Source: an uncultured Gammaproteobacteria bacterium
Lineage (GTDB): Bacteria; Patescibacteriota; Patescibacteriia; Magasanikbacterales; GWA2-37-8
Length of the DNA: 64,000 nucleotides
Reading direction: 5' to 3'
NCBI GenBank assembly: GCA_964482695.1
Contig: CAYZYP010000001.1
Span: 132,143-196,142 of the forward strand
Part shown: piece after piece, positions 1 through 64,000 of the stretch
Layout: each line of letters opens with the position of its first letter
How positions within the stretch are numbered: the stretch's first letter is position 1
Program-made: the position numbers and the translations under genes
Notes under the pieces: generated by a model
What the model was told of the DNA's origin: nothing
The model's database searches: none
The model's input: the letters and a program-made list of their open reading frames with translations, nothing else

Positions 1-1
1 G

Positions 2-796
2 TTATTTTTAGCCGGTATTCCATGTATTACGACTCCAAAAGTTAGTGGTGGTTGGAGTCCTTTAGAAACATGGTGGTTTAGAGTAATAAGAAGATATGTG
101 ATTCTTAAGACTCACACAATGGGTCAATACGCGCCACGAGAATATTTACGCCTTTTAGAGCCAATAGGTATTTTTACAGATAATACAACAAAGTATTTAT
201 CATTTTCTGCCGCTGCCGCAGGTGATGTTGACAAGTTATTTATTGAATATAAAATAGATTTCCATAGAGATTTGCTGATAGGTATTATTCCATCGGCCGG
301 CAATAAAATTAAACAGTGGAGCCCGCTAAATTTCGCTGCGGTCGCGGATTATTTGATTTTTAATTATGATGCGAAGATTTTTCTTGTAGGATCGCAAGCT
401 GATCGTATGGAAGCAGATGAAACAGAAAAATATATTAAAATAAAAAATAGGGTATATAATTTGGCGGGTAAGTTAAACATAGATCAGTTAAAATGTTTTA
501 TATCACATCTTAATATGTTAGTCGGGGTTGATACTGGCCCAATATATATAGCCGAAGCTTTTGGTGTGGCGACGGTAGATATTGTAGGCCCGATGGATGA
601 GAACGAACAACCGCCACGCGGTTCCTCTCATAGAATAGTAGTTTCTCCTATTCGTAAAAAGTCGGCTATTCATATCATGAATGCTCGTAGTTACGATTCT
701 GTCGAGGCCAAGAAACAAGTTGATCTAATTACTGCAGATATGGTAATATCTACGATGAGAGATCTGATGTATAACTTACATTTAGTTTTAAAATAA
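2..796 (+). CDS. Glycosyltransferase family 9 (heptosyltransferase-like), 5'-truncated at window edge
   Basis: Reading frame is open from base 2 with no stop, so the gene begins upstream of the window. C-terminal half shows GT9-like motifs (GNKIKQWSPLNFAAVADYL ... VGVDTGPIYIAEAFGVATVDIVGP). Confidence 0.6.
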   Translation, partial: LFLAGIPCITTPKVSGGWSPLETWWFRVIRRYVILKTHTMGQYAPREYLRLLEPIGIFTDNTTKYLSFSAAAAGDVDKLFIEYKIDFHRDLLIGIIPSAGNKIKQWSPLNFAAVADYLIFNYDAKIFLVGSQADRMEADETEKYIKIKNRVYNLAGKLNIDQLKCFISHLNMLVGVDTGPIYIAEAFGVATVDIVGPMDENEQPPRGSSHRIVVSPIRKKSAIHIMNARSYDSVEAKKQVDLITADMVISTMRDLMYNLHLVLK

Positions 797-807
797 TTTT
801 ATATTTT

Positions 808-1770
808 ATGATCGTTATTACAGGGGCAGCTGGGTTTATTGGTAGTTTTCTTGTTAATTACCTGAATGAGAAGAAAATAGAAGATCTAATTTTGGTTGAT
901 GATTTTACTAGACCAGATAAATTCTGTAATTTAATAGGTCGACGATATATAAAAAAAATTGAACGCGAATTTTTTTTAGATTGGTTAAATAAGAACAAGC
1001 CGATCATATCTTGCATAATGCACCTTGGAGCCAGAACAGATACTACCGAAAATAATTGGGATATTCTTGATAAATTAAATTTAAAATATAGCCAAAATCT
1101 TTGGAATTACTGTTCTTTAAATAATATACCATTTATTTATGCTTCTTCAGCTGCTACCTATGGAGCTGGAGAAATGGGGTATATTGATAACCACGATATA
1201 GTGCCATTGTTGAAGCCCCTAAATCTTTACGGGCAATCTAAAAACCTTTTTGATTTATGGGTGTTGCAACAGAGAAAATCACCGCCTTTTTGGGCGGGGT
1301 TGAAATTTTTTAATGTTTTTGGCCCCAATGAATATCACAAAGGAAGAATGGCGTCAGTTATTTTTCATGCCTATAATCAAATTGTTTCTAAAGGAAAGGT
1401 GTCTTTATTCCGCTCCCATCGTTTTGATTATAAAGATGGTGAGCAGAAGAGGGACTTTATATATGTTAAGGACGTAATAAAAGTTTGTGAATTTTTACGT
1501 CAAAACACCGACAGAATTAATTCTGGTTTATACAATGTTGGTACTGGCTTGGCCCGCACGTTTAAAGATTTAGTTTTAAGTGTTTTTATGGCTTTAAAAT
1601 TAGAGCCACATATAGTATATATAGATATGCCTATTGATATTAGAGATAAATATCAATATTTTACTCAGGCTGATATGCAAAAATTAAAAAAAGTTGGATA
1701 TAATAACAGTTTTTTTACATTAGAAAAAGGGATTGCAGAATATGTGCAGGATTATCTTGCTAAAAGATAA
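808..1770 (+). CDS. hldD: ADP-L-glycero-D-manno-heptose 6-epimerase
   Basis: N-terminal Rossmann motif MIVITGAAGFIGS, then YASSAATYG and YGQSK catalytic motifs; overall collinear with HldD/RfaD. Confidence 0.8.
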   Translation: MIVITGAAGFIGSFLVNYLNEKKIEDLILVDDFTRPDKFCNLIGRRYIKKIEREFFLDWLNKNKPIISCIMHLGARTDTTENNWDILDKLNLKYSQNLWNYCSLNNIPFIYASSAATYGAGEMGYIDNHDIVPLLKPLNLYGQSKNLFDLWVLQQRKSPPFWAGLKFFNVFGPNEYHKGRMASVIFHAYNQIVSKGKVSLFRSHRFDYKDGEQKRDFIYVKDVIKVCEFLRQNTDRINSGLYNVGTGLARTFKDLVLSVFMALKLEPHIVYIDMPIDIRDKYQYFTQADMQKLKKVGYNNSFFTLEKGIAEYVQDYLAKR

Positions 1771-1855
1771 AAGCGCTATAGTCTCGGCAGGTAAGGCATT
1801 TTTAATTATAGTGCGAAAGATGAAATTAAATTAATTAATAGTTATAATTTAAATT

Positions 1856-2791
1856 ATGTATCTGAAGTGTCCATTATGTGGTAACGCCAGCAAGGATTTG
1901 TTCTTAAACGAACTAGCCATGCGACAGTGCGTAAAATGCAGTTTGGTTTGGCGGCAGAACTTTGATTTACCAGCGGATCATTACGCTAATAAAGTAACGG
2001 ATATAGGAAGTAATAAATTAAAAGAGCGTGAGCAAAATTCTATTTTACGACTAAAACAATTTAAAAAACATGTGTTATTTGAAGATGTTTGCGATGTCGG
2101 GACGGGCGAAGGGGTATTTTTAAAAGTTTTACAAACACACGGTTGTAAGCGCTGTGTTGGTATAGAACCAAATAGGCTAATGGCAGATTTTTGGAAATTA
2201 AATAATTTACGAGTATTTAATGCTAAGAGCACAAAGGAAATAGTGGATTTAATTGAGAGAGAAAAAATAAAAGTTGTTACTTTATTTCATGTGATTGAGC
2301 ATATCCCAGATCCTGTCGATTTATTAAGTGAAATTAGAAGTGCCTTGCCTAGCGGAGGTATTGTGGTGGTGGAAACTCCAAATTTAGAAGCTTATTCCAT
2401 GAAAAAGAGTAGTTATCGACATAAATTAATATATCCAGAACATTTATTTTATTTTAATACTCACAATTTTTTGCAGATGTTTAATAAAACAGGTTTTAAT
2501 GTTGTGGCTAATGGCAAACGCGACTTTAATCAAAATTACTTAGGTATTCATGAATGTTTGTGGCGGCTCGGGTTGACTAATAATAAATTTAAAGTTAAAA
2601 ATTATTCTGGACGTTCAAATTTAATAGATGGATGTGAAAATATTAATTCCGTAGTGCCATCGGTTAATTTACGCCCGGTAGGTTTAAAGAAAAATAGTAT
2701 CCGTTTTTTAAATTTTATTCTAAGTCAGGCAGTGCAGGTTTTAGGCAGATTAGACTATCAGTGGGTTATTGCTAAAAAAATATCAACATAG
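1856..2791 (+). CDS. Class I SAM-dependent methyltransferase with N-terminal C4 zinc ribbon
   Basis: CPLCGN...CVKCSLVW zinc ribbon followed by SAM motif I VCDVGTGEGVFL; this architecture resembles sugar C-/O-methyltransferases. Confidence 0.7.
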   Translation: MYLKCPLCGNASKDLFLNELAMRQCVKCSLVWRQNFDLPADHYANKVTDIGSNKLKEREQNSILRLKQFKKHVLFEDVCDVGTGEGVFLKVLQTHGCKRCVGIEPNRLMADFWKLNNLRVFNAKSTKEIVDLIEREKIKVVTLFHVIEHIPDPVDLLSEIRSALPSGGIVVVETPNLEAYSMKKSSYRHKLIYPEHLFYFNTHNFLQMFNKTGFNVVANGKRDFNQNYLGIHECLWRLGLTNNKFKVKNYSGRSNLIDGCENINSVVPSVNLRPVGLKKNSIRFLNFILSQAVQVLGRLDYQWVIAKKIST

Positions 2792-2817
2792 ATCCCCGCA
2801 GGTTTGACCGCGAGGCT

Positions 2818-3951
2818 TTATGGTGATTGGTAAACAGACGTATAGTAAAAGGCAGTTTTATTAACATCAAACCGGCTAGCTTTTTCTAAAGCCTTTAAAG
2901 ATAATTCTTTTTTTAAATTACTGTTATTGACCAGTAATTTTATTTTTTCGTTAAAATCTTGGGGGCTATCTAATTTATAAAGCAAACCGGTGTTTTTAAT
3001 CATTTCATGATTGCCGCCAATATCCGTAGCTAATATTGACAAGCCAGCGTACAAAGCCTCTATTAGAGTAATAGACATGCCCTCGTATCTAGAAGGTAGA
3101 ACAAAAATATCAAAAGCTTTTAGATATTGGTAAGCATCTGGCATGTCGCCAACCAAGTAAACTGTATTTTTTAAATCTAGGTTGGTAATTAAATTTTCGT
3201 ATTTTTTCTTTTCAGGTCCGTTACCAATAATAACATAATTTAAATTAGGATAATCTTTTTTTAATTCAGACGCCTGTTTAATTAAAAATTCATAATTTTT
3301 TTGATAAGCCAGCCGACCAATGGAACCAATAACGAGTTTATTTTTAAAAGATGCACGCAATTTTTCTTCTAACATTATTTTAGCTTGTTCGCGTGAAAAG
3401 AAGTTTAATTCGTTTTGATCCAGCCCGTTGTAAATTACTACAGCATCGCGCGTTAAGCCAAGCTTTTGGCTTGCATAATGATTTTCATTACTAACGTATA
3501 TTTGTTTATCGATAAAATTTAATAGGATTTTAAAGATTAATTTATAAAAAATAATCTTTATTTTAGACTGAGTGTAGTTTGTATCTAGCATAGATAAACC
3601 ACGAAAGGTAAAAACAGTTTTTGGTTTATTTTTAGCTAGTTTGGCTGATAACGCCCCTAGCAAAGCATTGCTACTATTAAAATGGACAACATCAAAGTGG
3701 TTAGAATTTAAGAATTTTTTAAATTTCCAAATAAAACGTAAATTAGTAATTATGTTAAAAGTCCGGCCAAGGTCGGGAAATTTGGTGTAAGGTATTTGTT
3801 GTTTTTCTAATTTTTGTTGCAAGAATGTTCCCGAACCAAAGCCAACTGTCACATCGAGACCTTGTTCAATTAGTTTTTTGGCCAAATTAAACACCGATAC
3901 TTGCGCGCCGCCGGTCTCGCCTTTGGTAATAATAATAAGGATTTTTTTCAT
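2818..3951 (-). CDS. Glycosyltransferase family 4 (GT-B, group 1)
   Basis: C-terminal EGMSITLIEALYAGLSILATDIGGNHEMI motif (E-x7-E type) typical of GT4. Confidence 0.8.
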   Translation of the reverse strand: MKKILIIITKGETGGAQVSVFNLAKKLIEQGLDVTVGFGSGTFLQQKLEKQQIPYTKFPDLGRTFNIITNLRFIWKFKKFLNSNHFDVVHFNSSNALLGALSAKLAKNKPKTVFTFRGLSMLDTNYTQSKIKIIFYKLIFKILLNFIDKQIYVSNENHYASQKLGLTRDAVVIYNGLDQNELNFFSREQAKIMLEEKLRASFKNKLVIGSIGRLAYQKNYEFLIKQASELKKDYPNLNYVIIGNGPEKKKYENLITNLDLKNTVYLVGDMPDAYQYLKAFDIFVLPSRYEGMSITLIEALYAGLSILATDIGGNHEMIKNTGLLYKLDSPQDFNEKIKLLVNNSNLKKELSLKALEKASRFDVNKTAFYYTSVYQSP

Positions 3952-4082
3952 GATATTTTAGTATATTCTAATAAAAATAGCATAGCAGATAATGGTTAAT
4001 TTGGGAAGTTAAGCTACAAAGCATTAAACCTTGCTTTTTTTGCCTTTTTTTATTATATTATATAGGTAAATTAAGTAATTTT

Positions 4083-5048
4083 ATGATTGAAAAAAAGAAG
4101 GTTTTAGTTACCACCGTTCCTTTTGGCACAGTTTCCAAAGAGCCACTGGATTTATTAGAAAAAGAGGGGTTGGAGGTAAAAATAATAAACAGCAAAAAAA
4201 TGGCTGAGGATGAACTAATAGGCTATTTAGCCGACATTGATTATGTCGTGGCCGGCTTATCGCAATTTACCGCACGATTATTAGATCAGGCGCCAAAGCT
4301 GCGTTTAATAGCTCGGGTTGGCGTTGGTTTGGACAACATACCTTTTGTGGAAACCAAAAAAAGAGGGATTAAGGTAACGTATACACCTGATGCGCCAACT
4401 TTGGCAGTAGCCGAATTTACCATTGGCTTGGTGCTTGACTCTTTAAGGAGATTTTCTTGGATAGATCGTGATATGCGGCAAAAAGTATGGAATAAGTATA
4501 TGGGAGATCAGCTGCGCGGTAAAACTATTGGTATAATTGGCGTCGGTAGGATAGGTAAAAATGTTATAAAATTACTTCAACCTTTTGGAGTAAATATTTT
4601 AGGGAATGATTTGCCAGAAAAAGAAGACCATGATTTTGCTAAGCAATATAATTTAAAATATGTCAGCAAAGATGAATTGTACGCCCAGAGCGATGTTGTA
4701 AGTTTGCATTTATCCCGCTCACCGTCTGTTCACCATTTAATCAACAAAGAGGTTTTAGTAAAGATGAAAGACACCGCAATTTTAATTAACACTTCTCGTG
4801 GCGGGGTAGTAGACGAACAGGCATTAATTGAAGCTTTGTCAGATAACACAATTACCGGCGCTGTTTTGGATGTTTATGAAACAGAGCCTTATCAAGGTTT
4901 GTTAACAAAATTAGACAATGTTTTACTAACAGCTCATGTTGGTGCTGGCACCAAAGAATCGAGGCGACTGATGGAACTAGGCGCGGTAGAAGAAGTTGTT
5001 CGTTTTCACCGCGGTGAAAAGTTAGAAAATGAAATAGATCATAATTAA
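4083..5048 (+). CDS. D-isomer-specific 2-hydroxyacid dehydrogenase (PGDH/glycerate dehydrogenase family)
   Basis: NAD-binding GKTIGIIGVGRIGKNV; LINTSRGGVVDEQAL; catalytic HVGAGT. Confidence 0.8.
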   Translation: MIEKKKVLVTTVPFGTVSKEPLDLLEKEGLEVKIINSKKMAEDELIGYLADIDYVVAGLSQFTARLLDQAPKLRLIARVGVGLDNIPFVETKKRGIKVTYTPDAPTLAVAEFTIGLVLDSLRRFSWIDRDMRQKVWNKYMGDQLRGKTIGIIGVGRIGKNVIKLLQPFGVNILGNDLPEKEDHDFAKQYNLKYVSKDELYAQSDVVSLHLSRSPSVHHLINKEVLVKMKDTAILINTSRGGVVDEQALIEALSDNTITGAVLDVYETEPYQGLLTKLDNVLLTAHVGAGTKESRRLMELGAVEEVVRFHRGEKLENEIDHN

Positions 5049-5055
5049 AGGTCAT

Positions 5056-6285
5056 ATGCAAAATGTCATAGTAGTGGGCGTGGGGGAATATTATACAGAT
5101 ATAGTTGGGCCATCCTTGCAATTATTAGAACAAGAAGGTGTATTAAAAGTAATTTGTTTAGTAGACGTAATAGAACTAAGCAAAAAAGCAAAAAATTTTT
5201 TTTCTAAGGCAGAATTTCGTAAACGACAAGATAACCAGCCTTTAAGCGAGTTATTAAAGGATTTAAGAAACTCAGAAACAATTGTGTTGCTTGGCCATGT
5301 GAATAATTTGCACGCTAGTGATGCTAAAGATTTAACAGAAAATGGTTTTAAAGTAATGTTGGAAAAACCGTATTTTTTAAATAATAGCCAATCGAAAATA
5401 GTAAAAAATATTATAGGTAGCAATGATTTAAACCAACTGATTTTATTGGAATATTACATACAGATGAAAACTATTCCTCTTTTAATTTTAGCTGGTAAGA
5501 TAAAGAAAGACAGTTTTTATTTAACAAAACCAAATTTATTGCAAACAGAAGAAGGAATGTTAGTTTATGCAAAAAGCGTAAACGACCTCGTCGGCCAACT
5601 AAAGAAGATAATAGGTAAGCCACAAAAAGTAGTTGTGGAATTATTAGAAGGAGAAGGAAAAACAGGCAGGCTAGATCATCGTGGTGCTTATCTTAGTGAT
5701 ATAAAAATTGGCGGTGGAGTAATATTGGATTTAGGTATCCACGCATTCGCTCCTCTATTTATTCTAGAAGATTATCTAGGGGAAATAGATGTATCCTTTT
5801 TGGGTGGTTTTGTAAGGGCAGCAAAATGTAAAGAGCACATAGAGATGTGTAAAGAAAAATTTTTATTACCAGAAAATGAAGTAGCCGAAACTTGTGCCGA
5901 AATTAAAATGAATACAAAAATAGGCATACCGATTAATGTGATTGTGGGCAAATATGTTCTGCCAGACAAAAATAGAAGGCAGATAGTTATTTACGGAGAT
6001 AAAAATATGGTTAAAATGGATCTTTCTAATTGCAGTTTATCAATTATTAACAATGGAAAAGAAGAAAAAATATTAACTTTTCCTAAAAAGTCGGATTCTA
6101 AATATTATTCAGTTGTTAGAAGTGGTTTAGAAATTTCAAAAAATAATAGTCCTTTTACTTTTAATCTAAAGCAAAAAGCGTTAAAAGTCCAATCGTTTGT
6201 GTTAAACGTGCGCCATTTAGCTTACCAAACAAAGATAAACGAGTTTTTTTTGGCTGGTATAGAGCCAATAGAAATTTTTAAGTAA
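5056..6285 (+). CDS. Gfo/Idh/MocA-like oxidoreductase (putative sugar dehydrogenase)
   Basis: N-terminal Rossmann VIVVGVGEY and the family-typical EKP motif (KVMLEKP); remainder unrecognised. Confidence 0.45.
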   Translation: MQNVIVVGVGEYYTDIVGPSLQLLEQEGVLKVICLVDVIELSKKAKNFFSKAEFRKRQDNQPLSELLKDLRNSETIVLLGHVNNLHASDAKDLTENGFKVMLEKPYFLNNSQSKIVKNIIGSNDLNQLILLEYYIQMKTIPLLILAGKIKKDSFYLTKPNLLQTEEGMLVYAKSVNDLVGQLKKIIGKPQKVVVELLEGEGKTGRLDHRGAYLSDIKIGGGVILDLGIHAFAPLFILEDYLGEIDVSFLGGFVRAAKCKEHIEMCKEKFLLPENEVAETCAEIKMNTKIGIPINVIVGKYVLPDKNRRQIVIYGDKNMVKMDLSNCSLSIINNGKEEKILTFPKKSDSKYYSVVRSGLEISKNNSPFTFNLKQKALKVQSFVLNVRHLAYQTKINEFFLAGIEPIEIFK

Positions 6286-6290
6286 TAATT

Positions 6291-7292
6291 ATGATATTTA
6301 ATTTAAAACAAAATAATGATTTGTCAGAAGCAGCCATGCGTCCGCCGGCTTTGTATAAAGAATGGAAAAATATTTTAAAAAAAGAAGTCGGGGAATTATG
6401 GCAAATAACTGCTAATTTACAAAAAATAGATTGTCCAGGATGCGATAGCAAGAATAATCAAGAGATTTTTACTGTTTTTGGTGTTAGGTATAAAAAATGC
6501 GAAGACTGCGGCACTGTTTTTGCTGCTACTCGTCCAACAAGAGATAACTTAAGAGATTTTTATCATCATTCTTTGGCCGTTAAATTTTGGAAAGAGAAAA
6601 TAATCCCAGCTAGTCAAGAAAAACGCCAACAATACAGCCACAATCCTTTGTTAAGGTGGTTCTTGGATATTGTAAGAGCCCACCAAGTTAATAAAGAAAG
6701 TGTAGTAGTAGATTATCAGCCAAAATTTAATAGTATCTTTCTAAGTAGGCAAGATCTTGATTTTACCAATATAAATTTAGTTGATCCGTTGTATGTAAAC
6801 AATGATGACCAAGCGATCAAAACGTGTGATAAATTGGATAAAATTATCGATCAAGTTAGTGTATTTACCGCATTTAATGTGTTGGACAAAGAAGCCAATC
6901 CCGATGAATTTTTGCGAGAAGTATCTGACAAGTGCCAGAAAGGCGGTTTGTTTTTTTTAACTGCCAATACTATTAGCGGATTGGAATACCAAGTTCTAGG
7001 CGGGCAAGCTTCGCGTTTGGTTCCTCCAGATAGACTTAATTTATTGTCAGTAGAAGCAGTAGAGTACTTGCTAGCCAAAAATAATTTTACAGTTTTAGAT
7101 ATTAGTACGCCAGGAAAATTAGATTTAGATATTATTATTAATGAATATAAAGAAAATCCAGATATTATTTTACCGGAATTTATAAAATATATAATCAAGC
7201 ATAGAGACAAAAGTGTTTGTCGATCGCTGCAAAGTTTTTTGCAATTAAACAATCTAAGTTCATTTTTACGAGCCGTTGCTATTAAAAATTAA
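6291..7292 (+). CDS. Zinc-ribbon protein with degenerate methyltransferase-like fold
   Basis: CPGCDSK...CEDCGTVF zinc ribbon; downstream motifs resemble MTase motif I/II/III (VVVDYQPK, FNVLDKEANPDEFL, KGGLFFLT) but lack the GxGxG glycines. Confidence 0.4.
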   Translation: MIFNLKQNNDLSEAAMRPPALYKEWKNILKKEVGELWQITANLQKIDCPGCDSKNNQEIFTVFGVRYKKCEDCGTVFAATRPTRDNLRDFYHHSLAVKFWKEKIIPASQEKRQQYSHNPLLRWFLDIVRAHQVNKESVVVDYQPKFNSIFLSRQDLDFTNINLVDPLYVNNDDQAIKTCDKLDKIIDQVSVFTAFNVLDKEANPDEFLREVSDKCQKGGLFFLTANTISGLEYQVLGGQASRLVPPDRLNLLSVEAVEYLLAKNNFTVLDISTPGKLDLDIIINEYKENPDIILPEFIKYIIKHRDKSVCRSLQSFLQLNNLSSFLRAVAIKN

Positions 7293-7297
7293 TTTTT

Positions 7298-7906
7298 ATG
7301 TTAAAGAAAAATATTAAAGACCTGCGTTCCATCGATTATTTTAAAGAATATTCAAAATACATTACTCATTTATTGGCTAATTTAAATTTTCATATTATTG
7401 ATGAAGTTGCCAAGTTGATAGTTGCAACAGCAGAAAAAGGTGGCACAATTTATTTTGCTGGCAATGGCGGTAGCGCGGCCACAGCTTCTCATTTTGCGAC
7501 CGATTTTTCGCATGGTTTGGTAGGCGGTACAGGTAAATTGGTAAAAGCAGTTAATTTAGCAGATAATGTTTCTTTAATAACAGCGATTAGTAATGATAGT
7601 GGTTATGAAAATATATTTATCAATCAGCTGAATAATTTATTGGGTAAAAAGGATATTTTGGTGCTTATTTCGGCTAGCGGTAATTCGCCAAATATAGTTA
7701 AGGCAGCTGAATTTGCCAAGACAAAAAAAGCATCGACAGTGGCCTTTGTTGGTTTTGACGGTGGAAAATTAAAAGATATTTGCGATTATGTCGTGCAAAT
7801 AGAAACCAAATCAGGCGAATACGGCCCGGTAGAAGACGTCCACACAATACTTGATCATATGTTAGCTTCCTATTTAATTTTAAAGTTGCAGGGAAATAAA
7901 AATTGA
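7298..7906 (+). CDS. gmhA: SIS-domain sugar-phosphate isomerase (sedoheptulose-7-phosphate isomerase-like)
   Basis: GNGGSAATASHFATDFS and ISASGNSPN motifs; length (202 aa) fits GmhA. Confidence 0.7.
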   Translation: MLKKNIKDLRSIDYFKEYSKYITHLLANLNFHIIDEVAKLIVATAEKGGTIYFAGNGGSAATASHFATDFSHGLVGGTGKLVKAVNLADNVSLITAISNDSGYENIFINQLNNLLGKKDILVLISASGNSPNIVKAAEFAKTKKASTVAFVGFDGGKLKDICDYVVQIETKSGEYGPVEDVHTILDHMLASYLILKLQGNKN

Positions 7907-7910
7907 GTAT

Positions 7911-8669
7911 ATGTTAGCTAAAGATTTGCGAGTATATTTGACTATCGCTAAAAAAACCGCTAAACAAGCCGGAGATTTTTTAGCTAATTATACGCATAGT
8001 AATTTGCAAATTTATTACGACAAAAACAAGGATATTAAAATTAATGCAGATAAACAGAGTGAAAAAATAATTATAGATAATTTACAAAAACAAACTAATT
8101 TTTCTATTCTATCCGAAGAAGCCGGCTTGATAGTGGGGGGAAATAAGGACAATTTATGTTGGATTGTCGATCCTTTAGACGGCTCTTTAAATTTTTCTCG
8201 GCAGCTTCCTGCTAGCTGTATCTCTATAGCTTTGTGGGAGAAAAATAAGCCTATTTTAGGCGTTGTTTATGATTTTAATCGGCAAGAGATGTTTAGTGGT
8301 GTGGTAGGTCAAGGGGCTTGGTTAAATGGCTTTTTAATCACGGTTTCAACGGCCAATCAGTTAAAGAAAGCGGTGGTGGCCACTGGTTTTCCTTCTCAGA
8401 CTAACTATGATGAAAAAGCTTTGTTAGACTATGTAACTAAAGTACAAAAATTTAAAAAAGTTAGATTATTGGGCAGCGCTGCCTTGTCTTTGGCTTATAT
8501 AGCTTGCGGACGAGTAGACGCCTATATGGAAAGAGACATTATGATTTGGGATATAGCTGGTGGTGTGGCGATAGCTTTAGCCGCAGGCGGAGAGATTCAA
8601 TATATGAATAAAATTAAGAAAAATACTGTTGATATTTTGGTAACTAATTCTTTGATTAACTTTAATTAA
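7911..8669 (+). CDS. Inositol monophosphatase-family sugar phosphatase
   Basis: WIVDPLDGSLNF (DPxDGT-type) metal-binding motif and overall IMPase/SuhB layout. Confidence 0.75.
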   Translation: MLAKDLRVYLTIAKKTAKQAGDFLANYTHSNLQIYYDKNKDIKINADKQSEKIIIDNLQKQTNFSILSEEAGLIVGGNKDNLCWIVDPLDGSLNFSRQLPASCISIALWEKNKPILGVVYDFNRQEMFSGVVGQGAWLNGFLITVSTANQLKKAVVATGFPSQTNYDEKALLDYVTKVQKFKKVRLLGSAALSLAYIACGRVDAYMERDIMIWDIAGGVAIALAAGGEIQYMNKIKKNTVDILVTNSLINFN

Positions 8670-8679
8670 TATAATTTAT

Positions 8680-9444
8680 ATGAAGATTTACGGAGTGGTG
8701 CCAGCTAGGATGGAATCAAGTCGTTTTCCTGGTAAGCCCTTACATTTAATTTGTGATCGTCCCATGGTTGAACATGTTTTTTGCAGAGCAAAAATGTTTA
8801 AGTTGTGGGATGATTTAATTATAGCGACTTGCGATGAGGAAATAAAAAATTTTGCTAATAATAATAATTTTCCTGTGGTGATGACATCAAAAACACACAC
8901 ACGTTGTTTAGATAGAGTGGCCGAAGCTATTAAGAACATGGACTACGATATCCGCGGAGAAGATGTGGTAGTATGTGTTCAAGGTGATGAACCGATGCTT
9001 CATCCGGGCATGGTGCAGGCATCTATAGATCCTCTTTTGAAAGACGAGACGGTAAAATGCACAGTTTTGGCCATGCAAATTTTATCTGAAAAGCATTATT
9101 TAAGTCCAGATGTTGTAAAAATAGTTCATGATTTGCAGGGAGATGTGCTTTACACTTCGCGCAGCCCGATACCATACACAAAAAAATTCGATCCTTCTTT
9201 AGGAGCTTTTCGTATATATGGAATTTTAGCTTTTCGTTGGAGCTTTCTTCAAGAGTTTAATTCTTTGCCGGAATCGCCATTGGAGATAAAGGAGTCGTGT
9301 GATAGTAATAGGATTTTTGACCATGGTCATAAACAGAGAATGGCTCCATATCCATTTAAACCATCCTTTGCTGTGGATAAGCCAGAAGATATTTTGCTTG
9401 TTGAGCAAAATATAGTAAAAGATTCTCTGTGGGGTAAATATTAA
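8680..9444 (+). CDS. CMP-sugar synthetase (KdsB/NeuA-like cytidylyltransferase, CTP_transf_3 family)
   Basis: VVPARMESSRFPGKPL ... RPMVEHV ... VVCVQGDEPML, collinear with CMP-Kdo synthetase KdsB. Confidence 0.75.
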   Translation: MKIYGVVPARMESSRFPGKPLHLICDRPMVEHVFCRAKMFKLWDDLIIATCDEEIKNFANNNNFPVVMTSKTHTRCLDRVAEAIKNMDYDIRGEDVVVCVQGDEPMLHPGMVQASIDPLLKDETVKCTVLAMQILSEKHYLSPDVVKIVHDLQGDVLYTSRSPIPYTKKFDPSLGAFRIYGILAFRWSFLQEFNSLPESPLEIKESCDSNRIFDHGHKQRMAPYPFKPSFAVDKPEDILLVEQNIVKDSLWGKY

Positions 9445-9479
9445 AGTAAAAATTTTGGCGAGGCGTAAATATCACAACT

Positions 9480-11111
9480 ATGCCCAAGTTTAAAAAAAAT
9501 ATTTTTCTATTGTTAGAAGAAAAAAATAATTATGTATTGCAAAATATAAACAAAAAAAATTTTGCCAAGTTTTTAGTAAGAGATGATTTAGATAAAGCGT
9601 TGCTCGCGCTAAGACAAATTAATAGTTTGCAAACTAAAGAGGGCGTATCTATATACGCAACTCATTTAGCATACGGAATTTCCATCTGGAGTTTTCATCA
9701 GCAGTTATTTTTTTTGCCAGTTTTAACTGAATATATAAAGTACGAAGAGTTGATATGCTTTTTGTATAATAATAGAGATGAGTATAAAGTGATACTTCCA
9801 GCTGGCTCTAAAAAGCTAAAAATTTATTTAGAAGCCGCGGGCGTAACTGTTAAAGTTGGTCAGAATTTATTGAATATTATAAATAATTTATTAAGATGGG
9901 CGATAAAAATTACCGCATGGTTTTTTGCTTGTATAATTACTATTTTAGCGATATTAAAGTTGTGGAAAAACAAACCGGTTTTTTTAATATACACACCAGA
10001 CAAATATAACAAACAAAGCGATGGGGATTTTCGTGTTAAGGCAGTTTACGATCATTTAAGAAATAAAAAATATTCTTATCTTGAAATATTTCATACAACT
10101 TTTGGCGTTGATTTCTTTAAAAATCTATTTAAAAGGCGCCGTTTGGCGATATACTTGGATGTATTTTATTTTTTGGGTAGAGGTAGATTAGAAAAAAAAT
10201 CAGTTTTAAATCTTAAAGATTTTATCGAACCAAGCCGGTCAGTAATGCGTTTTTTATTAGAGGAACTCGAATCAAAAGTTCAGAAGAGCGAGAAACTTAT
10301 ACGGGTTTTTTTATTTTTATTTAAACACAGTTCGTTAAAAAAATTTATATCCATAGACGATCCGCGTTACACACAAGAAATTTTAGTATCTTGCAAGACT
10401 TGTGGTATTGAATCAGTAGGGTTTCAACATGGTCATTTTACCAAATATCACGTTGGTTGGTTGAATTATGGCATCCCAAAAGAATTATGTGTCGCCTTTG
10501 ACACCCTGTATGTTTGGAATGAATATTGGAAAAAAATACTAGTTAAATATAGTAGTCATTATAACGCCACTAATGTTAAAATAGGTGGTGAATTACGTCG
10601 GCCCAGTGATTTATCGTTTGGTAAAAAGATTGAGCCGAGAAATGTATCGAACCTAACAATATTAGTACCGTATGAAAGTTTGGCGCCCAAGGAAGAAATC
10701 AAGCTTTATATTGAACGTTTTAAAACAATGGGCATAAGAATTTATTTTAAAACTCGACCGGATGTGAATGTTAAAAAGCAACTACTGGAGTACGGCCTGT
10801 CTTCTTCCGAGGTAAAAATTGTCAATGTTCTAGACAGCAAAGTTTTATCAGAAATTGATGCCGCCGTAGGAGTGTACACAACATTTTTATATGAGATAAT
10901 TTTTTATGAGAAGCCGGTTTTTATTTTGGAAACAACGTCTGTCTTGGGTGATGATTTATTGGCAGAAGGTTTGGCTGTCGAGTTGGCCAAAGAATTCGAA
11001 CCAGAGTTTTTACTCCATGCAATAAATAACAATTTTAAGAGTAAAAAACAACTTGCTTGGCCACCGGCACCAAAGATACAAGATGTTTTAAATGATATTA
11101 TTAAACTATGA
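9480..11111 (+). CDS. Hypothetical membrane-anchored protein, possible polymer (capsule/teichoic-type) transferase
   Basis: Single TM helix (ITAWFFACIITILAILKLW); C-terminal region with HGHF motif; no confident family assignment. Confidence 0.35.
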   Translation: MPKFKKNIFLLLEEKNNYVLQNINKKNFAKFLVRDDLDKALLALRQINSLQTKEGVSIYATHLAYGISIWSFHQQLFFLPVLTEYIKYEELICFLYNNRDEYKVILPAGSKKLKIYLEAAGVTVKVGQNLLNIINNLLRWAIKITAWFFACIITILAILKLWKNKPVFLIYTPDKYNKQSDGDFRVKAVYDHLRNKKYSYLEIFHTTFGVDFFKNLFKRRRLAIYLDVFYFLGRGRLEKKSVLNLKDFIEPSRSVMRFLLEELESKVQKSEKLIRVFLFLFKHSSLKKFISIDDPRYTQEILVSCKTCGIESVGFQHGHFTKYHVGWLNYGIPKELCVAFDTLYVWNEYWKKILVKYSSHYNATNVKIGGELRRPSDLSFGKKIEPRNVSNLTILVPYESLAPKEEIKLYIERFKTMGIRIYFKTRPDVNVKKQLLEYGLSSSEVKIVNVLDSKVLSEIDAAVGVYTTFLYEIIFYEKPVFILETTSVLGDDLLAEGLAVELAKEFEPEFLLHAINNNFKSKKQLAWPPAPKIQDVLNDIIKL

Positions 11112-11833
11112 AAATATTTTTATCGTTTTTAGCAAAAATTAAGGCGGATGTAAAACAATTATTTGGTTATCCGCGAGTGGAATATGGAGAGAAGATGAGT
11201 GTTGATTATGAAGTATATTGGCGAAGAAGAAGGGGAAAAAAGGAAGCTTTTTTTTCATCATGGCAAAGGCAGCGAGCCGATATAACCCTAAAAATTATCG
11301 AACCCAATTCTAGAGTGATTGATTTAGGCTGTGGAGATGGGGCGACAATAAATTATTTACAGGAACATTCTCATATACATGGCATAGGTGTTGATATAAA
11401 TTTAGAGATGTTAAAAAAAGCTTCGACATTGGGTGTAAAAACAATACAAATGGATATCAATAACTTGGAGTCAATTAAAACCTTGCCAGAAGTAGATTAT
11501 ATATTAGGTTTTGAGATTATAGAGCACATGCCTTGCCCAGAAAGTTTGATTTATCATTTACTGGATAAAGCCAAAAAGGGATTAGTTTTTTCTGTACCAA
11601 ATACAGGTTATTATTCTCATAGACTTCGTTTGTTGTTTGGCAAGTTTCCGCTTCAATGGGCTGCTCATCCTGGCGAACACTTACGTTTTTGGACAGTAAA
11701 AGATATGAAATTTTGGTTAAAATCAATAGGAGTTAAATCAGCAAAGATTATTTTATACGAAGGTTTGCCAATATTAAATAAAATTTTTCCTTCTTTGTTC
11801 GCCCAGGGGATTATTGTTTATTTTAAGAAATAG
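11108..11833 (+). CDS. Class I SAM-dependent methyltransferase
   Basis: Motif I VIDLGCGDGATINYL; 4-bp start/stop overlap with the upstream gene. Confidence 0.7.
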   Translation: MKIFLSFLAKIKADVKQLFGYPRVEYGEKMSVDYEVYWRRRRGKKEAFFSSWQRQRADITLKIIEPNSRVIDLGCGDGATINYLQEHSHIHGIGVDINLEMLKKASTLGVKTIQMDINNLESIKTLPEVDYILGFEIIEHMPCPESLIYHLLDKAKKGLVFSVPNTGYYSHRLRLLFGKFPLQWAAHPGEHLRFWTVKDMKFWLKSIGVKSAKIILYEGLPILNKIFPSLFAQGIIVYFKK

Positions 11834-13109
11834 CGATAAAATCTTTTTTTGGCAAAGTATAAAATAATATAAATAAAGTTAATGAAGTCACTATCTGTGT
11901 AATTAGTTTAGTTAAGATTACTCCCCAAATACCATAAAGCGGTAATAAAATTAAAAGACATATTAAATTGGCAAGGCCATTAACAAAATTAAGATAATGC
12001 AACTGGCGTTTTTTCACATGGGCGATTAAGCTTTGAGAAAACAAAACATCTGGTAGTGATAAAAGATTAAAAATTAAGATTTGTGAAAAAATAACAGCTT
12101 GTTGATAAGCAGGGAAAAGAGTTTTATAAATTAAAGGCGCTACCAGAACATAAAAAATGATTATAGGTAGCGGTACCAAAAGAAGTTTTATTATTTTATT
12201 TTTTGCTGATAATTTGATTTCAATTAAAGATTTTTGACTTAATTTTGGCAGCAAAAGATCTTTGAGAGTTGGTTTTAAAAAATCAATTATTTGTTGGGCA
12301 GGAGTGACCGCAAAAGTGTATACAGCTAATTGTATTGGACCTAGAAAGTGGAATACCAATATTTTATCTATATTTTTTACTGTCAAACCAATGAATTTAT
12401 TAGCAGTAAGACGTTTGGCAAAATCAATGCTTTCTTTTGTTATTTTTTCTGGTCGGTCTATTTGTTTTTTGGCTAGTAAGTAAATAATTAAAGAAGTAGT
12501 AGTATTAATAGTAAAGTAAACAATAATCAGATAAAGTGGATTTTTGGTAATAAGCAAAGTAAATGTTATTGCTATAACATAAATTAAATTTTGGAATATA
12601 ATACGATAGGCTCTGGTCTTGAAGTCTCTTTTCCCCAAAAAGTAAGGGTCAGATAAATTGGCGCCTTGTTGAAGTGGCAACAAAATTGCCATTATTAAAA
12701 GTGAGATAGCCAGCAAATTGTTGCCTAGTAGGTAATAGTAAGCAGCACCAGATAATCCGGCGATAATTATGCCAAAACTCCATTTTAAAGATGTTATAAA
12801 CGCGTCCTTTAAGATTTTTGTTGATCCAGACGCCACTGTTTGAGCAACTGCATCATCTAGCCCAGTCAGAGAGAAAATACCTATGATGCCGGCAACTGAT
12901 ATTATGTACTTATATATTCCATAGGTTTCTGGCGACAATAAATTGGCATATAATATAGATAAACCAAAAGCAGAGAGTATTAAGAAGATTCTGCTAGCAG
13001 ATATCCAAAACCCACCCCTGGCCAAATAAATCATATCTGTTTTAGTGTATTTTTGGCTCCAAAGCAGTATTTTCTTGATTTTTTCCTGGGTAGTGGTAAA
13101 ATAAGGCAT
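11823..13109 (-). CDS. Polysaccharide flippase (Wzx/MOP superfamily)
   Basis: Roughly 12 predicted TM helices, MOP-type topology, embedded in glycan locus. Confidence 0.7.
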   Translation of the reverse strand: MPYFTTTQEKIKKILLWSQKYTKTDMIYLARGGFWISASRIFLILSAFGLSILYANLLSPETYGIYKYIISVAGIIGIFSLTGLDDAVAQTVASGSTKILKDAFITSLKWSFGIIIAGLSGAAYYYLLGNNLLAISLLIMAILLPLQQGANLSDPYFLGKRDFKTRAYRIIFQNLIYVIAITFTLLITKNPLYLIIVYFTINTTTSLIIYLLAKKQIDRPEKITKESIDFAKRLTANKFIGLTVKNIDKILVFHFLGPIQLAVYTFAVTPAQQIIDFLKPTLKDLLLPKLSQKSLIEIKLSAKNKIIKLLLVPLPIIIFYVLVAPLIYKTLFPAYQQAVIFSQILIFNLLSLPDVLFSQSLIAHVKKRQLHYLNFVNGLANLICLLILLPLYGIWGVILTKLITQIVTSLTLFILFYTLPKKDFIAIS

Positions 13110-13143
13110 AATCAGTTACAATTTTTAACTTTATAACTATTTT

Positions 13144-14532
13144 ATGAATGTTTTATATATTGGCGCTGGCTTTGTGGGTACTTGTTCGGCGGCTATTACG
13201 GCCGACAGTGGCCATCGTGTTTTGGTTTATGATGTAGATGAAAATAAGATAAAAAGCCTTGGTTCTGGCGATCGGGATACTATTAAAAATTGCTTGTTTG
13301 AAAACGGTTTGGGCGATCTATTGGTGCGCCACAAAGATCGTATTAATTTTACCACAGATTACACTCAAGTAGAAGCTTTTTTAGAGAAATGCGATGTTGT
13401 TTTTATGTGTTTGCCAACGCCAGAAATAGACGAAACAGGCGAGAGTGATTTAAGCTATTATTTCTCTGCCGCGGAAAGATTAGCACAAAGTTTGTTAAAA
13501 CGCAATAATAATATTCAGGAAAAATATATTGTTATTATTAATAAAAGCACCGTGCCGATAAGCATGATAGACAAAACCAAAGAAATAATGGATAAAATTG
13601 GTGTTAAAAATTATGGCGTTGTTTCTAATCCAGAATTTTTGGTAGAAGGCAAAGCTATTGAAGGCTCCATGAAGCCAAGCAGGGTAGTAGTTGGCGCGGA
13701 AAAAGAAGTTGATTTTAAAATTATGCGTAGTCTGTATCAGCGTTTTTATGACGCGCCAGGAGTGCAATATATTGAAACTAACCCGCAAGAAGCAGCTGCC
13801 GGTAAACTGTTGGCCAACTTTTATTTATTTAACAAATTAATGATTTGCTTTGATGTTATTGGACGTGTTTGCGAAACATTCCCTGATACTAAGTTTGAAA
13901 ATATTAGAAGAATATTAACTTCTGACGACAGGATTGGCAAGTGGGGATTTTATAACAGCCTATATGCTGGTGGTAGTTGTTTTATCAAAGATGCTCGTTC
14001 GTTGTCGCACCAGTTGCAAACAGCCGGCCAAGGGGCTACTATGATAAACGAAACTCATTTGGCCAACAAGAGGCAGTTAGAATTATTTTTAGCCAGAGCG
14101 GAAAAAGAAGTAAAATTTGATTGGGGAGGCAAAAAAGTTGCTTTAATAGGCCTGGCTTTCAAACGCGATACTAACGATATTCGTAATTCTTCTAGTTTGG
14201 ATACTGTGAATTTTTTAATTGAAAAGCAAGTAGGGAGAATTAATATTTACGATCCAGCTGCCATGGCTAATTTTAAGAAAGTTCATCCAGAGTCGGAACA
14301 AATTAAATATTTTGACAACGAATTTACCGCTGTTAAAGAAGCCGATATTGTGATTTTGGCCACTGATTGGCCGCAGTTTCGTGGTTTAGCAGATATAATT
14401 ATAGCTCGGCTAGAGCATAAGCCATTGATTATGGATGGTCGGCGTATTTTGCAGCACCGTTATGATATTTTACAAAATGCTGGTTTTGATATTATTGCTG
14501 TTGGGAGTCCGCTGATAAAAGGTAAATCCTAA
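13144..14532 (+). CDS. Nucleotide-sugar (UDP-glucose-type) 6-dehydrogenase
   Basis: N-terminal NAD motif IGAGFVGT; catalytic GGSCFIKD; central helix-dimerisation region. Confidence 0.8.
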   Translation: MNVLYIGAGFVGTCSAAITADSGHRVLVYDVDENKIKSLGSGDRDTIKNCLFENGLGDLLVRHKDRINFTTDYTQVEAFLEKCDVVFMCLPTPEIDETGESDLSYYFSAAERLAQSLLKRNNNIQEKYIVIINKSTVPISMIDKTKEIMDKIGVKNYGVVSNPEFLVEGKAIEGSMKPSRVVVGAEKEVDFKIMRSLYQRFYDAPGVQYIETNPQEAAAGKLLANFYLFNKLMICFDVIGRVCETFPDTKFENIRRILTSDDRIGKWGFYNSLYAGGSCFIKDARSLSHQLQTAGQGATMINETHLANKRQLELFLARAEKEVKFDWGGKKVALIGLAFKRDTNDIRNSSSLDTVNFLIEKQVGRINIYDPAAMANFKKVHPESEQIKYFDNEFTAVKEADIVILATDWPQFRGLADIIIARLEHKPLIMDGRRILQHRYDILQNAGFDIIAVGSPLIKGKS

Positions 14533-14546
14533 CAAAGCGTGTGTAA

Positions 14547-15875
14547 ATGAGTTTTTTATTAAAATATTTTATGGTGAATTTCGACAATTTACTATCAAAA
14601 AAAGAAAAAATTTGCGTAGTTGGCTTGGGATATGTTGGTTTGCCGTTAGCTGTTTTATTGGCGAAAAAATTTGCGGTTGTTGGTTTTGACATTAACAAGC
14701 AAAGAATAGAAGAATTGAAAAAAGGTATTGATAAAACAGGAGAAGTTAATGAAAGTGAATTAAAAAATACTAATATAGAATTTTCTGCAGACAGTGAAAT
14801 TATTAAAACAGCTAGTTTTATTATATTAGCTATTCCTACCCCAGTTGATAAAGATAATCGCCCTGATTTAGGTTTGGTAGAAAAAGCCACTGTCATGGTA
14901 GGGAAAAATTTGCGTCAAGGAGCTATAATCGTTTACGAATCAACTGTCTATCCAGGAGTAACAGAAGATATTTGTCTGCCAATTTTAGAAAAAGAGTCGG
15001 GGTTAAAAGGTGGTATTGATTTTAAAATTGGTTATTCGCCAGAACGAGTGAACCCTGGAGACAAAGAACATGGGATAGATAAAATAATTAAAATAGTTTC
15101 TGGCCAGGACCAAGAATCATTACAAATAATTGCCGGGGTTTATGGGGCTATTACTACTGTATACGAAGCCAGTTCTATTAAAGTGGCCGAGGCAGCCAAA
15201 GTTATTGAAAACACTCAACGTGATTTAAATATTGCCTTGATGAATGAATTATCGGTTATTTTTCATAAAATGGATATAGATACAAAAGAGGTGTTAAAAG
15301 CGGCTGGCACAAAGTGGAATTTTTTAAAATTTTATCCTGGCTTAGTAGGCGGACATTGTATTGGCGTAGATCCGTATTATTTAACTTATAAAGCAGAACA
15401 AATTGGTTACAATCCAGAGGTTATTCTAGCCGGACGCAGAATTAATGATTTTATGGGGAAATGGATAGTGGATGAATTGATTAAAAAAGCTGTCGAGCTT
15501 GGCAAAAATATTAGTAAATTAAAAGTTTTAATAGCCGGTTTTACTTTTAAAGAAAACGTACCGGATATTCGTAATTCTAAAGTTTTTGATATTTACAAAG
15601 CCTTAATTTCTCTTGGATTAAAACCTGTGGTGTATGATCCTATCGCAGACATAATAGAAACCAAGAGGGAATATGGACTTGATTTAGTTAATTCTTTGTC
15701 CAGTGAGTTGTTTGATGTTGTAGTAGTGGCAGTGTCTCACAATGAATTTAAAGATAAAAAAATAGACGATTGGAAAAAATTAATGTCTGGCCAACAATCG
15801 CTGTTGGCTGATGTTAAAGGTATATATAATTCACAAGAGGCAAGTGAATTAGGAATTGTTTATTGGAGACTGTAA
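14547..15875 (+). CDS. Nucleotide-sugar dehydrogenase (UDP-GlcNAc/ManNAc dehydrogenase-like)
   Basis: VVGLGYVGLPLAVLLA; catalytic VGGHCIGVDP typical of WbpA/TviB/WecC. Confidence 0.8.
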   Translation: MSFLLKYFMVNFDNLLSKKEKICVVGLGYVGLPLAVLLAKKFAVVGFDINKQRIEELKKGIDKTGEVNESELKNTNIEFSADSEIIKTASFIILAIPTPVDKDNRPDLGLVEKATVMVGKNLRQGAIIVYESTVYPGVTEDICLPILEKESGLKGGIDFKIGYSPERVNPGDKEHGIDKIIKIVSGQDQESLQIIAGVYGAITTVYEASSIKVAEAAKVIENTQRDLNIALMNELSVIFHKMDIDTKEVLKAAGTKWNFLKFYPGLVGGHCIGVDPYYLTYKAEQIGYNPEVILAGRRINDFMGKWIVDELIKKAVELGKNISKLKVLIAGFTFKENVPDIRNSKVFDIYKALISLGLKPVVYDPIADIIETKREYGLDLVNSLSSELFDVVVVAVSHNEFKDKKIDDWKKLMSGQQSLLADVKGIYNSQEASELGIVYWRL

Positions 15876-15908
15876 ACAAGCTAAAATTTTATATTTATAT
15901 ATAATTTT

Positions 15909-16814
15909 ATGAATTATCTTGTCACTGGTGGCGCTGGTTTTATCGGCACCAATATAGCGAAGCAGCTTTTAAAAGATGGTCACCAAGTTAGCGTTTTTGA
16001 TAATTATAGTTCTGGCGAACACAAAGGGCGTCGTCAAGAAGGCGCAGAATATATTAAAGGCGATATTCGCGAATTGACTGCTTTGCAAGAAGCAATGAAG
16101 GGTATAGACGGTGTATTTCATACTGCTGCCGTGCCTCGCATGCCTTATTCAGTAGAACATCCAGTGGAAACTAACGAGGATAATATTACCGGTACTTTAA
16201 ATGTTTTGGTAGCGGCCAGAGACGCCAAAGTTAAAAGAGTGGTATATAGCGCGTCTTCTTCTGCTTATGGCGATCAAAAAGTAACTCCTTTTGTAGAAAC
16301 AATGAAACCAAGACCAATGAGCCCATATGGTTTACAAAAATTTGTTGGCGAAGAATATGCCCGGTTATTTTATGAATTATATGGTTTAAAAACTGTTTCT
16401 TTGCGCTATTTCAATGTCTATGGTCCATACATGGATCCAGACGGAGCCTATGCTTTGGTAATTGGCAAATTTTTGAAACAGAAGTTAGCTGGCAAGCCAA
16501 TGACAGTTTGCGGTGATGGCGAGTATTATCGTGATTATACGCATGTTCAAGATATCGTACGCGCTAATATTTTGGCAATGAATAGTTCTAATGTTGGAAA
16601 AGGAGAAACTATAAATATTGGCAATGGCCGGCCATATTCTGTTAATGAACTTGTTCGATTGATAGGTGGTGAGTTTATTTTTATTGAACCCAGGCCAGGT
16701 GATCCGCGCCACACAGAAGCAGATTTTGGTTTAGCTAAAGAATTGTTGAACTGGGAACCAACTATCGCTCTGCCAGATGGGGTAGAGGAGTTAAAGAAAG
16801 AATGGAAAATTTAG
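15909..16814 (+). CDS. NAD-dependent nucleotide-sugar epimerase/dehydratase (short-chain dehydrogenase/reductase, SDR)
   Basis: VTGGAGFIGTNIAKQLL; YSASSSAYG; YGLQK (YxxxK). Confidence 0.8.
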   Translation: MNYLVTGGAGFIGTNIAKQLLKDGHQVSVFDNYSSGEHKGRRQEGAEYIKGDIRELTALQEAMKGIDGVFHTAAVPRMPYSVEHPVETNEDNITGTLNVLVAARDAKVKRVVYSASSSAYGDQKVTPFVETMKPRPMSPYGLQKFVGEEYARLFYELYGLKTVSLRYFNVYGPYMDPDGAYALVIGKFLKQKLAGKPMTVCGDGEYYRDYTHVQDIVRANILAMNSSNVGKGETINIGNGRPYSVNELVRLIGGEFIFIEPRPGDPRHTEADFGLAKELLNWEPTIALPDGVEELKKEWKI

Positions 16815-16827
16815 AAAAGTAAAGATT

Positions 16828-16861
16828 AAAAAATGCCTTGGTTAACTCCCAGGCATTTTTT
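16828..16861. terminator. Bidirectional hairpin terminator between convergent epimerase and rpmA
   Basis: AAAAAATGCCTTGG-loop-CCAGGCATTTTTT, A-tract upstream and T-tract downstream. Confidence 0.55.
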
Positions 16862-16887
16862 GTATTTTGCGATACGATTCAGTTCAA

Positions 16888-17166
16888 TTAATCTGTTAAT
16901 ACATTAACAAATTTAGAAATCTTTCTTGTTCCGTCGAAACGAGTTCTTTTGCGTTGAGTAAATTTGATTTTTCCAACTACCATTGCGTACAAAGTATCGT
17001 CTTTACCTTTTTTAACATTTTTTCCAGGATGAAATCTCGTGCCTCTTTGGCGAATTATAACCATGCCAGGTTTAACCGCTTGTCCATCGTGCATTTTAAC
17101 ACCTAGCCGTTGAGCGTTTGAATCACGACCCAACCGCGTAGAACCACCTGCTTTTTTATGTGCCAT
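16888..17166 (-). CDS. rpmA: 50S ribosomal protein L27
   Basis: [24 protein letters not shown]... matches L27 signature throughout. Confidence 0.95.
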
Positions 17167-17352
17167 ATTTATTAGTTATAAAGTTCTTAAAGTTAAAAGT
17201 ATTGATTATGGCAAAATTATAATATAAAAACATAATATTGTCAATATCTTCCAGTATCTTCTAAATGTACACGGCCAGTTGTTTTTATGTGAATTTTAAG
17301 GTATAATTCAGATATAAGGGCGTTTTACAACCTTCAACTTTATAACTTCGCT

Positions 17353-17706
17353 ATGTTTTATTCTCCGAAAATATATTTTCGTGATTGGTGGATAAATATG
17401 CCTTTGCTTGGGGTTTTGCTAATGCAGTTTTTTATCTGGTGGTATATTTTTTCCAATATTCAGCCTTCGGATGAACAAATATTTTTGCATTATAATATTA
17501 TTTTTGGTATCGATTTAGTTGGTGTTTGGTGGAAAATTTTATATTTACCGATTATTGGCGGCATTATGTTTTTATTTAATTTTTTGCTGTCTTATTTCTT
17601 TTATAACTTCGATAGATTTTTGGCCCGTTTATTAGCGGCTTGGATATTTTTGATTCATATTTTTTTGTTAGTCGCGGTAGTATTATTAGTGGGGCTTAAT
17701 ATATAA
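17353..17706 (+). CDS. Small hypothetical membrane protein
   Basis: Three hydrophobic segments; preceded by a TGn-less TATAAT element near 17301. Confidence 0.4.
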   Translation: MFYSPKIYFRDWWINMPLLGVLLMQFFIWWYIFSNIQPSDEQIFLHYNIIFGIDLVGVWWKILYLPIIGGIMFLFNFLLSYFFYNFDRFLARLLAAWIFLIHIFLLVAVVLLVGLNI

Positions 17707-17748
17707 ATTATAAAATTTTTAAATTTACTTTAAAAATCGCAATTATTT

Positions 17749-18843
17749 ATGCCAAATAGACAAGGCGTGGACCGTCTTTTTTTATCAGCCTTTTTTGTGC
17801 TTTTATTAACAGGCTTAATCATGTTGACTTCGGCCAGCGCCTCTATTGGTTATGCCCAATTTAGTGATACCTACTTTTTTATTAAAAAACAAATGTTATT
17901 TGGTTTATTGCCCGGGATAATATTATTTTATTTATGTCTAAAAATAGATTATCGTCTTTGGCAAAAATTTAGTTGGTTAGTATATTTTTTATCTCTAATA
18001 TTATTAATATTAGTTTTTATTCCGGGATTAGGCGTAATAATAAACGGCGCGCGTAGTTGGTTGGATATATTTGGTTATACTTTTCAGCCAGCTGAATTTG
18101 GTAAATTAGCAGTTGTTTTAATAATGGCTAACTTATTATCAGAACCACGTCGCGATTTAAATGATTGGAAAAATGGGCTTTTACCGGTTTTAGCTGTTAT
18201 AGCTCCAATGATTCTTTTAATAGCCGGCCAGCCGGATATTGGCACCCTGTCTATTCTGGTAGTAATGATTTTTGTTATTCTCTATTTAGCCGGTTTGCGT
18301 AAAATTTATTTAGTAATTTTAGGTTTAGTTAGTCTAATTGCTTTTGTTGGCTTACTGCTGCTAGCTCCATACCGCGTGGCTCGTTTAACCACTTTTTTAC
18401 ACCCAGAATTAGATCCTAAAGGAATTGGCTACCAAACAAATCAAGCTTTTTTAGCTATTGGTTCTGGTGGTATTTGGGGATTGGGTTTAGGGCACTCTAG
18501 ACAAAAATTTCAATATTTACCAGAAGTACACGCTGATTCAATATTCGCTATTATTGCCGAAGAAATGGGGTTTTTAGTCACCCTAGCGATTGTTTTACTA
18601 ATTACTTTTTTTGGCTTAAGAGGTTTTAAAATAGCCAAAAAAGCGCCAGATGATTTTAGTCGTTTACTAGTGTCAGGAATTATGATATGGTTTATGTGGC
18701 AATCCTGGCTTAATATCGGCGCGATGGTTGGTGTTTTTCCGCTTACTGGTGTGCCTTTGCCTTTTATTAGCCATGGTGGGTCGGCTTTAATGGTAGGGCT
18801 CATGGGGGTGGGGATAGTGGCCAGGGTGAGTAAGCAGATATAA
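17749..18843 (+). CDS. ftsW: SEDS-family cell-wall glycosyltransferase (FtsW/RodA)
   Basis: Ten TM helices; PAEFGKLAVVL and ISHGGSALM motifs characteristic of FtsW/RodA/SpoVE. Confidence 0.85.
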   Translation: MPNRQGVDRLFLSAFFVLLLTGLIMLTSASASIGYAQFSDTYFFIKKQMLFGLLPGIILFYLCLKIDYRLWQKFSWLVYFLSLILLILVFIPGLGVIINGARSWLDIFGYTFQPAEFGKLAVVLIMANLLSEPRRDLNDWKNGLLPVLAVIAPMILLIAGQPDIGTLSILVVMIFVILYLAGLRKIYLVILGLVSLIAFVGLLLLAPYRVARLTTFLHPELDPKGIGYQTNQAFLAIGSGGIWGLGLGHSRQKFQYLPEVHADSIFAIIAEEMGFLVTLAIVLLITFFGLRGFKIAKKAPDDFSRLLVSGIMIWFMWQSWLNIGAMVGVFPLTGVPLPFISHGGSALMVGLMGVGIVARVSKQI

Positions 18844-18893
18844 AGGAGGTTAAAATTTTGGCAAAGAAGCACGCGTAAATGTTATTTCTTGCA

Positions 18894-19018
18894 CCAGCGA
18901 ACACATACATCTTTTTAGGAAAAAAAGCAGTTATCCGTTTGCCTTTTTGCCTACGTTTACACTTGGCAAAAAGTTTTCCGACCACTTTTTTTCCTAAAAA
19001 GATGTATGTGTTCGCTGG
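18894..19018. repeat. Intergenic palindromic element, copy 1 (conserved core shared with 52911-53024)
   Basis: About 34-bp perfect outer inverted repeat (CCAGCGAACACATACATCTTTTTAGGAAAAAAA / rc) enclosing core AAAGCAGTTATCCGTTTGCCTTTTTGCC ... GGCAAAAAGTTTTCCGACCACTTTTTT. Confidence 0.7.
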
Positions 19019-19047
19019 TAAGTTATAAAAAGTTAGTATTTTAATTT

Positions 19048-20061
19048 ATGAATTTATTAGTTACCGGCGGAGCTGGGTTTATCGGCTCAAATTTTATCCG
19101 TTATATTTTAAAAAAATATCCAGACTACAGAGTAGTTAATTTGGATTTGTTGACTTATGCCGGAAATTTGGAAAATTTGTGCGACGTTGAAAAAAATAAA
19201 AATTATAGTTTTGTAAAGGGGGACATAGTGGATAAAGTTTTAGTAGAAAAATTAGTAAAAGATAATAATATAAATTTAATAGTAAATTTTGCGGCGGAGA
19301 GCCATGTTGATAGATCAATTATAAGTAGCGCGGATTTTTTGCGGACAAATATTTTAGGCACCCATAGTTTATTGGAAGTAGTAAAGAAGAATAGCAAAAT
19401 ACGTTTTCATCATGTTTCCACCGATGAAGTGTATGGCTCTTTGGGGCCTACAGACCGCGCGTTTAATGAAAGTACTGCATATGACCCGCGGAGCCCGTAC
19501 AGCGCTTCCAAGGCCGCCTCTGATCATTTGGTAAAAGCTTTCTATCATACTTATGATTTGCCAATAACCATATCTAATTGTTCTAATAACTACGGGCCTT
19601 ATCAATTTCCAGAAAAATTACACGGACTGTTTATTACCAATTTATTAGAAGGTAAAAAAATACCGCTTTACGGCGATGGTTTAAACGTGCGTGATTGGCT
19701 TTATGTTGAAGATCATTGTTCGGCCATAGACGTAATTATTCATCGTGGTAAAGTAGGCGAAACTTATTGTATAGGAGGTAATTGTGAAAAAACTAATATA
19801 GAAGTAGCTCGTAAGATTTTGCAGCTACTTAACAAAGACGAAAGCATGATAGAGCATGTGCGCGATAGGTTAGGCCATGATAGACGTTATGCTATAGATT
19901 CTACAAAAATTAAACAGGAGTTAGACTGGGAGCCGCAGACTAATTTTGGCAATGGCATGGAAAAAACAGTTGAGTGGTATAAAAATAACGTGGATTGGTG
20001 GAAAAAAATAAAGACAGGGGAGTATTTGGAGTATTATGAAAAACAATACAAAGAAGTATGA
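19048..20061 (+). CDS. rfbB: dTDP-glucose 4,6-dehydratase
   Basis: MNLLVTGGAGFIGSNF; YSASKAASDHLVKAFYHTY; extended SDR. Confidence 0.9.
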   Translation: MNLLVTGGAGFIGSNFIRYILKKYPDYRVVNLDLLTYAGNLENLCDVEKNKNYSFVKGDIVDKVLVEKLVKDNNINLIVNFAAESHVDRSIISSADFLRTNILGTHSLLEVVKKNSKIRFHHVSTDEVYGSLGPTDRAFNESTAYDPRSPYSASKAASDHLVKAFYHTYDLPITISNCSNNYGPYQFPEKLHGLFITNLLEGKKIPLYGDGLNVRDWLYVEDHCSAIDVIIHRGKVGETYCIGGNCEKTNIEVARKILQLLNKDESMIEHVRDRLGHDRRYAIDSTKIKQELDWEPQTNFGNGMEKTVEWYKNNVDWWKKIKTGEYLEYYEKQYKEV

Positions 20062-20900
20062 AAATATTAATAATAGGCAATGGGTATCTTGGTAATAGAT
20101 GTTTAGAAAGTTGGCCAGAGGCTGTTATGGCCGAGAAAAGAGTAAATAAAGTTGAAGATGTTTTAGAATTGTTAGAAGAGCATCAGCCAGATGTGGTTTT
20201 AAACGCCGCTGGTGTGGTTGGTAAACCAAATGTAGATTGGTGTGAAACACATCAGTTGGAAACTATTTGTGGTAATACGATTTTACCTTTGCAAGTAGCC
20301 GATGCTTGCCAGCAGAAAAATATATATTTATTGCACATGGGCACTGGCTGTGTTTTTTATGGCGCGTCGCCAGATCCAAAAGGTTGGCGCGAAAGTGATT
20401 TTGCCAACCCGCTAGCTATGTATACACGCGCTAAATACGCCGCTGATTTGGTTTTGTCTAAATTATCTAATGTCGGCATAGCTCGTATTAGAATGCCTTT
20501 GGATTACAAATCATTGCCTAGCAATTTAATAGATAAATTAACTTCTTTTAAAAGGGTTGTGGATGTAGAAAATAGTATTACAGTCGTAGAAGACATGGTT
20601 AATGTTTTTTATAAATTATTAGAAAAAAGAGCGGTGGGTATTTTTCATGTGGTTAATTCCGGTTCTATCCATCATAAGGAAATTTTGGAAATGTATAAAG
20701 AGTTGGTTGATAAGAACCATAATTGTCAGTGGATTTCCGAAGAAGAATTGGTTAATTCCGGTTTGGCCAAGAAAAAACGATCCAATAACATAATGCAATC
20801 GGAAAATTTAGAAAAATTAGGTATCAAGATGAGGTCGGTGAAAGAAGCGGCGAAAGAGGCGATGGAAAAATACGCGAAGTTAAAAAGAAGTGGGTTATGA
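20058..20900 (+). CDS. dTDP-4-dehydrorhamnose reductase-like SDR
   Basis: MKILIIGNGYLGNRC Rossmann; YTRAKYAADL (YxxxK); 4-bp overlap with rfbB start/stop (ATGA). Confidence 0.55.
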   Translation: MKILIIGNGYLGNRCLESWPEAVMAEKRVNKVEDVLELLEEHQPDVVLNAAGVVGKPNVDWCETHQLETICGNTILPLQVADACQQKNIYLLHMGTGCVFYGASPDPKGWRESDFANPLAMYTRAKYAADLVLSKLSNVGIARIRMPLDYKSLPSNLIDKLTSFKRVVDVENSITVVEDMVNVFYKLLEKRAVGIFHVVNSGSIHHKEILEMYKELVDKNHNCQWISEEELVNSGLAKKKRSNNIMQSENLEKLGIKMRSVKEAAKEAMEKYAKLKRSGL

Positions 20901-21754
20901 ATTTATCAATTATTACCGTCACTTATAACGCCCAAGATTTAATTGCCGAGCAGATACGCTCGGTTATTTTTGCTTGTCAGGGAATTGAATTTGAACAAAT
21001 TATAGTAGACAATGGTTCATCGGATGGTACTGTTGGATTAATAGAAAAAGATTTTCCTAATATTAAATTAATTAAGAATAAAGAAAATAAAGGGTTTGGT
21101 TTTGCTAATAATCAAGCAGTTAAAATAGCTGGTGGAGAATTTATTTTATTTTTAAATCCAGATACGCGATTAATGGGCGAGAGTGTTCTAAAAGAGGCTG
21201 TTAATTGGTTAGAAGCGCATAGTGAGACGGGTATAATGAGCTGTAAATTAGTAGATAACACTGGTAAAGAAAATGTGCGCGAAGGCCCACGGCGTTTCCC
21301 AAAAGTATGGGAACAAATAGCTATTATTTTAAAAATTCCTCATCTGTTTCCGCGAATATTAAGAAAGTACCATTATCAAGATATTGATTTAAATAAAATC
21401 CAAGAAGTGGATTCTGTGCGTGGTTCGTTTATGTTAATCCGTCGCGCGATTGTAAATAAACTCGGTGGACGAGTTTTTGATCCGCGTTATTTTATTTGGT
21501 TTGAAGAAGTTGATTTGTGTCGCGAAGTAAAAAAAATGGATTATAAAATAATATATAATCCCGAAATTATTTGTCTTGATTTGGTTGGGCAGACTTTTAA
21601 GAAGATGAATTTAGTGTGGCGACAAAGACAATTTACCAAAAGTATGTTACTGTACTTTCAGAAGTGGGAGCCTTGGTGGAAATGGATATGGATCGCCTTG
21701 TTTAGGCCGGTGGGGATAATGTTAGCTTGGTTTAATTCTTTAATCTTGGGATAG
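20897..21754 (+). CDS. Glycosyltransferase family 2
   Basis: LSIITVTYNA...DNGSSDGT and FANNQA/DxD-region typical of GT2; 4-bp overlap with upstream gene. Confidence 0.8.
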   Translation: MNLSIITVTYNAQDLIAEQIRSVIFACQGIEFEQIIVDNGSSDGTVGLIEKDFPNIKLIKNKENKGFGFANNQAVKIAGGEFILFLNPDTRLMGESVLKEAVNWLEAHSETGIMSCKLVDNTGKENVREGPRRFPKVWEQIAIILKIPHLFPRILRKYHYQDIDLNKIQEVDSVRGSFMLIRRAIVNKLGGRVFDPRYFIWFEEVDLCREVKKMDYKIIYNPEIICLDLVGQTFKKMNLVWRQRQFTKSMLLYFQKWEPWWKWIWIALFRPVGIMLAWFNSLILG

Positions 21755-21759
21755 TTTTT

Positions 21760-22809
21760 ATGAAATTATCAATAAATCTTGTCACTTACAATGGCGCGAA
21801 ATATATCCCTTATCTTTTCGCATCTTTAAAAAAGCAGACTTTTCAAGATTGGGGACTTTTGGTGTTAGATAATAATTCGCGGGATAAGACAATTGAACTA
21901 ATTAAGAAAGAATTGAATAATTTTGATGTTCAGCATCAGATTATTGAAAATAAAGAAAATATCGGTTTCGCCGGTGGACACAACAAATTATATAGTCTTT
22001 CTAAAACAGATTATTTTTTAATTTTAAATCAGGATATTTTTTTAGAACCCGATTGTTTAGAGAAAATGGTGAAATTTTTAGATGAAAATAGCGAGACAGC
22101 GGCAGTGGCGCCAAGGCTCATGAATTGGAATGCCGGGTTAAATGGAGCAAAACCAAATTTTACTAATATTGTTGATAGTTTGGGATTGAAAGTATTAAGA
22201 AATAGGCGAGTGATGGATAAGTATTCGCAAAAAAGGTGGGAAGATATTAAAGGAAAGTTAAATTTATCGTATCATACTGAAAATGGCGCGATGAAAGTAT
22301 TTGGGTTGAGCGGCGCGCTGGCTATTTATCGGCGAAATATTTTAGAAAAAATTGAATTGGCGCCAGAGAAAATTTTTGACGAAAATTATACTTCTTACAA
22401 AGAAGACGTAGATCTGGCTTTTCGTTTACAAAACACTGGATATGATTCGCGCGTATTATTGGATGTTATTGCTTTTCATAGCCGTTCGGCTGGCACACCA
22501 GAAAAGACGCATGATAATGTCGCGATTTCTAACAAGCGCCAACAATCAGCTTTGGTAAAGTATTATAGTTATAAAAATCATCTGGCTACTTTATATAAAA
22601 ATGAATATTGGCAGAATTTTTTGTTAGATAGCCCGTGGATTTTGTGGTATGAATTAAAGAAGTTTATTTATTTTTTGTTATTTGATAGGCCAATTTTGGG
22701 CGGTTTAAAAGAATTGTGGCAAAATAGGAAAAAATTAAAACAACAAAGGCGCCAAATAAAAAGTTTAAGAAAGGTTGATTGGCAAGACACAAGAAGCTGG
22801 TGGCGGTAA
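21760..22809 (+). CDS. Glycosyltransferase family 2
   Basis: LSINLVTYNGAKYI...LDNNSRDKT ... LNQDIFLEPD motifs. Confidence 0.8.
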   Translation: MKLSINLVTYNGAKYIPYLFASLKKQTFQDWGLLVLDNNSRDKTIELIKKELNNFDVQHQIIENKENIGFAGGHNKLYSLSKTDYFLILNQDIFLEPDCLEKMVKFLDENSETAAVAPRLMNWNAGLNGAKPNFTNIVDSLGLKVLRNRRVMDKYSQKRWEDIKGKLNLSYHTENGAMKVFGLSGALAIYRRNILEKIELAPEKIFDENYTSYKEDVDLAFRLQNTGYDSRVLLDVIAFHSRSAGTPEKTHDNVAISNKRQQSALVKYYSYKNHLATLYKNEYWQNFLLDSPWILWYELKKFIYFLLFDRPILGGLKELWQNRKKLKQQRRQIKSLRKVDWQDTRSWWR

Positions 22810-22871
22810 AGAAAAAAGTCTCTTTAGAAGAGGCTTTTTTTTATTAATTATTGTTTTAGAGTTATCCTATA

Positions 22872-23534
22872 TTAGGATGAAAGTTTTTTTGCGGTAGTTA
22901 CCAAGCTCCACGAATCAAATCTTTTTTTGTTTGTTTTGTAAGGAAAAAGAAAGTGAGTATAAATGTAATTTTTAATATTTAATCCATGTTTAGCTAGTAA
23001 TTCATTCAAGTCGTGATAATTAATTTTTACAACATGAGGATTTTCAAAGCGGAATCTTAAAATATTGTATATTAATTGAACCAGAGAACAATCGCCTCTA
23101 AGACGTTCTTGTGGCACGGCAATAATAAGCGTTCCATTGTCAGTCATTAATTTTTTAAGATTTAAAATAAATTTGTCTCTGTCTTTCACATGTTCTAAAA
23201 CATGCGAAAGTATGATAACGTCAAATTTTTCTTTATTAAAAAAATTGTCATTGATATCGTAGAAGGTAAAATTTTGGTATTTTTTTCTAGCGTATTTTAA
23301 CGCGAACTGATTAATGTCGGCGCCGCAGAGTGTAAATTTTTTTGTGGGGTATTTTTTATTTATCATTCTAAGTAGATAAGCGGTATTACAGCCATAATCA
23401 AGAATACGGATGCTTTGTTCATTTTTGAGTTGTTCACAAATAAAGTTTAATTCAGTGCTTCTGTAATATAATATTGTTCTAGCTAAAAATCCAGTTGTTC
23501 TAGTGATTAAAGTATAAGATAAACCGTATTTCAT
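22872..23534 (-). CDS. Class I SAM-dependent methyltransferase
   Basis: Motif I ILDYGCNTAYLL; post-I/II motifs DVIILSHVLEHV. Confidence 0.7.
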   Translation of the reverse strand: MKYGLSYTLITRTTGFLARTILYYRSTELNFICEQLKNEQSIRILDYGCNTAYLLRMINKKYPTKKFTLCGADINQFALKYARKKYQNFTFYDINDNFFNKEKFDVIILSHVLEHVKDRDKFILNLKKLMTDNGTLIIAVPQERLRGDCSLVQLIYNILRFRFENPHVVKINYHDLNELLAKHGLNIKNYIYTHFLFPYKTNKKRFDSWSLVTTAKKLSS

Positions 23535-23661
23535 AGATTTTTTGTATATATTTAAAACGCGTAAATATTAGTTTAATATATTATATCATTAAAGTTTAAT
23601 TATTTTAAAACGCGAACAGAACAAGTACATTTTCTATACGTAAATTTCGTTTTTTAAATAG

Positions 23662-23710
23662 TTGACTTTTTCCTCTTTTTTAGCTAAAATAGCCCAAATT
23701 AGCTATTTTA
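23662..23710 (+). promoter_or_regulatory. Sigma70-like promoter with operator-like inverted repeat upstream of GT2 gene 23760
   Basis: TTGACT(23662-23667)-17 nt-TAAAAT(23685-23690); inverted repeat TAAAATAGC...GCTATTTTA overlaps the -10 element. Confidence 0.45.
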
Positions 23711-23759
23711 AGTAAAATTTATTGTATAGGTTTTAAGTAAAACAGTCAAGGTTAATTTT

Positions 23760-24590
23760 ATGCATGATATAAACACTATTATTGTAAATTATAAAAGCAA
23801 AGAAGAAATTTTGCGCTGTTTGCGTTCTTTGTTTTCTGATGTAAAAAATTCCGATTTTAGTATCCACGTCACTATAATTGACAACGCCTCTGACGACGGT
23901 GTAGATTTGGCGGTTTTAAAACAACACCCAGACGCCAAATTAAAAATTATTAAACATAAGAAGAATTTAGGTTTTGGCAAAGCGCAAAATTCCGGGATAA
24001 AAGGTCTAGACGCTAAATACCATTTCGTGCTTAATCCTGATACTTTTTTTCCGGAAAACCAAGAAGTTTTGCGCAAATTGTATAATTTCATGGAAGCCAA
24101 CACGCGAGTGGGTATAGTCGCGCCAAAAATTATCCATCCAGATGGCAATTTACAAAATTCTTGTTATCGGTTTCCTAAATTTTTACAGCCAGTTTACAGT
24201 CGTACTAAATTAGGCACTATTGGCCAAGGCAAAAAAACAGCTGATTATTATTTTATGCGTGATTTTGATCATAATGAAACTTTGCCAGTAGACTGGGTAA
24301 TGGGCGCAGCCATGTTTGTTCGGCAAAAAGCGATTGATGAAGTTGGTCTATTTGACGAACGTTTTTGGATGTATGCCGAAGATAGCGACTGGTGCCGTCG
24401 AATGTGGGAAAAAAGTTGGCTGGTATATTATCTTCATGACGCGGTTATTCATCACGAACACCGCCGCGATTCGGCCAAAATACAAGGTATTTTTAAAGCA
24501 CTCATTAAAAACAAGTTAGCGCGGACGCATTTGATGAGTTGGTTAAAATATATGTGGAAGTGGCGCAAGACGCATAAATATTATGTCTAA
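23760..24590 (+). CDS. Glycosyltransferase family 2
   Basis: IIVNYKSKEEIL...IIDNASDDG...FVLNPDT motifs. Confidence 0.8.
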   Translation: MHDINTIIVNYKSKEEILRCLRSLFSDVKNSDFSIHVTIIDNASDDGVDLAVLKQHPDAKLKIIKHKKNLGFGKAQNSGIKGLDAKYHFVLNPDTFFPENQEVLRKLYNFMEANTRVGIVAPKIIHPDGNLQNSCYRFPKFLQPVYSRTKLGTIGQGKKTADYYFMRDFDHNETLPVDWVMGAAMFVRQKAIDEVGLFDERFWMYAEDSDWCRRMWEKSWLVYYLHDAVIHHEHRRDSAKIQGIFKALIKNKLARTHLMSWLKYMWKWRKTHKYYV

Positions 24591-24601
24591 AGTTTAGTTT
24601 A

Positions 24602-24735
24602 CTGTCATCCCGAAGGAGCGTCACAGCGACTGAGGGATCTCTGTCTCAAATCAACAACGGTTTTATTTACGCAGTGAAGTGAGAGAGTACCCTTTATTGT
24701 GACAGAGATTCCTCGCCTTTGGCTCGGAATGACAA
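24602..24735. repeat. ORF-less inverted-repeat element (MITE-like) of the TTGTCATYCYGAG family
   Basis: Left arm CTGTCATCCCGAAGGAGCG...GAGGGATCTCTGTCTC; right arm GTGACAGAGATTCCTCGCC...GGCTCGGAATGACAA (imperfect reverse complement). Confidence 0.6.
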
Positions 24736-24744
24736 TTGTCTTCT

Positions 24745-25833
24745 ATGTTTAGTAAAAAATTGGCTTTGATTTATCTTTCTTATCATCCCGATCATTATCT
24801 GGATAATTTTATCAGTGGCTTGAAAAATATAGATTATCCAAAAGAAAGTTTAACAGTAGTGGTCGTTGACCAAATTCATCCAGATTTTGGCTCTTCGGAA
24901 AGTGTTTTAAAAGAAAAATTATTACCAATTGCTAACGTAGAAATACCGCCAGTTGTTATCTTGCCTCAAGAAAAAAACTTAGGTTTTGCCGGCGGCAATA
25001 ACATCGGTATTAAATGGGCATTAGACAATGGCTTTGATTATGTTTTTTTACATAATCAAGATGGTTTTGTAGAAAAAGATACAATTTTTAAATTAATTAC
25101 AGTAATGGAGAATGACAAAACAATCGGCGTGGCGCAAGCGTTGATTTTGCTTCACCCAGAAAATAATTTGATAAATAGCGCTGGCAATTGTTTCCATTAT
25201 TTAGGTTTTGGTTATAGCGGCGATTATCGAGTAGAAAAAAATAGTTTTAATCTCAGAGAAACAACAAACGTTGGGTATGCCAGTGGCGCGGCTATGATGT
25301 TGCGGTCGGATTTACTTGAAAAATTTGGTTTATTAGACGAAGATTTTGTTTCTTATCACGAGGATTTGGAATATTGTTTGCGTTTAAAGTCGGTTGGTTA
25401 TCGCGCAGTGTTAGTACCAACCGCTATTTTTTATCATCAATATAATTTTGGTAAAAACAAAGACAAATATTATTTAATGGAACGCAACCGCTATGGTTTG
25501 ATGTTGATGTACTTTAAATGGCCGACTTTGATTTTATTATTGCCAATGGCTCTAGTGGTTGAATCAGGCCTCTTGCTATTTGCCTTAAAAAGTGGTTGGA
25601 TAAAAGATAAGTTAATGGCCTATAGTTATTGGTTGCAATATAAAAATTGGCAAAAATGGCTTAATAAACGGCAAAAAATACAAACGCAGAGAGTAAAAAG
25701 TGATAAAGAAATATTAAAGTTCGCGGTTAGTAAGATAGAGTTTGAAGATATTGATAATTGGTTATTAAAATATTTAGGCAATCCGATAATGAAAATTTAT
25801 TGGATAATAACGAAAATATTAATTTGGTGGTGA
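24745..25833 (+). CDS. Glycosyltransferase family 2 with C-terminal membrane segments
   Basis: GT2 motifs (LPQEKNLGFAGGNNIG, DxD region HNQDG); start moved to first in-frame ATG, just after the repeat element. Confidence 0.75.
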   Translation: MFSKKLALIYLSYHPDHYLDNFISGLKNIDYPKESLTVVVVDQIHPDFGSSESVLKEKLLPIANVEIPPVVILPQEKNLGFAGGNNIGIKWALDNGFDYVFLHNQDGFVEKDTIFKLITVMENDKTIGVAQALILLHPENNLINSAGNCFHYLGFGYSGDYRVEKNSFNLRETTNVGYASGAAMMLRSDLLEKFGLLDEDFVSYHEDLEYCLRLKSVGYRAVLVPTAIFYHQYNFGKNKDKYYLMERNRYGLMLMYFKWPTLILLLPMALVVESGLLLFALKSGWIKDKLMAYSYWLQYKNWQKWLNKRQKIQTQRVKSDKEILKFAVSKIEFEDIDNWLLKYLGNPIMKIYWIITKILIWW

Positions 25834-25843
25834 TATTTTATCA

Positions 25844-26220
25844 TTGTCATCCCGAGCCGCAGCGAGGGATCTCTGTCTCAATTATTTATGATTAAAAGGA
25901 GGAACCATAATTATTATGTTTATATAATGGCCAGTGTAAGTTTTATAATGTATATAGGTGTTACTAATAATTTAATTAGAAGAGCAGAAGAGCACAAACA
26001 AGAAATATTAGATGGTTTTAGTAAAAAATATAAAACAAAAAAATTAGTTTATTATGAATGGTTTATTAATATCAATGATGCCATTAGAAGAGAAAAAGAA
26101 TTAAAAGGTTGGCGTAGGGAAAAGAAGATAAATTTAATTAGAAGCGCTAATCCTCGGTGGGAAGATTTGTACAAAGAGTTGATTGAGACAGAGATCCCTC
26201 GCTGCGGCTCGGGATGACAG
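25844..26220. mobile_element. Compact GIY-YIG element bounded by perfect 35-bp terminal inverted repeats
   Basis: Left end TTGTCATCCCGAGCCGCAGCGAGGGATCTCTGTCTC (25844-25879); its exact reverse complement at 26185-26220; the enclosed ORF ends inside the right repeat. Confidence 0.6.
25888..26217 (+). CDS. GIY-YIG nuclease-superfamily protein
   Basis: YYVYIMAS...MYIGVTNNLIRRAEEHK matches the GIY-YIG core (Y-VYIL ... YIG-T-NL-RR--EH). Confidence 0.8.
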   Translation: MIKRRNHNYYVYIMASVSFIMYIGVTNNLIRRAEEHKQEILDGFSKKYKTKKLVYYEWFININDAIRREKELKGWRREKKINLIRSANPRWEDLYKELIETEIPRCGSG

Positions 26221-26269
26221 TATGAATGTGTCTTATGAATGAGACAAACGCATTTTAATTTAATGATGT

Positions 26270-27310
26270 ATGTCAAAAATAACCAAAGCAATTTTAACCG
26301 GTGGTGGCAGGGCGACAAGGTTGCGGCCGATTACTACAACAATAAACAAACACCTTATCCCGTTGGCGAACAAACCAATGATTTTTCACGCTATTGAAAA
26401 AGTGGTTAAAGCCGGTGTTAAAGAAATTTTTATTAATATTAATCCAGGAGAAACTGAACTGCAAAAGCAAGTTGGCGATGGTAGTCGGTGGGGTGTAAAA
26501 ATAGTGTTTTTTGAGCAAGAAGGCGGGCCACAAGGCATCGCGCACGTTGTGAGTCGTGCACAGAAATTTATTGGCAATGACCCGTTCATGTTTTATCTAT
26601 CTGATAATATTATTCTAGCTGATTTAAATGAAATGGTGCAGAAATTTGTCTCTGGTAGTTATGATTGTATGTTGGCCTTTGCCAAAGTATTAGATCCAGA
26701 AAGATTTGGCGTGCCCTTTTTTGATGATCAAGGGAAATTGATTGATGTGGTAGAAAAACCGCTCCAACCACCGAATAATTTGGCGGTTACTGGTATTTAT
26801 TTATATGGCCAAGGCGTATTTTTTGAAGCATATGATAATATTAAAAAAAGTGATCGCGGTGAATACGAAATTTCTAGTATTCACTCCTACTTTCTTAAAA
26901 AAGGTTTGCCGGTTGGTTATCAAGAGATTACCGGTTGGTGGAAAGACACCGGCAAGCCAGATGATTTACTAATAGCTAATGGGCTACTTATGGATCAATT
27001 AGAATTTCCAAAAGACGGCTATTTGATTGGTGAAAAAACACAGATTATTGGTAATACAAAAGTTTTTGGGCCAGCTATTATTGGTAAAAATTGTCAGTTA
27101 GAAAATTGTCAAATTGGTCAACATGTTAGTTTGGGCGATAATTGTGTTTTTAAAAATGTATCTATCAAAAATTCATTAATATTTAATGATTGTGTTTTAG
27201 ACGGCAGTTATAGTATAGAGGATAGTATTATTGGCAAAGGTTCGCGAGTAAAGAAAAACGATGGCCAACTTCACCGACTAATTTTAGGAGACAATACAGT
27301 GGTAGAATGA
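26270..27310 (+). CDS. rfbA: Glucose-1-phosphate thymidylyltransferase-like nucleotidyltransferase (long form with beta-helix C-terminus)
   Basis: AILTGGGRATRLRPITTTINKHLIP nucleotidyltransferase signature; C-terminal hexapeptide-repeat region. Confidence 0.75.
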   Translation: MSKITKAILTGGGRATRLRPITTTINKHLIPLANKPMIFHAIEKVVKAGVKEIFININPGETELQKQVGDGSRWGVKIVFFEQEGGPQGIAHVVSRAQKFIGNDPFMFYLSDNIILADLNEMVQKFVSGSYDCMLAFAKVLDPERFGVPFFDDQGKLIDVVEKPLQPPNNLAVTGIYLYGQGVFFEAYDNIKKSDRGEYEISSIHSYFLKKGLPVGYQEITGWWKDTGKPDDLLIANGLLMDQLEFPKDGYLIGEKTQIIGNTKVFGPAIIGKNCQLENCQIGQHVSLGDNCVFKNVSIKNSLIFNDCVLDGSYSIEDSIIGKGSRVKKNDGQLHRLILGDNTVVE

Positions 27311-27476
27311 ATTAGTAAACAGAATCATTGCTAATTTTATAAATAAGCTGTATAATATTAGCAGAGGATACAACGAATCGCGCTTAGTACCAATGAATTA
27401 CATAAATAAAATAGTGTCATTCACGAAGTCGAAAGCGCATTCGTAGTATCTGCGTTTAAAAAATTAATCATATTTT

Positions 27477-27827
27477 ATGGAAGAAAACAAACAAACAGTT
27501 GCTCCACAAGAGCCAAAGGCCGAGGAGCCAAAAAAGATTGATCAAAAAAATACCGCTATGGCGGTGGTAGCATATATTTTATTCTTTGTGCCACTCTTAA
27601 CAGAAGCTAAAAACGATCCGTTTGTAAAATATCATGTTAAGCAAGGTTTGGTAGTATTTTTAATTGGCATCGCGGTGGCAGTACTCAGCCCGTTTATTTG
27701 GATGATCAGCTGGCTTTTACAGCTTGGTTTGTTAGTTTTGGTGGTATTAGGAATTGTGAACGCTTTAAACGGCAAACAAGAACCATTGCCGGTAGTTGGC
27801 GGTTTAGCAGAGAAGTTTAAATTTTAG
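27477..27827 (+). CDS. Small membrane protein (DUF4870-like)
   Basis: AYILFFVPLL...NDPFVKYHVKQGLVVFLIG pattern; 2-3 TM helices. Confidence 0.5.
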   Translation: MEENKQTVAPQEPKAEEPKKIDQKNTAMAVVAYILFFVPLLTEAKNDPFVKYHVKQGLVVFLIGIAVAVLSPFIWMISWLLQLGLLVLVVLGIVNALNGKQEPLPVVGGLAEKFKF

Positions 27828-27842
27828 ATTAAAGAAAAATAT

Positions 27843-27875
27843 AAAAAAGACGCCTATAAATTAGGCGTCTTTTTG
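27843..27875. terminator. Bidirectional rho-independent terminator
   Basis: AAGACGCCT-ataaatt-AGGCGTCTT followed by TTTT; A-tract on the other side. Confidence 0.6.
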
Positions 27876-27890
27876 AGTATTAATATTTTT

Positions 27891-29135
27891 TTAGAGATTA
27901 GGGTATAATGGAAATTTTTTCGTTAGTTCTATTACTTGTTGTTTAATACGGGCAAGTTTTTGTTCGTCTTGAAAATTTAAAATTGCTTCGTCAATCCAAC
28001 CGGCGATGATTTTCATTTCTGCTTCTTTCATACCGCGGGTGGTAAGAGCCGGTGTTCCCAAACGAATTCCAGAAGGATCCATTGGCGAACGCGGATCGTC
28101 GGGAATCATATTTTTATTAACAGTTATACCGGCTTTATCCAAAGCGATTTGTGCCTGCTTGCCACTAACTCCTTTGGGTGTTACGTCCATCAATATTAAA
28201 TGATTGTCAGTGCCGCCAAAACAAAGTTTGTAGCCACGCGTTTTAAATTCATCTTCTAGCGCCTTGGCGTTCTTTTTTATTTGTTTAGCGTATTCTTTAA
28301 ATTCTGGGAGCATCGCTTCTTTGAAAGCAACAGCTTTGGCCGCGATATTATTTTCGTGCGGCCCGCCCTGGAAGCCGGGAAAGACTGATTTGTCTATTTG
28401 TTTGGCCCATTTTTCTTTGCACATAATCATGCCGCCTCTTGGCCCGCGCAATGTTTTGTGCGTAGTTGTTGTTACGACGTCAAAAATCGGCACTGGATTA
28501 TTCATTTCACCAGCAGCTATTAGCCCGGCAATATGAGCAATGTCGGCCATGGTAATAGCGTTTACTTCGTTGGCAATAGTTTGAATTATGGCATAATCAA
28601 TCTCTCGCGAATAAGCAGAATAGCCAACTAGAATTATTTTTGGCTTATGTTCTATAGCCATTTGACGCAAATTTTCATAATCAATCTCACCCTGAGCGGT
28701 TGTTTTGTAGCGGATAAATTTAAAAATTTTTGTCATGTATGTCACCGGATGTCCGTGAGTTAAATGTCCGCCATGAGATAAATCCATGCCCAGTACCGTG
28801 TCGCCAGGTTCAAGCAAAGCAAAATACACCGCGATGTTAGCCGGAGCTCCAGATAATGGTTGAACATTAACATGCTCGGCGCCAAATAATTGTTTTGCCC
28901 GATCTATGGCCGCTTTTTCCACTTCATCAATAAATTCACAACCACCATAATAACGTCGGCCAACATAGCCTTCTGAATATTTATTGGTTAAAACCGAGCC
29001 CAAAGTTTCTAACACCGCCGGAGATACAAAATTTTCCGAAGGAATCATCTCTAGCCCTTCTTCTTGACGTTTAAGTTCATTTTTAATGGCCTGTTTGATT
29101 TCCGGATCAAATTGAGCCAATGTTTGTTTGTTCAT
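27891..29135 (-). CDS. glyA: Serine hydroxymethyltransferase
   Basis: Full-length collinear SHMT ([28 protein letters not shown] ... PLP-lysine region [11 protein letters not shown]). Confidence 0.95.
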
Positions 29136-29197
29136 AATAAAAAAAGATAGAGAATAAAAAATAATTATTTTAATTATATATTAAAACTTAGATCATA

Positions 29198-29590
29198 TTA
29201 TTTTTTTAAATCTTTAATTACTTCATAAACATTCTCCGCGCATCCCGCTGGCAAATTATTTATATCAAACCAATTCCATTCAACCACATCCGCGCCCGGT
29301 TTAATTTCACCGATTCTTTTTGCTAAATAATGAACCAACACATAAATTTTGTCGTTTTTGCGCGTTAGCAAAGTTCTTAATGGCTTTATTATGTCTATTT
29401 TAATTCCCATTTCCTCTTTTACTTCCCGCCGACAAGTTTCTTCTAAACTAGCATCAAAATCTTCTACTCTGCCTCCAGGAAATAGCCATGGAGTAACGCC
29501 GTAATCTTTTTGTTCTTTATTGAGTAAAACTTTGTTATTTTCAATAATCACTGACCCGGAGGCAATAATGATTTCTGGTTTTTGAGGCAT
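29198..29590 (-). CDS. NUDIX hydrolase
   Basis: Nudix box GGRVEDFDASLEETCRREVKEEMGI. Confidence 0.85.
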   Translation of the reverse strand: MPQKPEIIIASGSVIIENNKVLLNKEQKDYGVTPWLFPGGRVEDFDASLEETCRREVKEEMGIKIDIIKPLRTLLTRKNDKIYVLVHYLAKRIGEIKPGADVVEWNWFDINNLPAGCAENVYEVIKDLKK

Positions 29591-29651
29591 ATTTAATATA
29601 CTTACAAGTGGATTTATGGTATCATAATTTTAATCAATTAACAAATTCATT

Positions 29652-30548
29652 ATGTCTTGGGTATTTTTGGCTATTTTGTCGCATTTTTTTTGGGCTATAG
29701 GTGATATCGGGAATAAATACTTCGTCGAGCATAGGGTTAAAAATCCTTATGTTTATTTGGTTTGGTTTACTATTACTGGCGTAATTGTTTTACTAGCTAT
29801 TCCATTTATTAATTTTTACATACCTCCAATAAATATTTTGTTATATCTAACGCTTGCCAGCGCGTTGTATTTTTTTGGCGGTTTGCCATATATTAAAGCC
29901 ATGCAAATGGAAGAGCCGACCAGAATTAGTGTTTGGTGGAGTTTAATACCTGTTTTTAGTTTAATTATTGGCTGGATATTTTTGGGAGAAATATTTACCC
30001 AATCACAAATAGTTGCCTTTAGTTTGTTGGTTTTAGGAGCTTTTATAGTTTCCGCTCACGCGCGAGGCAAAAAATTGATATTTTCTAAAGCTGTTTGGTA
30101 TATGGTAATTGCTTGTTTAGCTTTTGCTTTGTACGCGATTATATTTCGTTATTGTATGAGGTTTACTTCATTTACCAATGGTTTTGTTTGGACGCATTTG
30201 ATTATGTTTGTTTTTTCTTTTACATTATTTATTCAAAAGAAATTTCGTTTGGATTTTAGTTATGAGATTAAGCGCGCCAATACTGGTTTATTATTTTTAA
30301 TATTGATTTTGGCTACCGTGGCTCACATGGGCGCTTTTTTTAATCAATGGGCTCTGTCTTTGGGATCGGCCGCTTTGGTGTTTGCTTTTGAAGGCTTTCA
30401 GGTTTTATTTGTTTTTATTATCGCTAGTTTGTTATCTATATTTTTGCCGAGTATAATTAAAGAAGAGTTAGACAAACGAAATTTAATTTTAAAAATATTA
30501 GCTTTAATACTCATGATCGCGGGGATTTTAGTCTTGGCTTTTAATTGA
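29652..30548 (+). CDS. EamA/DMT-family membrane transporter
   Basis: Ten TM helices in two 5-helix repeats. Confidence 0.7.
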   Translation: MSWVFLAILSHFFWAIGDIGNKYFVEHRVKNPYVYLVWFTITGVIVLLAIPFINFYIPPINILLYLTLASALYFFGGLPYIKAMQMEEPTRISVWWSLIPVFSLIIGWIFLGEIFTQSQIVAFSLLVLGAFIVSAHARGKKLIFSKAVWYMVIACLAFALYAIIFRYCMRFTSFTNGFVWTHLIMFVFSFTLFIQKKFRLDFSYEIKRANTGLLFLILILATVAHMGAFFNQWALSLGSAALVFAFEGFQVLFVFIIASLLSIFLPSIIKEELDKRNLILKILALILMIAGILVLAFN

Positions 30549-30566
30549 AATTCATATAAAAAGAAC

Positions 30567-30600
30567 GAACCCCGGGCGGCGATAGGTCCGTTCCGGGGTT
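30567..30600 (-). terminator. Rho-independent terminator for minus-strand mini-gene
   Basis: On minus strand: AACCCCGG-loop-CCGGGGTT followed by CGUUCUUUUUAU; overlaps stop codon of 30601-30768. Confidence 0.6.
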
Positions 30601-30768
30601 TCATAATAATCCCTCCTCTTTGTGGGCGTCGACGATCAACCGGATCGCCGACCGAAAAAAGATCACTACGTAAGCGCCAAGCAAAAGCCATGGCATGGCT
30701 CGCTCGGCGCCGACCACGCTACAGCAGACAAAGTCTGCCACAGCTTGAAAAAAGAAAAACCAATACAT
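30601..30768 (-). CDS. 55-aa hydrophobic peptide, GC-rich codon usage
   Basis: ATG at 30768 preceded by AGGAGG with 5-nt spacer; MYWFFFFQAVADFVCCSVVGAER...; G/C-ending codons unlike neighbours. Confidence 0.5.
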   Translation of the reverse strand: MYWFFFFQAVADFVCCSVVGAERAMPWLLLGAYVVIFFRSAIRLIVDAHKEEGLL

Positions 30769-30790
30769 GTTGCCTCCTTGTCTGATGTTT

Positions 30791-30819
30791 TGTATATCAA
30801 GAATAATAAGTTGTGTCAA
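30791..30819 (-). promoter_or_regulatory. Sigma70-like promoter of the mini-gene
   Basis: Minus strand TTGACA (30814-30819) - 17 nt - TATACA (30791-30796). Confidence 0.4.
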
Positions 30820-30868
30820 TTATCTTATCGGCTTGATTTAATTTTAGTTAAGTGGTTAAATACTTAAT

Positions 30869-31675
30869 ATGCAAACAAAATTTGTCATTAAAAACGGCCA
30901 ACTAATCCCAACCGAGCAGGCTGGTGTTTCGGTTTATAGTAAAGCGCTATTTTTTGATTTTTGCGTTTATTCTAATATAAAAGTGATGGCTGGAAAAATG
31001 TTTTTGCCGGAATTAGAAATAGAAAAATTATTTGAATCAGCCAATGTCTTGGGAATTGAGTTTAAACATAACAGTGAAGAAGTATTGGCTTGGGCGCGAC
31101 TACTTATACAAGAAAATGATCTAAAAGACGCCTTAATTCGCCTACTACTTGTGGGGCAAGAACAAGATCGCGAGGCCGAATTATTTATGTTCGCGGTTGG
31201 CTTAACTTATTATCCAGATAAATATTATAAAGAAGGGGTAAAACTCATTACCTATCATGGCGAGCGGTTTATGCCTCAGGTAAAATCCAAAAATTTGCTG
31301 ATGAGTTATTTAGCGTATAACGAAGCGCACAAAGCCGGCGCTTTGGATGCCTTGTTGATTGATAATGATGGAAATATCCGCGAGGGCACGCGTAGTAGTT
31401 TTTTTGTCATAAAAAATAATATTTTAATTACGCCCCCGGCTAAAAAAGTTTTAGGTGGTTTAACTAAAAAAATAATCTTGGAAATAGCACCCAAGATTTT
31501 GACTGTTAGAGAAGAAGATATTGCTTTAAAAAATATTACTAAGTATGACGAGTATTTTATTTCCGCCACTACCATGAAGATTATGCCAGTGAGTTGGATT
31601 GATAGCGCGCGAGTTTCGAGTGGTGCTAATGAAAAAACTAAACAATTAATGAAGTTGTTCAAAGAAAAGTATTAG
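30869..31675 (+). CDS. Class IV aminotransferase (branched-chain / D-amino-acid aminotransferase family)
   Basis: Fold-type IV motifs incl. EGTRSSFFVIKNNILITPP and PLP-lysine region. Confidence 0.75.
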   Translation: MQTKFVIKNGQLIPTEQAGVSVYSKALFFDFCVYSNIKVMAGKMFLPELEIEKLFESANVLGIEFKHNSEEVLAWARLLIQENDLKDALIRLLLVGQEQDREAELFMFAVGLTYYPDKYYKEGVKLITYHGERFMPQVKSKNLLMSYLAYNEAHKAGALDALLIDNDGNIREGTRSSFFVIKNNILITPPAKKVLGGLTKKIILEIAPKILTVREEDIALKNITKYDEYFISATTMKIMPVSWIDSARVSSGANEKTKQLMKLFKEKY

Positions 31676-33261
31676 AATTTTTTCACCATATATCCATTTT
31701 CCAGCTTGTATCCCAACTTCCGATAATACCCCCTTACGCCTATGCCGGAAATAACCGCTAATTTGGTTATTTTCTTTTTCTGACAAATTTTTTCCGCTTC
31801 GGCTAATAATTTTTTACCCATTCCTTTGTGCTGGCTATTTTTCTTTCCTTGTTTTCCAATGCCTATAAGCTGTCCATAGGTATGGAGTTCGCGGATAAAA
31901 GCGGGGTATTCTTTTTTTGGTGACAAACGTAGACGGCAAAAGGCATAGACAATATTTCTGTTCGCGTCTTCACAACTTAAGAAATACTCAGTGCCATTGT
32001 TGGCTTGGTATTTGTCGGTGAACAGTTTAATTTTAGATTTTAAATTGTAGATGGCAGATTTGTCTACATGTCCGACTTCGCGGCATCTTAAACAATTACA
32101 CCTTGTTTCTTCTTTTTTCATCTCGGCTTGAATAACTTGGCGCAAGTTAGTGACTTTGTTGCCAGCTTGAACGTGGTGGCCTGGGATATCGCGAATTAGA
32201 CGTGAGATGCGCACATAGCGAGGGATTTTGGTTTTAAATTTTTTAATTATTTCTATTAATTTTTTATCACTGTATGGTTTGTACTTGCCTTTTTTAAACC
32301 AACTAAATAATTCGGAATTTTTAATTACCGTGCAAGGATAAATTTTTATCATGTCTGGTCGATAGTCGGAATTATCAAAAATTTCCAGCATCATTTTTAA
32401 ATCTTTTGTAGGAGTTGAACCAGGCAGCTGTGGCATTAAATGATAATCAACTTTAAAACCGTAGTTTTTTAGCAGTGCGGTTGCTTTTTTTACCGCTTCG
32501 CTATCATGCCCGCGTTTGATAAGTTTAAGAATTTTATCATCAGTAGTCTGTACTCCCAACTCTACTCGCGTACAACCAAACTCACGCATTACATGGATAT
32601 TTTGTTCATTAATAAAATCCGGGCGCGTTTCCAATGTCAGCCCGATGATGCGATGTTTGGCGGTTTCATTTTTTATTTGGATTTTATTTAAGTATTTTTT
32701 TAGTTTTGTTATTGTTCCCCCCTTTTTTTCAGTATTTGTTTTATTGGCCGCTTCAAAACACCTGCTAATAAACCAATATTGATAATCCTGCATGTAAGCG
32801 TTCCAAGTGCCACCTTTAACGATTAGTTCAATTTTGTCGGTCGGGTGGCCATTTTGTTCCAAAGATATTATTCGTTGTTTAACTTGCTCATAAGGATCAA
32901 AATCTAACATCAAAGCGCGAGCGGCCGCTGGTTCGTCGGCAATATAGCTTTTGGGCATTTGCTTTTCGTCTGGGCAATAAATACATTTGCCAGGGCAGGG
33001 GAATGGCTTGGTCAGTACTGTAATAATTGCCACGCCAGACAGAGTGCGCACTGCTCTTTTAGTAAGTAATCTTTCTAGCGCCAGGTTCTTTTTTAGCTTG
33101 TTTTTAGCTACTAATTCATGGTATAATTTAAGCAGTTCTTTTTTGGTGGGAATGTGGTTAAAATCAGGGAGAGAACGCAAAAATTGCCGTTTAATATTTT
33201 CTAATTCATCAGCGGTTTTTGGGAATTTTTTGATTATTAATGTTAGTAAATCAGTTAACAT
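31672..33261 (-). CDS. elp3: Elp3-like radical SAM + GNAT acetyltransferase (tRNA wobble-uridine modification homologue)
   Basis: Radical-SAM cysteine triad CPGKCIYCP; C-terminal GNAT region (GIGKQGKKNSQHKGMGKKLL); 4-bp overlap with upstream aminotransferase end. Confidence 0.8.
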   Translation of the reverse strand: MLTDLLTLIIKKFPKTADELENIKRQFLRSLPDFNHIPTKKELLKLYHELVAKNKLKKNLALERLLTKRAVRTLSGVAIITVLTKPFPCPGKCIYCPDEKQMPKSYIADEPAAARALMLDFDPYEQVKQRIISLEQNGHPTDKIELIVKGGTWNAYMQDYQYWFISRCFEAANKTNTEKKGGTITKLKKYLNKIQIKNETAKHRIIGLTLETRPDFINEQNIHVMREFGCTRVELGVQTTDDKILKLIKRGHDSEAVKKATALLKNYGFKVDYHLMPQLPGSTPTKDLKMMLEIFDNSDYRPDMIKIYPCTVIKNSELFSWFKKGKYKPYSDKKLIEIIKKFKTKIPRYVRISRLIRDIPGHHVQAGNKVTNLRQVIQAEMKKEETRCNCLRCREVGHVDKSAIYNLKSKIKLFTDKYQANNGTEYFLSCEDANRNIVYAFCRLRLSPKKEYPAFIRELHTYGQLIGIGKQGKKNSQHKGMGKKLLAEAEKICQKKKITKLAVISGIGVRGYYRKLGYKLENGYMVKKF

Positions 33262-33335
33262 ATCTAGAATTTATACACGTGTAAATAATTCGCGTAGCGC
33301 CAGGTTATTATATATTAATTCATTATTTTTGCAAT

Positions 33336-33623
33336 ATGAACAGACGTTTATTTGGAGAGGAATTAAAAACGCAGAAGGTCGCGCAAACGGAAATATTGTC
33401 CGGATATTACGAAAATATAATTAAGTATGTCAGGGATAATATGAGTTTTGCAGACCAACAACGTGGATTGACCGATGAAGAGATAGTTGGGATAGGAGAC
33501 GATGGGACTTTGCAGGTAAAAGTTAAATTGTCAGGGAATACTAGCAATCTTGATGAAATGATTTCCTTGCACAGGGCGCATCTTGACTCTTTGAAGAAAA
33601 AACAAGGCGGTGTCGTTAATTAA
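33336..33623 (+). CDS. Hypothetical 95-aa protein
   Basis: ORF only; no SD; not recognised. Confidence 0.3.
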   Translation: MNRRLFGEELKTQKVAQTEILSGYYENIIKYVRDNMSFADQQRGLTDEEIVGIGDDGTLQVKVKLSGNTSNLDEMISLHRAHLDSLKKKQGGVVN

Positions 33624-33628
33624 AAAAT

Positions 33629-34333
33629 ATGACTCACGCGATTATTAAGAAAACCCGCGATGATTATAATAAGATCGCCAAGCATTTTTCTGATACTCGT
33701 AATTGGGTGTGGCCGGAGTTAAAACAAATTAAAGATCTAATAAAGGACGGGCAGAATATATTAGATTGGGGGTGTGGCAATAGCCAGTTCTTAACATTTT
33801 TGAAAGAAAAAAAAATTAAATACCACGGTTTAGATATTAGCAAAGAGTTGCTTAAATTGGCGCGTAAAAAATGGAAAGCTTTGGTTAAAGAAGGTAAGGC
33901 AAAATTTTATTGTACAGGAAGTAGAGAAAAAAAATTTCCAGCTGATTTTTTTGACTTGGTTTTTATGATAGCTTCTTTTCATCATTTGCCAGACGAAAAA
34001 AGTAGATTAGATTTATTAAAAAAGATTTACCATGAAATGAGAAAAAAAGGTCATTTAGTAATTACTGTTTGGAATTTGGAAAGTGATTGGGCTAAAAAGA
34101 AATTAAAGTTGGATTTTAAAAAAATAGGGGAGAACGAATATCTTATTCCTTGGAAAAACAATAAAGGAGAGATAGAGACAGAAAGATATTATCATCATTT
34201 TTCTAAACAAGAGCTAGGTGATTTGCTAAAAATAACCGGGTTTAAAGTTAAAAGCTTAGATTATTTTAATCAAAACACCTTTTCTAAAGACAAAAAAAAC
34301 AGCCGGAATTTGGTGGCCGTGGCTGTAAAATAA
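33629..34333 (+). CDS. Class I SAM-dependent methyltransferase
   Basis: Motif I ILDWGCGNSQFL; DLVFMIASFHHL. Confidence 0.75.
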   Translation: MTHAIIKKTRDDYNKIAKHFSDTRNWVWPELKQIKDLIKDGQNILDWGCGNSQFLTFLKEKKIKYHGLDISKELLKLARKKWKALVKEGKAKFYCTGSREKKFPADFFDLVFMIASFHHLPDEKSRLDLLKKIYHEMRKKGHLVITVWNLESDWAKKKLKLDFKKIGENEYLIPWKNNKGEIETERYYHHFSKQELGDLLKITGFKVKSLDYFNQNTFSKDKKNSRNLVAVAVK

Positions 34334-34346
34334 ATTTTAATTATTT

Positions 34347-34438
34347 TTGTCATTTCGAGCGAAGCGAGAAATCTCTGTCTCAATTACTGATTTTAAATAT
34401 ATCGAGACAGAGATCCCTCACTGCGGTTCGGGATGACA
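34347..34438. repeat. ORF-less inverted-repeat element (MITE-like), same family as GIY-YIG element ends
   Basis: TTGTCATTTCGAGCGAAGCGAGAAATCTCTGTCTC ... GAGACAGAGATCCCTCACTGCGGTTCGGGATGACA with only a 17-nt spacer. Confidence 0.65.
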
Positions 34439-34468
34439 TTGATTGGGATTTAAAATTTAAGATTTGCT

Positions 34469-35692
34469 ATGCGTATTCTCCAAGCTCACAAATATTTCTA
34501 TCGTCGCGCCGGAGCGGAAGCGGTTTTATTGGATACCATAATCGGGCTGAAAGCGCGCGGGCACGAGGTGGTGGAATTTTCGGTTGCTAACACAAAAAAT
34601 TTACCTTCGGAATATTCTTCGTATTTTATAAACATTGAGCCGGAACTAACTGGCATTAAATACAGCGCTTTTACTTCGTGGAAGATTTTTAAGCATTTAA
34701 TTAGTTCTAAAGAAGTTGATGCCAAATTAAGCGCGTTAGTAATGGCCGCCGAACCGCAAGTGGCTCATTTGCATAATGTTTCGCGACAGATGTCGGCTAC
34801 TACTTTTATTACTTTAAAAAAATTAAAAATTCCTATTATCATGACTGTGCACGATGTTCAACCAATGTGTCCTAACCACCGCATGATTACAAAGCATGAA
34901 TTGTGTGAACGTTGCTTTTGCCACAAATATTATAACTGCGCTTTACACAAATGCATTGACAATTCACGAGCCAAAAGTTTGGCCGGAATGATAGAAGCCT
35001 ATTACTATTACTTGCGTCGAGTTTGGAGCTTAGTAGATATATTTATTTGCCCCAGCCAGTTTATGTTGGATAAAATGACAGAATGGGGTTTTCCTAAAAG
35101 TAAATTGCGTTTAGCGCGCAATCCACAAACTGTGCCAGCAGATTGCCCGCCATTGGGTAAAAAAATCGTTTATTTGGGTCGTTTGCACGAAGAAAAAGGT
35201 ATTAGGGTGTTTATGAACGCTATCAGGCAGTTGCGCCAGTATCAAGTAGTTGTTGCTGGTGATGGCCCGGACGAAGAATTAGTAGAAAGAAATATTCGTC
35301 AGTATGGTTTAAATAACGTTGAATTAATTGGCCGGGTACAGGGCGAAAAGTGGCGCGAAGCAATGCTTCAGGCCAAAGTAGTGGTGGTGCCATCGATGTT
35401 TTACGAAAATTGTTCAATGACTGTTTTAGAAGCTTTGTCTTATGGACGTATTGTGGTGGCCGCGGATAGAGGTGGAAATAGTGAACTAATTACCAATGGT
35501 GAAACCGGCTTTTTGGCAGAAGCGGAAAATAGCGATTCGTTTGTTACTTTTATTCGTGAAGCAATGGAATTAAAAAGTGAAGAGGCGCAGGAAATTGCTA
35601 ACAATGGGCGCAGGTTGGTAATGGATAATCACAATGTGGACGGGTATTTTAAGAAGTTGGAAGAGGTATATGAAGAAGTTGTAAAATTATAA
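34469..35692 (+). CDS. Glycosyltransferase family 4
   Basis: GT-B fold; ENCSMTVLEALSYGRIVVAADRGGNSELI (E-x7-E). Confidence 0.8.
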   Translation: MRILQAHKYFYRRAGAEAVLLDTIIGLKARGHEVVEFSVANTKNLPSEYSSYFINIEPELTGIKYSAFTSWKIFKHLISSKEVDAKLSALVMAAEPQVAHLHNVSRQMSATTFITLKKLKIPIIMTVHDVQPMCPNHRMITKHELCERCFCHKYYNCALHKCIDNSRAKSLAGMIEAYYYYLRRVWSLVDIFICPSQFMLDKMTEWGFPKSKLRLARNPQTVPADCPPLGKKIVYLGRLHEEKGIRVFMNAIRQLRQYQVVVAGDGPDEELVERNIRQYGLNNVELIGRVQGEKWREAMLQAKVVVVPSMFYENCSMTVLEALSYGRIVVAADRGGNSELITNGETGFLAEAENSDSFVTFIREAMELKSEEAQEIANNGRRLVMDNHNVDGYFKKLEEVYEEVVKL

Positions 35693-36858
35693 ATTTTTAA
35701 AGTCTGTTTGGTAATATCTTGCCAATTATAATTTTTTTCCACTAAAACTTTATTTTCTTCACCAGCTTGTTCTAAGAGAGCTGGTTTTTTTATTAGTTCA
35801 ATAATTTTTTCAGCCAAAGAAGCAATACTGGCGTTATTAAACCAAAATTGATCGTCGGTAATAATTTCTTTGTGTTCGGAGATGTCGGAAACCAAGACCG
35901 GGCGAGCATGGGACATGGCTTGCAAGACAGTTATTGGTAGCCCCTCGTTTTCTGAAGGATGGACAAACAAAGCAGTATTAGCATAAAGTTCTTCTAACGT
36001 TTGGCCGCTTTGCCAGTCGGTAAAAATAATACTATTATCGCCCTTGGCGATATTTTTTAGGTCATTTAAATAATTATCGGTAAAATTAGAACCGCCAACA
36101 ATAACTAATTTGTAGTCTTGTAAAAGTTGGGGACATTGTTGACGAACAAATTGCCAAGCGGTGAGTAAATAATGCGCTCCTTTGTGCTTAACAAGTCGAG
36201 AGACCATGAGTAAGTATTTGTTTGATTGCAAATTCCATTTCTCTTCTATGACCCCTCCTACAGTCCCCCTTTTTAAGGGGAGGATAGAAAAGTTTGGTGT
36301 TCTAACACCGTTTGGAATGTAGGTGGTTTGTTTTTTGTATTCATTTAAATAATAGCTTTGCAATGTTTTGGAAACAACAATTGTTTGGTGAGCAAATTTT
36401 ATAGCTGTCCATTCGCCTAGGCGCAACATTAAGCGCGCCAGCCAGTTCCATTTTTGATGATAACGATCTAAACAATGAGAAGTGGTAATTACTTTGGCGC
36501 TTGGCAAAAAAATACGAGGGATAAAACTTAACAAAGACGGACCAACACCATGATAATGAATAATATCCGGTTTTTGAAATAAGGCGTGGATGGTAGAAGT
36601 TAAAGTGTGGGTGATAGCGTCTAAATGTTTGGTGCGCAAGCTAGGAGTATAAATTATTTTTATACCATTAATTTTAGTAATATTTTTTGGGCTATACCAT
36701 TTACGAGCGTAAACCAAAATATCATGGCCGTTTTTTGCCAATTCTGTTGCCAGCTCTTCTACGTGGCGCTCTATGCCGCCATAAATAGCCGGGATTCCTT
36801 TTTGTCCAAGCATGATAATTTTCATGTTTTTTGTGCTTAAAACAGGCAACAATAGCAC
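35629..36858 (-). CDS. Glycosyltransferase family 4 carrying an in-frame GC-rich hairpin insertion
   Basis: GT4 motifs (NEGLPITVLQAMSHARPVLVSDISEHKEII); insertion encodes ...LPLKRGTVGGVIE... at 36250-36290. Confidence 0.75.
   Translation of the reverse strand: MLLLPVLSTKNMKIIMLGQKGIPAIYGGIERHVEELATELAKNGHDILVYARKWYSPKNITKINGIKIIYTPSLRTKHLDAITHTLTSTIHALFQKPDIIHYHGVGPSLLSFIPRIFLPSAKVITTSHCLDRYHQKWNWLARLMLRLGEWTAIKFAHQTIVVSKTLQSYYLNEYKKQTTYIPNGVRTPNFSILPLKRGTVGGVIEEKWNLQSNKYLLMVSRLVKHKGAHYLLTAWQFVRQQCPQLLQDYKLVIVGGSNFTDNYLNDLKNIAKGDNSIIFTDWQSGQTLEELYANTALFVHPSENEGLPITVLQAMSHARPVLVSDISEHKEIITDDQFWFNNASIASLAEKIIELIKKPALLEQAGEENKVLVEKNYNWQDITKQTLKIYNFTTSSYTSSNFLKYPSTL
36250..36290. repeat. GC-rich hairpin mini-element (CCCCTTtttAAGGGGAGGATAG), in-frame in GT4 gene
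   Basis: 6-bp stem CCCCTT/AAGGGG with 3-nt loop; the same motif occurs at 39041-39062 and 38356-38372. Confidence 0.5.
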
Positions 36859-36870
36859 ATCCTAGCCTTT

Positions 36871-36915
36871 TTGTCAAGGGTGGGGTTGACAAGTTTGGCT
36901 AAAATATGCTATTAT
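36871..36915 (+). promoter_or_regulatory. Sigma70-like promoter with overlapping operator-like inverted repeat
   Basis: TTGTCAAgggtggggTTGACAA inverted repeat; TTGACA (36886-36891) - 18 nt - TATTAT (36910-36915). Confidence 0.5.
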
Positions 36916-36971
36916 TCGCCACAAGTTTTCTATCTCTAACCGTTTTTTCTTGGAAAGGAAGAGGAAAAAGA

Positions 36972-37175
36972 ATGTCGAGACCGACGACAAGAGAACGAGA
37001 CCACCTCGATCTGGAACTGGCTCAGCTAGAAGATCTCCGGGCAAATGATTTTACTTTGCCTCCAGATCTTGATCTGGACGAAGTGCTCGGCAAAGAAGGT
37101 TTCAAAGGATTTACCTTAGGACAGGCTGGGTTGCTCACCTGCAAGCCCAAGCCGTCGCGGCGGCTGCGTTCCTAG
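36972..37175 (+). CDS. 67-aa hypothetical protein, foreign (GC-rich) codon usage
   Basis: GAGGA SD 6 nt before ATG; MSRPTTRERDHLDLELAQLEDL...; CTG/GAC/CTC codons dominate. Confidence 0.4.
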   Translation: MSRPTTRERDHLDLELAQLEDLRANDFTLPPDLDLDEVLGKEGFKGFTLGQAGLLTCKPKPSRRLRS

Positions 37176-37187
37176 GTGGATCCAAAA

Positions 37188-37252
37188 CCCATACCGCTCG
37201 TGCGCTTCTTGGCCCTTTCGAGGGCTGACTTGCGTCGGGCGGTATGGGGTTG
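37188..37252 (+). other. Long GC-rich nested hairpin (terminator or structured RNA)
   Basis: 10-bp outer stem CCCATACCGC/GCGGTATGGG enclosing GCCCTttcgAGGGC; followed by UUGUUCGUUCU. Confidence 0.35.
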
Positions 37253-37492
37253 TTCGTTCTGCCTCGCATGCCGTAGCTTTGCGAAGCGAAACGAAGGCAT
37301 GTGGATAACTCTGTTTGACTATGCTGTAACAGTATGATAGTTTAAGAATAATATATTAAGACTTTATGAATTTTAATTTACATACAACCCCAACCTGGAC
37401 AAAGCGTACTATTTTGGTAAAACGCTATTTTGGTTTTTGGGGTGAGGTGTGTAAAATTAAAAAATAAAAAGTTTACAAAATAAATAAACACA

Positions 37493-37530
37493 ATCACCCT
37501 GAAGGCCAATAGAGCGTCAGGGTGATTTTT
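37493..37530. terminator. Rho-independent terminator (bidirectional)
   Basis: ATCACCCTGA-14 nt loop-TCAGGGTGAT + TTTTT; A/T-rich tract also on the opposite side. Confidence 0.65.
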
Positions 37531-37602
37531 AAACCACAAATTTTTACACGAATTAACACAAATATGGAATTTAATTCGTGATTAGTGTAAATTTGTGGTT
37601 CG
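37531..37602. promoter_or_regulatory. Long imperfect palindrome (operator / cruciform candidate)
   Basis: AACCACAAATTT...GAATTAA / TTAATTC...AAATTTGTGGTT arms (12 + 7 bp matches) around an 11-nt centre. Confidence 0.35.
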
Positions 37603-37719
37603 TTCTTTACAAAAAAGTGTTTAGCCAGAGGAAAAGATTTTAAAAAATGTTTTTCTTTGGCTGGGCAGTTGAGTCTAGCATTTCAGGTCGGCACAAAGCC
37701 GGCCATCAAGGAGCGAATC

Positions 37720-37893
37720 ATGGAAACCACCGAAAACACCCCCCAGACCACCAACCAGTCACCTCGCCCTGTATTGGACGCTCACCACGAGCGGGTGATA
37801 CTTCTCTTCGGAAAGAAGAAAGTGTCCCACCAGCTCAAGGTGGATCCGTACACAGGTGAGGTGCTGGAGGTTCCGGCCTTTCTTCTGCGCTGA
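37720..37893 (+). CDS. 57-aa hypothetical protein, GC-rich codon usage
   Basis: AAGGAG SD 6 nt before ATG; METTENTPQTTNQSPRPVLDAHHERVILLFGKKKVSHQLKVDPYTGEVLEV... Confidence 0.4.
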   Translation: METTENTPQTTNQSPRPVLDAHHERVILLFGKKKVSHQLKVDPYTGEVLEVPAFLLR

Positions 37894-38059
37894 GCAGAGG
37901 AAGCCGGCCACGTGGTCTGGGCAACGGCGCGCAAAACATCGTGCGCCGTCCCATTAGAGAATATAATTAGATTGTTAGTTTATATTCTGTAATGGCGCCA
38001 GGAACTTTGTATGTTCGTGGCAAAAAATAATAAAAATTGCCGAGAAAGGAGAAAAAAAC

Positions 38060-38212
38060 TTGGCAAAAGAGAAATGCAAAGTCTGCCCGCATTGCGGGCA
38101 ACAGTTCAAAAAGAAGCATGGGAACAGGTGCCCAGTTTGCGGCCGATGTCGTTATGACAAAACCGGTTGCAAAAACGGAGTTTCGGCTTCAAGCTCAAAA
38201 AAGGAGAAGTAA
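38060..38212 (+). CDS. 50-aa Cys-rich zinc-ribbon peptide (TTG start)
   Basis: AGGAG 8 nt upstream of TTG; translation LAKEKCKVCPHCGQQFKKKHGNRCPVCGRCRYDKTGCKNG... (CxxCxxC-x11-CxxCxxC); stop immediately before a 12-bp hairpin terminator. Confidence 0.45.
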   Translation: MAKEKCKVCPHCGQQFKKKHGNRCPVCGRCRYDKTGCKNGVSASSSKKEK

Positions 38213-38217
38213 AAAAT

Positions 38218-38246
38218 CCACCCCGACACCAAACGTGTCGGGGTGG
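38218..38246. terminator. Hairpin terminator
   Basis: CCACCCCGACAC-caaac-GTGTCGGGGTGG; A6 tract upstream gives a U-tract on the minus strand. Confidence 0.6.
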
Positions 38247-38337
38247 TACGAACTTCCTTTATATGATATTTTGTAAAAACAAAGTAATTTTTTGGTTTTA
38301 AAAATGTTTAAAATATGGTATAATAATTTCGTTTTAG

Positions 38338-38400
38338 ACTCCTCCTTAATCCCCCCCCCTCTGTAAGGGGAGAAGAGTGTATTCCTAATGCTGTACTCTT
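38338..38400. repeat. GC-rich hairpin mini-element in 5'-UTR of membrane-protein gene
   Basis: CCCCT-ctgta-AGGGGAG plus AAGAGT...ACTCTT stem, downstream of extended -10 TGgTATAAT (38316-38324). Confidence 0.45.
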
Positions 38401-38417
38401 ATTAAGAGAAGAAAAAT

Positions 38418-39389
38418 ATGTATTTATTTATAGCCATACTCGGTTACATTTTTCTCGCTGTTGTCAACATTTTTGATAAATTTATCCTTACCAAAGCGAT
38501 CCCCAAGCCAATTGTGGTTGTTTTTTATTCCACGGCTTTGATATTTCCAATATTTTTATTAGTACCTTTTGGCGCCGGTTATCTGGGAAATTGGCTATCT
38601 TATGTAATTGCCGCTGTGGGGGGTGTATTTTTCGGCCTTGCTTTGTGGGCCATGTTTATTGGTTTTCAAAAAAGCGAAATAAGCCACGCCGGGCCGCTTG
38701 TTGGCGCCACAACGCCATTTTTTGTTTTATTTTTAAGCCAGCTATTTTTAAAAGAACAATTAACAAGTTATCAGATCGTTGGCATTATTATCTTAATAAT
38801 TGGCTCGTTGATTATCTCTGTTGAAAAAAGCAAAGATCATAATGGCTGGCATAGCGGCATGTTGTGGTTAATTCTCGCCGGTTTATTATATGCCGTTTCT
38901 CATGTTGCTTCTAAATATATTTATGACATTTATGGTTTTTATAGCGGCCTGGTTTGGACGCGTGGGTTTATGGGATTGTTTGGGATACTACTATTAGTTT
39001 GGCCAGAGGTGAGACGAGAAATATTTAAGATAAAAAATCCTCCCCTTACTAAGGGGAGGATAGGGAGGGGTCTGGCAGAAGAGACCTCCCCCTCCCCCCT
39101 CCTTGCTAAGGAGGGGACGACGAAAATCAGGCAATTCATCCTTGTTTTCTCTAGCCGTCTATTAGGCGTCATTGGTACGCTTTTAATTCAGTACGCTATT
39201 GCCATTGGCAGTGTAACAATTGTCAACGCGTTAGTTGGTGTTCAGTTTGCTTTTTTAATTATTATAGTAGCTTTGCTTTCAAAATTTTTGCCTAAACTAT
39301 TTAAAGAAGACTATAATAAAGGGGAAATGGCGTGGGAATTGGTGGCAGTAGTAGTTATCGCGGTTGGGCTGACAATGGTTATAACATAG
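38418..39389 (+). CDS. EamA/DMT-like membrane protein carrying an in-frame 28-aa hairpin-element insertion
   Basis: Ten hydrophobic helices; the low-complexity insert KNPPLTKGRIGRGLAEETSPSPLLAKEGTT is encoded by the 39038-39122 element. Confidence 0.65.
   Translation: MYLFIAILGYIFLAVVNIFDKFILTKAIPKPIVVVFYSTALIFPIFLLVPFGAGYLGNWLSYVIAAVGGVFFGLALWAMFIGFQKSEISHAGPLVGATTPFFVLFLSQLFLKEQLTSYQIVGIIILIIGSLIISVEKSKDHNGWHSGMLWLILAGLLYAVSHVASKYIYDIYGFYSGLVWTRGFMGLFGILLLVWPEVRREIFKIKNPPLTKGRIGRGLAEETSPSPLLAKEGTTKIRQFILVFSSRLLGVIGTLLIQYAIAIGSVTIVNALVGVQFAFLIIIVALLSKFLPKLFKEDYNKGEMAWELVAVVVIAVGLTMVIT
39038..39122. repeat. Composite GC-rich hairpin element (three CCCCT...AGGGG hairpins), in-frame in coding sequence
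   Basis: TCCCCTTActAAGGGGAGGATAG; GGGGTCT...AGACCTCCCC; CCCCTCCTTgcTAAGGAGGGG. Confidence 0.55.
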
Positions 39390-39469
39390 AAGCGTGTGAA
39401 AATATTTTTTATCACGGCCAATAGCAGTATATACTGCTATTGGCCAAATGGCGTAAAAAATAATAATTT

Positions 39470-40462
39470 ATGTCTAAAAAAATAATTTTTTTATTTATTA
39501 TTATAGCATTAATAGTGCTTTCATTTTTTATTTTTATGTCATTTCATACCAAGCCGAATAAAGAGATGATTTTTGGCACTAGTTTTAGCCCAGCATACGC
39601 GCGCTACTTAGGTCTTGACGCTGGCCAAGTTTATAAAACAATTCTAGATGATTGGCAATTTAAGTATCTTCGCTTGTCGGCGCAATGGGATACGATTGAA
39701 AAGAAAAAAGGCGAATATGATTTCAGTGATTTAGATTGGTATATGAACGAAGCGGCCAAACGCAAAGCCAAAGTAACTTTGGTTGTTGGCCGTAAAACTC
39801 CCCGTTGGCCAGAATGCCATTTGCCGGATTGGGCAAAAAAAGTAACATACCAAGAATATCGGCCAGCATTGCTTAATTTTATGAAGGTGGCGGTGGAAAG
39901 ATACAAAAACCATTCAGCTTTAGAAATTTGGCAGGTAGAAAACGAACCTTTTTTACCGTTTGGTTTATGCAAAATAATTAGCCAAGAAGATTTAAAAGAA
40001 GAAATTGATTTAGTAAAAAAATTAGACAGTACGCGTCAACTTATTGTTACCGACAGTGGCGAACTTAGCACTTGGCGCAAAACAGCCAAGGCCACGGATT
40101 TATTTGGCACTACCATGTACCGCGTTGTTTGGAACAAATACATTGGTTATTTTAGCTATAATTGGTTGCCAGCATTTTTTTATCGCGCTAAGCTACTGAT
40201 ACTTGGCCGTAGCGTTGAAACAGCTTATATTGTAGAATTGCAAGCAGAGCCATGGATGCCTAATCGCGAATTAACCGCATTACCGTTGACAGAACAATTT
40301 AAATCAATGGATATAATCCATTTAAAAAATAATGTTATTTATGCCCAGCGTACAGGTATGCCGCGCGCTTATCTATGGGGCGCGGAATGGTGGTATTGGA
40401 TAAAAGAAAAGCAGAACAGAAGCGAATTTGTTGATTATATTAAAACATTGAAGAAAGATTGA
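39470..40462 (+). CDS. Secreted/anchored glycoside hydrolase (clan GH-A-like)
   Basis: N-terminal signal anchor; WQVENEPF (NEP acid/base motif); not assigned to a family. Confidence 0.5.
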   Translation: MSKKIIFLFIIIALIVLSFFIFMSFHTKPNKEMIFGTSFSPAYARYLGLDAGQVYKTILDDWQFKYLRLSAQWDTIEKKKGEYDFSDLDWYMNEAAKRKAKVTLVVGRKTPRWPECHLPDWAKKVTYQEYRPALLNFMKVAVERYKNHSALEIWQVENEPFLPFGLCKIISQEDLKEEIDLVKKLDSTRQLIVTDSGELSTWRKTAKATDLFGTTMYRVVWNKYIGYFSYNWLPAFFYRAKLLILGRSVETAYIVELQAEPWMPNRELTALPLTEQFKSMDIIHLKNNVIYAQRTGMPRAYLWGAEWWYWIKEKQNRSEFVDYIKTLKKD

Positions 40463-40495
40463 CGACACATATCAAGAAATTTAATAAAAAAGAGT

Positions 40496-41134
40496 TTGTT
40501 ATTAAAAAATAATTTATATAAAATTATGAATATAGATTTTACTAATGTTTTTAAACATTACGCTCCTAGAACGCATGAAAAAATGCAGGAAGTATTAATG
40601 GATCCCCAAGGCAAAGGCCCAGCGATTCATTATTATATGGTTCGCGGCGGAGCAGATCAAAGAAATATCACTATTTGGGAACCAGGCTTGGTAAGTGGCG
40701 AATATATTAAAACATACGGGCATTACCATGTTGGTGAGTTAAACGAAACTTATTGGTTTATTTTTGGTCAAGGCATAGCTTTGATGCAAAAATTAGCAGT
40801 TGATAGGGCAGGAAAAATGATTGCCGGAGAGGTAGAAGAATTTAAAGCTATTCCTGTTATTCAAGGAGAGAAATTATTTATTCCTTCTAATTATGGTCAT
40901 TTAGTGGTAAACACAGGAAAAACTTATTTTGTAACCGCGGATGATAGCCCAGTTGATTTTAACGAAAAAGATGAAGCGAGTTTGCCAGGCCATGCTGACT
41001 ATGAACTAGTAAAGAAGATGCGAGGGTTTGCTTATTACGTTGTGGAATACAATGGGAAACCCGCTTTAAAGAGAAATTTTCGATATAAGAATATTAAGAA
41101 AGAAGAACTTAATAATTTACCCGTAATAGAGTAG
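40496..41134 (+). CDS. Cupin-type glucose-6-phosphate isomerase-like protein (archaeal-type PGI), putative
   Basis: TYGHYHVGELNETYWFIFGQG metal-binding cupin motif as in cupin PGIs. Confidence 0.45.
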   Translation: MLLKNNLYKIMNIDFTNVFKHYAPRTHEKMQEVLMDPQGKGPAIHYYMVRGGADQRNITIWEPGLVSGEYIKTYGHYHVGELNETYWFIFGQGIALMQKLAVDRAGKMIAGEVEEFKAIPVIQGEKLFIPSNYGHLVVNTGKTYFVTADDSPVDFNEKDEASLPGHADYELVKKMRGFAYYVVEYNGKPALKRNFRYKNIKKEELNNLPVIE

Positions 41135-41167
41135 TAAATTGGAACATATTAAATAATCAATAAAGTT

Positions 41168-41605
41168 ATGAGTAAGCCAGCAGAATTTGACAAAAGTAAA
41201 TTTATTAACTCACCATTTGTATTAAAGATAATAAAACCATGGGGGCATGAGTTAATTTTTACTCAGGAAAGTTTGCCTTATACTGGAAAAATTTTGCATA
41301 TTAAAGCTGGCAAACGTTTAAGTTTACAAATTCATGACGCAAAACAGGAAAGCTGTTTTTTGATAAGTGGGCGTTGTGATTTAATAGTTGAGAATACAAA
41401 AGGGGTTTTGGAAACTGTAGAATTAAAATCAGAGAGTGGCTATACTATAAAAATAGGCCAAAAACATAGATACCAGGCTATAACAGATTGCGATATATTT
41501 GAAGTTTCTACTCCTGAAGTAGGAATAACGTATAGAATTGAAGATGATTATAATCGCCCGGACGAAACACCAGAACTTAGAGATTGTGCGCGCCAAGGGA
41601 TTTGA
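41168..41605 (+). CDS. Cupin-domain protein
   Basis: GKRLSLQIHDAKQESCFLISG (G-x5-HxH-x3-E-x6-G); 3' end overlaps tRNA-Val by about 18 nt. Confidence 0.5.
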   Translation: MSKPAEFDKSKFINSPFVLKIIKPWGHELIFTQESLPYTGKILHIKAGKRLSLQIHDAKQESCFLISGRCDLIVENTKGVLETVELKSESGYTIKIGQKHRYQAITDCDIFEVSTPEVGITYRIEDDYNRPDETPELRDCARQGI

Positions 41606-41660
41606 ACCCCTGGCCTTCTCGGTGTAAACGAGACGCTCTAACCAGCTGAGCTAGGCGCGC
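41587..41660 (-). tRNA. tRNA-Val (anticodon TAC)
   Basis: Cloverleaf GCGCGCC-TA-GCTCAGCTGGTTAGAGC-G-TCTCG-TTTACAC-CGAGA-AGGCC-AGGGG-TTCAAAT-CCCTT-GGCGCGC-A; no encoded CCA. Confidence 0.85.
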
Positions 41661-41712
41661 GAGTGATTAATATAATAAAGAAAAAAGAAAAAAAAGTCAA
41701 TATTAGAATTGT

Positions 41713-42903
41713 ATGTTTTTTAAAAATGATCATTTAAAAGAACGTTTTCCTTTGGTTCAGTACCAAGGTATTTTTCGTCGGCAGATCAATGTTTTAGAGG
41801 GGGTAGCTTTAATAGTTAGCTCCACAATAGGCGCTGGTGTTTTGAGTTTGCCCTATGCTATAGCAAGAGTGGGCGTTGTAGTTGGTTTGGCTTATATAAT
41901 TGGTATAGGAATGTTAATGATGGGCTTAAATTTGTTGGTAGGCGAGATAGCTGTGCGAACACAGGGAAATATGCAATTTGTAGGTTTAGCTAGAAAATAT
42001 TTAGGCCCTTTTGGCCAATGGCTAATGACAGTTATTGTTTATGTCGTAGTTGTTGGCGTGATGGTTATATATATGATTGGCGAGGGCAGAGTATTGGCGC
42101 AATTTTTTGGTGGTTCGGAATTTATTTGGTCTATTGTTTTTTTCTGTTTTGGCAGTATTTTTATCTATTTGGGTTTAAAAACAGTAAAATTGCTGGATTT
42201 TATTTTAAGTTTGTTAGTTTTGGCTGTTATTTTACTTATTACCAGCTTTATTTTACCACATGCGCAGATTGTCAATTATCAATATAATAATTTAGCTAGT
42301 TTATTTCTTCCTTATGGCATTGTTTTATTTGCTTATAGTGGGATGTCTTCGGTATTAGAAGCTCATAGTTTATTAGCTAATCACAAACAAACATTTAAAA
42401 AAGTTATTATTATTTCTGGCATAATAGTAATGTTGGCTTACGGCTTGTTTACCTTTGCTGTTTTAGGAGCTACCGGGCAAAATACTACTGAAATTGCTAC
42501 CATTGGTTTGGGTAAAGAAATTGGGCCAATTATGACTGTTTTGGGTAATATTTTTTCTTTGTTAGTGTTAGCCACTGGTTTTTTAATGGTTGGTTTGTCT
42601 ACCAAAGATTCTTTGTGTTGGGATTATAAATTATCTTCTGGCACGGCTACGGCGCTGGTTTGTGGATTGCCCTTGTTGGTTTTTTTGTTAGGGTTGAGAC
42701 AGTTTGTAATGGTGATAGATATAATTGGTGGTGTGTTTTTAAGCTTAGAGATGATTATTATTTTGCTTATTTATTGGCGTGCTAAAGAAAAAGGTGATTT
42801 AAAGCCAGGTAGGTACAGATTGCATCATACGGTGATTTTGATGATGTTATTAGCGCTTGCCTTATCTATAGGGGCGGTGTATAGTATAGTAAAATTATTT
42901 TAA
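41713..42903 (+). CDS. Amino-acid permease (APC/aromatic amino acid transporter-like)
   Basis: 11-12 TM helices; N-terminal VSSTIGAGVLSLPYA motif. Confidence 0.65.
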   Translation: MFFKNDHLKERFPLVQYQGIFRRQINVLEGVALIVSSTIGAGVLSLPYAIARVGVVVGLAYIIGIGMLMMGLNLLVGEIAVRTQGNMQFVGLARKYLGPFGQWLMTVIVYVVVVGVMVIYMIGEGRVLAQFFGGSEFIWSIVFFCFGSIFIYLGLKTVKLLDFILSLLVLAVILLITSFILPHAQIVNYQYNNLASLFLPYGIVLFAYSGMSSVLEAHSLLANHKQTFKKVIIISGIIVMLAYGLFTFAVLGATGQNTTEIATIGLGKEIGPIMTVLGNIFSLLVLATGFLMVGLSTKDSLCWDYKLSSGTATALVCGLPLLVFLLGLRQFVMVIDIIGGVFLSLEMIIILLIYWRAKEKGDLKPGRYRLHHTVILMMLLALALSIGAVYSIVKLF

Positions 42904-43064
42904 GAAAATGGTGTTTGTTGTTGGCTGGTCGTATCGTTTGAAAATGGTCGATCAAGCGATTACTTGTCAAAAACTTCCTTCTATCTTCTTTAATGTTCTT
43001 TTAACCCTGAATTAATCCATTTTTAGAAAAATTAAGTAAAATTTTTAATAAATATATTATTAAT

Positions 43065-44207
43065 ATGGACAAATATCTTTTTACTTCGGAATCTGTTACC
43101 GAAGGGCATCCAGATAAAATTTGTGATCAAATTTCTGATTCAGTATTAGACGCGTTATTAGAACAAGATAAAAATTCACACGTGGCAGTGGAGTGTTTTA
43201 CTACCACTGGCTTGGTAATAGTCGGCGGTGAAGTAACTACCAACGGCTATGTTGACGTGCAGAAAATAGTTCGTCAGGTGTTAGATGATATTGGTTATAC
43301 AGATCCAGCGTATGGCATAGACGCTGAGCATGCTGGTGTGTTAGTTTCTATTCACGAACAATCATTGGATATCGCGCAAGGTGTGAGTAAGCTTTCTATT
43401 GAACAGCAAGGAGCTGGCGATCAAGGTTTGATGTTTGGCTATGCCTGCGACGAAACACCAGAACTTATGCCTTTGCCAATACTGTTAGCTCACAAATTGG
43501 CGCAAAGATTAGCGGAAGTACGCAAGAAAAAAATCTTGCCGTATCTGCGCCCTGATGGCAAATCACAGGTAGCGGTAGAATATGTTAATAATAAACCAAC
43601 GCGTTTACATAATGTAGTAATTGCCGCTCAACACGACGATAATACAACTTTGGAACAATTACGCGCTGATATTTTGGAACAAGTGATTAAACCGGTTTGT
43701 GGAAAATATCTAGATGAAAAAACAGAGTATCATATTAATATGACCGGTCGGTTTGTGGTTGGCGGCCCGCAGGGTGATACAGGTTTAACAGGCAGGAAAA
43801 TTATTGTTGATACTTATGGCGGTATGGGCCGGCATGGTGGTGGCTGTTTTTCTGGCAAAGATCCTTCTAAAGTAGACCGTTCTGGCGCTTATATGGCTCG
43901 TTATGTAGCCAAAAATATTGTCGCTGCAGGCCTAGCCGAAAAATGTGAATTGCAATTAGCTTATGTAATAGGCCGAGCCGAGCCAACCAGTATTAATATA
44001 AATACTTTTGGCACTGGCAAAGTTAGTGACGAAAAATTAGTAGAAATTATAAGCCAAGTTTTTGATTTTAGACCTGGCAAGATAATTGAACATTTGGATT
44101 TACTTAAACCTGTTTATCGCGCCACAGCCGCTTATGGCCATTTTGGCCGACCGGAATTTAGTTGGGAGAAGACGGATAAAGCAGAAGAGTTGAAAAAGTT
44201 GGTATAA
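43065..44207 (+). CDS. metK: S-adenosylmethionine synthetase
   Basis: [19 protein letters not shown] and [16 protein letters not shown] signatures. Confidence 0.95.
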
Positions 44208-44224
44208 AAGTAGTTTAAAAAAAT

Positions 44225-45964
44225 TTACAAACTAATTAAATATCCTTTCTCGCTTCCCTTGTCATTTTTTTGCAGAATATTATTCACGCCGCTTTGTTTA
44301 AAATTAAATTTTTTACTAGTAAATTCATCGGTGGCAGAAAAGTAGAGTTCGTTTGTTAATTGTAGTTTTTGGCCAACTTGGCTAGCTGTTGGTGTTACAG
44401 CCACTTCAAAATAAATACCAGTATGGCTGTTGGCCGGTAAATTATAGTAATTCCAAGTAATAGAACGATCGTTAGAGTTGTATTTAATTGGTTGGCCAAT
44501 AGTTACACTATCTTTGCCTGTCAGTTCTATCCCATTTGGCAGACTGGTTTTAAAAAAAGCGTCTTTTAAAGGATTAGAGGTATTGTTGATTTGAGCAAAG
44601 ACCCAATATTTAGTAGTTTGGCCAACAACAGGCGGTAATGGCCCGCGCCCCAATTGATCACCAGAGCTGGTGTAATATCTGGCTTCGTTGTAAAAATTAA
44701 TTTGTGTAACCAAAGGCAGTCGATCTTTACTACCTTCTTGGCTAAATTTTTGGCTATTAACAGAGTTTAACGATGCTTCTATAACAGGGGTTAATTCTAG
44801 ATAAACTTTTTCATTCTGCCCCAAATTAAAATTATTATTAAGATATAAATTAATTTTGAATTGATCACCGCTGTTTGGTTTGCCGTCGCTTAATTTTGTG
44901 CGGCTAGAACTGTCTATTACCAAAGTATTTTGTTCTACCTTGGCATTGTTATTTAAAGCAGTTAAATACCAATTAACAGCTTGTGGGTAATTGGCTTTTA
45001 ATTTTAGTCGTAGGTTATTTACTTGAAAATTACTTTTATTCTGCCAGCTTAATTCAACAGGTATTATTTGCCCGCCATCGGCAAAAGAAGTACCTACTGG
45101 GAAACTAGCGCTAGAAATAATATTCGGCGAGATAATTGTTATTTCTTGTTCGCTTGGTTGTTGGGTTATAACTTGATTGTTAATCAAAATTCGCGGCGTG
45201 ACGAGAATTTTTAGCTTGCCGGATTGTTGAGTAGGAATAAATTCACCATTAATAGTTTTTGTTGCTTTAGGCTGCAAAGAAAACTTTTTTAAGTTATTAG
45301 GTATTATTTTGTTTGACAAGTTATCTGTAAGATTTATTTCTTTTATCTCGTTGGTAGAGTTGTTGGTTAAACTATAAACAAATTTTAAAGTTTGGTTAGG
45401 AAAGGTAGACGAAGAAATAGCAAGTTTGCCTTGTAAAACACTTTCGGAAAATTTGGCAAGAAGATGACTCAATTTTTGTTCTCGGAGATTTGTTTCTTCT
45501 GGTTGGTAAGTAAGATTGGCAGTAATTTTTTCTTCTTTGTTTGCTTCTGCCCAAAACCAACCATAAATTTCTTTTTGCCCTTTGGCCCCTGGTAAAATTT
45601 CTATTGGTTGCGTAAAAATAGATTCGGATGTAAAAATAGATTCAGGAGTGCGTGTTTTATCTATTATAAACCCGGCAGGCAAATGAGCAGAGAGAATAAC
45701 TTTTGCTAATTTAATTTTACTGTTATTGGTATAATTAATGGTTAATTTTATTTCTTCACCGCTTTTTATTCTATCGGTACCCAAAGAAATGTTTAGGTCT
45801 ATTAATTCTGTTATACCCGGCTTCCAGAAAAAGAAAAATAAACTAGCGCTAAACATAACAGTGGCTAAGCCTAAAAGCGCTAAATCAAAAACAAATAATT
45901 TTTTAGCATGGCGATAAACACCATGATAGCGAAGATGAAAATGACGATGAAGAAGGTTGTACAT
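44225..45964 (-). CDS. Large membrane-anchored extracellular beta-rich protein
   Basis: N-terminal TM helix then repetitive N/T/S-rich beta-strand segments. Confidence 0.45.
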   Translation of the reverse strand: MYNLLHRHFHLRYHGVYRHAKKLFVFDLALLGLATVMFSASLFFFFWKPGITELIDLNISLGTDRIKSGEEIKLTINYTNNSKIKLAKVILSAHLPAGFIIDKTRTPESIFTSESIFTQPIEILPGAKGQKEIYGWFWAEANKEEKITANLTYQPEETNLREQKLSHLLAKFSESVLQGKLAISSSTFPNQTLKFVYSLTNNSTNEIKEINLTDNLSNKIIPNNLKKFSLQPKATKTINGEFIPTQQSGKLKILVTPRILINNQVITQQPSEQEITIISPNIISSASFPVGTSFADGGQIIPVELSWQNKSNFQVNNLRLKLKANYPQAVNWYLTALNNNAKVEQNTLVIDSSSRTKLSDGKPNSGDQFKINLYLNNNFNLGQNEKVYLELTPVIEASLNSVNSQKFSQEGSKDRLPLVTQINFYNEARYYTSSGDQLGRGPLPPVVGQTTKYWVFAQINNTSNPLKDAFFKTSLPNGIELTGKDSVTIGQPIKYNSNDRSITWNYYNLPANSHTGIYFEVAVTPTASQVGQKLQLTNELYFSATDEFTSKKFNFKQSGVNNILQKNDKGSEKGYLISL

Positions 45965-46029
45965 AAAAGAAAACGCTTGCTAGTATTATAGCAAGCGGGG
46001 GAGAGAAGTGCAAATTAAAAACTCTATAT

Positions 46030-46395
46030 TTAGGTTTTTGAATTTTTAATAGTTTTTGGATGTGGGGAATAAAGCGGATTTTTTATTTTCCATTTTTCTA
46101 CAAATTGACCGATACCTTTTTTAGCTAATTTATTTTTTATAGTAGTTCTTTTTTGCGACCATTTAACCAAACTTTCAAAATTAATTTTATATCTATCAGC
46201 AACAATAATATATGTTATTTCTTGATTAGCCAGAGCGCGTCTAATAGTCTGCGAAGTAACACCAAACAGCCTAGCCGCTTCTGATACAGATACTCTAATC
46301 ATTTCTTTTGCTTCTGGCGTGTCTTTTTGATTTGAGTTAGTAGTTTGTTGGATAATTAGTGGTTGATCCATATTTGTATAGGATAGTCTAGACAA
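46030..46395 (-). CDS. Excisionase/MerR-like HTH DNA-binding protein
   Basis: VSVSEAARLFGVTSQTIRRAL helix-turn-helix. Confidence 0.55.
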   Translation of the reverse strand: MSRLSYTNMDQPLIIQQTTNSNQKDTPEAKEMIRVSVSEAARLFGVTSQTIRRALANQEITYIIVADRYKINFESLVKWSQKRTTIKNKLAKKGIGQFVEKWKIKNPLYSPHPKTIKNSKT

Positions 46396-46461
46396 ATACT
46401 AACATATAATGTGGATAAAGTCAATACCGCTTAGTTATATTACATGATAAACTTTAAAAAC

Positions 46462-46581
46462 TTTTAACTTTATAACTATTTTGTATAGGCTTGTGTATAC
46501 AAATTTTATAAAAATAAGCTAAAATTAGGTAATTAAATTAGATATAAAATTGTATAGGCTTGTGTATACAAATTTTATAAA
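46462..46581. promoter_or_regulatory. Two 32-nt perfect direct repeats (69-bp period), each containing an inverted repeat
   Basis: TTGTATAGGCTTGTGTATACAAATTTTATAAA at 46481-46512 and 46550-46581; internal TTGTATA...TATACAA palindrome; lies in the divergent region between the HTH gene and the ECF sigma gene. Confidence 0.55.
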
Positions 46582-46612
46582 TTTTAAATTTAAATTCTAA
46601 ATTGACACGGAG

Positions 46613-46686
46613 TGTCATCCCCGCGTAAGCGGGGATTCAGTTAGTAAAATAGTATGGGCTGGATTCCCGCTTACGCGGGAATGATA
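46613..46686. repeat. Degenerate member of the TGTCATCC inverted-repeat family (paired hairpins)
   Basis: GTCATCCCCGCGTAAGCGGGGATTC ... GATTCCCGCTTACGCGGGAATGATA. Confidence 0.45.
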
Positions 46687-46717
46687 TATTAACATTTAGT
46701 ATTTTTTCATTAAAACG

Positions 46718-46746
46718 TTGACTTCCCACTACTATTTTGCTATAAT
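46718..46746 (+). promoter_or_regulatory. Consensus sigma70-type promoter of ECF sigma operon
   Basis: TTGACT-17 nt-TATAAT. Confidence 0.6.
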
Positions 46747-46833
46747 CCGTGCTATTATCATGAATAACACCGTTGATGTTAAGTGAGGGGTGTAACATTT
46801 TGGTGTTTTTTTCGTCTACATTAATATAACGAC

Positions 46834-47433
46834 ATGGCAAGCAAAATAAAACAAAAAATATTACTGTTCCGCTTGCAATCAAAACCAGACCCAGAAGCCT
46901 ACGCCGAGCTATATGATTTATACGTCAAACAAATTTATCGTTTTGTTTATTTTAAAGTTTCTAGTCACGAAGAAGCAGAAGATATAACATCAGAGATTTT
47001 TTTAAAAGCATGGCGTTATATAAATAACAATGCCAATAAAAGAATAAATAGTTTTAGCGGATTACTTTATAGATTAGCTCGAAACGCGATTGTAGATTTA
47101 TATAGGCAAAAAGCAAAGCGACCAGAGGTAAGTTTTACAGAAAATTTAAATAAAGAAAAATTTATTACTGGAAGTGAAAAACAAAACAATAATGAAATAA
47201 AAAAAGCAATAGGCGATGAAGGTAAATGGCAAAAAGATTTAGAAACTAAAATAGAGACAGAAAGATTGTTAAAAACTTTACAGAGATTAAAACACGAATA
47301 TAAAGAAATAATTACTTTGCGTTTTGTGGATGAATTAGAGATGAATGAAATCGCGGAAATAACCGGTAAAGGCAAGGTAGCGGTGAGAGTGATGTTACAC
47401 AGGGCGTTAAAAAGGTTAAAAGCTTTACAATAA
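46834..47433 (+). CDS. ECF-subfamily RNA polymerase sigma factor
   Basis: Region 2 (YDLYVKQIYRFVYFKV...EDITSEIFLKAW) and region 4 HTH (LRFVDELEMNEIAEITGKGKVAVRVMLHRALKRLK). Confidence 0.85.
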   Translation: MASKIKQKILLFRLQSKPDPEAYAELYDLYVKQIYRFVYFKVSSHEEAEDITSEIFLKAWRYINNNANKRINSFSGLLYRLARNAIVDLYRQKAKRPEVSFTENLNKEKFITGSEKQNNNEIKKAIGDEGKWQKDLETKIETERLLKTLQRLKHEYKEIITLRFVDELEMNEIAEITGKGKVAVRVMLHRALKRLKALQ

Positions 47434-47438
47434 AAACT

Positions 47439-48800
47439 TTGCTAAAATACATATTTATGAATGAGCTTAAAAACGGATTAAAAAGATTAAGACATGGGGC
47501 GATAAATCCCAGAGAAGAATGGTTGACAAAAAACCGTGATTTTTTGTTGTCTCAAATTAAGAACACTGTAGCTCCGAGAGAAGAAGAAAAATTCAATTTA
47601 GATAAAGTTTGGTTAGCGATGAGTATTTTATTGCCTCGCAATTTTGTTTATGGCGTAGTCCGCCCCTTGGCAGTAGTGTTTTTAATTTTTGTCGTTGGTT
47701 CAAGCGGTTGGATAGCCACAGTGGCCGCGTCTCAAGATTCTTTGCCCGGCGAATGGCTTTATCCGGCTAAAAGAGTCACAGAGAAAACCCAGGTAGCGGC
47801 CGCTACTGTGGTTGGTGATAAAAAGACAGAAACAAACTTGCGAGTAGAATTTGCCAAACGCCGCGCGGTGGAAACAAAAAAATTGGTGGTTAGCCAAGAG
47901 CCGGAAAAAATCAAAAAAGCGCCAAGAGTGGTAGAAGATTTAAAACAAGAAATAAAACAGGTGAACGCCAATTTAGAAGAAATTAAAAAAGAATCAACCG
48001 CAAGCAATAACGTGTCGGCAGAAGCGGTAAAAAATATTAATAAAGAAACCGAACAAATTAAAACTATTTTACAAGAAGTTAAAACTGGCCTTATAGCGGC
48101 AAGTTCAAGTGAAAAAAATACTTTATTAGCGGATAATGTGGCGCAGGCAAAAGGCTTGGCAAAAGAAACCGCTATTAAAGCCGTAGAAGTTTTGGTTGGT
48201 AAGCATTTACAAGGTGATAATACTGTTACTAACGAAGACGTAAAAGAAGCTATAAATAATCAGGTAAAATCTGTGCAAGCCGAAGTTGTTGTTAATAAAA
48301 TAGATATGGCGAAGGTAGAAAAAGCCGTAGAAGCGGCTGTTAAAAAAGAAGATCAACAACAAAGCAAAGACAGCAAAACAAACGTTGAAAGCAAAATTGA
48401 CGATAAGTTAACCAAAATAGAAGAAGTAGCCAAACAAACCAAAGAAGCAGTTACCAAAGTACAAGAAGTGGCGCAGAGTGTGGATAAAAAAACTACTGAA
48501 ACAGAAAATTTATTATCAAAAAATGATCTGGCCCAAGCTGTAAAAGTGGTGCGCGAAGCAAGCGAAGCCACCAATACAGTAGAGAAAGTAGCCGGAGAAA
48601 CAATGAAAGCTTTGCAAACTGCCGCGCCAGCTGTAATAGCCAAAATAGTTGGCATGAGTGTTCCTACAACTACCGTGACCGGCACAGTTGATGATGTCGC
48701 AAAAATTAACACGAGTACTGTTTCTAGTTCTACGTCTGGTATTAAGACAGCTACCACAACAGCAATAGAGGCTAAAAAAGTAGAAGTAAAAAATAATTAA
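47439..48800 (+). CDS. Putative anti-sigma factor (single TM, extracytoplasmic coiled-coil domain)
   Basis: Short cytoplasmic N-terminus, TM helix AVVFLIFVVGSSGWIATVAA, long K/E-rich coiled-coil ectodomain; position next to ECF sigma. Confidence 0.5.
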   Translation: MLKYIFMNELKNGLKRLRHGAINPREEWLTKNRDFLLSQIKNTVAPREEEKFNLDKVWLAMSILLPRNFVYGVVRPLAVVFLIFVVGSSGWIATVAASQDSLPGEWLYPAKRVTEKTQVAAATVVGDKKTETNLRVEFAKRRAVETKKLVVSQEPEKIKKAPRVVEDLKQEIKQVNANLEEIKKESTASNNVSAEAVKNINKETEQIKTILQEVKTGLIAASSSEKNTLLADNVAQAKGLAKETAIKAVEVLVGKHLQGDNTVTNEDVKEAINNQVKSVQAEVVVNKIDMAKVEKAVEAAVKKEDQQQSKDSKTNVESKIDDKLTKIEEVAKQTKEAVTKVQEVAQSVDKKTTETENLLSKNDLAQAVKVVREASEATNTVEKVAGETMKALQTAAPAVIAKIVGMSVPTTTVTGTVDDVAKINTSTVSSSTSGIKTATTTAIEAKKVEVKNN

Positions 48801-49081
48801 AATTAAAAAGATTCTCTTTCCTAAATGTGGATAGAAAAAGTGAATTTGTATCTATTTTAGGAGAGGGAAAAGTTAATAATTTGTCTCTTGCCAATTTGGT
48901 GGGGGAAAGCGGCCATGGCCAAAAGGTCGAGGGCTCCATAAGGAGTTCGCCAAGCCATTGTAACCTTGCTGAAGTTAATTGTTAAATTAACAAAAGCGGG
49001 TACACATGCCTAGCCGACTGACTTTTAAGCGGTTTACACTGTTTAAAACGCGCAGTTGACAAAGGTAATTAATTTATAATT

Positions 49082-52000
49082 ATGTCCGATATATACAAAA
49101 TGACAAAGAAAGTCTTTACCGTCGGCGTAGTAGTAACCACAATTTTGTGGTCATTGGGCGCGGCAGTATTGGTGCCAACCGTGGCAAACGCGGCTGACGC
49201 TTCCTGCCCAACCTTAAAAGCTGGCGACAACGTCAAGGTAGACGATGTCACCAAGCCTGCTATCTACTCTGTTGGTGCAGACATGAAAGTCTATTATTAC
49301 CCAACTGGCGATGAATTCAAGAGTTGGAATACCGATGAAAAATACGCTGGTTACTATACAAAAGTAACTCAGACATGTTTTGATAGTTTAGCATTACCAT
49401 CTACTTATCCAGGTGGCGTAAACTATCGCGCTGGTTCATACTTAGTTAAACGCGGTTCATCTGACAAATTGTATGTGGTCATGCCAAACAACACCAAGAA
49501 AGAAATTACCGTGGCCGCTGCCAAGATTTTGTATGGTACTAGCTATACTGTAAAAACAGTCGGTGATGCTTTCTGGCCAAACTACGTCACAACTGCCACT
49601 GGCACGATTGACGTAAATTCCAGCGGTATCATCAATCCACAAGAAGGTCAATTCGTAAAAGTAGGTACTGTGACCTATTATGTTGATTCCAATAGCACTT
49701 TGAAAGAAGTTGATTCTGCTGGCCTAACTGCCAATAGAGTTAAAACTGCTTTTGTCCGCATTTTGGATTCAAAGTATATCACTGGTATGACAATCTCGTC
49801 CGCCAAGATTAGCGCCGAGGTTACGACAATGACTGATAGGACACAGGGAGCTGGTGGAAGTGTTGTAGTAACTCCTCCAGTAACAGGCACAGGCACCTTG
49901 TCTGTTAGCTTGTCTGCTACCACCCCAACCGGCGGTAGTATCGCGACTGGCGCGAATGCCAACATGTTAGGTCTTACCTTAACAGCTGGCTCAACAGCCG
50001 TAAAAATAAAGAAAATTGCTGTTACCCAATATGGCTTGTCTGATACCAACGACTTGGAAAATTTAAAAGTCGTTGATGAAACAGGCTTGTTAATAGGCAA
50101 TTTGGTAAGCGCTGTCAATAGCGTTCGCCAAGCTGTATTTACTTTCCCAACACCAATAGATATTGCTGCCAATGGCACCAAGACCTATTATGTGCGCGCT
50201 GGTATTAATTCTACCAACGGCACAACCGGCAATACCGTTATTTTGGGTGTTGCCGCTGCTACTGATGTTACCTTGGATTCCGGTACTGTAAGTGGTACTT
50301 ATCCAATTAAAGGTAATACCTTTAGTATCGTAGCTACTACAGTTGGCTCTGTATCTGTAACAAACGATGGCAGTGTAACAGACACTACCCCAGATGCTGG
50401 TGATACCAATGTAGTATTAAATAAATTCAAAGTTACCGCTGGTTCTACCGAAGATGTTACAATAGAAGACATGACTTTCTTGGAATCTGGCACAGCTTCT
50501 ATTAGTGACTATTCAAATTTAGAGTTATGGGATGTTGTCGCGGCCAAATCATTGGGTGAAATTTCCACCTGGAATGCCGAAGGCAAAGCTCATTTCAAGA
50601 ATCTAAATATCAAAGTAGAAAAAGGTAAATCTTATCGCTTTGAATTACGCACCGACGTATTAAGCGGCTCTGGTTTAACTATGAACGCCGACTTAGTAGA
50701 CGGCAGTGATGTACTCATGGGCGTAAAAGGCAATAGTTTTGCTTTCTACTTAACACCAAGCGTAACAGGCTCTTGGACAGGTAAAGGCGGAAGCGGTGCT
50801 ACCGTAACAGACCAAACAATTAACAGTGGCAGTCTAAATGTAAGTGTTTCTTCCAAATCTCCGGCAGCTGGCAATGTTTCCGCTGGCGATGATATTTTGG
50901 TAGGCGCTTTCAGCTTTGAAGCCAGAGGTGAACAAGTGTTGGTAACTAATTTAGTTGTCAACTTTGATCTCACTACCATGCTTTATAGCGAAGTTACCGC
51001 TGTTAAAGTAAAAGATAGTGCTGGCAGTATAGTTGCTGGTCCAGTAGACGCTGCTACCGTATCGGGTGGTGGTGAAGTTACTTTTTCTGATAGTTTTATA
51101 GTACCAATTGGCCAGAACGATTATTACGTTTATGCCACAATTTCAACAAATGTTAGTGCTGGCGATATAATCCAGACTGATATTGATGCGGCCGGTGATA
51201 TTACCTGCAAAGGTTATTCAACAGGCACATCTATTACTCCAACCGTAAGTAGTGCGGCTGCTGCCAGTTTGACAGTTAGCTCAGCTGCTTTACAAGCTGT
51301 TACATTAACCACCCCAGCGCTGCGTGATATTGCTCCTGGCGTCCAAGATATGGTCTGGATGACTGGTGCTTTGCGCGCTTCTAACTCTGGCGAGGATATC
51401 GTGGTTACAACCGTTGTATTAGAAGATACTTTGGGTGATGCGGGTGATAATGCCAATGATATAGACAACGTAGAAATTTGGGCAGACTTAACCAATGATA
51501 GTTCAACTCGCGGTGATGTCTATGAAACAAAAGTGTCTAACACCGAACAGTTTGTTGATTCAGCTGCTACCGACGAAACTTTGTCTTTCACTTTGTCTTC
51601 GGCTATTACTGTGCCAAAGAACGGTGAAATAAAGATAGCTGTTCTTGCGGATTTAGCCGCTGGCGCCACAGCCACTGATACCCATACTATTAGTTTTGAT
51701 ACTGATAGTGGTGATGTATCTGGTTATGGCAAGTCTACAGGAATAACAGCTAATGCTACACCAACTGGCGCTGGTCAGACAATGACTGTTGCCGCCAATG
51801 GCACCTTAACATTAACTGTTGATGGATCTTCTCCATCTGCCAAATTAGTTTATGGTGGCCAAACCGATGTTGAATTAGCTATATTCCGTTTAGCTGCTAA
51901 CAACGTAGAAAATCTTGATGTTGATAGCATTAAGATTACCGATGACGGCAGTGATAATGCTGTTGCCACATATAAATTCTATGTCGGCACTACATTATTA

Positions 52001-52750
52001 GGTACAATTTCTGGTGGTGCGACAGCCGAAATTTTCTTGGCTGATAACACCGTTTATGTACCGGCTAACGACAATATCAAGGTAACCGTAAAAGGTGACA
52101 TGTCTACTGTTGATGGTTCAACTGTTGCCAATGGCAATACCGCAGTAGTTACTGTGGCTGCCGCTGGTGATATTGATACCACCGGAAAGTCATCTGGCGC
52201 GGCTGTTGATAGCACACAGACTAGTGTAGATGCTGCTATCCACACCTTATATAACGCTTATCCAAGCGTAGCGTTCGCCAACGATACACCAGGCGGCACA
52301 TTGATTCCAAATGCCAATTTATTGGTAGCCAAAATCAATATTACCGCTAATGGTAATGATGATATTACATTCCAGAACGGTGATGGCAGCAGCTTATTGT
52401 TGCAAGTAGCCGCTTCTAGAGGCGATGCTTCGGGTGGTACTGATGATTTAATCATCAAAGACAAGAATGGCAACACTTTGTGTTCCACTTCCACCTATAG
52501 CTTTGTAACCACAACCGAATGGACTTGCGACTTCTCTACCAATTCGTTAACAGTCGCCAAAGGCACGACAGAGGTTATCTATGTCTATGCCGATACTGCC
52601 AGTTTTGAAGACAGTGGTGATTCTATCCAGATTTGGTTAGATGATACTGCTGGCGACATTGATTGGGGTATTAACGGTTCTGGTTCGTTCAACAAGGGCG
52701 ATATCATTTTCCGTGGTGATAAATACGGTGGCGCTTTCAGCAAGGCCTAA
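49082..52750 (+). CDS. 1222-aa secreted T/G/S/V-rich cell-surface protein (S-layer/adhesin-like)
   Basis: Signal peptide ending VANA-AD; long repetitive beta-rich segments; no LPXTG. Confidence 0.55.
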   Translation: MSDIYKMTKKVFTVGVVVTTILWSLGAAVLVPTVANAADASCPTLKAGDNVKVDDVTKPAIYSVGADMKVYYYPTGDEFKSWNTDEKYAGYYTKVTQTCFDSLALPSTYPGGVNYRAGSYLVKRGSSDKLYVVMPNNTKKEITVAAAKILYGTSYTVKTVGDAFWPNYVTTATGTIDVNSSGIINPQEGQFVKVGTVTYYVDSNSTLKEVDSAGLTANRVKTAFVRILDSKYITGMTISSAKISAEVTTMTDRTQGAGGSVVVTPPVTGTGTLSVSLSATTPTGGSIATGANANMLGLTLTAGSTAVKIKKIAVTQYGLSDTNDLENLKVVDETGLLIGNLVSAVNSVRQAVFTFPTPIDIAANGTKTYYVRAGINSTNGTTGNTVILGVAAATDVTLDSGTVSGTYPIKGNTFSIVATTVGSVSVTNDGSVTDTTPDAGDTNVVLNKFKVTAGSTEDVTIEDMTFLESGTASISDYSNLELWDVVAAKSLGEISTWNAEGKAHFKNLNIKVEKGKSYRFELRTDVLSGSGLTMNADLVDGSDVLMGVKGNSFAFYLTPSVTGSWTGKGGSGATVTDQTINSGSLNVSVSSKSPAAGNVSAGDDILVGAFSFEARGEQVLVTNLVVNFDLTTMLYSEVTAVKVKDSAGSIVAGPVDAATVSGGGEVTFSDSFIVPIGQNDYYVYATISTNVSAGDIIQTDIDAAGDITCKGYSTGTSITPTVSSAAAASLTVSSAALQAVTLTTPALRDIAPGVQDMVWMTGALRASNSGEDIVVTTVVLEDTLGDAGDNANDIDNVEIWADLTNDSSTRGDVYETKVSNTEQFVDSAATDETLSFTLSSAITVPKNGEIKIAVLADLAAGATATDTHTISFDTDSGDVSGYGKSTGITANATPTGAGQTMTVAANGTLTLTVDGSSPSAKLVYGGQTDVELAIFRLAANNVENLDVDSIKITDDGSDNAVATYKFYVGTTLLGTISGGATAEIFLADNTVYVPANDNIKVTVKGDMSTVDGSTVANGNTAVVTVAAAGDIDTTGKSSGAAVDSTQTSVDAAIHTLYNAYPSVAFANDTPGGTLIPNANLLVAKINITANGNDDITFQNGDGSSLLLQVAASRGDASGGTDDLIIKDKNGNTLCSTSTYSFVTTTEWTCDFSTNSLTVAKGTTEVIYVYADTASFEDSGDSIQIWLDDTAGDIDWGINGSGSFNKGDIIFRGDKYGGAFSKA

Positions 52751-52910
52751 TCATAGGTTTTGCTAATGCTGGCAGGGTTAACCTGTTTAGCACCGTAAGG
52801 ACAGGACATGTCCTGTCCTACAACCAACAAGCACCTCTCGCGCAAGCGGGGGGTGTTTTGTTTTTTTGCTTTGACAGTTAGAGGATTTTAGTTTAAAATA
52901 ACATCAAGTA

Positions 52911-53024
52911 TTAGTGGCAAATACATATTTTTTTATAAAAAAGCAGTTATCCGTTTGCCTTTTTGCCTTTCGGCAAAAAGTTTTCCGACTACTTTTTTAT
53001 AAAAAAATATGTATTTGCCACTAA
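52911..53024. repeat. Intergenic palindromic element, copy 2
   Basis: 32-bp perfect outer inverted repeat TTAGTGGCAAATACATATTTTTTTATAAAAAA / rc enclosing the same core as copy 1 with a shorter inner loop (GCCTTTTTGCC-tttc-GGCAAAAAG). Confidence 0.7.
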
Positions 53025-53058
53025 TATAAAGCGTAAATTTTTTTTATTAATATTTTTT

Positions 53059-53748
53059 ATGGAACAAGATGAATTAGAAGTAAATTTGCAATCAAATAAA
53101 ACACCGGAAATAAAAAAGAAGAAATATTGGTGGTATATTTTGCTGGTTGTTATTTTGTTAATTGTTGGTGGTTGTTTGGTGTTGGTGAAATACAAAGTAT
53201 TAAATATTGGAATACTTAATATTAAAAAGATAGGCGAAATTATAAAGCCGGACAAACAAGCAGATACTATTTTGAAAATAGATTCTAGCGAAGTGGCAAA
53301 AGTAGATACCAGTAAATGGCGTGATTTCGTTTACGAATATTTTGGCTATAAATTAAAAGTGCCGAACAATGTTATGGTTGGTGGCTCTACAGATTACAAT
53401 GCCACTTCTAGTTTAAGGCAAGGAGACAAAAAATATAGTTTAGCTGTAAGCAGATCAGATGAATATTATATTTATTTTTTCCCAGAAGGCGGTTTTAGTT
53501 ATGCTAATAAGCAATTATATAAAACTCCCATAAAATCATATAGTTCCAAAATAAATTCAAAGCCTGTTACTGTTAACCAATATGATGATGAAAATATTCA
53601 TATAATTTTTGACAATTACCATGGCTTTGTGATTAGAGTCTTTGTTGACAAAGATAAACAAGAATACTGGCCAGTGGTAGAAAAGATTTTGCAACTAGCT
53701 GATTTAACAGATAACATTCCGGCAATTACAACTAGCACAAAGAAATAA
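53059..53748 (+). CDS. Hypothetical membrane-anchored protein
   Basis: Start placed at first ATG after the palindromic element; one TM helix (WWYILLVVILLIVGGCLVLV). Confidence 0.45.
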   Translation: MEQDELEVNLQSNKTPEIKKKKYWWYILLVVILLIVGGCLVLVKYKVLNIGILNIKKIGEIIKPDKQADTILKIDSSEVAKVDTSKWRDFVYEYFGYKLKVPNNVMVGGSTDYNATSSLRQGDKKYSLAVSRSDEYYIYFFPEGGFSYANKQLYKTPIKSYSSKINSKPVTVNQYDDENIHIIFDNYHGFVIRVFVDKDKQEYWPVVEKILQLADLTDNIPAITTSTKK

Positions 53749-53751
53749 TAT

Positions 53752-54198
53752 ATGCGTTGTCCGGTTTGCAAACACAAGGATACCAGCGTAATTGATACTC
53801 GCCCTACCGAAGATGGTTTTTCTATCCGCCGTCGCAGGCAATGTGATAAATGCCATTATCGTTTCTCTACCATAGAGGACATAGAACTTTTGGACATAAT
53901 TGTTGTGAAAAGAGACGGTGTTAGAGAAAGTTATATGCGAGAAAAAATAGAAAACGGCATAAAAAGATCGCTTACCAAACGCCCATATACCCAAGACAAT
54001 TTTCATCGTTTAGTGCATAATATAGAGCGTGATATTCAGAAAAAGAAAGAGCGGGAAATTTCTAGCAATGAGGTGGGGGATATAATAATGAAGCATTTAA
54101 AGATTTTTGATAAGGTGGCCTACATTCGTTTTGCTAGTGTGTATCGGGATTTTAGAGATGTGGAATCATTTAAAAAAGAAATTGGGAAAATAAAATAA
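53752..54198 (+). CDS. nrdR: Transcriptional repressor NrdR
   Basis: MRCPVCKHKDTSVIDTRPTEDGFSIRRRRQCDKCHYRFSTIE zinc ribbon plus ATP-cone. Confidence 0.9.
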   Translation: MRCPVCKHKDTSVIDTRPTEDGFSIRRRRQCDKCHYRFSTIEDIELLDIIVVKRDGVRESYMREKIENGIKRSLTKRPYTQDNFHRLVHNIERDIQKKKEREISSNEVGDIIMKHLKIFDKVAYIRFASVYRDFRDVESFKKEIGKIK

Positions 54199-54220
54199 TT
54201 TTTAGTATATATTTCAGCAT

Positions 54221-54658
54221 TTGTTAACAATGAAGTATATGTTTAAACACAAAAATCATTCCGCGCCAAAAGAAGAAAAGCCGATAGAAGAAACAGGCGT
54301 GGAGAGCGAGGTAAAAATTAAAGAGAATAGGCAAGTAGATTTGGGATCTATTAAGGAACTCATGGAAAAGAATTTGAAATGGTCGCAGATTATTTATGAG
54401 CAGAATAGAAAGATAAATCATAAATTGATGTGGGCGGCGATTTTTTCGTGGTTTCGACTGCTAGTTATTTTGGTGCCATTGGCATTGGCAATTTGGTTTT
54501 TACCGTCTTTGATGAAAGATGTTTGGAAACAGTATGGCGATTTATTAGGTATTTCCAGTAGCAGTACCACCACTCAAAAGAGTTCTTTGGAAAGTTTGCT
54601 CAAAATGTTTAATTTATCACCAGCGCAACAGGGCCAGATAAAGGGACTTGTGAAGTAA
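54221..54658 (+). CDS. Hypothetical membrane protein
   Basis: One TM helix; not recognised. Confidence 0.4.
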   Translation: MLTMKYMFKHKNHSAPKEEKPIEETGVESEVKIKENRQVDLGSIKELMEKNLKWSQIIYEQNRKINHKLMWAAIFSWFRLLVILVPLALAIWFLPSLMKDVWKQYGDLLGISSSSTTTQKSSLESLLKMFNLSPAQQGQIKGLVK

Positions 54659-54684
54659 TATCCCTTGGCGTGACGTGTAAACAA
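54653..54684 (+). promoter_or_regulatory. Conserved 32-nt upstream motif (copy 1, before pyk)
   Basis: AAGTAATATCCCTTGGCGTGACGTGTAAACAA; 29/32 identical to 62362-62393. Confidence 0.35.
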
Positions 54685-54696
54685 TGTTACAAGAGT

Positions 54697-56136
54697 ATGT
54701 TTAAATACACAAAAATTGGAGTGACTATTGGGCCTTCTTGCCAAGAGGTTGAGATTTTAGTTAACATGGTAAAAGCTGGCATGAATTTTGCGCGATTGAA
54801 TTTCTCTCATGGCGATTACGATAGCCATAAAAAAATGATAGAAAATATCAGAAAGGTAGAAAAAATTACTGGCGAGCCAATAGCTATTATGCAAGACTTG
54901 CACGGCCCTAAAATACGTTTGGGGATTCTGCCTGGGGTGGGGGTTAAAATAGAAAAAGATAAAGAAGTGGTTTTGAATACTGCTATAAAAAATTATACTG
55001 CTCGTGAATTGCCAATTGACTGCGAAGTATTGCACCAGTTTTTAAATAAAAAAGAGCGGGTGCTAATAGACGATGGCCGCATGGAATTGGTGATAAAAAA
55101 AATAGAAGGCGCTAAAATTATTTGTCAGGTAATAGAAGGTGGCGTGCTTTATTCGCATAAAGGTTTGAATTTGCCGGACAGTAAATTAAATATTAGCCCT
55201 TTGGGCGAAAAAGATAAAGAAGATATAAAATTTGGCATTAAAAATGGAGTTGACACGATAGCGATGTCTTTTGTTACTTGCGCTAAAGATATTTTGGATT
55301 TGCGTTTTTTGATTAAACAATGCGAGCAAGAATTAAAAATTGCTAACGCGCGGCCAATTCAAATTTTTGCTAAGATAGAAAGGCACGAAGCAGTTGACAA
55401 TATCAAAGAAATTTTGGAAGCGACTGATGGTATTATTGTCGCGAGAGGAGATTTGGGGCTAGAAATGCCGGCGGCCGAAGTGCCGTTGGCGCAAAAAATG
55501 ATTATAGATATTTCTAATGCCGCGGCCAAACCAGTGATTGTTGCCACGCAAATGCTTGATTCTATGCGTGTTAATCGCCGGCCGACTCGCGCCGAGGTTA
55601 GCGATGTGGCTAACGCGGTTATAGATCATTCAGACGCGTTACTCTTAACCAACGAAACAGCCACCGGAGACTTTCCATTGTTGGTAGTAGAAACAATGAC
55701 TAATATTATTTTAGCCACCGAAAAATCTGTTTACGACGACACTTCGTTGCCATCTATTCGTAAAAAAGGCACGGCAGTAGATACCGCTATCACAGAGTTG
55801 TCGCGCGTTTTAGCCGAAGAAGTTAGCGCCAAATTAATATTAGCGGCCTCTATAACCGGCGAAACAGGCCGGCTTATTAGCCATGTTCGTCCTCTGTTGC
55901 CAATTTTAGTGGCAACCAGCGATCAGAAAGTTTGGCGGCAATTAAACATAACTTGGGGAGTAAAACCGTTTCAATTAGAACCTTGTCATTCTATAGAAGA
56001 ATTAGTGGAACGATCTATTATGTATATCAAAAAAAATAAAATAGCCAAGAAAAATGATTTAATGATTGTCGTAGCCGGCGAGCCTGTTGGCCAAGCGGGC
56101 AAGGTGAACTTGGTGGAAGTAAGAGAGATAAATTAA
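54697..56136 (+). CDS. pyk: Pyruvate kinase
   Basis: MFKYTKIGVTIGPSC...NFSHGDYDSH...; start moved to in-frame ATG (track GTG start at 54670 lies inside conserved motif). Confidence 0.9.
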   Translation: MFKYTKIGVTIGPSCQEVEILVNMVKAGMNFARLNFSHGDYDSHKKMIENIRKVEKITGEPIAIMQDLHGPKIRLGILPGVGVKIEKDKEVVLNTAIKNYTARELPIDCEVLHQFLNKKERVLIDDGRMELVIKKIEGAKIICQVIEGGVLYSHKGLNLPDSKLNISPLGEKDKEDIKFGIKNGVDTIAMSFVTCAKDILDLRFLIKQCEQELKIANARPIQIFAKIERHEAVDNIKEILEATDGIIVARGDLGLEMPAAEVPLAQKMIIDISNAAAKPVIVATQMLDSMRVNRRPTRAEVSDVANAVIDHSDALLLTNETATGDFPLLVVETMTNIILATEKSVYDDTSLPSIRKKGTAVDTAITELSRVLAEEVSAKLILAASITGETGRLISHVRPLLPILVATSDQKVWRQLNITWGVKPFQLEPCHSIEELVERSIMYIKKNKIAKKNDLMIVVAGEPVGQAGKVNLVEVREIN

Positions 56137-56139
56137 AAT

Positions 56140-56166
56140 ATAGGGGCGGGGTAATCCCGCCCCTAT
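56140..56166. terminator. Bidirectional hairpin terminator
   Basis: ATAGGGGCGGG-gtaat-CCCGCCCCTAT (11-bp perfect stem) with flanking A/T tracts. Confidence 0.6.
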
Positions 56167-56172
56167 AAAATT

Positions 56173-56823
56173 TTATACCGCCAGACTAACCCTCGATGGT
56201 GTTGGGGAGGAAGTTTTAGAAGGCGAAGAAGGCAGTGGCCGGTTGCCAAGTTTGTTGGCGCTAGTAAAGCGATTGGAAGAGGTGTTTAGTTTATTAGCGT
56301 TAGAAAATGATTTATTTAAAGAACGATTAAAAGTTTCACCAGCGGCATGGTATTTTTGCACCGACGTTTGCGCGTTGGTATTTAATTTATTAGCGCTAGA
56401 AATACCTTGCGCCTGTTCTATATCTTTGCCTTGCTCTATAAAACGTTCAATTCTGTCACTGGCAGTAGTGGTATTGTGGCCAAAATGAGCGATCATTTTT
56501 TTAACTGTGTTTTTTACTAATGTATTATTAGCAATTTCTTTATCTTCTGCCATTATTTTTCTGAAAACTATTTTTTGTTCATTGGTGTTTAAACCGCCGC
56601 TTCTAATTTTTCTTTTAATGAAATCCTTGTCAAATATTTTGGTAATAGCGCCAACGTGTTCTTTGAGAGGATGCAAAACATTTGAGCCGCTATTGGTTAG
56701 GTGGTGTAAAGAGGTTGCTAAATTACTGCTTCTTGGACCAGCGCCAGCTTTGGCTGTAAATTTATGAAAGTCTTGAGGCAGGCCGTGGATAGAATGGGCA
56801 GAAGCAGTAGGTTTGTTAAACAT
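56173..56823 (-). CDS. Hypothetical S/N/T-rich protein with short tandem repeats
   Basis: Repeats SSANKLNT / SNANKLNT / TSANKLGN near the C-terminus. Confidence 0.4.
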   Translation of the reverse strand: MFNKPTASAHSIHGLPQDFHKFTAKAGAGPRSSNLATSLHHLTNSGSNVLHPLKEHVGAITKIFDKDFIKRKIRSGGLNTNEQKIVFRKIMAEDKEIANNTLVKNTVKKMIAHFGHNTTTASDRIERFIEQGKDIEQAQGISSANKLNTNAQTSVQKYHAAGETFNRSLNKSFSNANKLNTSSNRFTSANKLGNRPLPSSPSKTSSPTPSRVSLAV

Positions 56824-56844
56824 AAATTAAAATTTTAAAATTAG

Positions 56845-56917
56845 TCGGGCTGGCGGGACTTGAACCCGCGGCCTCATGGTCCCGAACCATGCGCGCTACC
56901 AACTGCGCTACAACCCG
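56845..56917 (-). tRNA. tRNA-Pro (anticodon CGG)
   Basis: CGGGTTG-TA-GCGCAGTTGGTAGCGC-G-CATGG-TTCGGGA-CCATG-AGGCC-GCGGG-TTCAAGT-CCCGC-CAGCCCG-A. Confidence 0.85.
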
Positions 56918-57010
56918 TTTATGGCATAATAACACCTTTTTTAGCGCTTTTCAAGAGGGGAATGGTGTGATATAATTAGCGTAGTTAAAACTTATAGTCA
57001 GTTTTTTCAC

Positions 57011-57163
57011 TTGTCATTCTGAGCAAAGCGCCCGCCTACCATCGCCTTCGGCTCAGGCCGATGGCGGGCAGGAAGAATCCCTTTCTGTTAAAGGCAGACT
57101 TGCCTCTGACGGAAACATCAAAAAAAGGATCCTTCGGTCGCTAGTGCTCCCTCAGGATGACAA
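57011..57163. repeat. GC-rich structured insertion with TTGTCATTCTGAGC...CTCAGGATGACAA termini
   Basis: Same terminal motif family as the GIY-YIG element; interior has nested hairpin GCCCGCC-ta-CCATCG-14 nt-CGATGG-CGGGC. Confidence 0.5.
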
Positions 57164-57178
57164 ACAATTTTTAATTTT

Positions 57179-58210
57179 ATGAATCTAAAAGCCTATTTCA
57201 AACAAGCCATTAAACAAGAAGCTTCTGATTTGCATTTGGTTGGCGATGAATTGCCAATGATTAGAATAGAAGGTGAACTAAAAGAATTAGAAAGCAAAAA
57301 ATTAAATAATAGCGAATTAAAGACGGCAATAATGGGTTTGTTGTCTAAAGAACAGCAAAAAAAATACGAAGAAGAAATGGAGTTAGATTTTAGTTACGAG
57401 GTAGACAGCACGCGTTTCCGCGTTAATTTACATCAACAAAACGAAAATATAGGTTTAAGCGCCAGATTAGTACCCCAAGAGGTGCCATCGCCAGAAGATT
57501 TAGGCTTTGTACCTTCTTTGATAGATTTAACAAAAACTTTAGATGGTTTAGTTTTGGTAACTGGTCCAACAGGCTGCGGCAAATCTACTACCATAGCTTC
57601 TATAATAGAAGAAATTAATAAAACTCGTAGAGCCCATATTATTACAGTAGAAGACCCCATAGAATTTGTTTTTACCGATAAAAAAAGTTTGATTGAACAA
57701 AGAGAAATTGGCACTGATACCAAATCTTTTGCCAGCGCTTTAAAACATGTTTTACGCCAAGACCCAAACGTAATTTTTGTTGGTGAAATGCGCGACCCAG
57801 AAACAATTGCCACCGTGCTGACAGCGGCGGAAACAGGACATTTGGTATTTTCTACTCTGCATACGCCTAGCGCGGCCGAAGCGGTAGAGCGCATTGTTGA
57901 TGTTTTTGAAGGTTCGCGTCAAAAACAAGTTTTAATTCAGTTATCAACAGTATTAAGGGCTGTTGTAGCTCAACAGCTTTTGCCGTCTAAAGACGGTGGG
58001 CGAGTAGCTGCCAGAGAAATTTTAGTTAATACCCCGGCGGTCGCTAATTTAATACGTGAAAATAGTATCACCCAAATCAAATCAGCTATTCAAACCGGCG
58101 CCAAAGAAGGCATGATCACTATGGAAAATTCGGTTAAACAATTACTAAAAGATGGCTGGATAACAGAAGATATAGCTGACAGAAGAACAGGGAGAGTGAA
58201 GAAAGTATAA
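57179..58210 (+). CDS. pilT: Type IV pilus retraction ATPase PilT
   Basis: Walker A GPTGCGKSTT; GEMRD; AHLVFSTLHT. Confidence 0.9.
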   Translation: MNLKAYFKQAIKQEASDLHLVGDELPMIRIEGELKELESKKLNNSELKTAIMGLLSKEQQKKYEEEMELDFSYEVDSTRFRVNLHQQNENIGLSARLVPQEVPSPEDLGFVPSLIDLTKTLDGLVLVTGPTGCGKSTTIASIIEEINKTRRAHIITVEDPIEFVFTDKKSLIEQREIGTDTKSFASALKHVLRQDPNVIFVGEMRDPETIATVLTAAETGHLVFSTLHTPSAAEAVERIVDVFEGSRQKQVLIQLSTVLRAVVAQQLLPSKDGGRVAAREILVNTPAVANLIRENSITQIKSAIQTGAKEGMITMENSVKQLLKDGWITEDIADRRTGRVKKV

Positions 58211-58282
58211 AAGAGTTTTTAACAAAGAAGTCCGCTAACGAGTTGTAAAAAAATTGGACTTTTGATTTTATAGAAACGTACT

Positions 58283-59767
58283 GTGGATTTATTAAAAATT
58301 TTTATTGTAATAACTAAATTAGCTAAAAAAGAAAAAACCCCTGTCTATATTGTCGGCGGTTATGTTAGAGATTTGTTAAGAGGCGTTAAAAATAGCAAAG
58401 ATATTGATTTTGTTGTAGAAGGCAGCGGGATAGAATTCGCGGAAAAATTTGATCAAGAGGTGAAAAAAATTGGCAGACTAATAACTTTTTTGGAATTTGA
58501 TACCGCCAGATATCTTTTTTTAGACAGTAACGATAAAATTTTATTAGAATTAGAATTTGCTGGGGCTAGAAAAGAAGAATATAATAAAAATTCACGCAAA
58601 CCAAAAGTAGAAAAAACAACCCTAGAACAAGATTTATCGCGCAGAGATTTTACGGTAAATGCGATGGCCATAGATGTCGTAAAATATCAAAAACATATAA
58701 GTATAAAAAGAAATGATGATAGAAAAATAAATAAAAGAATTTTTATTGATCCTTTTGACGGGCAGAATGATTTAAAAGAGGGTGTCTTGCGCACCCCACT
58801 TGATCCAGATAAGACATTTTTAGACGATCCTTTGCGCATGATGCGCGCTATTCGCTTCGCTGGCCAGCTGAATTTGTCGGTCGCGCCACATACTTTGGAA
58901 GCGATTTATCGCAATCGTCAAAGATTAAAAATCGTTTCCGCCGAACGAATACAAGAAGAATTGTTTAAAATGTTGGCTTGCCAAAAGCCGTCAATCTGCT
59001 TTACTTTGATGTTTCAAACTCATTTACTGGACGCGGTTTTACCAGAAGTGGCAAGACTTGACGGTGTAGAAGAAATATATGGCCACCAACATAAAAATAA
59101 TTTAGTGCATACTTTTAAAGTGGTTGATAATATTGCCGAAAGGACAGAAAAGACAGAATTGCGATTGGCCGGACTTCTGCATGATATTGGAAAATATACT
59201 ACCAAAAAGTTTATTCCACGAATTGGTTGGACTTTTTATCAACACGAACATGTTGGCAGAAAATTAGTTTATGAAATTGGCAAGCGCTTGCGTTTTGCCA
59301 ATGATAAAATTTCTTACCTGGCCAAAATAGTGCGTTGGCACCAACAGCCGATTAGTTTAATGGACGAGGGTATAACCGACTCAGCTGTTCGCCGCTTAAT
59401 TGTTAATTTAGGCGAAGAATTAGAAGATTTGCTAATTTTGGGAGTGAGTGATATAACAACAGGTAATCCATATAAATTAAAGAAACGGCAAGAAAATTAC
59501 GTTCGTCTACGAAAAAGGATAACAGAAGTAATTGAAAAAGATAAATTGCGCGCTTTTCAATCGCCAGTGCGCGGAGAAGAAATAATAAAAGAGTGCGGCC
59601 TAAAACCAGGGCCAACAGTTGGTAAGATAAAAGAAGCGATAGAAGAAGCTATTTTAGATGGGAAAATCCCCAACGAATATGAGGCGGCAAAAAAGTACCT
59701 TGGTAAAATTAAAGGACAGTATTTGAACAAGGCAGCTGATTGGGAAATCTTAAATCTTAAATTTTAA
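58283..59767 (+). CDS. cca: tRNA nucleotidyltransferase (CCA-adding enzyme) with HD domain
   Basis: GGYVRDLLRG...DIDF...RDFTVNAMA; HD motif LLHDIGK. Confidence 0.85.
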   Translation: MDLLKIFIVITKLAKKEKTPVYIVGGYVRDLLRGVKNSKDIDFVVEGSGIEFAEKFDQEVKKIGRLITFLEFDTARYLFLDSNDKILLELEFAGARKEEYNKNSRKPKVEKTTLEQDLSRRDFTVNAMAIDVVKYQKHISIKRNDDRKINKRIFIDPFDGQNDLKEGVLRTPLDPDKTFLDDPLRMMRAIRFAGQLNLSVAPHTLEAIYRNRQRLKIVSAERIQEELFKMLACQKPSICFTLMFQTHLLDAVLPEVARLDGVEEIYGHQHKNNLVHTFKVVDNIAERTEKTELRLAGLLHDIGKYTTKKFIPRIGWTFYQHEHVGRKLVYEIGKRLRFANDKISYLAKIVRWHQQPISLMDEGITDSAVRRLIVNLGEELEDLLILGVSDITTGNPYKLKKRQENYVRLRKRITEVIEKDKLRAFQSPVRGEEIIKECGLKPGPTVGKIKEAIEEAILDGKIPNEYEAAKKYLGKIKGQYLNKAADWEILNLKF

Positions 59768-59774
59768 ATTATTT

Positions 59775-61541
59775 ATGTCTATTTTTAAACGTAAATCATT
59801 CTATATTATTATCGTTATTATTTTGTTGGCTGTTAGCGGTTATGTTTACACTCGGTATAAAAAAGCAAACAAACCAATTGAATACGAAACAGTTAAAGTT
59901 TTGAAAGGAGATTTGACTAGCACAGTGGACGCTACCGGTAAAATTCAATCAACAAGCGATTTATCTTTGCGTTTTGAAACCGCAGGAACTTTGGAAACAA
60001 TAAAAATAAAAGAAGGTGATAAAGTAAAATCCGGAGATTTATTGGCAAATTTGAATTTAGCCGAATTAAACGCGGCCGTAGCGCAAGCACAAGCTAATTT
60101 AAATAAACAGTTAGCTGGTTCTACAAGCGAAGAATTGTCTTCTTTGAGAGCTGCCATGGAAAACGCCAAAGCTGCTTTGGATAAAGCCAGCGCAGACGCT
60201 TCTAGCACAATAAATACGGCCGAGTCGGCGGTGGAAACAGCTAAAAATAATCTAAAACTAGCCGAAGGCGGTGACAGTAGTAAAATAGTTAGCAATGAAT
60301 ACCAGACCGCGGTTGCTCTACTCCAAAAAATATCTTCTATTTTAGACGACGCCTTAATTCAATCAGATAATATTTTAGGTGTTGACAACACTATAGTTAA
60401 CGACGGTTTTGAAGAATATTTATCTACACAAGATACTGCTAAATTAAACGCAGCCAAAAATTATTTTCCTTACGCCAAAGAAGCCAAAAAGAAAGCTAAT
60501 GACTTAATTTTGCCGCTGACAACTTTAAGCGTTCAAGCTGACGTTGACAAAGCCCTTAACGAAACCGAAACAGCCTTGTCTAAAATGAATCAACTATTGG
60601 TTTATACAGCCGATGTTTTAAATTATACGCCGCCAGTTGGCGCTTTAAGCGCCGCGGCGCTTGATACCAAAAAAACTACTATTACCACTTCTCGTTCTTC
60701 TGTAACTACACAATATTCATCTGTCATAGCGCAAAAACAGGCTATTGCTACCGCTAAAAATAGTTATAATAATTATTTAATCGCGTATAATAAGGCGTTA
60801 AATGATTTAGCAACAGCCAAAAATCAGACAGCTGCCAGTATAAAAGTTTATGAAGCTGCTTATAATCAAGCCACGGCTAATTACAAAAATAAATTAAATC
60901 CGCCGCGCGAAGTAGATGTGGCTTATTATCGAGCCGCTTTGGCGCAGGTAATAGCTAATCGCGACAAAGCAGTTTTGAAAGCGCCGATGGATGGCACAAT
61001 AACAAAAGTTAACAAGAAAAAAGGTGAATATGTTTCTATTGCCGACACGATGTTAGAAATGGTGGCACCGCATTATGAAATTCAGGTGGATATACCAGAA
61101 ACAGATGTTTCCAAAATTAATCTTAACAATGATGTTGATTTTACATTAGACGCTTTTGGAGATGATTTAAAATTTAAGGGTAAGATAATAACCATAGATC
61201 CTCAGTCAACAGAAATACAAGATGTGGTTTATTATAAAGTAAAGATTTCCATTGACGCTAGTTCAACCATAAAATACACCAAAGATAAACAAATAAAACC
61301 AGGCATGACAGCTAATGCGACCATTAACACAGACAAGACCGGTGTTTTAAAAGGAGTATTGTATGTTCCTTTGCGAACAGTTTTAAATAAAAATGGCAAT
61401 AAATATGTTCGTGTTCTTCTTGAAAATAATCAGTTGAAAGAAATAAACGTCGTATTAGGATTAAAGGCCGACAACGGCATGGTGGTAATAAGTAGTGGGT
61501 TAAAAGAGGGAGATGTGGTGGTAGTAAGTGAAAAAAAATAA
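59775..61541 (+). CDS. HlyD/MacA-like periplasmic adaptor with long coiled-coil
   Basis: N-terminal TM anchor, biotinyl-like lobes (GDKVKSGDLLANL / ADTMLEMVAP), 300-aa coiled-coil. Confidence 0.7.
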   Translation: MSIFKRKSFYIIIVIILLAVSGYVYTRYKKANKPIEYETVKVLKGDLTSTVDATGKIQSTSDLSLRFETAGTLETIKIKEGDKVKSGDLLANLNLAELNAAVAQAQANLNKQLAGSTSEELSSLRAAMENAKAALDKASADASSTINTAESAVETAKNNLKLAEGGDSSKIVSNEYQTAVALLQKISSILDDALIQSDNILGVDNTIVNDGFEEYLSTQDTAKLNAAKNYFPYAKEAKKKANDLILPLTTLSVQADVDKALNETETALSKMNQLLVYTADVLNYTPPVGALSAAALDTKKTTITTSRSSVTTQYSSVIAQKQAIATAKNSYNNYLIAYNKALNDLATAKNQTAASIKVYEAAYNQATANYKNKLNPPREVDVAYYRAALAQVIANRDKAVLKAPMDGTITKVNKKKGEYVSIADTMLEMVAPHYEIQVDIPETDVSKINLNNDVDFTLDAFGDDLKFKGKIITIDPQSTEIQDVVYYKVKISIDASSTIKYTKDKQIKPGMTANATINTDKTGVLKGVLYVPLRTVLNKNGNKYVRVLLENNQLKEINVVLGLKADNGMVVISSGLKEGDVVVVSEKK

Positions 61542-62268
61542 CCGTATGCCTTTAATAGAAATTAAAAATTTAATTAGGGATTATCAAAACGAAGAGGTGA
61601 TAACTCATGTTTTATGCGGGTTGACTTTTGATATAGAAAAGGGTGAATTTGTTTCTATTATGGGGCCGAGCGGATCTGGCAAGTCAACTTTAATGCATAT
61701 TTTAGGCTTTTTAGATACTCTAACTTCTGGGCAATATAATTTTGGCGGTCAAGATGTTAGCAGTTTAACAGACGATGAATTAGCAGAAATGCGTCGCGCG
61801 AAAGTTGGTTTTATTTTTCAAGCTTTTAATTTGTTGGCGCGTTCTTCTGTTTTGGAAAATGTAATGTTGCCAATGTTTTATTCTAAAATTTCTCCAACCA
61901 AAAGAGAACAAAAAGCCAAAGCTGTGCTAGAAGCGGTTGGTTTGTCTCATAGATTGGCGTACACGCCAAACAAATTATCTGGCGGTGAAAAGCAGCGGGT
62001 AGCTATCGCGCGCGCTTTGGTAAATGATCCAGATATTATCTTTGCCGACGAACCAACAGGCAATTTGGATTCAAAATCTGGTTTGCAAGTAATGAAAATA
62101 TTGCAAAAATTAAACGATGAAGGGCGTACGATTATTTTAGTAACACACGAAAAATATACTGCCGAACACGCTAAGCGTATTTTGCAGATAAAAGACGGGT
62201 TGTTAGTAGGCGATTTCGCGGTGAAAAATAGACTGGTGGCGGAGAACAATGGAGAGTTGATAAAATAA
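61528..62268 (+). CDS. ABC transporter ATP-binding protein (MacB/LolD-type)
   Basis: Walker A GPSGSGKST; signature LSGGEKQRVAIARAL; Walker B IIFADEPTGNLD. Confidence 0.9.
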   Translation: MKKNNRMPLIEIKNLIRDYQNEEVITHVLCGLTFDIEKGEFVSIMGPSGSGKSTLMHILGFLDTLTSGQYNFGGQDVSSLTDDELAEMRRAKVGFIFQAFNLLARSSVLENVMLPMFYSKISPTKREQKAKAVLEAVGLSHRLAYTPNKLSGGEKQRVAIARALVNDPDIIFADEPTGNLDSKSGLQVMKILQKLNDEGRTIILVTHEKYTAEHAKRILQIKDGLLVGDFAVKNRLVAENNGELIK

Positions 62269-62361
62269 TTTAGCATAAAGTTTGCTAAAATGTTACGCAT
62301 GGCGCCAAAGGATATGACTTTTTGGATCGTCCCGCCAAGGCGGGATAGCCCGTCGCCCAAA

Positions 62362-62393
62362 AAGTAATATTCTTTGGCGTGACGTGGAAACAA
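62362..62393 (+). promoter_or_regulatory. Conserved 32-nt upstream motif (copy 2, before FtsX-type permease)
   Basis: AAGTAATATTCTTTGGCGTGACGTGGAAACAA. Confidence 0.35.
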
Positions 62394-62408
62394 CAGTAAA
62401 TTAAATTT

Positions 62409-63644
62409 ATGAATTTTTTAGAGAATGTTTACAACACATGGCATGTTCTTGGCCGCAATAAAGCGCGGTCGTTTTTAACAATGCTCGGTGTTATAATAGG
62501 CGTAATGTCTGTTATTATTATAATGTCAGTCGGGGCAGGGGCGCAGAGTTTGATTCTTAATCAGATAAAAAGCATGGGCTCTGATTTGATTGGCGTTTTG
62601 CCTGGCAAATCCGACGAAAGCGGTCCGCCAGCATCGGCTATGGGGATTTTAATAACCTCGCTTAAGTACAAAGATGTCCAAGAATTGGTTAAGGGATACG
62701 CGCCAATTATAGCAGGCGCTGGTTATGTACGCGGCACTGATACAGTAGCTTGGGGATTTAATAAAGTAGATACTAATTTTGTTGGCACTAACGCTGATTA
62801 TATAAATGTAGAAAATGGAAAGGTGGAAAAAGGCCGTTTTTTTACATTAGCCGACGAAAACAGCAGTGCGCCAGTGGCTGTTTTGGGTAGTCAGGTAGTA
62901 AAAGATTTGTTTAATGGTTTAGATCCTATTGGCCAAAAAATTAAAATTAAAAAAACTAATTTTTTAGTTATTGGCACTATAGAAGAAAGAGGAGTGAGCG
63001 GTTTTCAAAATCAAGATAATCAAATTTTTGTGCCCATCACCACAGCGCAAAAGTTGTTATTGGGCATAGATTATATTAGCTTCGCTCGTCTAAAAGTTGA
63101 CCGTCCAGAGAATATAGATAAAAGCATGGAATATATTACCGCTCGTTTGCGTGAATTGCATAATATAGATAAGCCAGAAAACGATGATTTCTCGGTACGT
63201 TCTATGGCTCAGGGATTAGAAGTTTTTACCAATATTACCAATGCTTTAAGAGTATTTTTGGCTGCTATTGCCAGCATTGCGCTTGTTGTCGGCGGTATCG
63301 GCATTATGAATATTATGTTAGCGGCTGTGCGCGAGAGAACGAGAGAAATTGGTTTGCGCAAAGCTGTTGGCGCTAAAAATAAAAATATAATTGGTCAATT
63401 TTTAATAGAAACAGTTATCATTACTTTTATTGGCGGTTTAATAGGTATTATTTTAGGCGTGCTTATTACAATTATGGTTGCCAAAATAGCGCAGAGCATT
63501 GGTTATTCGTGGGATTTAATTATCTCGTTGCCATCTATATTTCTGGCGGTTGTTGTTTCTATTTCTATAGGCTTGATTTTTGGCATAATGCCAGCCCTCC
63601 GCGCTAGCCGATTGGATCCAATAGAAGCATTAAGGCACGAATAA
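62409..63644 (+). CDS. ABC transporter permease, FtsX/MacB type
   Basis: N-terminal TM, large periplasmic domain, C-terminal 3-TM FtsX module. Confidence 0.85.
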   Translation: MNFLENVYNTWHVLGRNKARSFLTMLGVIIGVMSVIIIMSVGAGAQSLILNQIKSMGSDLIGVLPGKSDESGPPASAMGILITSLKYKDVQELVKGYAPIIAGAGYVRGTDTVAWGFNKVDTNFVGTNADYINVENGKVEKGRFFTLADENSSAPVAVLGSQVVKDLFNGLDPIGQKIKIKKTNFLVIGTIEERGVSGFQNQDNQIFVPITTAQKLLLGIDYISFARLKVDRPENIDKSMEYITARLRELHNIDKPENDDFSVRSMAQGLEVFTNITNALRVFLAAIASIALVVGGIGIMNIMLAAVRERTREIGLRKAVGAKNKNIIGQFLIETVIITFIGGLIGIILGVLITIMVAKIAQSIGYSWDLIISLPSIFLAVVVSISIGLIFGIMPALRASRLDPIEALRHE

Positions 63645-63645
63645 T

Positions 63646-64000
63646 ATGCGTTTTACAAATTTACATTTTGCTATTTCAGCTTTAAAAGTGCAAAAAATGC
63701 GTTCTATTTTAACTATTCTTGGTATTAGTATTGGCATCGCGATTGTCATCGCGATAATGTCGGCCGGGCGTGGTTTAGATCGTTATTTAGCTAGTCAGTT
63801 AGAAGTATTTGGTTCGGATATGGTTTGGATAGAAGTAAAAGTGCCAAGTGTTAAAAAAACTTCTAATGAAAATGCTATTGGCCAGGCTACTGGTATTACT
63901 ATTACTACCATGAAAAACAAGGACGTAGAATCTGTTAATAAACATAATAATATTGTCGCGGCCTATAGCTGGCTCATGGGGCAAGAAGTGGTGAGTTATC
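63646..64000 (+). CDS. Second FtsX/MacB-type permease, 3'-truncated by window edge
   Basis: ATG 2 nt after the previous stop; MRFTNLHFAISALKVQKMRSILTILGISIGIAIVIAIMSAG typical N-terminal TM of the MacB periplasmic core domain (PCD); not in ORF track because no stop is reached. Confidence 0.6.
   Translation, partial: MRFTNLHFAISALKVQKMRSILTILGISIGIAIVIAIMSAGRGLDRYLASQLEVFGSDMVWIEVKVPSVKKTSNENAIGQATGITITTMKNKDVESVNKHNNIVAAYSWLMGQEVVSY

Follow-up and report, generated by a model that had tools for sequence, protein, structure and literature searches.

The 64-kb window analysed here, a stretch of DNA from a groundwater Patescibacteria genome, contains a gene for an EamA/DMT-fold transporter (positions 38418-39389, plus strand, 323 aa) which stays open through a GC-rich palindromic element of 82 nt (39037-39118), inserted in frame, and contains ...KNPPLTKGRIGRGLAEETSPSPLLAKEGTT.... 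The first-pass annotation had described three hairpins inside a still-open EamA-like reading frame, and this is borne out, with the span refined to the limits given above. The first half of the protein matches Pfam EamA (PF00892; E = 3.4e-12), and the AF2 model of the whole protein, with 10 TM helices and a mean pLDDT of 87, is matched in Foldseek by CST 6i1r, SLC35B1, YddG 5i20 and LicB, with E-values from 1e-5 to 1e-6. Codon positions 1/2/3 of the gene are 84/93/59% identical to those of the closest orthologue (L001), a pattern which indicates that the gene is under purifying selection.

Folding of positions 39020-39140 as RNA yields exactly three stems at -53.1 kcal/mol (z = -3.96), a stability reached by 0/200 shuffles. 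Perfect GC-rich hairpins are scarce in the window, which has a GC content of 36%: 13 are present, two of which lie within the element. The three segments bearing repeat copies are identical across contigs of three independent assemblies, so the element is not an assembly artefact. No U-run was found on the sense strand after any of the three hairpins, and a sense-strand intrinsic terminator was accordingly dropped as a candidate; hairpin 3 contains a perfect SD, TAAGGAGG, and translation starting internally from it was likewise discarded, given that no ATG, GTG or TTG occurs in the next 15 nt. Among Rfam families, none covers the unit at gathering score, either in the window or in 18 loci of other phyla, and known RNA families gave only sub-threshold, chance-level generic hairpin matches at E <= 1.

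The "triple hairpin" is made of one 36-nt unit present twice, as an inverted doublet with 10 nt between the copies. The unit is built as a C-arm/loop/G-arm hairpin (CCTCCCCTTA-n-TAAGGGGAGG), with a stem of 10-11 bp, and a further G-rich arm. Unit L (ATCCTCCCCTTACTAAGGGGAGGATAGGGAGGGGTC, 39037-39072, plus strand) comprises hairpin 1 and its second G-rich arm (GGGAGGGGTC); it is followed by a 10-nt spacer (TGGCAGAAGA, 39073-39082) and by the inverted copy, unit R (39083-39118, minus strand; GACCTCCCCCTCCCCCCTCCTTGCTAAGGAGGGGAC on the plus strand), composed of a C-rich arm pairing with unit L and of hairpin 3. The middle hairpin is made of the outer arms of the two units paired together, with the spacer as its loop. 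The reverse complement of unit R is identical to unit L at 25 of 36 positions in an ungapped comparison, a value reached by 0/5000 shuffles, and the stem changes between them are compensatory. Of the initial description as a triple hairpin element, the three stems stand, but the single element gives way to the doublet, hairpin 2 being formed between its units.

Matches to CCCCTNNNTAAGGGGAGGA with up to 2 mismatches occur at 36266, 38356 and 39038/39042 of the window, with 0.00 expected from 100 shuffles, which confirms an earlier remark that the core motif recurs in the 5'-UTR of the EamA gene and in a GT4 gene. Moreover, an nhmmer profile built from other phyla only recovers unit L at 39038-39070 (E = 3.5e-10, 36 bits), a copy b at 36284-36252 (E = 1e-5) and a copy c at 38373-38352 (E = 5e-4), and nothing else in the 64 kb. 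The three repeat loci cluster within 2.9 kb. Copy b, a single unit (36250-36285, minus strand), lies in the interdomain linker of a GT4 glycosyltransferase (35629-36825, minus strand; 398 aa from an ATG at 36825; Pfam Glycos_transf_1 and Glyco_transf_4; identical to P0121 in public data), where it is in frame and encodes ...SILPLKRGTVGGV... in a codon phase different from that of unit L. As the GT4 copy is read in another frame than the EamA copy, their similarity is one of DNA and not of peptide. Of 85 homologues, 81 have a GT4 linker of 21-23 aa; here it measures 30 aa, copy b adding 8-9 residues; in the nearest GT4 orthologue, the same linker holds a different GC-rich palindromic insert. 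Copy c, a degenerate unit (38337-38376, minus strand) antisense to transcription, is located in the putative 5'-UTR of the EamA gene, with its match at 38356 between a promoter-like TTTAAA-16-TATAAT (38297-38324) and the EamA ATG at 38418. The window copies thus occupy two genes and one 5'-UTR, differ in codon phase and include both orientations. Inspection revealed no flanking direct repeats at the three copies, and the flanks of the orthologues are too diverged for exact boundaries.

At the protein level, the element encodes residues 207-234, in agreement with the added loop of about 28 aa noted at first reading, and the net gain over the usual loop of the family is about 21 aa. Which loop between TM helices receives the insert had been left to prediction: residues 207-234 are predicted to occupy the only disordered loop of the protein, between TM7 and TM8, and the sole AF2 segment with pLDDT < 50 (residues 211-231) lies inside the insert. 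The loop is charged, and the positive-inside rule suggests that it faces the cytoplasm; the N-in/C-in topology of solved DMT structures would make the TM7-8 loop external. Most likely, the transporter works as before, with one extra floppy loop.

Alignment of homologues, proposed in the first-pass annotation as a check on the absence of the loop, shows that it is missing from almost all of them. In 89 of 92 homologues, 64-79 residues (mode 69) separate SHVxxKY from QYA; in the window protein the distance is 90 residues, the longest of the 92. Distant orthologues sharing the loop with AT-rich codons, the pattern of an ancestral feature, were not found. The long loop of P0019 was considered as a related insert and set aside, being neither GC-rich nor structured and so of different origin.

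At the DNA level, the corresponding EamA site holds nothing in L004, unit R only in L001 and an unrelated G-run in L003. The longest loop of 92 homologues, together with a right-hand unit only in L001 and none in the others, indicates an insertion and not an ancestral loop; with further copies in other frames, other orientations and non-coding DNA, the original proposal of an in-frame palindromic insertion into coding sequence holds. Since the L001 orthologue carries unit R only, units L and R differ in history. This comparison places unit R in the common ancestor of the window lineage and L001, and shows unit L, the GT4 copy and the 5'-UTR copy to be specific to the window lineage. Unit R is identical at 32 of 36 positions between the window and L001, and at 32 of 33 outside its loop, against a gene average of 79%; its stems are kept and its 3-nt loop is wholly changed. 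Its conservation above the gene average hints at constraint or gene conversion, not at pure neutrality. A near-identical "empty site" allele, which would mark recent mobility, was not found, the closest relatives being only 80-82% identical. 

A second, independent unit is present in the same EamA loop of a distant orthologue (P0021/L137), in which another unit precedes the ATG by 16 nt. These two copies are 37/43 identical to each other, lie 0.67 kb apart and are not near-identical to those of the window. Five of the seven orthologues examined have no unit in the EamA 5'-UTR, and most also lack one in the loop. Furthermore, the same loop has gained different GC-rich inserts depending on the lineage (the G-run of L003; a second repeat family elsewhere), and at least two GC-rich palindromic families have struck the same loops and linkers repeatedly.

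A pattern scan covering 596 Gb extended the comparison to other phyla, and the figures that follow refer to the matches listed. Among these, near-identical units are present in Cyanobacteria, Patescibacteria, Nitrospirota, Omnitrophota, Bacteroidota, Clostridia, Proteobacteria and Chloroflexota, with many matches in Nostoc, Scytonema, Microcoleus and Coleofasciculus. Length and architecture are common to the units over 36 nt. At positions which the search had left unfixed, the 129 copies listed have C at -1 in 120 cases, AGG in 117 and GGT in 88, and both downstream features together in 92/129, against ~0.1% by chance. Single genomes carry multiple near-identical copies with identical flanks, the inverted doublet is also present in L104, and both orientations relative to transcription are found in other genomes as in the window. 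The loci in AT-rich genomes include 31 tandem, 9 convergent and 2 divergent intergenic sites and 10 intragenic copies, the latter being about one in five classifiable copies; as the intergenic sites are mostly tandem or convergent, downstream of genes, the genomic distribution is REP-like. In these AT-rich genomes, 9 intragenic copies preserve the frame and at most 1 breaks it. In-frame units lie in conserved genes such as uvrB (three cases), prfB, encoding RF2, and tsaD, and one unit lies 13 nt upstream of uvrA. The unit is read in at least 3 frames and on both strands, giving PPLTKGR, LPLxRGG or SPYxGE.

Some further candidates were dropped. An enrichment of UvrA was discarded, as the BLAST cluster behind it, found in 9/120 loci, consists mostly of generic ABC ATPases, with UvrA only in L046 and L123. 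Many copies have a canonical G-quadruplex motif beside the competing hairpin, and the commonest cross-phylum variant, GGGGAGGGTTGGGGAGGGG, fits this motif; a G-quadruplex as universal constraint was rejected, since the window copies (GGGGAGGATAGGGAGGGG) and a 37-nt class (GGGGAGGTTAGGAGGGG) do not fit it. Viral contigs were not retained as a vector, with 9 matches only, a count on no common scale with the genome scan. In the literature on prokaryotes that was searched, the unit sequence strings had no match, and the literature search found nothing on REP/RAYT in CPR.

We consider it likely that a palindromic DNA repeat, REP-like and non-autonomous, has settled in a permissive coding site, where it is tolerated and has no demonstrated host function. 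It is probably selfish, and as such belongs to a known kind of selfish-DNA behaviour. A repeat of this type would land in a permissive part of a coding sequence, with the frame kept and no stop codon, the site in the present case being the one variable loop, predicted to be disordered, of the 10-TM DMT transporter. Whichever strand is read, and in most frames, its CCN, GGN, CTN, AAG and AGG codons would give a flexible peptide rich in Pro, Gly, Leu, Lys and Arg, and the repeat family would therefore be unusually harmless inside proteins. Selection would then purge the insertions that break the frame or the fold, leaving the harmless ones. Translational bypassing or splicing of the insert is ruled out by the preservation of frame.

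As for the spread of the repeat, we infer that it most likely proceeds via a single-stranded DNA hairpin and a structure-recognising enzyme supplied in trans, landing nearby being favoured; the local clustering of copies, within 2.9 kb in the window and 0.67 kb in L137, counts for such a tendency. HUH/Y1 transposases of the RAYT or IS200 type would be the known precedent, and none was identified here: the 64-kb window yielded no RAYT-like ORF to a regex search, and the surroundings of the units in 120 loci have no recurrent gene family. The 0.9 Mb of unit flanks contain two RAYT genes (L036 and L070; Pfam Y1_Tnp). No link between RAYT and the 36-nt unit emerged from the one inspected, L070, which has on its flanks another REP, tagged with GTGG.

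The tolerated repeat may be part of something wider. It is possible, if doubtful, that the 36-nt unit (cCCTCCCCTTAnnnAGGGGAGG-n3-GGGAGGGGT) represents a single undescribed pan-bacterial hairpin-repeat family, whose sequence a common mechanism of recognition keeps nearly unchanged in at least eight phyla and whose unit is intrinsically "protein-safe", seeding new disordered loops in essential proteins (UvrB, RF2, TsaD, transporters). Recognition would then be due to a widely transferred hairpin-specific enzyme, or to a conserved host machine reading structure, for instance the G-quadruplex motif which many copies have beside the hairpin, and the family would be one source of lineage-specific protein insertions in the streamlined genomes of Patescibacteria. 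The near-identity of the unit across phyla counts against the REP-like reading, as it is not what is reported for REPs (PMC6006769).

It is improbable that the hairpins are a cis-regulatory RNA or DNA adopted by the host, the 5'-UTR copy and the intragenic doublet tuning EamA translation, mRNA stability or antisense transcription within a glycosylation gene cluster. The fold is very stable (-53 kcal/mol, z = -4), and between the window and L001 unit R keeps its stems and has a fully replaced 3-nt loop, both points being in favour; however, the sense strand has no U-run after the hairpins, no Rfam family matches, and an RNA role tied to one strand fits poorly with units lying in both orientations relative to transcription. 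Also in favour, a predicted fold of the 5'-UTR pairs an anti-SD-like CUCCUCCUUAA arm with a purine-rich stretch just upstream of the AUG, and hairpin 1, read on the minus strand with TTTTTATCTT after it, resembles an intrinsic terminator for antisense transcripts. The 5'-UTR-plus-loop arrangement recurring in L137 could have a regulatory role; yet its copies resemble each other and not those of the window, which local duplication fits better than conservation, and the units are missing from the 5'-UTR, and mostly from the loop, of the majority of the orthologues examined.

Still less probable is that the repeats are not mobile at all, similar C4/G4 palindromes having separate origins, at certain sites, in replication slippage, template switching or biased repair, and that the likeness across phyla reflects convergence on a simple sequence. 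The low complexity of the sequence, the lineage-dependent GC-rich inserts of the EamA loop and the lack of a transposase in the window or among the neighbours at 120 loci are all compatible with it. The raw number of pattern matches was discarded as evidence, since among the matches listed it does not exceed a rough chance expectation of ~35-100 in 596 Gb, which also suits independent origins. Against these points stand the strong conservation of the unfixed positions among the copies listed, the common 36-nt length and architecture, the identically flanked multiple copies within single genomes and the REP-like placement downstream of genes. Finally, an adaptive protein feature, such as a binding or regulatory loop with hairpins as a by-product of Pro/Gly-rich codons, is barely credible and already largely refuted: the peptide TSPSPLL(A/R)KEGT is conserved between the window protein and P0001 and the loop is charged and probably cytoplasmic, but 89 of 92 homologues lack the loop, the same DNA gives an unrelated peptide in another frame of the GT4 gene and is untranslated in the 5'-UTR, it matches a profile from intergenic copies of other phyla, and AF2 predicts no structure.

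For the EamA gene itself, a tolerated repeat has little consequence. The locus shows cleanly, and with good dating, how repeat DNA becomes protein in a member of the Candidate Phyla Radiation: one unit is common to an 80%-identical orthologue, and three copies are lineage-specific. With regard to annotation, units of this kind give rise, in metagenome-assembled genomes, to Pro/Gly-rich "hypothetical proteins" that are spurious and to conserved genes of unexpected length. Should the cross-phylum unit be one family, it would challenge the species-specific view of REP-type repeats, and the 36-nt sequence would provide a tractable system for studying what recognises and spreads hairpins and how frequently new protein loops arise.

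Among known systems, the closest are REPs and REPINs, the GTAG- and CGTC-tagged palindromes of Di Nocera et al. 2013 (PMC3733652) and the REPINs of Bertels & Rainey 2011 (PMC3116915). Like them, the 36-nt unit is a short imperfect palindrome (20-40 nt), dispersed and often arranged in inverted doublets; it lies mostly between tandem or convergent genes, with a minority of copies wholly inside ORFs with the frame unbroken. Intragenic REPs are known from several phyla; many are dimers that code for 20-30 aa, and excision-repair genes are frequent hosts (PMC3733652). The present inserts are likewise in loops and linkers, excision-repair genes included (uvrB three times). REPs measure about 20-65 nt and can fold into a stem-loop, as the 36-nt unit does. 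Their conserved tag, GT[AG]G or CGTC, stands 0-2 nt away from the foot of the hairpin (PMC6006769, PMC3733652). Unlike in REPs, a GTAG/GTGG or CGTC tag is absent in 124/129 cross-phylum copies listed, and in the window neither unit L nor copy c carries the GTAG/CGTC tag. A GTAG does precede the second G-arm of copy b, and a CGTC lies on the minus strand of unit R, 2 nt from hairpin 3, at a place where the L001 orthologue reads TGTC. The unit further differs from REPs, reported as species-specific (PMC6006769), in being nearly the same in many phyla, in having no cognate RAYT (an HUH-Y1 gene set between copies of the repeat) identified in the 64 kb searched and in its host, a small-genome member of Patescibacteria.

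The first-pass annotation had compared the insertion to Rickettsia palindromic elements (RPEs) with a different motif; the in-frame behaviour and the difference in motif stand, but this behaviour is not peculiar to Rickettsia, as REPs do likewise (PMC3733652), with in-frame intragenic REP and RPE precedents in PMC3733652, PMC10969869 and PMC6006769. Intragenic REPs being documented in several phyla, the behaviour is less novel than had been implied. RPEs of the RPE-1 type (Ogata et al. 2000, 2002), as summarised in PMC10969869, are ~100-150 bp long and encode a conserved peptide in a fixed frame. The present element shares with them the in-frame position in unrelated functional genes of an AT-rich reduced genome and a peptide compatible with the fold; it differs in the unit of 36 nt (82 nt as a doublet), the several frames, both orientations, the unrelated sequence and the distribution beyond one genus.

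Small dispersed repeats (SDRs) were reportedly described, in the 2008 account by Elhai et al. in Genome Res 18:1484, for heterocyst-forming cyanobacteria only, with eight consensus sequences. As far as PMC4390886 and PMC3116915 portray them, they are mobile repeats of a mere 21-27 nt, of which some are palindromic and which occur even in conserved genes. One SDR family may be the same 36-nt unit; in that case the unit would already be known in cyanobacteria, and only its phylogenetic breadth would be new. MITEs have the terminal inverted repeats of an IS, a target-site duplication and a length of 70-300 bp, and the 36-82 nt observed here are at or below that range. The "byp" elements of Magnusiomyces mitochondria are GC-rich mobile inserts which interrupt the frame and are skipped by ribosomes. 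The present insert resembles them as a short GC-rich sequence in genes of an AT-rich genome but, unlike them, it preserves the frame (9 copies, against at most 1 breaking it), and so it is read through.

The GC-rich palindromic element was found at 39037-39122, and the reading frame holding it (38418..39389, + strand) runs through it uninterrupted, as claimed, encoding 323 residues of an EamA-family protein (Pfam, E = 3.4e-12) that includes KNPPLTKGRIGRGLAEETSPSPLLAKEGTT. The RNA of 39020-39140 is predicted to fold into three hairpins (-53.1 kcal/mol, z = -3.96), a stability reached by none of 200 dinucleotide-preserving shuffles; the window, at 36% GC, holds 13 perfect GC-rich hairpins, several terminator-like, two of which lie within the element. 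The first-pass annotation described a triple-hairpin element, and the three hairpins stand, but the organisation is not three-part. A 36-nt unit, ATCCTCCCCTTAnnnAGGGG...GGAGGGGTC, extending beyond the motif originally described, is common to three window copies, and the EamA element is composed of two such units, L (39037-39072) and R (39083-39118), inverted relative to each other across a 10-nt spacer (39073-39082). The reverse complement of unit R is identical to unit L at 25/36 positions without gaps (0/5000 shuffles reach this), with compensatory stem differences (CCTCCCC/GGGGAGG in L vs CCCCTCC/GGAGGGG in R). Hairpins 1 and 3 belong to the individual units, while hairpin 2 is the pairing between their outer arms. 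On the minus strand, 39037-39061 reads as hairpin 1 followed by TTTTTATCTT; it scores as intrinsic-terminator-like and could end antisense transcription across the EamA gene.

The motif CCCCTNNNTAAGGGGAGGA (up to two mismatches) occurs at 36266, 38356 and 39038/39042 and never in shuffles, confirming its recurrence. The ORF around 36266 encodes a GT4 glycosyltransferase, between whose two domains a single unit is located (copy b, 36250-36285, - strand), and a degenerate unit lies upstream of the EamA gene (copy c, about 38337-38376, - strand). Unit L begins at codon position 2 and copy b at position 3, therefore like DNA yields PPLTKGRIGRG in the EamA protein and ILPLKRGTVGG in the GT4 protein. 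The identical protein and three DNA segments are present in contigs of three independent groundwater assemblies, which excludes an assembly artefact. The three copies flank a 1.4-kb stretch of 50-65% GC (36900-38300) between the GT4 and EamA genes, in a genome of 36% GC, where the relative L001 has another gene. Its small ORFs include 37657..37893 (78 aa) and 38060..38212 (50 aa, Cys-rich, zinc-ribbon-like); long hairpins rich in GC occur around 37190-37250 and a strong, terminator-like one at 38218-38246, and an Rfam search of it returned no match.

Homologues of the EamA protein, from Patescibacteria and with several labelled Magasanikbacteria, space the conserved motifs across the loop by 64-79 residues in 89/92 cases (mode 69), and the window protein, with 90, is the longest. 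In L004 (66% identity) the loop DNA is ordinary and AT-rich, and the syntenic L001 (80%) has unit R alone, identical at 32/36 positions, three of the four differences falling within the 3-nt hairpin loop. Unit R is therefore older than the divergence of L001 from the lineage of the window; unit L either arrived afterwards or has disappeared from L001. The homologue P0002 (locus L003, 82%) carries an unrelated GGGGAATGGGGAAAGGGGAATGGGGAAAGGGGAG in the loop, on the coding strand at about locus 810-845. Its five G4 tracts, spaced 3 nt apart, make a classic G-quadruplex motif, and the translation is GNGERGMGKGE.

The more distant P0021 (locus L137, Patescibacteria, 56% identity) has a unit-like hairpin of its own in the same loop, and many closer homologues have none. 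P0090 (L138) carries, in a different EamA loop, a segment resembling a second GC-rich palindromic family of the window (TGTCATCCCGAGCCGCAGCGAGGGATCTCTGTCTCAAT; 24696-24733, 25840-25882, 26182-26219 and 34401-34443, all intergenic), to which it is probably related. Similarly, the GT4 linker, 21-23 aa in 81/85 homologues, measures 30 aa in the window protein and 33 aa in the L001-type orthologue, where another GC-rich segment, in frame, resembles the second family (7/2000 shuffles reach the alignment score). These scattered inserts indicate repeated, independent insertions in EamA loops and the GT4 linker. Two second-family copies bracket the gap between genes 24736..25833 and 26270..27310. A long AT-rich inverted repeat, present in two intergenic copies 85-88% alike (18893-19019 and 52909-53026; arms 35-39 nt, spacer 40-57 nt), looks like a third, MITE-like family.

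The main rival to insertion of a spreading repeat is a regulatory role of the units, suggested by the conserved stems of unit R and by a predicted pairing between an anti-SD-like arm and the bases immediately preceding the AUG. A third hint is that the layout of the window, one copy in the 5'-UTR together with the loop element, recurs in L137, whose copies (977-1007 and 1650-1680) lie 16 nt before the start codon and in the TM7-8 loop, respectively; however, being 37/43 identical and 0.67 kb apart, they look like a recent local duplication. Moreover, the majority of orthologues have no units, and units occur in both orientations.

An AlphaFold2 model built from a 29-sequence alignment comprises 10 helices (mean pLDDT 87, pTM 0.86) in a fold matching DMT transporters (CMP-sialic acid transporter, SLC35B1, YddG, LicB and Vrg4). 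The element encodes residues 207-234 of a coil spanning 203-235, and pLDDT drops below 50 only at 211-231, placing the insert in a disordered loop. With the insert left out, loops 1, 3, 5, 7 and 9 hold 14 Lys+Arg and the remaining loops one, so that the insert loop would be cytoplasmic by the positive-inside rule; solved DMT transporters have both termini cytoplasmic, which would place it outside. Codon positions 1/2/3 of the gene are identical to L001 at 84/93/59%, hence it is under purifying selection.

When one genome for each species (596 Gb in total) was searched with a pattern that fits all three window copies, at least 120 stretches matched; those listed belong to Cyanobacteria, Patescibacteria, Nitrospirota, Omnitrophota, Bacteroidota, Clostridia, Proteobacteria, Chloroflexota and others. 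Chance matches are estimated in tens and the count alone proves nothing, the evidence residing in positions the pattern left unfixed. Among the matches listed, a C precedes the stem in 120/129, AGG completes it in 117/129 and GGT follows the second G-arm in 88/129, while both downstream features occur together in 92/129, where chance would give about 0.1%. An nhmmer profile made solely of foreign copies recovered unit L (E = 3.5e-10), copy b (1e-5) and copy c (5e-4), with a weak hit to unit R and no further match over the 64 kb; all window copies thus fall within 2.9 kb. In L021 and L050 (Nitrospirota and Bdellovibrio-like MAG contigs), the unit lies inside a longer repeat of about 90 nt with identical flanks, occurring 2-3 times per contig at intervals of about 700 to 1,500 bp; its presence in MAGs of different phyla might be due to a mobile element that they share or to faulty binning.

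In the AT-rich loci among the matches listed, intergenic units lie between genes that are tandem (31), convergent (9) or, rarely, divergent (2), often tens of nt past a gene's 3' end, and 10/52 classifiable copies are intragenic, in both orientations and several frames. Their hosts are UvrB (three cases), release factor 2, TsaD (two units), a histidine kinase, DnaB with inteins and a GT4 enzyme. Nine keep the frame and at most one breaks it, where unselected insertion would give about 1:2, ruling out that the units are bypassed; they are therefore read through. The original interpretation of in-frame palindromic insertion is supported, with the corrections made here. Two different Patescibacteria (L066 and L071) carry the unit at the same UvrB position, just before the DFLTxIDESH motif, L123 at another UvrB site, and L046 13 nt upstream of uvrA, echoing a published remark that intragenic REPs prefer excision-repair genes.

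The repeat may spread through its hairpin and an enzyme acting in trans, with a tendency to land nearby suggested by the 2.9-kb cluster and the proximity of the L137 copies. Survival within genes would be favoured by C/G-tract codons, which give a flexible Pro/Gly/Leu/Lys/Arg peptide in most frames on either strand.

In-frame palindromic insertion is a known behaviour. Entirely intragenic REPs have been described in several species (Di Nocera et al. 2013, PMC3733652), over half of them being dimers that encode 20-30 aa and many residing in genes for excinuclease ABC or other repair functions; a survey of HUH endonucleases notes REPs inserted without loss of frame, which loops and linkers tolerate (PMC6006769), and a MITE review recounts the Rickettsia RPEs (PMC10969869). 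No Rfam family covers the unit, and its sequence was not found in the prokaryote literature searched, outside which lies the likeliest source of any earlier description, Elhai 2008 (cyanobacterial SDR). No RAYT gene was detected in the 64-kb window, and no gene family recurs in the DNA flanking the loci. Of two RAYTs in flanking DNA, the one in L070 (Parcubacteria, CPR) has its own, different GTGG-tagged REP. This RAYT-like Y1 transposase (motifs NHIH and YIHNNP) is flanked by its REPs (GTGG + CGGAGTCCCCACAGGGAGACTCCG; 2400-2450 and 3030-3065), so canonical REPtrons can occur in CPR genomes. The unit resembles REPs in genomic distribution and doublet organisation, whereas 124/129 of the copies listed lack the GTAG/GTGG or CGTC tag that helps define REPs. 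REPs are described as species-specific, while the 36-nt unit is nearly identical over many phyla; this near-identity, unaccounted for by the tests run, is of greater interest for follow-up than the single EamA gene. The element is a new member of the REP/RPE-like palindromic repeats that turn into protein loops.
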